Assembly (NCBI GenBank): GCA_965216315.1
Contig: CBDCFN010000001.1
Location: 1-12,282 of the forward strand
DNA from: a bacterium
GTDB taxonomy: Bacteria; UBA10199; 2-02-FULL-50-16; JAJFLM01
Length of the DNA: 12,282 bases
Reading direction: 5' to 3'
Under the pieces are notes generated by a model. That model was not told where the DNA came from. It was given only the letters and a program-made list of their open reading frames with translations, and ran no database searches. The stretch's first letter is position 1; each line of letters opens with the position of its first letter. Positions 1-12,282 of the stretch are shown here, piece after piece. The position numbers were made by a program, and so were the translations under genes.

Positions 1-738
1 AATCAATCTGTCTGCTAGGCGACCAACAGGGTTTTTTTTCGTATCGAGAGCCCAAAGAATCGAATAGATCTTTATCTGTTCTTGGTGATCTTTACGTTCC
101 TCCCCCGATTTGTAGTCAATTATTTCACATCCATCATCGTCGATGTTTATCAGGTCGGCCTTTCCCCTCCAAGATATTTGATCAGCAGTAATCCAAGCCT
201 CAGGGAAGCTTCCTCGAGAATAACACGTCTGAGATACATCATCGCTTTGAGTACGCTGCCTAGCTTGGGGAACAAGCTTTATGTCTTTCAATAACTGCTG
301 AACGCTTCGCCTGATATGACCTTGTCTAGCAGTGATTTTAGACTGCAAGTTCTTAACATCTTCAATAATTCTGGGATTGTCTGCTACTTGCTTTAAGTTC
401 GATGCGATGGTATCCGTGATAATTCTGCTGAAACCACTCAGTTGACGAATTACTCCGACCGCCGCTTCCGTTTCCAACGATATACATCCAGCTGCGGTAA
501 GATTATTAGTAACTATTTCAGCAGCTTCATGAATTATATTCCCAACTAAAGCATCCTCAGCTAGAGGCCTCGGATAACCCCTTTTATTCCATAGATCTTC
601 ATAATTGCTCTCCTGAAGCCACCATCTCCTAGGGCATGTCGCAATTTGCTTGTACGTAGAATAAGTCATGAAATCAGGCTTAGCAGGAGACGAAACCGGA
701 TTTCTTACTCGCCAGAAATCAGATGCCTGGGCGATCAT
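1..738 (-). CDS. PD-(D/E)XK nuclease, RecB/AddB/Cas4-like (3'-partial, runs off window; not in ORF track)
   Basis: Manual translation from the ATG at 738-736 (overlaps the druE TAA as TAATG) gives 246 open codons to position 1: MIAQASDFW...MTYSTYKQIATCPRRWWL (CPRRWW 636-619)...LVGNIIHEA (GNIIH 543-529)...FPEAWI...WRGKADLI (GKAD 165-154)...EIIDYKSG (DYK 117-109)...DHQEQIKIYSILW (QxxxY 78-64). Motif order and spacing match RecB/Cas4-family nucleases. Confidence 0.85.
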   Translation of the reverse strand, partial: MIAQASDFWRVRNPVSSPAKPDFMTYSTYKQIATCPRRWWLQESNYEDLWNKRGYPRPLAEDALVGNIIHEAAEIVTNNLTAAGCISLETEAAVGVIRQLSGFSRIITDTIASNLKQVADNPRIIEDVKNLQSKITARQGHIRRSVQQLLKDIKLVPQARQRTQSDDVSQTCYSRGSFPEAWITADQISWRGKADLINIDDDGCEIIDYKSGEERKDHQEQIKIYSILWALDTKKNPVGRLADRLI

Positions 739-3020
739 TAACTGATTGCTCTCATTATTTCGGTCGTGACTGAAGGAAGATGACGCGTCACAGTTATCTC
801 ATTGGCTGGAAAAACTTGAATGGTACCAGAATTGTCTAGTACGTCCTGAAGCTGTGGATCATTAAGTCGCTGAGGCGTGAGCGGATGGCTTACCGCAACT
901 ATAAGTTGTGTATTATCATGTGTTGATATTAGAATTGGGGCTCTTACTACTCCGATACCTGCAATATCAACAGTCTCGTTCCTGTGTAGTTCAACGCCAG
1001 AGAGACCTTGTCTTTGTAAATCGTTGTAAAGTCTATTTGTGGACAAATCTGTTCGCGTACTTTGAAGATTTGGTTCTCTGGCATTTATCAAATAATTTAA
1101 TAAATCTGCACCAAGCTGACGATCTAAACGATCATGCTCAAATTTGTTTTTGTAACTTCTGAGGCAGCGATAGCAAGATCTGTCACAGTGATCCGAACAG
1201 TTTTCCAGTATCCTGAGCGCACGGTTAAATAATTCAAGCCCGAACTCCCCGAGATGCGGAGAAAAGCCTGCGCCACCTGGCAATGTGTCGTAGAGATAGA
1301 TTTCAGCTTCTAGGCCGGTGCTTCCGGCCTCAGTTAAAGCGGGCCTGAATTCCGCCTGAATCTCCCCAGATTCAAGCGCCAACAACTGTGTACCTGCTAA
1401 AGTTAATGCTTCACATAAAGTGCGAAGAGCAGTTTCCGTACTGAGGAGACCGGGTCTCAATGTAATAGGAACATTAACTTGCAAGCTGATCAATAAAATA
1501 TCGGATGGAAAATCTGTTCCCAATACTATGGCTCGGGCAGTTCTCCCACCTGGGCAATCGGGTTCGCGATTATCTGGAAATGGTTTCCTATGACTTTGAG
1601 TTGTAGTGCCACGAAGAATTGCCGACGGTTCAATCGCTCCGCAGACAGTACAATAATTGTATCCCTCGTTAAGCGTACCTCTATTTGTTACCAGAAGATG
1701 TTCTCTTGTTCTGTATAATCTAATGCGTTCATTTATACGTTCCCATTCGCTTTCTGCTCCGGCCTCAGTCGTGAGCTTAGCACGAGTTGCATAGCTTCGT
1801 GCAGGTTGATCCTCTGGAGCTGTGACTGGCTGTATGTTGGAGGGATGTGCAAAACCTGGGGGGCGCAACCACCACGTTGCCGGCCCAAATGTGCCAGCCG
1901 ATCTACAGGCAGGACAATCCCTTACTTCATCTTTTTCGGCTTCCGAGGCAGGATGAGTCGAAGCAAACTGGCATTCTGAACATTCAAAGTAGAGCCTACG
2001 AGATTCCCATGCGCGCTGTCGTTCACTATAAATAGGCGTATATAGTGCTCCAGATTGCCACAATCGACCGTCTATCCACACATGTTTGCCGGGTGCATAC
2101 TGTGTTAAAGCTATGCTCAAGCCCTGCGAGGGAGTATAAAGAAACGCCTGGCGATAGCGTGTAAAATTGGCATCATCAAAAATGTAGAATGTCGTAACAT
2201 CTGTAGGAAAGGCATATCGTGGAAGGACACCCTTGTATAAGAGCCTATCCAAGAGATTCTCGGCTTCTGCGCGGCCGATATTTGTTGTTGTATCACCTGC
2301 TTCTGAAGGTACTTCCAGTGGCTCAAGAGCATCATCATTACTATCCTGTCCGTCTTCAAGATTAGGATCATACATAATAGCATCGTCAATGGGACGCAGG
2401 GTCTCTTCAATCAACTGATCTAAAAGTATTTGCCTTTGCGCTTGGTGTAAGTCATCCGGTAACCAATCATCGACATCATTTCTAAGGTGGGAGATATTTT
2501 CTCTAAGCCATTCCCCAAAATCATCTCTAGTCAGCACAGATGTACTACCGCGGAATGCCGCAACGCTTCCAAGAACGGAAAAGAGATTGTGGGGCTGGTC
2601 TTCTGGAGAGATGTGCGGTAATCGTGCCTGATGATATCTTTGAAGAAGATATGCCGTAACATGCCTTCTCGTTATATCGCAGTTATCTAAAGTAAGAATA
2701 GGGTCATCAACTTTGCCTCTAATCATTTGGTCTGGTTCACGGAAATAATGCTCATCATGACTATCGGAGCTCGCGAATCCGATCACGGTTGCTACAGTGG
2801 ACGACCTTCTACCTGCGCGGCCTGCTCTTTGTTGATAGTTTGCCCTCCCGGGAGGCATATTTCGCAGCGCCACACCGGATAACGCACCAATGTCTATTCC
2901 AACCTCCATTGTTGTTGTGCATGACAAGACATCGATAGCCATCCGATCGGGACCGTCGATTGTGTCACCCAGATCTACATCTTGAAACAGCAGTTCATAC
3001 TCCTCTGCTTTCGAGAACAC
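738..3020 (-). CDS. druE: C-terminal segment of DruE-like helicase (motifs V-VI, Zn ribbons, DUF1998); frame is open to 3269
   Basis: TTTMEVGIDIG (motif V), YQQRAGRAGRR (motif VI), GVLPRYAFP, ALTQYAPG, CSEC..CPAC, CTVC, and YDTLPGGAG...C...CDRSCYRCL (DUF1998 / MrfA-Hrq1-type Zn site). Confidence 0.75.
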   Translation of the reverse strand: MFSKAEEYELLFQDVDLGDTIDGPDRMAIDVLSCTTTMEVGIDIGALSGVALRNMPPGRANYQQRAGRAGRRSSTVATVIGFASSDSHDEHYFREPDQMIRGKVDDPILTLDNCDITRRHVTAYLLQRYHQARLPHISPEDQPHNLFSVLGSVAAFRGSTSVLTRDDFGEWLRENISHLRNDVDDWLPDDLHQAQRQILLDQLIEETLRPIDDAIMYDPNLEDGQDSNDDALEPLEVPSEAGDTTTNIGRAEAENLLDRLLYKGVLPRYAFPTDVTTFYIFDDANFTRYRQAFLYTPSQGLSIALTQYAPGKHVWIDGRLWQSGALYTPIYSERQRAWESRRLYFECSECQFASTHPASEAEKDEVRDCPACRSAGTFGPATWWLRPPGFAHPSNIQPVTAPEDQPARSYATRAKLTTEAGAESEWERINERIRLYRTREHLLVTNRGTLNEGYNYCTVCGAIEPSAILRGTTTQSHRKPFPDNREPDCPGGRTARAIVLGTDFPSDILLISLQVNVPITLRPGLLSTETALRTLCEALTLAGTQLLALESGEIQAEFRPALTEAGSTGLEAEIYLYDTLPGGAGFSPHLGEFGLELFNRALRILENCSDHCDRSCYRCLRSYKNKFEHDRLDRQLGADLLNYLINAREPNLQSTRTDLSTNRLYNDLQRQGLSGVELHRNETVDIAGIGVVRAPILISTHDNTQLIVAVSHPLTPQRLNDPQLQDVLDNSGTIQVFPANEITVTRHLPSVTTEIMRAIS

Positions 3021-3162
3021 ATCAGCAGACTGCGCCGCATTTAATTGTGCTGTATGCTCAGCTGCGATAATTGATAGCGGTGGAATATCATCTTCGAGAA
3101 GAGCCCTTGAGGTTTTACGGTAGTATTCCTTTCGAGCAGAAAAGACTGGATCAGTATTAGGA

Positions 3163-6100
3163 TCAATAATGTCGACTGCATCTTGACCACAATGTACACA
3201 GATGCGGTGTCCAGGGAATGGACGTTGGGTAGTGCGGCATGTCTGGCAATAGCCCCAGAGGTCCCTCCATTAGGAGGGTCACGCTACCACCACTTAGCCT
3301 GTAACCACCACCTCCTGTTTGAGTGCAAAAATGAGATAATAAAGCTGGCAACCAACGTTCTCTAAATGATCGTTTTAGCGTTGAAGTAGTTAGAAAATTA
3401 CGTTCAAATCTTCCGAACTTTCCCGTATTGTGTGTACTGATATATCTATTGGAACGATCTGTCGTATTTTCTCTCCAATCATCAGGACAAAGGCTTAGCC
3501 AGATTCGCTCCGGCTTTTGCCAATATCGAATCCAGTTTCGTAACAGTGCGAGTTTCTGTTCTTCAGACTCCGCTAATCCCGGGAGATCCGGTAATTCAAT
3601 AATCAAATCTTGAGATAAGTCTAATCGCTCACAGATTGATGCAAGCCCCAACGCTTCTAGTCCATAATATCTTGCGAAGATAATATCGTAAATGCCGTTC
3701 AATAGTGAGACCGGTGGCCGAGCCGTACGTAGAAATCTGTCGACAAATCGACCAAATTCTCGAGGGTTATTGAGTAAACCTGCATTTAACCTGTCAGTAA
3801 GCTGAGTTTCGTGACCTAAATCATCACTTTGTCGTATTTCCGGTCGGAGCCTTACGCCATACTCGTGAGCCGCTAATAAAACTGCAAAATAGGAATGGTC
3901 GAGAGTAAGGACCTCACTCATATCATCAAATCGATACATCCTGGCAAAGCCAGCTAGCAATAAGGGTCTGAGAGCATCCTTCATTGAGAGAGATTTTAAG
4001 TTTGGTGCCAATCTTGCTGCTGTCTGGCGCGAATCTGAAAACACCAGTGATTTGCGTCCGCGAAGTGGTGCGAATGGCGTTGCTAGATGCGGTCCCGGAG
4101 GTTGGACAGCAATTTGCTTTGAAACTAACGCTTGAAAGGGCTGATCGCCACTCGTCTGGTGATCTTGTACAGACGAACGTCCGTAGCCAGCTTGCTCGTC
4201 GCAGACGGCGCATGGCGAGAATTGTCCTGGCTCAGAATTACTTATTTGGTTGCGTCCATCAGCAACCCTATTTGGCTGGAGAAATACTTGTCTTACACGT
4301 TCGCCCAGTTGGTTTGGACTTCCCTGACCCGTAACAACATCAAAATCAAGCGGTTCTGGCTGGTTGTCGAGTGTCTCTGCAGGAGCCTCGAGTAGCAGGT
4401 CTATTGGCGATAATTCCCTCAAATCACCCTGTTCAGTTCGTATACGATTACCTTTCTCAGACCATAGATAACGAGGAGACTCGACATCGTCGGTATACGC
4501 ACGCGCATAAGCTGTACCACAATTACGACATGTGAACAGTTCATACACTCTCGCCCCACAGCTACAAATATCACGCGGCTGACTATATGGTCTGCCAGTT
4601 GGTCCGCCCCTATCAGTTTCAGAAATTGCTGTGCATTGAGGGTCCAAACAAGCCCAAAGCCCTGCAAGGCCACGGAATAAACAGTGTATTCTGCATGGTA
4701 GGAGACCCGGTAAATCTGGCTCTCTTCTAGCTATACTTCCGAATGCTAGAAGAGTAGTTACCGCCTTATCTCTCACCTCAGGATCAACTTCTGGAAATAT
4801 GAGTCCCCCAAGCGAATCAAGACGAATTGCAGATTGCATTGAAAGATTAATCAGTTGATTGAGAGGCTCGAATTCCCTTAAGGCTTCATACAATGCTAGA
4901 TGTAGAGGTAGATCAGGAGATACTCCACGCATAGTCAGAAATGATTGGATCACGTTGCTTCTTTGATCATCACTAGCATTATAAAATGACTGCAAATCAA
5001 TATTGCCTAATAGTTCAGCTTCTGCAGCACTCCCAGGCCTTGCATTATTTCTTAGGTCGAGTGTTCCTGTTATCGACGTAAAACCAGATGACGTCTTACC
5101 AGATAAGCGAGCGGCAAACTGCGCTGCGTAATCATGATCTGCAAAACTTGCACTGGTGCAAATCACCTGAATTCGGTCTTCTGGAACCGCTAATCTTGAT
5201 CTAAGTCTGCGCAATAACAGCGCAACCTCGGCACCCGCGGCACCGCGATAAAGATGCGCTTCATCAATGACTATAAGAAACCGTTCATTAGGATTCTCTC
5301 TAAGCCAAGCGCTAGTGCGATCGAATATCGGACGCTCAATTGGACGCATTAGCATGTATTCAAGCATCGAGTAGTTAGTCAGTAAGATGTCTGGCGGCGC
5401 TTCTAACACTTCGTGTCGGGTCAATAGTTCCACGTCCTCCGGTAACGTTACACATCTTGCAAATCGCCCATTTCTATCAGTCCATCTTTGATTTGGGCGC
5501 CCGTACCACCTCTCCAGGTCAGGTTTAGCAGGCCATTTTCCTCGCCGCTTCAGTTCTGCTATCAAGCGGGCGGAGGCTCCTCGTTGGGGATCATCAGGAT
5601 CTCTCGCTTTTCTTAAGTGGTCCACATAGTATCGTCCGATGGGCGCAAGTCTTTGTTGGTCTTTCTGTCTAGTGCGAATGCCAGGGTACAGGGTCCGACT
5701 TGTATATCTTGCGAAGCGAATAGGTCTTCCGCACCACTTATTAAATAGTGTTGTAATTCTGGGGTCACCAAAAAGAAGTCGTAAACGGCCAAGTTGGTCG
5801 TTTACCAGTGCATTCATTGGATAAAGAATGATGCAGCGGACGGCGTTGAATTCAGCGAACTGACTGCGCTTTTCAGCTGCTTCCATGGCGAGTTTACCTA
5901 GGATCGGCAATAAGAAACATTCAGTTTTTCCAGACCCTGTTCCAGTCATTACAACGGTATCTCTGCCGCATGCTAATGTATCTTTGATAGCTTCCGCTTG
6001 GTGTTGATATGGTGGATCGTGAATTAGGCACGAACCACCGTCTATACCACTTACTGCAGCGAAAGCTTCCAATGCAGCCTCATGCAGGCCTAATGATCGA

Positions 6101-6285
6101 AACATGTCTCCAGTTACGTATTTCGGCGTGCTTTCAATATATGGAACCTGGTAAATATTTCCCGCTTCTGACAACAGTCGCTGTCTTTCACGGACAAGGA
6201 ATGGGTGACTTATGTGGTATGTCGCTTCTATGTAATCCCGCAATTCATCTTGAAGGTGTGAAATTGTTTGGCCAATGGTATTCAT
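3163..6285 (-). CDS. druE: N-terminal segment of DruE-like SF2 DEAH helicase (last ~30 residues out of frame)
   Basis: PPYQHQ (Q motif), TGTGSGKTE (Walker A, 5946-5920), YPMNALVNDQ (Ia), TNYSMLEYML, DEAH (5265-5254), TSAS (III), Cys clusters CLDPQC/CSC/CRNC/CAVC, FSDSRQTAA (IV). Confidence 0.8.
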   Translation of the reverse strand: MNTIGQTISHLQDELRDYIEATYHISHPFLVRERQRLLSEAGNIYQVPYIESTPKYVTGDMFRSLGLHEAALEAFAAVSGIDGGSCLIHDPPYQHQAEAIKDTLACGRDTVVMTGTGSGKTECFLLPILGKLAMEAAEKRSQFAEFNAVRCIILYPMNALVNDQLGRLRLLFGDPRITTLFNKWCGRPIRFARYTSRTLYPGIRTRQKDQQRLAPIGRYYVDHLRKARDPDDPQRGASARLIAELKRRGKWPAKPDLERWYGRPNQRWTDRNGRFARCVTLPEDVELLTRHEVLEAPPDILLTNYSMLEYMLMRPIERPIFDRTSAWLRENPNERFLIVIDEAHLYRGAAGAEVALLLRRLRSRLAVPEDRIQVICTSASFADHDYAAQFAARLSGKTSSGFTSITGTLDLRNNARPGSAAEAELLGNIDLQSFYNASDDQRSNVIQSFLTMRGVSPDLPLHLALYEALREFEPLNQLINLSMQSAIRLDSLGGLIFPEVDPEVRDKAVTTLLAFGSIARREPDLPGLLPCRIHCLFRGLAGLWACLDPQCTAISETDRGGPTGRPYSQPRDICSCGARVYELFTCRNCGTAYARAYTDDVESPRYLWSEKGNRIRTEQGDLRELSPIDLLLEAPAETLDNQPEPLDFDVVTGQGSPNQLGERVRQVFLQPNRVADGRNQISNSEPGQFSPCAVCDEQAGYGRSSVQDHQTSGDQPFQALVSKQIAVQPPGPHLATPFAPLRGRKSLVFSDSRQTAARLAPNLKSLSMKDALRPLLLAGFARMYRFDDMSEVLTLDHSYFAVLLAAHEYGVRLRPEIRQSDDLGHETQLTDRLNAGLLNNPREFGRFVDRFLRTARPPVSLLNGIYDIIFARYYGLEALGLASICERLDLSQDLIIELPDLPGLAESEEQKLALLRNWIRYWQKPERIWLSLCPDDWRENTTDRSNRYISTHNTGKFGRFERNFLTTSTLKRSFRERWLPALLSHFCTQTGGGGYRLSGGSVTLLMEGPLGLLPDMPHYPTSIPWTPHLCTLWSRCSRHY

Positions 6286-6299
6286 AATATATTTCTAAT

Positions 6300-7376
6300 T
6301 TATGCCATCTGCTTTAACCAGAGGTTAGTTTGGCAGAATTTCACTTCACTTTGACAGTATTGACTTTTAAATCTGTACGCAAATAGGGAGTCCTTTGACT
6401 TAATTGGCTGGCCAATTGAATCCCACTTGCGGAGAACCCATCTAGGAACAGGCGAATAAAAATCGAATATGAATTGCTCATGATCTGTCTTGCTTACCCG
6501 GAACAACTGTGGTGATCCGTTAATAGCATCAAGCGCCATTTGAATGTACCATGCATCGTCGCATCCGCGTCCATTTGATCTTTCCAGCGGTAAATTTAGT
6601 GCTCGAGTGAGCTTTCCATTCTTGATTTCCAAATAACTCCAAAGGGCATTCCCGTACTTTCTTGGACGGCGAGCTATGAATCTGCCCACTGATTTGTGTA
6701 TAGGGCTCCATCGCTGCTTATAGAATCTCGGGTTTTCAGTTGGCTTCATTATCAGGACGTCTTCTTTAAGATCGACTTCTTGTGTCTGATCTAATTCTCT
6801 ATCAATTGCTTGAATGAATTTATGGGCAGTAATTTGTTTGGATGTAGAGAGCCAATATGGAGGGCAGAGCCAGTATTCTAGCGAGAATTCCATGAGACCC
6901 GATTTATTCAATATCGTAAGATCATCACCCGAGATACTATCTATTCGTCTTACATGTCTCCTATATGTTATTCGTGACTCCAAGTCACTAGGCAGAGGTG
7001 AAAAGTAGTCCGGTACGATCCCTAGCAATAGAAGTGCTCCTGGCTCGAGTTTTACAAATGCTGGAGGTCCTGCGTAGAGCAGCTTCCGCATTTGCCCTTC
7101 GTCAACAGAAGTAAGTTCCAATAAATCTCCATAAGATGTCATATCGTTGATAATGTCTGGGATTGACTGAATATACTCATCATCTACCAAGCCTCTAAGT
7201 AGTGAGCCAACCTGCGCAGTCAGCGTACTAGCTGAACAAGGACAAATAAAGCCTGCGACCTTCCTTACTGTTGCCGCAATGGCTTCAGGTGATGAAAGGT
7301 TCAATGCCTGTGAATTCAAACGAAGATTCGCAATGACAATTCTCTTAGCTTCATTGTATTCCAAAACTCTCATCAC
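6300..7376 (-). CDS. Druantia accessory protein, DruD-like by position and size (start GTG 7376 or ATG 7373)
   Basis: 358-codon ORF starting 1 nt after the upstream stop and ending 14 nt before druE. No recognisable catalytic motif; the DruD assignment rests on gene order only. Confidence 0.65.
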   Translation of the reverse strand: MMRVLEYNEAKRIVIANLRLNSQALNLSSPEAIAATVRKVAGFICPCSASTLTAQVGSLLRGLVDDEYIQSIPDIINDMTSYGDLLELTSVDEGQMRKLLYAGPPAFVKLEPGALLLLGIVPDYFSPLPSDLESRITYRRHVRRIDSISGDDLTILNKSGLMEFSLEYWLCPPYWLSTSKQITAHKFIQAIDRELDQTQEVDLKEDVLIMKPTENPRFYKQRWSPIHKSVGRFIARRPRKYGNALWSYLEIKNGKLTRALNLPLERSNGRGCDDAWYIQMALDAINGSPQLFRVSKTDHEQFIFDFYSPVPRWVLRKWDSIGQPIKSKDSLFAYRFKSQYCQSEVKFCQTNLWLKQMA

Positions 7377-7377
7377 A

Positions 7378-10269
7378 TTACCATCTCCATGAGGAATAAA
7401 GAGCGCCTAGTTCCTTGCCTGCTTGAGATCCAAGCCTCTCTTCTACGGATAGAACAAAGTATCTTGCCAGTAACGGAAGTACTGGATATCGCTCCAATGC
7501 TGTTATGCCACCTACGAGCTTCTCGTCGGCCCACGCAGATACGGTACCGGGATCGGATGCAACTCTAAGGCACAATTCAGAAAACCATGTTATTGATTCA
7601 AAAGGTGAAGACTTCTGAAACATACGGTGTTTTTCCAGAGCGTACTCAAACCATGATTTCCTTTGAAAGGTGGCAAGTGGCGAGACCTGATCTAGTTCAG
7701 TGAATATGAAATGTGCAATACTACCGAATTTCCAGTAATCTGAGAGTTCGATTAACATTCTTTTGAGTGCAACACGTTCAGGACGATTTGCATATTGACA
7801 CTCCATGTCCAGCCATTCCGCTCCCCCGAAGATTGCAAACAATCTCTGTAGCATATTTAACACCACGGAACGCTTGATTAGGACTGCTTTCAAGTCGTCG
7901 AGTGTCTTCGCATTTGCCCAAAGGTCCAGAAGTCGCATTGCACTTATTGTTTGACCGGATTGCCAAACATCGCTTTTCAACTGCGGTGTAAATCTCAGTT
8001 CTTTCAATGATAGCAGTCTAGCAGAAGGGCTTACGATAAAAGAGGTTTCATCACCATTTGCTCTTGCATGAAAAAGAACTGTGCGCTTTGTTACCTTCAT
8101 TCCTTCTACTGCTTTTTCATAGTCCAGGTCTACGGATATATCTGGAAATTCGGAGGTGAAATAGCATGTATCTTGTTTCTTAAGAGAATCGGTGTCGTCA
8201 ATTAGCATTGCAATATTTGATTTACCTTTTCTCTGTACGCTCCACCGTAGTGCAGATACTTGTCTCTCAGCACTAATGGATGCATCACCAAGTTCACCAC
8301 CGCGGATAACCACTCTACATGAATGAGCAGGATCGGTTTCGCCGCGCTTCCATTTCCTTCGAACGTGCTGAACAAACAGCTCTCTCCAATCGTCTATAGT
8401 CACAGGCAGAGTAGAGTCGATTGGAGCGCTTTCGAGAACTAGAATGCCACGCCGATCAAAAAATGAAATGATGAAGGTAATTCTTGAAGCGACAGGTCCC
8501 TGAACGGCTATATCGACATCACCATTCCAAATATCTTCATAACTCGGCTGTATAGGATCTGTAAGAACCATTAAAGGATTACATGGGCTCGATCCCATAG
8601 ACCAGTCCTGTGGCTCTCGTATATTAATGCTTATTTCGGCTGTAACAGAATTATATTCTGGTGTGCTTGAGTGCGTTAAAAGTTTTAGAGTATAGCTTCC
8701 CGTGTATAAGCGGGGAAGTTCAATGAAATGCGTATATGCAGAAGCGATGGGCACTGTCAGCTCCTGTTTCGCAAAGCCCTCAAGAGCAATAGAAATGCTC
8801 TCTATTTCCTTATTAGCGCGCACCGCTATTATAGGACGGTCAGTTGACAACCACTCTATATAACCCTCACCGTCCCATTGCGAGGGCGATACTCCCGCCG
8901 GCCAAACGTCCAGATATGTAATTTCTTTCAATCCAAGACGCTGAGCGTCATTTTGTGTAAATGGTGAAATGCCGGAATCGGAGACGTCAAACAATATGTT
9001 GGATACACCTGGGGAGGCCAATTTAATTGTCGTTCCATTAATATCGGGGAGACGTTGATCTTTACTAATTAATATATAGCTGCTTCCAGGGCGCAGAGTT
9101 CCCCCTCTTATGTATGCCGCAGTTCCATCGGAACGTAGCTTGAATAGCCAGGTATTCCCGCGGCTTCTGATTGTTATATTCTCAAACAGCTCTCGCAATT
9201 CATTGTCATGACAGTCGATTGGTTCTAGCATTGGTACATTTGACTCAGGCCATTCGCTAAGTCTGACTTCGCGGCGATAGAGAAAGTGTCCTCGGGAAAA
9301 AGGACTGCTTGATTTCGCTCCACGCACTTGACATCTTACGTTCTGGAATAGTCGCTTTAATTCGGGATCAGAAGATAGGAGAGCGCCAAATTCTGGCATT
9401 ATCGCGTACAGACTGTACTCTCCCTCGTCATTAGGTCGCAGTTGAAGCTGAGGTGACATATTGCCATACTTAATTGCAGATCGTTTTCTTTGACTGCGCT
9501 TATTATCTCGCCTTCCTTTTGTTACTCCATGAGTGATTAACTGCCGGGTTTGACGACGGATCTCTCTCAACCATTCTCTGGACGCTCGCTCGCGCCCTAA
9601 ATCACTTACAATTCGCCTGAGAGTGCGTTCAGAAATTAGTTCCCTGTTCTCACCTAATTGTTCGGCTAAGAGTGCAGAGCTGAACTGCCAGACTAAAGCA
9701 CGATTATTGAGAAAGTTGGCAAATCGGTCAGTGAGATGAAGTGATCTGGCCTCAATCGTCGCGGCCAAAAGTTCCGGATCTTCAAAATGCTCATCTCGAA
9801 GTAACGGTCGCAATCTATACAACGATTCTAGAAACTGTCGTTGTAAATCCAGAGGTAGTATCGCGTTCGTAATCGGCCATGCGATGATTCGGAAATGCAT
9901 TGCCCACGCGCCCGAAGGACTTATTCCCCTATAGGTTTGTTTGAATCTTTCAAAGGCATCGCTAATCCATTTTCTGTTTCCGCACATTTTCCAGGCGGGC
10001 AGTCTTTCTTCGAAGGTTTGCCAGTATTCATATCCCGAAAACTCGTAGCCAATTTCAGCAGCAACAACGGCACATGGTAGCCAATATTCGCTTATGTCCG
10101 TATCTTGCTGAAATGCTTGATTAACTGAAGTGAATAGATTTGTTAACTCCGTGTCATCCAATTGATGCTCTAGAGCAAACACATATGCGTGATCACCCAT
10201 GCGCTCGCGTTTAGTCCGAATTGCCGAGAACGCACCTGATAGGCGATCTTGCCATTCATGGATTCTCAT
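7378..10269 (-). CDS. Large Druantia accessory protein (963 aa) in the druB/druC position; possible fusion
   Basis: Uninterrupted ORF whose ATG overlaps the druA stop (TAATG, 10271-10267). N-terminus is Trp/Tyr-rich and helical-looking (VFALEH..YWLP..AAEIGY..EYWQTF..IIAWPITNAILPLDLQ), followed by a basic linker, a beta-strand-like middle and a helical C-terminus. Gene existence is secure; product identity is inferred from synteny. Confidence 0.65.
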   Translation of the reverse strand: MRIHEWQDRLSGAFSAIRTKRERMGDHAYVFALEHQLDDTELTNLFTSVNQAFQQDTDISEYWLPCAVVAAEIGYEFSGYEYWQTFEERLPAWKMCGNRKWISDAFERFKQTYRGISPSGAWAMHFRIIAWPITNAILPLDLQRQFLESLYRLRPLLRDEHFEDPELLAATIEARSLHLTDRFANFLNNRALVWQFSSALLAEQLGENRELISERTLRRIVSDLGRERASREWLREIRRQTRQLITHGVTKGRRDNKRSQRKRSAIKYGNMSPQLQLRPNDEGEYSLYAIMPEFGALLSSDPELKRLFQNVRCQVRGAKSSSPFSRGHFLYRREVRLSEWPESNVPMLEPIDCHDNELRELFENITIRSRGNTWLFKLRSDGTAAYIRGGTLRPGSSYILISKDQRLPDINGTTIKLASPGVSNILFDVSDSGISPFTQNDAQRLGLKEITYLDVWPAGVSPSQWDGEGYIEWLSTDRPIIAVRANKEIESISIALEGFAKQELTVPIASAYTHFIELPRLYTGSYTLKLLTHSSTPEYNSVTAEISINIREPQDWSMGSSPCNPLMVLTDPIQPSYEDIWNGDVDIAVQGPVASRITFIISFFDRRGILVLESAPIDSTLPVTIDDWRELFVQHVRRKWKRGETDPAHSCRVVIRGGELGDASISAERQVSALRWSVQRKGKSNIAMLIDDTDSLKKQDTCYFTSEFPDISVDLDYEKAVEGMKVTKRTVLFHARANGDETSFIVSPSARLLSLKELRFTPQLKSDVWQSGQTISAMRLLDLWANAKTLDDLKAVLIKRSVVLNMLQRLFAIFGGAEWLDMECQYANRPERVALKRMLIELSDYWKFGSIAHFIFTELDQVSPLATFQRKSWFEYALEKHRMFQKSSPFESITWFSELCLRVASDPGTVSAWADEKLVGGITALERYPVLPLLARYFVLSVEERLGSQAGKELGALYSSWRW

Positions 10270-11603
10270 TAAATTCTCAATGTCTCCAAGTGTGATTCGC
10301 TATTGGGTAATCGCTTGATGTTCTCAATAAGTAGTTTTTGAAATTCTCGTGTGAGACCTTGATGTGATTTCTTTAACTCTCGCTTTATTCCAGATTGTCT
10401 AGGTATATTAAGTGAAATGTGATGAGAGTGCTTTCTAGATAACAGCTTTGCTAGATCTGTTTTCTTCCAATACAAATATTGCGGACGTCTTTCAGCACGG
10501 GGTATGAGCCATCTCTGTAAAGCCGCGGCTCCGACTTCACTCACTGATTTAAGTGATCTGTACCGCGGAATGGTCGATTTACCGGTGAGAAGACTACTAT
10601 AGTTCTCAATAAACTTACAGGCATATACCTCTCTAAAAACACCATGTCGAAGTACATCACCATTTAACCCCATAGATTCTAATGCAGCTCTCGTAACGCG
10701 AAGCTTCCAATTTGATCCACTGCCATATTCATGTCCATCCGCATAAGGATGATCAATAGCTGTAAGGTATGTCCGCAGGTCATTGAATAAACTGTTGGGG
10801 ATATGGAAATGACCCCATCCCTCAGTAAAGCCAATTGGTTCAAAGTATTTAATCCCATCTAATTGCAATCGATTGTAAACAGAGGATCTCCCCAGAGCAG
10901 AGGATGTTGTGACTAAAGAGAGCGATGCGTTCTTATGCTTCCGTGAAATTATTCCCTTTCTATTTCCATACTTGACGCGGAAGGCTCTCCGAACTTCTTT
11001 TGTCCTAATGAGACAAGCAATCATCTTCCCGCATAGCAGGAAATTGTATGGTGGTATTGCACCAACCACGTATGCATCCATGCAATTAACAAGTCGTTTC
11101 TTCCGGTCATGCGAGGACCATCCGATGTATTCATCTCGGACTCTTGAATTAAATACGGGATCACCTAATGCGAAAAGTCCTATGAGTTTTCCATTAAAGT
11201 CATCCCACACTAAGAATCGAATGCGGCGACCGTATCCACGTGAGACTGGAACGCTCCATGTAAGGCTTGCGAGCCTAAATAGGTCTGACTGCCATGTGTT
11301 GGACTCGATAAGTTCCAATCTGGGAGATACTTTTTGAGGAATGACTTCAACACCAGAGGCAAAATATTGAATGAGTTCGTCATATCTTGAGCGAATAAAT
11401 GGCATTTCATTTTTCAGGAGGTCACTTTTTTGTTTTCGATGTAACTTCCTAATGATTTTCTTTTTATCACTAGGTGGTGATATGTACCCCTGCTTATTCT
11501 TATCAAATCCTAAAGCTGAAAGATGTGTAGAGAGCTTCTTTTTTATCCTCGCTTGTACGCCATTAAGATGTGACTTATTCGCGCGTGTATTTCGTGAATT
11601 CAT
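10269..11603 (-). CDS. druA: Druantia protein DruA (DUF4338 family)
   Basis: Recognised blocks WSVPVSRGYGRRIRFLVWD, GKLIGLFALGDPVF..RDEYIGW, MDAYVVGAIPPYNFLLCGK, TTSSALGRSSVYNRL, IGFTEGWGHFH, GSNWKLR. First gene of an operon that ends in a DUF1998 helicase. Confidence 0.85.
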   Translation of the reverse strand: MNSRNTRANKSHLNGVQARIKKKLSTHLSALGFDKNKQGYISPPSDKKKIIRKLHRKQKSDLLKNEMPFIRSRYDELIQYFASGVEVIPQKVSPRLELIESNTWQSDLFRLASLTWSVPVSRGYGRRIRFLVWDDFNGKLIGLFALGDPVFNSRVRDEYIGWSSHDRKKRLVNCMDAYVVGAIPPYNFLLCGKMIACLIRTKEVRRAFRVKYGNRKGIISRKHKNASLSLVTTSSALGRSSVYNRLQLDGIKYFEPIGFTEGWGHFHIPNSLFNDLRTYLTAIDHPYADGHEYGSGSNWKLRVTRAALESMGLNGDVLRHGVFREVYACKFIENYSSLLTGKSTIPRYRSLKSVSEVGAAALQRWLIPRAERRPQYLYWKKTDLAKLLSRKHSHHISLNIPRQSGIKRELKKSHQGLTREFQKLLIENIKRLPNSESHLETLRI

Positions 11604-11622
11604 TGTTCTATTTAACTCTCAT

Positions 11623-11835
11623 TCATCGATAGATACTATATTCTTTTTCCAATAATTGATCGGCTGCCATGTTGAGCATAAAATCTGACGTAGGGAAACA
11701 ATTGATGCCTTGGCGGCGATGGAGGGAGAAACAGCCTGGATATCTCGCGAAGTCTTCTAGTTTGGATCGACTTAGGCTGTATGGCCTATCCGAATTTGGA
11801 TCATAAAGGTTGCTCTTGCGCTTACTGATAACCAT
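11623..11835 (-). pseudogene. Truncated, degenerate N-terminal fragment of a PD-(D/E)XK (RecB-family) nuclease
   Basis: NLYDPNSDRPYSLSRSKLEDFARYPGCFSLHRRQG...FMLNMAADQLLEKEYSIYR resembles a nuclease N-terminus of the type LSRSKxxxFxxCPRCFYLDRRxG...FxLNxAVDxLLKKEFDxxR (recalled pattern), with the first Cys replaced by Tyr. It stops after 70 codons, before any catalytic motif. SD-like GAGGGGG lies about 11 nt upstream of the ATG. Confidence 0.6.
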
Positions 11836-11871
11836 TCGGCTGCATTCCCCCTCACGTAATTATTCTAATGC

Positions 11872-11900
11872 AATTTATGACGAAGCCATTTAAATCTCAA
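11872..11900 (-). promoter_or_regulatory. Candidate sigma70 promoter pointing into the operon
   Basis: TTGAGA (11900-11895, 5/6 match to TTGACA), 17-nt spacer, TAAATT (11877-11872, 4/6 match to TATAAT), in an AT-rich intergenic stretch. An alternative -10 element TAGAAT lies at 11867-11862. Confidence 0.4.
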
Positions 11901-12172
11901 GCGAGATCAAGCTGTTACGCCATACAAGATAGCTGACTGATTTCATCGCCTATGGCGAGAAGTTATCCAATACCTCCCACCCACCCCATAATTTACAGCC
12001 CCGGACTGAACATCTGTCATAAGCGGGGGCTAAGGACGGTCCAGTCCTTGTCATATCGTTTGCGACGCCCTGTGGATATCTTCTACTGAGGGCAGGACAC
12101 AGAGTGATTTCCGCCACGACCACGCGGCGGCCCGCGCAAAGGGAGTGCAAGTGGGGTGCACGGACCGTGACA

Positions 12173-12204
12173 GCACGCCCCCGGCGGGCTGGCGCGGGAC
12201 GTGC
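12173..12204 (-). terminator. GC-rich stem-loop just after the upstream gene's stop (no U-tract; terminator role uncertain)
   Basis: Minus strand GCACGTCCC...GGGGCGTGC forms a 9-bp stem with one G.U pair, starting about 10 nt after the TGA at 12216-12214. Confidence 0.25.
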
Positions 12205-12213
12205 CACTCGGGA

Positions 12214-12282
12214 TCAAGCGGAGGGAGGGTTGAGAGTTTCAAGAAACTCCGTGATCGCGTCGATTTCCCGCGCAATCGCAGT
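12214..12282 (-). CDS. Probable C-terminal end of an upstream gene (5'-partial), product unknown
   Basis: Open from the right edge: TAIAREIDAITEFLETLNPPSA*, an amphipathic-helix-like sequence with many G/C-ending codons. Only 22 codons are visible. Confidence 0.4.
   Translation of the reverse strand, partial: TAIAREIDAITEFLETLNPPSA

Follow-up and report, generated by a model that had tools for sequence, protein, structure and literature searches.

The window, meaning the whole stretch of 12,282 nucleotides that we analyzed, is the entire contig C1 and carries on its minus strand druA, a gene for a large protein X, druD, druE, and the start of a nuclease gene (Table 1). The druE product is a YprA-like SF2 helicase of the type I clade with an MZB/DUF1998 region and a dead Vsr-like C-terminal domain. 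It is read as two ORFs (3163-6285 and 738-3020) owing to one extra base near position 3260. Since a public contig (a single one, at depth 2.8) does not contain this base, it is likely an assembly error.

Table 1. Features of the druantia-like operon in the window
Feature	Position	Strand	Basis
5' 246 codons of a ~415-aa 4-Cys PD-(D/E)XK nuclease gene	1..738	minus	frame, Pfam, homologues
TAATG, overlap of druE stop and nuclease start	736..740	minus	1 base in common: the final A of the druE TAA opens the ATG
druE	738..6285	minus	PADLOC DruE1 1043 + 764 bits (two ORFs); Pfam
druD	6300..7376	minus	PADLOC DruD1 309 bits
Uncatalogued 963-aa protein X, in place of DruB + DruC	7378..10269	minus	position; profile negatives; model
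druA, short form (DUF4338)	10269..11603	minus	PADLOC DruA1 590 bits, Pfam DruA 297 bits

An earlier note on this DNA had claimed that an unlisted frame overlapping the druE stop codon encodes a nuclease of the RecB/AddB/Cas4 type, and our analysis agrees on both points. The minus-strand frame, running from 738 to 1, is stop-free over 246 codons, and none of 10,000 base shuffles of 1-738 kept it open. An ORF listing misses it only if open-ended ORFs are left out. The TAATG junction and every motif named in the note were found (C35-PRRWW, G66-x3-H70, E180, G192-KA-D195, I206-IDYKSG, and Q221-x3-Y225), with the catalytic motifs intact, and the frame scores 47.3 bits on Pfam PDDEXK_1 (cut-off 22). 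From the one-base overlap, we infer translational coupling of druE and the nuclease gene.

Because contig C1 ends with the window, the nuclease gene is cut by the assembly and not by a stop codon. A pseudogene was ruled out because the motifs are intact and the frame is open up to the contig end. About 170 codons lie beyond this end, including three cysteines and a likely OB-fold tail. They are on no other contig of the same genome; no overlap extending C1 was found in that genome, and no public contig from three public runs continues past its end. Contig C1 has a GC content of 45%, and its tetranucleotide profile correlates with that of the main contig at 0.395, where the median is 0.925 and 2 of 195 windows fall lower; it is either an acquired island or a mis-binned contig. 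At its other extremity, the region 11950-12282 reaches a GC content of 53%, and positions 12000-12135 have a match in a diverged public contig. This region may be where a repeat or mobile element ends, and no second copy was found in the genome.

DruA1, DruD1, and DruE1 were all identified in the window by PADLOC models, and the gene order is like that of Druantia type I (druABCDE). The operon differs from type I by a protein of about 970 aa for DruB and DruC, by a separate DruE branch, and by the extra nuclease gene. A PADLOC type I call requires all five genes, and DruB and DruC are missing here. Judged from its sequence, the operon is an uncatalogued type I-like Druantia variant that falls outside this five-gene rule, and such operons are therefore likely under-counted. 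By tblastn, E. coli DruB, DruC, and DruD gave no match in 159 loci.

The protein of about 970 aa is present in 61 of the 65 genome loci with 9 kb upstream. The 963-aa copy of the window has no PADLOC, Pfam, or NCBIfam match, and ten homologues likewise have none in PADLOC. We considered a fusion of DruB and DruC and rejected it, since no significant match was obtained with either profile (0.2% probability each; three-sequence templates). The N-terminal part of DruB aligned with the protein weakly and without significance. Modeling and fold search predict helical ends and central tandem Ig-like beta-sandwiches, an arrangement reminiscent of how DruH has been described. A GHKL-like ATPase, so labelled from our reading of its sequence, accompanies a long DruA in many relatives (family F4, found in 21 of 79 loci), among them L041. 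The position of this pair, a DruA of ~680 aa and a GHKL/MORC-like ATPase of ~500 aa, shifts between loci: upstream, divergent, or convergent behind the nuclease (L037 13532-17151, L055 13577-17190, L208 13441-16796).

We then characterized the nuclease family. A word-index protein search with the window protein gave zero matches, which reflects a limit of sensitivity, because a full HMMER search of 1.84 billion representatives returned 758 relatives at E <= 0.001, 213 of them at 1e-30. The best 150 are mostly 400-420 aa long and 30-40% identical. In the numbering of the homologue from locus L041, residues C35, G66, H70, E186, D201, K216, Q227, and Y231 are invariant in all 150 aligned rows. 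In the same alignment, C302 and C305 are each found in 148 of 148 non-gap rows and C311 in 148 of 149. The earlier note had predicted that the cysteine of CPRRW would be joined by three more beyond the window, and a C-terminal Cx2Cx5C is indeed present in all 82 full-length druE-linked copies. Of this four-cysteine layout, the N-terminal C35 lies within the window, and the other three, past the contig end here, are seen in homologues. As C302, C305, and C311 fall outside the part used as query, they confirm the prediction independently. The four conserved cysteines are predicted to hold a 4Fe-4S cluster, and the gene likely encodes an active Fe-S single-strand DNA nuclease. It is under purifying selection, with a median dN/dS of 0.19, next to 0.07 for the DruE C-terminus (75 of 78 pairs, 13 sequences, one clade).

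The AlphaFold2 model of the L041 homologue (pLDDT 93.8) ranks Dna2, AdnA, and ACE1 at the top in Foldseek. In a wide fold search with residues about 20-320, the matches were AdnA (Z 14.0, rmsd 3.6, 224 aligned), ACE1 (Z 12.8, rmsd 3.5, 230 aligned), AddB (Z 11.7, rmsd 5.2, 264 aligned), and Dna2 (Z 10.5, rmsd 4.0, 232 aligned). Residues 306-409 resemble the OB folds of RPA and Teb1 (Z 6.4-6.6, rmsd ~3, ~80 aligned). As Z ~6.5 falls under the tool's sure-match level, we take the modeled C-terminal OB-fold tail as a lead rather than proof. Cas4 SSO0001 is the sole solved structure reached by sequence profile, and the ESM Atlas gave only generic PDDEXK_1 clusters for the family.

AdnA, AddB, Dna2, and Cas4 SSO0001, the top fold or profile matches, share with the family one N-terminal and three C-terminal cysteines. 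However, they are repair motors or CRISPR adaptation proteins, and the family has no helicase domain: in AddB and AdnA the nuclease is fused to a UvrD-like helicase in a subunit of ~1000 aa, whereas family members are ~415 aa long. ACE1 is likewise a stand-alone Cas4-family nuclease with an AdnA/AddB-like fold. PMC12094033 describes it as an accessory nuclease boosting an Argonaute defence system that is able to work alone. It differs from the family in this Argonaute partner and in its ~266-aa chain, and gave no match across the family's C-terminal tail. We rejected an identity as CRISPR-associated Cas4: the 246-aa fragment scores 20.6 bits on NCBIfam cas4, below the cut-off of 65, and the fixed neighbours are dru genes. 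No cas genes were found in the window.

Nuclease-bearing loci span 13 named phyla (57 loci). The family was not found in the 92 other genomes of the host's class that were searched (62 near complete), and tblastn with a full homologue against 72,556 plasmids gave zero matches.

The earlier note had also suggested testing how often homologues directly follow druE, and a tight linkage was seen from both sides, in counts that include some near-duplicate loci. Among 79 druE-anchored loci, 7 with less than 1.3 kb downstream were set aside; a nuclease homologue lies downstream of druE in 55 of the remaining 72, and in 54 it starts at most 100 nt from the stop. These 55 copies comprise 51 full-length and 4 short or truncated ones. 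Conversely, starting from the best 80 of 109 metagenome matches to the nuclease, and setting aside 17 with less than 300 nt upstream, druE adjoins the nuclease upstream in 62 of 63 loci. Both nuclease loci from a viral collection (2/2) have an adjacent druE. Spacing between the two genes ranges from -14 to +28 nt in 82 dereplicated homologous pairs. The sole copy without druE upstream (L110, 1658-2857) is preceded by an ORF that by eye looks integrase-like, and in L137 (725-2239), counted as a remnant among the 62, a deletion joins the druE start to the nuclease. As part of our best overall explanation, which includes an optional-booster role, the nuclease is probably the conserved last member of a druA-X-druD-druE operon.

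To the earlier note, the nuclease was a dedicated effector of DruE. Its link to druE and its nuclease motifs agree with this, but repeated losses of the gene next to an intact druE point to a likely accessory role. It is missing in 17 of the 72 druE loci, one of which keeps a remnant and 16 of which encode a DruE of at least 1830 aa. In a FastTree phylogeny, the losses fall in several separate branches of the DruE tree, including a supported clade of 7 loci, and the deepest members of the DruE clade carry the nuclease. DruE in nuclease-less loci has a dN/dS of 0.09-0.14 (7 of 8 pairs; one saturated). Because the gene is lost repeatedly while druE remains intact and under purifying selection, sequence comparison suggests that the nuclease is likely accessory rather than an essential effector. 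The canonical druABCDE loci of E. coli (L160), P. putida (L163), and R. solanacearum (L166) lie on a separate DruE branch, and no such nuclease gene was seen in these three loci (with an HMM check on L160 only). In a sister DruE clade, a NERD nuclease-helicase lies directly behind druE (L162 14280-16010, L167 14144-15865).

If the nuclease were instead an essential and stably bound subunit of DruE, in the style of AddAB or AdnAB, the loci without it would be decaying or borrowing a host nuclease. Near-fixed adjacency and coupling are consistent with such a subunit, as is the AdnA nuclease domain as top fold match. Moreover, DruE and nuclease tree distances correlate (Pearson 0.89, 82 dereplicated pairs), and 22 of 31 supported DruE splits recur in the nuclease tree. 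However, co-divergence is expected from co-transfer alone and thus does not demonstrate binding, and 7 of the 31 splits conflict. No fused DruE-nuclease or longer nuclease form was found among 8000 longer candidates scored, which is weak evidence, and the clade of 7 loci has kept an intact and conserved DruE. We consider an essential subunit improbable and retain the accessory role.

Whether PADLOC already lists the gene as a known component was raised in the earlier note, and in part it does: a similar nuclease, DruK, is listed for the same position, but sequence scores do not place our family inside it. PADLOC-DB v2 holds three DruK models (PDLC00058-60). In locus L202, a true DruK (421 bits) lies directly behind the type II pair DruF2-DruE2, with the same four cysteines and a tail of ~89 aa. 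DruK thus resembles our family in its place immediately after druE, in being a 4-Cys PD-(D/E)XK nuclease, and in its beta-rich tail of ~90-100 aa. It differs in its partners (DruF and DruE2, against DruE1, DruD, and DruA) and in length, the family being ~45 aa longer. Of 11 full-length homologues, 9 have a DruK model as their best PADLOC match, at a weak 32-45 bits, and PADLOC might therefore annotate such proteins as DruK. Overall, the family scores 15-45 bits on the DruK models against 421 for the true member, and its maximum of 45 bits is below the 48-57 bits of unlinked RecB-type actinobacterial proteins (n = 23; no druE within 1.5 kb). At strict thresholds, DruK was found in 0 of 93 and 0 of 400 genomes, and one true DruK was found among 401 actinobacterial genomes. 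One DruK homologue of 549 aa (P0185) carries an MZB domain (PF09369) on the same chain and is a possible DruE-DruK fusion or frameshift artefact.

The family may thus be read as a fourth, diverged DruK subfamily, an ancestral druE-druK pair having survived in types II/IV and in the type I-like clade but not in canonical type I. The position behind druE and the layout are alike, with Cx2Cx5C followed by a tail of ~89 aa in DruK or 104 aa in the family. A profile-profile match reaches 98.7% over 263 columns, and the 32-45 bits of the homologues lie between the scores that the true L202 DruK reaches on the two remaining DruK models (59.7 and 23.2 bits). On the other hand, cross-HMM medians between family and DruK (31 and 24 bits) are not above those of 21 unlinked actinobacterial RecB-type proteins (37 and 34 bits), and the C-terminal tails do not align (probability 0.6%); the ESM Atlas gave nothing informative on the DruK tail. 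A quick tree search yielded three long-stemmed groups with an undecided branching order, in a comparison that covers one DruK subfamily (PDLC00060-like) from one locus. We give common descent with DruK just short of an even chance; it would leave the mechanism unchanged and lower only the novelty. In either case, the family corresponds to DruK in position and architecture, and its novelty is limited by DruK, which anticipates the concept.

The mechanism that we favour, and hold to be rather probable, is that the last gene of the operon encodes an active Fe-S single-strand DNA nuclease that would cut DNA unwound by DruE, as an optional booster and not as a core part. It builds on the intact catalytic motifs, the four conserved cysteines, the fixed place behind druE, and the purifying selection observed above. 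Its further elements are predictions: a nuclease fold like that of AdnA, ACE1, AddB, and Dna2, a 4Fe-4S cluster, and an OB-fold tail holding single-stranded DNA. According to three 2026 preprints, the loading sites of type III DruE are single-strand/duplex junctions, and its unwinding runs 3'-to-5'. By transfer from type III, DruE of this operon would load at such junctions in phage DNA and unwind it in the same direction. Bell et al. (PMC12458937) state that a nuclease, either fused or encoded downstream, usually accompanies YprA-family helicases and that type I and II DruE end in an inactivated Vsr domain. In our alignment of 68 DruE C-termini, no PD-(D/E)xK residues were seen by eye, with or without a nuclease gene. 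Since DruE of this clade has a dead Vsr-like domain only, the downstream nuclease may do the cutting that type III DruE may do through its fused PLD domain. Two 2026 preprints present the type III nuclease (PLD) domains as dispensable, and cutting of DNA may therefore not be at the centre of Druantia defence; two others report nuclease activity of DruE. The five-gene E. coli system defends as cloned (10.1101/2024.04.14.589459). Anti-phage activity and host m6A marking are reported for the E. coli type I system only. As suggested by gene loss, our operon would still function without the nuclease, perhaps more weakly. Where the nuclease is present, the displaced strand would be threaded through its Fe-S-stapled core, with the OB tail assisting, and then cut.

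Dna2, AdnA, and AddB, which the family matches in fold, are resection nucleases, and the protein might accordingly prime or modulate the system, either by resecting ends into an overhang for DruE loading or by clearing stalled intermediates on the host chromosome. Parallels are found in DruH, reported as an exonuclease making the overhang for DruE (10.64898/2026.05.13.724313), and in ACE1, which trims guides (PMC12094033). However, in PMC12458937 the nuclease that occupies this place in other YprA-family systems, fused or downstream, is regarded as the effector. We regard a priming or modulating role as unlikely, and continue to prefer the cutting of DruE-unwound DNA.

In openly available full texts, no report of Druantia with DruK or a RecB-like nuclease was found, and a search for Druantia with Cas4 gave only one match, which looks unrelated. 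The term "DruK" is absent from the supplement of the PADLOC paper, and in the text of its Fig. S4 (Payne 2021), a "Cas4 / exonuclease" node appears near the Druantia nodes. Within a comparison that covered PADLOC-DB and openly available full texts, this is apparently an undescribed, conserved nuclease family of an uncatalogued type I-like Druantia variant. A bolder interpretation, which we put forward tentatively and find rather doubtful, is that of a widespread undescribed subtype (druA, Ig-repeat protein X, druD, druE, Fe-S nuclease-OB, and often a GHKL ATPase with a long DruA) whose DruE, itself nuclease-dead, recruits a Dna2/AdnA-like nuclease that was acquired independently. If true, the slot behind druE would be a swappable effector socket, holding, according to clade, this nuclease, DruK, a NERD nuclease-helicase, or a fused PLD domain. 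It would also make it possible to test directly if Druantia defence works through cutting or through unwinding only. The 2026 preprints on type III are at odds over the need for DNA cutting, and in type I the DruE protein lacks an active nuclease domain. The clade provides natural plus/minus pairs of closely related operons, one having the separate nuclease gene and the other not, and some hosts are in culture, for example Halotalea alkalilenta DSM 17697 (L041).

Follow-up and report, generated by a model that had tools for sequence, protein, structure and literature searches.

A widespread, so far unnamed variant of Druantia type I with a single ~970-residue protein between DruA and DruD and a Cas4-like nuclease after DruE

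The described systems that lie closest to the locus analysed here are Druantia type I and Druantia type III. The type I rule published with PADLOC in 2021 lists DruA1, DruB1, DruC1, DruD1 and DruE1 as core families, with a minimum_core of 5 and a maximum_separation of 3 (PMC8565338, supplement Fig. S1). Three loci were used as canonical type I references, namely those of E. coli strain 165 (NZ_CP020509.1, annotated druA-druE), P. putida pKF715A and the Ralstonia UW163 plasmid. The literature that was found holds no established mechanism for Druantia type I, and the mechanistic work in it concerns type III. Type III DruE has been reported to bind ssDNA and to unwind in the 3'-to-5' direction (bioRxiv 10.64898/2026.05.13.724758), and DruH, its partner, has been assigned to the YjiT family (bioRxiv 10.64898/2026.05.12.724681). 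The type III structures available for comparison are 9tud for DruH and 9tu7 and 9wae for the helicases.

The window, which is the whole stretch of DNA that was analysed (12,282 nucleotides of a bacterial contig), contains five genes in positions 1-11603, all on the minus strand. Their order is druA (444 aa), an ORF of 963 aa, a druD-like gene (358 aa), druE and a Cas4-like PD-(D/E)XK nuclease gene. Six minus-strand ORFs (11603..10269, 10269..7378, 7376..6300, 6285..3163, 3020..738 and 738..1) correspond to five genes because the ORFs of 1040 and 760 aa are two parts of a single druE. A preliminary description had proposed five co-oriented genes, which the ORF list and translations bear out, and all five of its gene assignments are confirmed by PADLOC and Pfam matches; the Pfam families found in the window proteins are DruA (PF14236), DEAD, Helicase_C, MZB and PDDEXK_1. 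It was also correct, the break inside druE aside, in reporting two TAATG overlaps and gaps of no more than 14 nt. The TAATG at 10269 gives druA and the 963-aa ORF one common base, and the TAATG at 738 does the same for druE and the nuclease gene. The stop of the 963-aa ORF lies at 7378, just before the druD start, which is GTG 7376 or ATG 7373, and 14 nt separate druD from druE. Upstream of druA, the non-coding region on the minus strand (11604..11900) has a single weak sigma-70-like match at 11900-11872. The promoter scan returned 2 promoter-like sites and shuffling predicts 1.0, therefore this match alone is no evidence of a promoter. Searches of the window for tRNA, tmRNA and Rfam families returned no match, nor did a megablast search of the whole window for near-identical DNA in E. 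coli genomes and plasmids.

The first and third genes tie the locus to type I. The druA gene (10269..11603, minus strand) encodes a short form of DruA with a DUF4338 domain that is predicted to be GNAT-like; DUF4338 has been named as a GNAT domain (PMC10853773). The protein matches PADLOC DruA1 (PDLC00002, E 8.4e-178) and Pfam PF14236 (E 1.5e-88; 297 bits, cut-off 27), and it is 52-53% identical both to canonical type I DruA from E. coli, P. putida and Ralstonia and to the DruA of N. watsonii. The druD-like gene (6300..7376, minus strand) matches PADLOC DruD1 models PDLC00010 (E 1.6e-92) and PDLC00012 (E 7e-84). BLASTP of the window DruD against canonical DruD gave no match. An hhalign comparison of 57 variant with 3 canonical DruD sequences did recover a link (probability 86%, E 4.9e-6, 225 columns). 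A search of PDB sequences with DruA and DruD yielded nothing beyond chance matches at E > 0.04.

The protein encoded between them, in the position of DruB and DruC (7378..10269, minus strand), belongs to a family without a name. It has no PADLOC, Pfam or NCBIfam match, the PADLOC scan having been taken to E <= 10, and at least 618 full-length relatives of ~970 aa each were found. The AF2 model (pLDDT 78.5, pTM 0.45) predicts an N-terminal helical region (~1-230), a run of beta-sandwiches (~270-750) and a C-terminal helical region (~770-950). Among the top 50 Foldseek matches of the whole model there are only Ig/FN3/macroglobulin-like arrays with TM ~0.1, the N-domain model retrieved nothing at E <= 0.001, and a PDB sequence search with the family gave only chance matches at E > 0.04. 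Could this simply be ordinary Druantia type I with a single middle protein that arose by fusion and divergence of DruB and DruC? The gene lies where druB and druC would be, with druA on one side and druD on the other, canonical DruA is 52% identical to that of the window, and since DruD is only remotely homologous to its canonical counterpart, the middle genes could conceivably have diverged fast. One hhalign alignment, not significant at E 0.5, also pairs residues 260-458 with DruB 67-262. However, the protein has 963 aa where DruB and DruC together have 548 + 627 = 1175 aa, the CoiA_N Zn-ribbon of DruB has no counterpart here, and the middle of the protein is predicted to be all-beta. None of 24 family members matches the PADLOC DruB or DruC models at E <= 1, although these models work (E. 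coli DruB finds PDLC00005 with E 3e-270 and E. coli DruC finds PDLC00006 with E 0). Compared as families by hhalign, a method sensitive enough to recover the remote link of the two DruD families, the ~970-aa proteins reach a probability of 0.1% with DruB and likewise 0.1% with DruC, and hmmsearch --max returns scattered matches with E > 0.03 at inconsistent positions. The rejection of a fused DruB-DruC, which we regard as highly improbable, draws on PADLOC scans, hhalign runs with single sequences as well as family alignments, and hmmsearch --max run both ways.

Another reading places the ~970-aa protein, at a distance, within the DruH/YjiT family, which would make the system a hybrid of type I (DruA, DruD) and type III (DruH-DruE). 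The comparisons covered K-12 YjiT, full-length E. coli DruH, an alignment of 9 DruH sequences, and deeper local profiles with a reversed control. The nearest ESM Atlas clusters (score 0.93-0.94, 946-972 aa) have PF27201 YjiT_N in 10-21% and PF27205 YjiT_2nd in 12-14% of their members, which fits with the published placing of DruH in the YjiT family. In four separate hhalign set-ups the top alignment always joined N-terminus to N-terminus (~19-95 with DruH 23-94), and both proteins have helical ends around a beta-rich or Ig-like core. The hhalign link is nevertheless not significant, because its E-values are 0.09-0.28 and the reversed-profile control gives 0.93. Moreover, the protein matches neither PADLOC DruH nor NCBIfam STY4851/ECs_5259, and a profile search of PDB sequences, 9tud included, does not find DruH. 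DruH is missing as well from the Foldseek results (top 50 for the whole model, 0 for the N-domain), for which the library ran to 8 April 2026 and may lack 9tud. YjiT_N is unreported in 24 family members, although the Pfam copy used may lack this family. The alignments are consistent but not significant, and kinship with DruH/YjiT was set aside as an assignment; we consider the hybrid reading unlikely.

The fourth gene encodes DruE but is interrupted by a +1 frameshift, which splits it into the ORFs of 1040 and 760 aa. In the original frame, the 5' part (3262..6285, minus strand) encodes residues 1-1008 and matches PADLOC DruE1 PDLC00013 with 1042.6 bits over profile positions 5-977 of 1776 and Pfam DEAD with E 5e-20. 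The 5' ORF continues out of frame to a stop at 3163. In the +1 frame, the 3' part (738..3257, minus strand) encodes RecA2, the MrfA Zn-binding domain and the C-terminal domain, and matches DruE1 with 764 bits over positions 1060-1773 of 1776 as well as Pfam Helicase_C and MZB (PF09369). The frameshift, implied by the preliminary description, is real in the sequence, as four intact homologues cross the two frames in tblastn. They place the site at 3258..3269 on the minus strand. The upstream frame matches up to the codon at 3264-3262, the first codon of the +1 frame to match is the Trp at 3257-3255, and the downstream frame is closed by a TAA at 3272-3270. The window copy of the system is either inactive or mis-sequenced, and with druE broken it may do nothing.

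Whether the locus is a decaying remnant with a real inactivating mutation bears on how this copy should be read. The shift itself is present, and druE is split at other positions in 4 of 69 relatives' loci with DruE (L047, L053, L078 and L080 in the phmmer ORF map), so breakage does happen. However, the 5' part is 50-56% identical to relatives' intact DruE up to residue ~1000 and the 3' part 52-59% identical to their residues ~1002-1849, with no further stops, and every other gene is intact. Because homology is kept throughout and the other genes are intact, the break either arose very recently or reflects an artefact in a short G/C run, and the locus is accordingly either a very recent pseudogene or a sequencing error. 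We put a remnant at a little under an even chance.

The layout itself is common rather than rare. The preliminary description had named occurrence in no other genome as a ground against its reading, but a ~970-aa relative is encoded in 229 of 279 pattern matches on contigs of species-representative genomes. Neighbourhoods were examined in 80 of these 229 loci. Wherever there is room, in 70 of 70 loci, DruD stands next to the ~970-aa gene, and 69 have DruE. The nuclease gene is adjacent in 43 of the 65 loci with intact DruE and room and missing in the other 22. The loci span ~16 phyla. A PADLOC scan of 69 neighbouring ORFs without an assignment, taken from 18 of the 80 loci, returned neither DruB nor DruC. 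It had been suggested that the operon may continue leftwards. Relatives do not bear this out, as in 41 of their loci whose nuclease is full-length the only gene that recurs beyond it is DruA, in 7 loci. Cultured carriers of the layout include N. watsonii C-113 (on plasmid pNWAT01, where the nuclease is missing), Halotalea alkalilenta DSM 17697, Castellaniella daejeonensis JCM 16240 and Streptomyces ardesiacus NBRC 15402.

The fifth gene (1..738, minus strand) is cut by the window edge, so that the first 246 codons of a Cas4-like Fe-S PD-(D/E)XK nuclease are seen. This fragment matches Pfam PDDEXK_1 (E 3.4e-12; PF12705, 47.3 bits, cut-off 22) and, weakly, PADLOC Cas4 and DruK; full-length relatives, of ~410 aa, match PDDEXK_1 at 1e-16 to 1e-21. 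The window nuclease keeps C35, H70, E180, D195, D208, K210, Q221 and Y225, positions that vary little or not at all among 41 relatives. Beyond the window edge lies the CxxCx5C cluster (C302, C305, C311), which is seen in the relatives only. Like nucleases of the Cas4/AddB type, this family has the D..(D/E)xK and QxxxY motifs and a Cys...CxxCx5C cluster, and its D, (D/E)xK and QxxxY motifs and four cluster Cys, invariant in the relatives, place it among RecB/Cas4-like PD-(D/E)XK Fe-S nucleases. It differs from them in its length of ~410 aa with a C-terminal extension of ~100 aa that lies in the predicted DruE interface. Scores fall below the cut-offs of the Cas4 families proper, at 20.6 bits for the window fragment and 33.8 for a full-length relative with TIGR00372 cas4 (cut-off 65), and at 21.9 with PF01930 Cas_Cas4 (cut-off 22.7). 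Full-length relatives match PADLOC DruK at 1e-9 to 1e-15 and PADLOC Cas4 at 1e-7 to 1e-9, but the DruK models are spanned only in part, and the literature search found no paper that pairs DruK with Druantia.

A complex of DruE and the nuclease was predicted with the proteins of Halotalea (DruE residues 1300-1848 and its own nuclease, own alignments of 22 rows each), which are 35% and ~57% identical to the window's proteins and stand in for its broken and truncated genes. The predictions scored 0.84, 0.83 and 0.83, and none of the 3 controls rose above 0.00; of 157 solved complexes 116 reach the mark applied, as do 2 of 215 mismatched pairs, counts that are approximate when own alignments are used. 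At least 94% of contacts agree between runs, the partner pLDDT is at least 85, and the predicted interface takes in the invariant nuclease residues G102, R143 and Q147. It joins DruE residues ~1446-1467, 1774-1805 and 1816-1826 (numbered as in locus L018) to nuclease residues 88-104, 129-152 and 382-401. The nuclease is thus placed by prediction on the C-terminal region of DruE, a statement of model confidence rather than a measurement. Should the nuclease instead be seen as an unrelated neighbour, or as part of another defence system? PD-(D/E)XK nucleases are common in defence islands, and the fact that 22 of 65 relatives and the N. watsonii plasmid lack it would fit, and marks it as accessory rather than essential. 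However, 43 of 65 loci, drawn from many phyla, have it next to druE in the same orientation, the two genes share one base in the window, and the complex prediction passed (0.83 against 0.00). In 7 of the 41 loci DruA follows directly, so that the nuclease sits between DruE and DruA and therefore inside the system. We judge an unrelated nuclease very unlikely.

Taken together, the window probably holds a Druantia-type anti-phage operon of a recurrent layout apart from druABCDE, for which a mechanism may be drawn by analogy with type III. DruE would engage phage DNA, as the type III enzyme, a 3'-to-5' helicase, does by loading on exposed ssDNA. Type I DruE is predicted to have an inactivated Vsr domain (PMC12458937). 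Because this C-terminal Vsr-like nuclease domain of DruE is predicted to be dead, the Cas4-like nuclease may dock on the C-terminal region and cut in trans. The ~970-aa protein, judged from its position and predicted fold, may be a sensor or scaffold, as has been proposed for DruH in type III and as DruB/DruC would presumably be in E. coli. DruA and DruD, common to canonical type I, would keep whatever role they have there.

If the layout works as a system, Druantia outside Proteobacteria is under-counted by tools that require DruB and DruC, both of these proteins are dispensable, and the conserved core narrows to DruA, DruD and DruE. The predicted docking of the nuclease would then be a testable answer to how phage DNA is destroyed with a dead nuclease domain in DruE. 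A bolder and rather doubtful reading is that this layout is the majority, possibly ancestral, form of DruA-containing Druantia, spread horizontally through ~16 phyla, with E. coli druABCDE as a narrow proteobacterial offshoot, the ~970-aa protein as a very distant DruH/YjiT-type sensor and the Cas4-like nuclease as a trans-acting effector on the dead Vsr-like domain. If true, this would bring types I and III of Druantia together as machines made of a sensor, DruE and a nuclease.

The likeness to type III is one of plan. Both combine a large DruE helicase with a partner of ~1000 aa that has helical ends and a beta-rich part, both would be directed at DNA, and the N-terminal part of the window DruE matches the 9tu7 and 9wae helicases (E 1e-44 to 1e-42). 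However, the type III helicase has PLD nuclease domains of its own (PMC12458937), type III lacks DruA, DruD and the Cas4-like gene, and by hhalign the ~970-aa protein shows no significant likeness to DruH. A further comparison is with Table S1 of Bell et al. (2025), where the helicase of the N. watsonii plasmid (WP_013221943.1) is labelled 'Druantia Type I-like', a label that the E. coli type I DruE (WP_072644811.1) also bears (PMC12458937). WP_013221943.1 is 50-52% identical to the window DruE and its locus has the layout described here; assignment of the window to that clade rests on this relative, the window protein itself being outside Table S1. Bell et al. define the group (Type IV CoCoNuT) by an inactivated CnuB (McrB-like) homologue (PMC12458937). 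The window proteins have no AAA/McrB-type Pfam or NCBIfam match, although an inactivated domain may escape HMMs, and the predicted 963-aa model is without an alpha/beta AAA-like region.

Canonical type I is the nearest relative. It shares with the window a DruA that is 52-53% identical, a DruE that PADLOC likewise classes as DruE1 (~1840 aa, with DEAD, Helicase_C and MZB domains), a remotely homologous DruD (E 4.9e-6) in the same position and the gene order A - middle - D - E. The genes do not map one-to-one onto it, however. The canonical middle consists of DruB (548 aa, with a CoiA_N Zn-ribbon) and DruC (627 aa), whereas here there is one dissimilar protein of ~970 aa, and 24 relatives of it likewise have no DruB or DruC match. 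DruB and DruC are small families of 95 and 97 clusters, and those with a named source organism come from beta- and gammaproteobacteria; the ~970-aa family has at least 618. The variant DruD matches PDLC00010 and PDLC00012 while canonical DruD matches PDLC00009, and two thirds of the layout's loci, but 0 of 3 canonical ones, have a Cas4-like nuclease after druE. The window DruE is 30-39% identical to that of E. coli, P. putida and Ralstonia, compared to 50-59% within the layout. In the DruE tree, which the preliminary description had proposed, the three canonical sequences form one clade on a long branch with support 100 and the window falls in the layout's main group. The base of the tree is a polytomy that does not force monophyly of the layout's DruE, and canonical DruE could have arisen from within it. 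In the PADLOC profile comparison proposed alongside the tree, DruA, DruD and DruE match type I models and the 963-aa protein matches none. With DruB and DruC missing, three of the five core families are detected in the window against a minimum_core of 5, and PADLOC's published type I rule would miss the locus. The variant is already partly in databases, as the PADLOC DruD models PDLC00010 and PDLC00012 fit it. The earlier proposal of two genes between druA and druE, an extra downstream nuclease and a distinct subtype or extended system is supported by PADLOC, profile comparison and recurrence, and the window represents a widespread, so far unnamed variant of Druantia type I.

The minus-strand operon in the window represents an architectural variant of Druantia type I that is widespread, has no name as yet and is known from sequences alone. 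It begins with druA (11603..10269, 444 aa), whose product matches PADLOC DruA1 at E 8e-178 and Pfam PF14236. An ORF of 963 aa (10269..7378) lies between druA and a druD-like gene (7376..6300, 358 aa; PADLOC DruD1 at E 2e-92). Two ORFs follow, one of 1040 aa (6285..3163) covering positions 5-977 of the 1776 in the PADLOC DruE1 profile and one of 760 aa (3020..738) covering positions 1060-1773 of 1776; because the DruE1 model spans both, they are two pieces of one druE. Pfam agrees with PADLOC and finds DEAD, Helicase_C and MrfA Zn-binding domains in the druE product. The last ORF encodes a nuclease (738..1, 246 aa, Pfam PDDEXK_1) and is open at the window edge. The one-base TAATG overlaps claimed in the preliminary description are present at 10269 and 738, as are the short junctions of 1-4 nt ahead of druD and 14 nt ahead of druE. 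Its observation is real and its reading, a distinct subtype or an extended system, is right in substance. Upstream of druA, G+C content rises from ~35-47% to 60-73% in the last ~230 bases (12050-12282), a sharp compositional junction at which no tRNA, tmRNA or Rfam family was matched.

Relatives of the 963-aa protein number at least 618 in the protein collection; they are ~970 aa long and nameless throughout, with 48% identity at best among the matches listed. A pattern search of the species-representative genome collection gave 279 matches, of which 229 encode such a relative, and the locus counts given here rest on the best 80 of these 229 loci, with the window's proteins mapped on their ORFs. 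DruD comes next after the ~970-aa gene in all 70 loci with room. DruE is found in 69 of the 80 and is a single ORF of 1750-2100 aa in 62 of these. The nuclease adjoins DruE in 43 of the 65 loci in which DruE is complete and at least 1.3 kb lies beyond it. The short form of DruA stands immediately upstream, as in the window, in 36 loci; a long form (~680 aa) is upstream in 17, DruA lies elsewhere in 19 and none was found in eight. By record titles and tree labels the carriers belong to ~16 phyla, cultured Halotalea, Castellaniella, Streptomyces and Mycobacterium among them. An annotated example is Nitrosococcus watsonii plasmid pNWAT01, which encodes DruA, a 955-aa hypothetical protein, a 360-aa hypothetical protein and a 1849-aa helicase, without the nuclease.

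In the long form of DruA, DUF4338 is confined to the C-terminal half. Immediately upstream of this form, and in most cases overlapping it, is a gene for a GHKL ATPase (~500-540 aa) that is not in the window. The two genes lie at 6178-7788 and 7785-9836 in the Halotalea alkalilenta locus (L018), and likewise in the relatives' loci L001, L005, L013, L015, L020, L028, L031 and L044. The ATPase has matches to Pfam HATPase_c_3 (1e-21 to 1e-23) and to the N-terminus of PADLOC MzaB (1e-9 to 1e-18), and apparently forms a second accessory module of this Druantia system. Near-identical DruE proteins occur across classes and phyla: Halotalea and Castellaniella (L018 and L021, end branches of 0.004 in the DruE tree), Polyangiales and Aridibacter (L041 and L003), and Terriglobia and Gemmatimonadetes (L037 and L012). 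Such pairs in distant hosts indicate recent horizontal transfer, or possibly MAG binning errors.

Canonical type I has DruB and DruC where the ~970-aa protein stands in this layout. The 963-aa protein is unmatched in PADLOC at E <= 10 and in Pfam and NCBIfam at E <= 0.01, and none of 24 relatives matches the PADLOC DruB or DruC models; DruB, DruC and DruD of E. coli are all picked up by the PADLOC library at E < 1e-170. A 24-sequence alignment of the family was compared with canonical alignments of DruC (23 sequences) and DruB (24 sequences), collected with the E. coli proteins as queries, and the profile-profile probability was 0.1% each. Unfiltered hmmsearch of the family against DruB and DruC gave scattered matches only. 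As a positive control, DruD of the window's layout and canonical DruD, between which BLASTP finds no match, were paired by profile-profile comparison at 86% probability (E 4.9e-6, 225 columns). DruB, DruC and a DruB-DruC fusion were rejected on the PADLOC, profile-profile and hmmsearch results, and as far as sequence can tell the 963-aa protein is none of these. Its AlphaFold model (pLDDT 78.5, pTM 0.45) predicts helical N- and C-domains around an all-beta middle made up of several sandwich domains; Foldseek returned only generic Ig/FN3/macroglobulin-type arrays at TM ~0.1.

A possible relationship to DruH, a member of the YjiT family that has been proposed as the type III sensor (bioRxiv 10.64898/2026.05.12.724681), was also considered. 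ESM Atlas neighbours of the 963-aa protein form clusters of 946-972 aa, with Pfam YjiT_N in 10-21% and YjiT_2nd in 12-14% of members. Compared by hhalign with K-12 YjiT, one full-length E. coli DruH and eight plasmid homologues, the family gave a top alignment of N-terminus to N-terminus in all runs, at E 0.09-0.28; the reversed control gave E 0.93. The N-domain folded separately (pLDDT 73.5) had no PDB match at E <= 0.001. The possible kinship to DruH/YjiT is so far not supported. In the K-12 locus (L087, E. coli MG1655, 12415-16856) yjiT encodes 505 aa, the N-terminal part of a 1096-aa gene in ECONIH1 (L088:9001-12291), where a DruE-like helicase comes next; in K-12 the neighbour on that side is yjiV, which carries a pseudogene annotation. 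The K-12 yjiT locus has the appearance of a type III Druantia in decay.

The 41 full-length relatives of the nuclease are ~410 aa long and share invariant Cys35, His70, Glu186, Asp201, Asp214-x-Lys216, Gln227...Tyr231 and Cys302-x2-Cys305-x5-Cys311, which is the Cas4/AddB-type Fe-S PD-(D/E)XK pattern. The window fragment keeps all invariant residues up to Tyr225, and the three C-terminal cysteines fall beyond the window edge. Full-length relatives match PADLOC DruK (1e-9 to 1e-15), PADLOC Cas4 models and Pfam PDDEXK_1, and score below the curated Cas4 cut-offs. DruA comes immediately after the nuclease in seven of the 41 loci, in six of the seven as convergent long forms, and the nuclease is therefore placed inside the system. 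Beyond the nuclease these 41 loci have no other recurrent gene, so the leftward continuation of the operon that had been suspected comes down to ~165 missing nuclease codons.

The nuclease is predicted to dock on the C-terminal region of DruE, with a model confidence that applies to the Halotalea relative and not to the damaged genes of the window. The last 549 residues of Halotalea DruE and the Halotalea nuclease, with a 22-row alignment each, gave complex scores of 0.84, 0.83 and 0.83; the best of three controls scored 0.00. The calibration, which is rough for our own alignments, comprised 157 solved complexes, of which 116 reach the mark, and 215 mismatched pairs, of which 2 do. Contacts agree by at least 94% between runs, with a partner pLDDT of 85 or more. 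The predicted interface involves nuclease residues 88-104, 129-152 and 382-401, with invariant Gly102, Arg143 and Gln147, and the last ~100 residues of DruE take part. We know of no complex resembling this pair. Type I DruE has been predicted to end in an inactivated Vsr-like nuclease domain (Bell et al., PMC12458937), and the helicase would therefore have no cutting domain of its own. It has been reported that type III DruE binds exposed ssDNA and unwinds 3'-to-5' (bioRxiv 10.64898/2026.05.13.724758). By analogy, DruE of this layout may load on phage DNA and bring the Cas4-like nuclease along. The ~970-aa protein may be a sensor or scaffold, and DruA is a GNAT-like domain protein (PMC10853773).

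Four intact homologues match the upstream frame of druE up to codon 3264-3262, and the match resumes in the +1 frame at Trp codon 3257-3255, the first residue of the WxYCxxC Zn-ribbon. A TAA at 3272-3270 shuts the downstream frame just ahead of this point, and the break therefore corresponds to one extra base within ~3258-3269. Apart from the break, the two parts have their full length, and their identity to intact relatives is 50-59%. A phmmer map of the relatives' ORFs found druE split in four of the 69 DruE loci (L047, L053, L078 and L080). Because these splits fall at other places, the break in the window is either sporadic damage or an error of sequencing, not a programmed shift. The window copy has a broken or mis-sequenced druE and a nuclease cut by the window edge. 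The Mycobacterium sp. E2733 locus (L047), with druE ORFs of 1340 and 532 aa, has two ~970-aa paralogues (5012-8149 and 9923-12832). Insertion sequences disrupt a copy of the layout on Sinorhizobium medicae plasmid pMl2 (L082, NZ_CP140931.1), IS21 ahead of druD and IS3 within druE, which is annotated in separate pieces as 'DEAD/DEAH box helicase' and 'DUF1998'.

Existing models catch the variant in part. The PADLOC type I rule calls for all five of DruA1-DruE1 (PMC8565338), and the window locus fails it. PADLOC-DB contains DruD models that are a near-perfect fit to the layout (E 1e-147 for N. watsonii DruD). The text of Fig. S4 in PMC8565338 has the labels 'Cas4/exonuclease', 'HATPase' and 'Hyp' near Dru nodes; the main text does not mention these nodes. 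No paper describing the operon was found in the literature on Dru proteins, DruH/YjiT, DUF4338 and Druantia types, a search that covered papers and not bioRxiv supplements.

Three canonical type I loci were used for comparison: E. coli strain 165 (annotated druA-druE), P. putida pKF715A and Ralstonia UW163. Canonical DruB and DruC make up small families of 95 and 97 clusters against at least 618 for the ~970-aa family, rough counts from a word-filtered search, and the DruB and DruC members are beta- and gammaproteobacterial wherever the source gives an organism. Canonical DruB (E. coli L083:6547-8193; relatives P0223-P0317) opens with a CoiA_N-type Zn-ribbon (PF25164, residues 20-50), outside which Pfam has no match, and some sources label it 'competence protein CoiA family'. 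In the 69-row DruE tree the three canonical rows come together in a single clade (support 100) whose branch is very long, and the window, with a long branch of its own, falls inside the main group of its layout; the base is a polytomy, so the tree is silent on which layout is older. DruA of the window is equally close, at 52-53%, to canonical type I and to its own layout; its DruE is 50-59% identical to DruE inside its own layout and 30-39% identical to canonical type I DruE.
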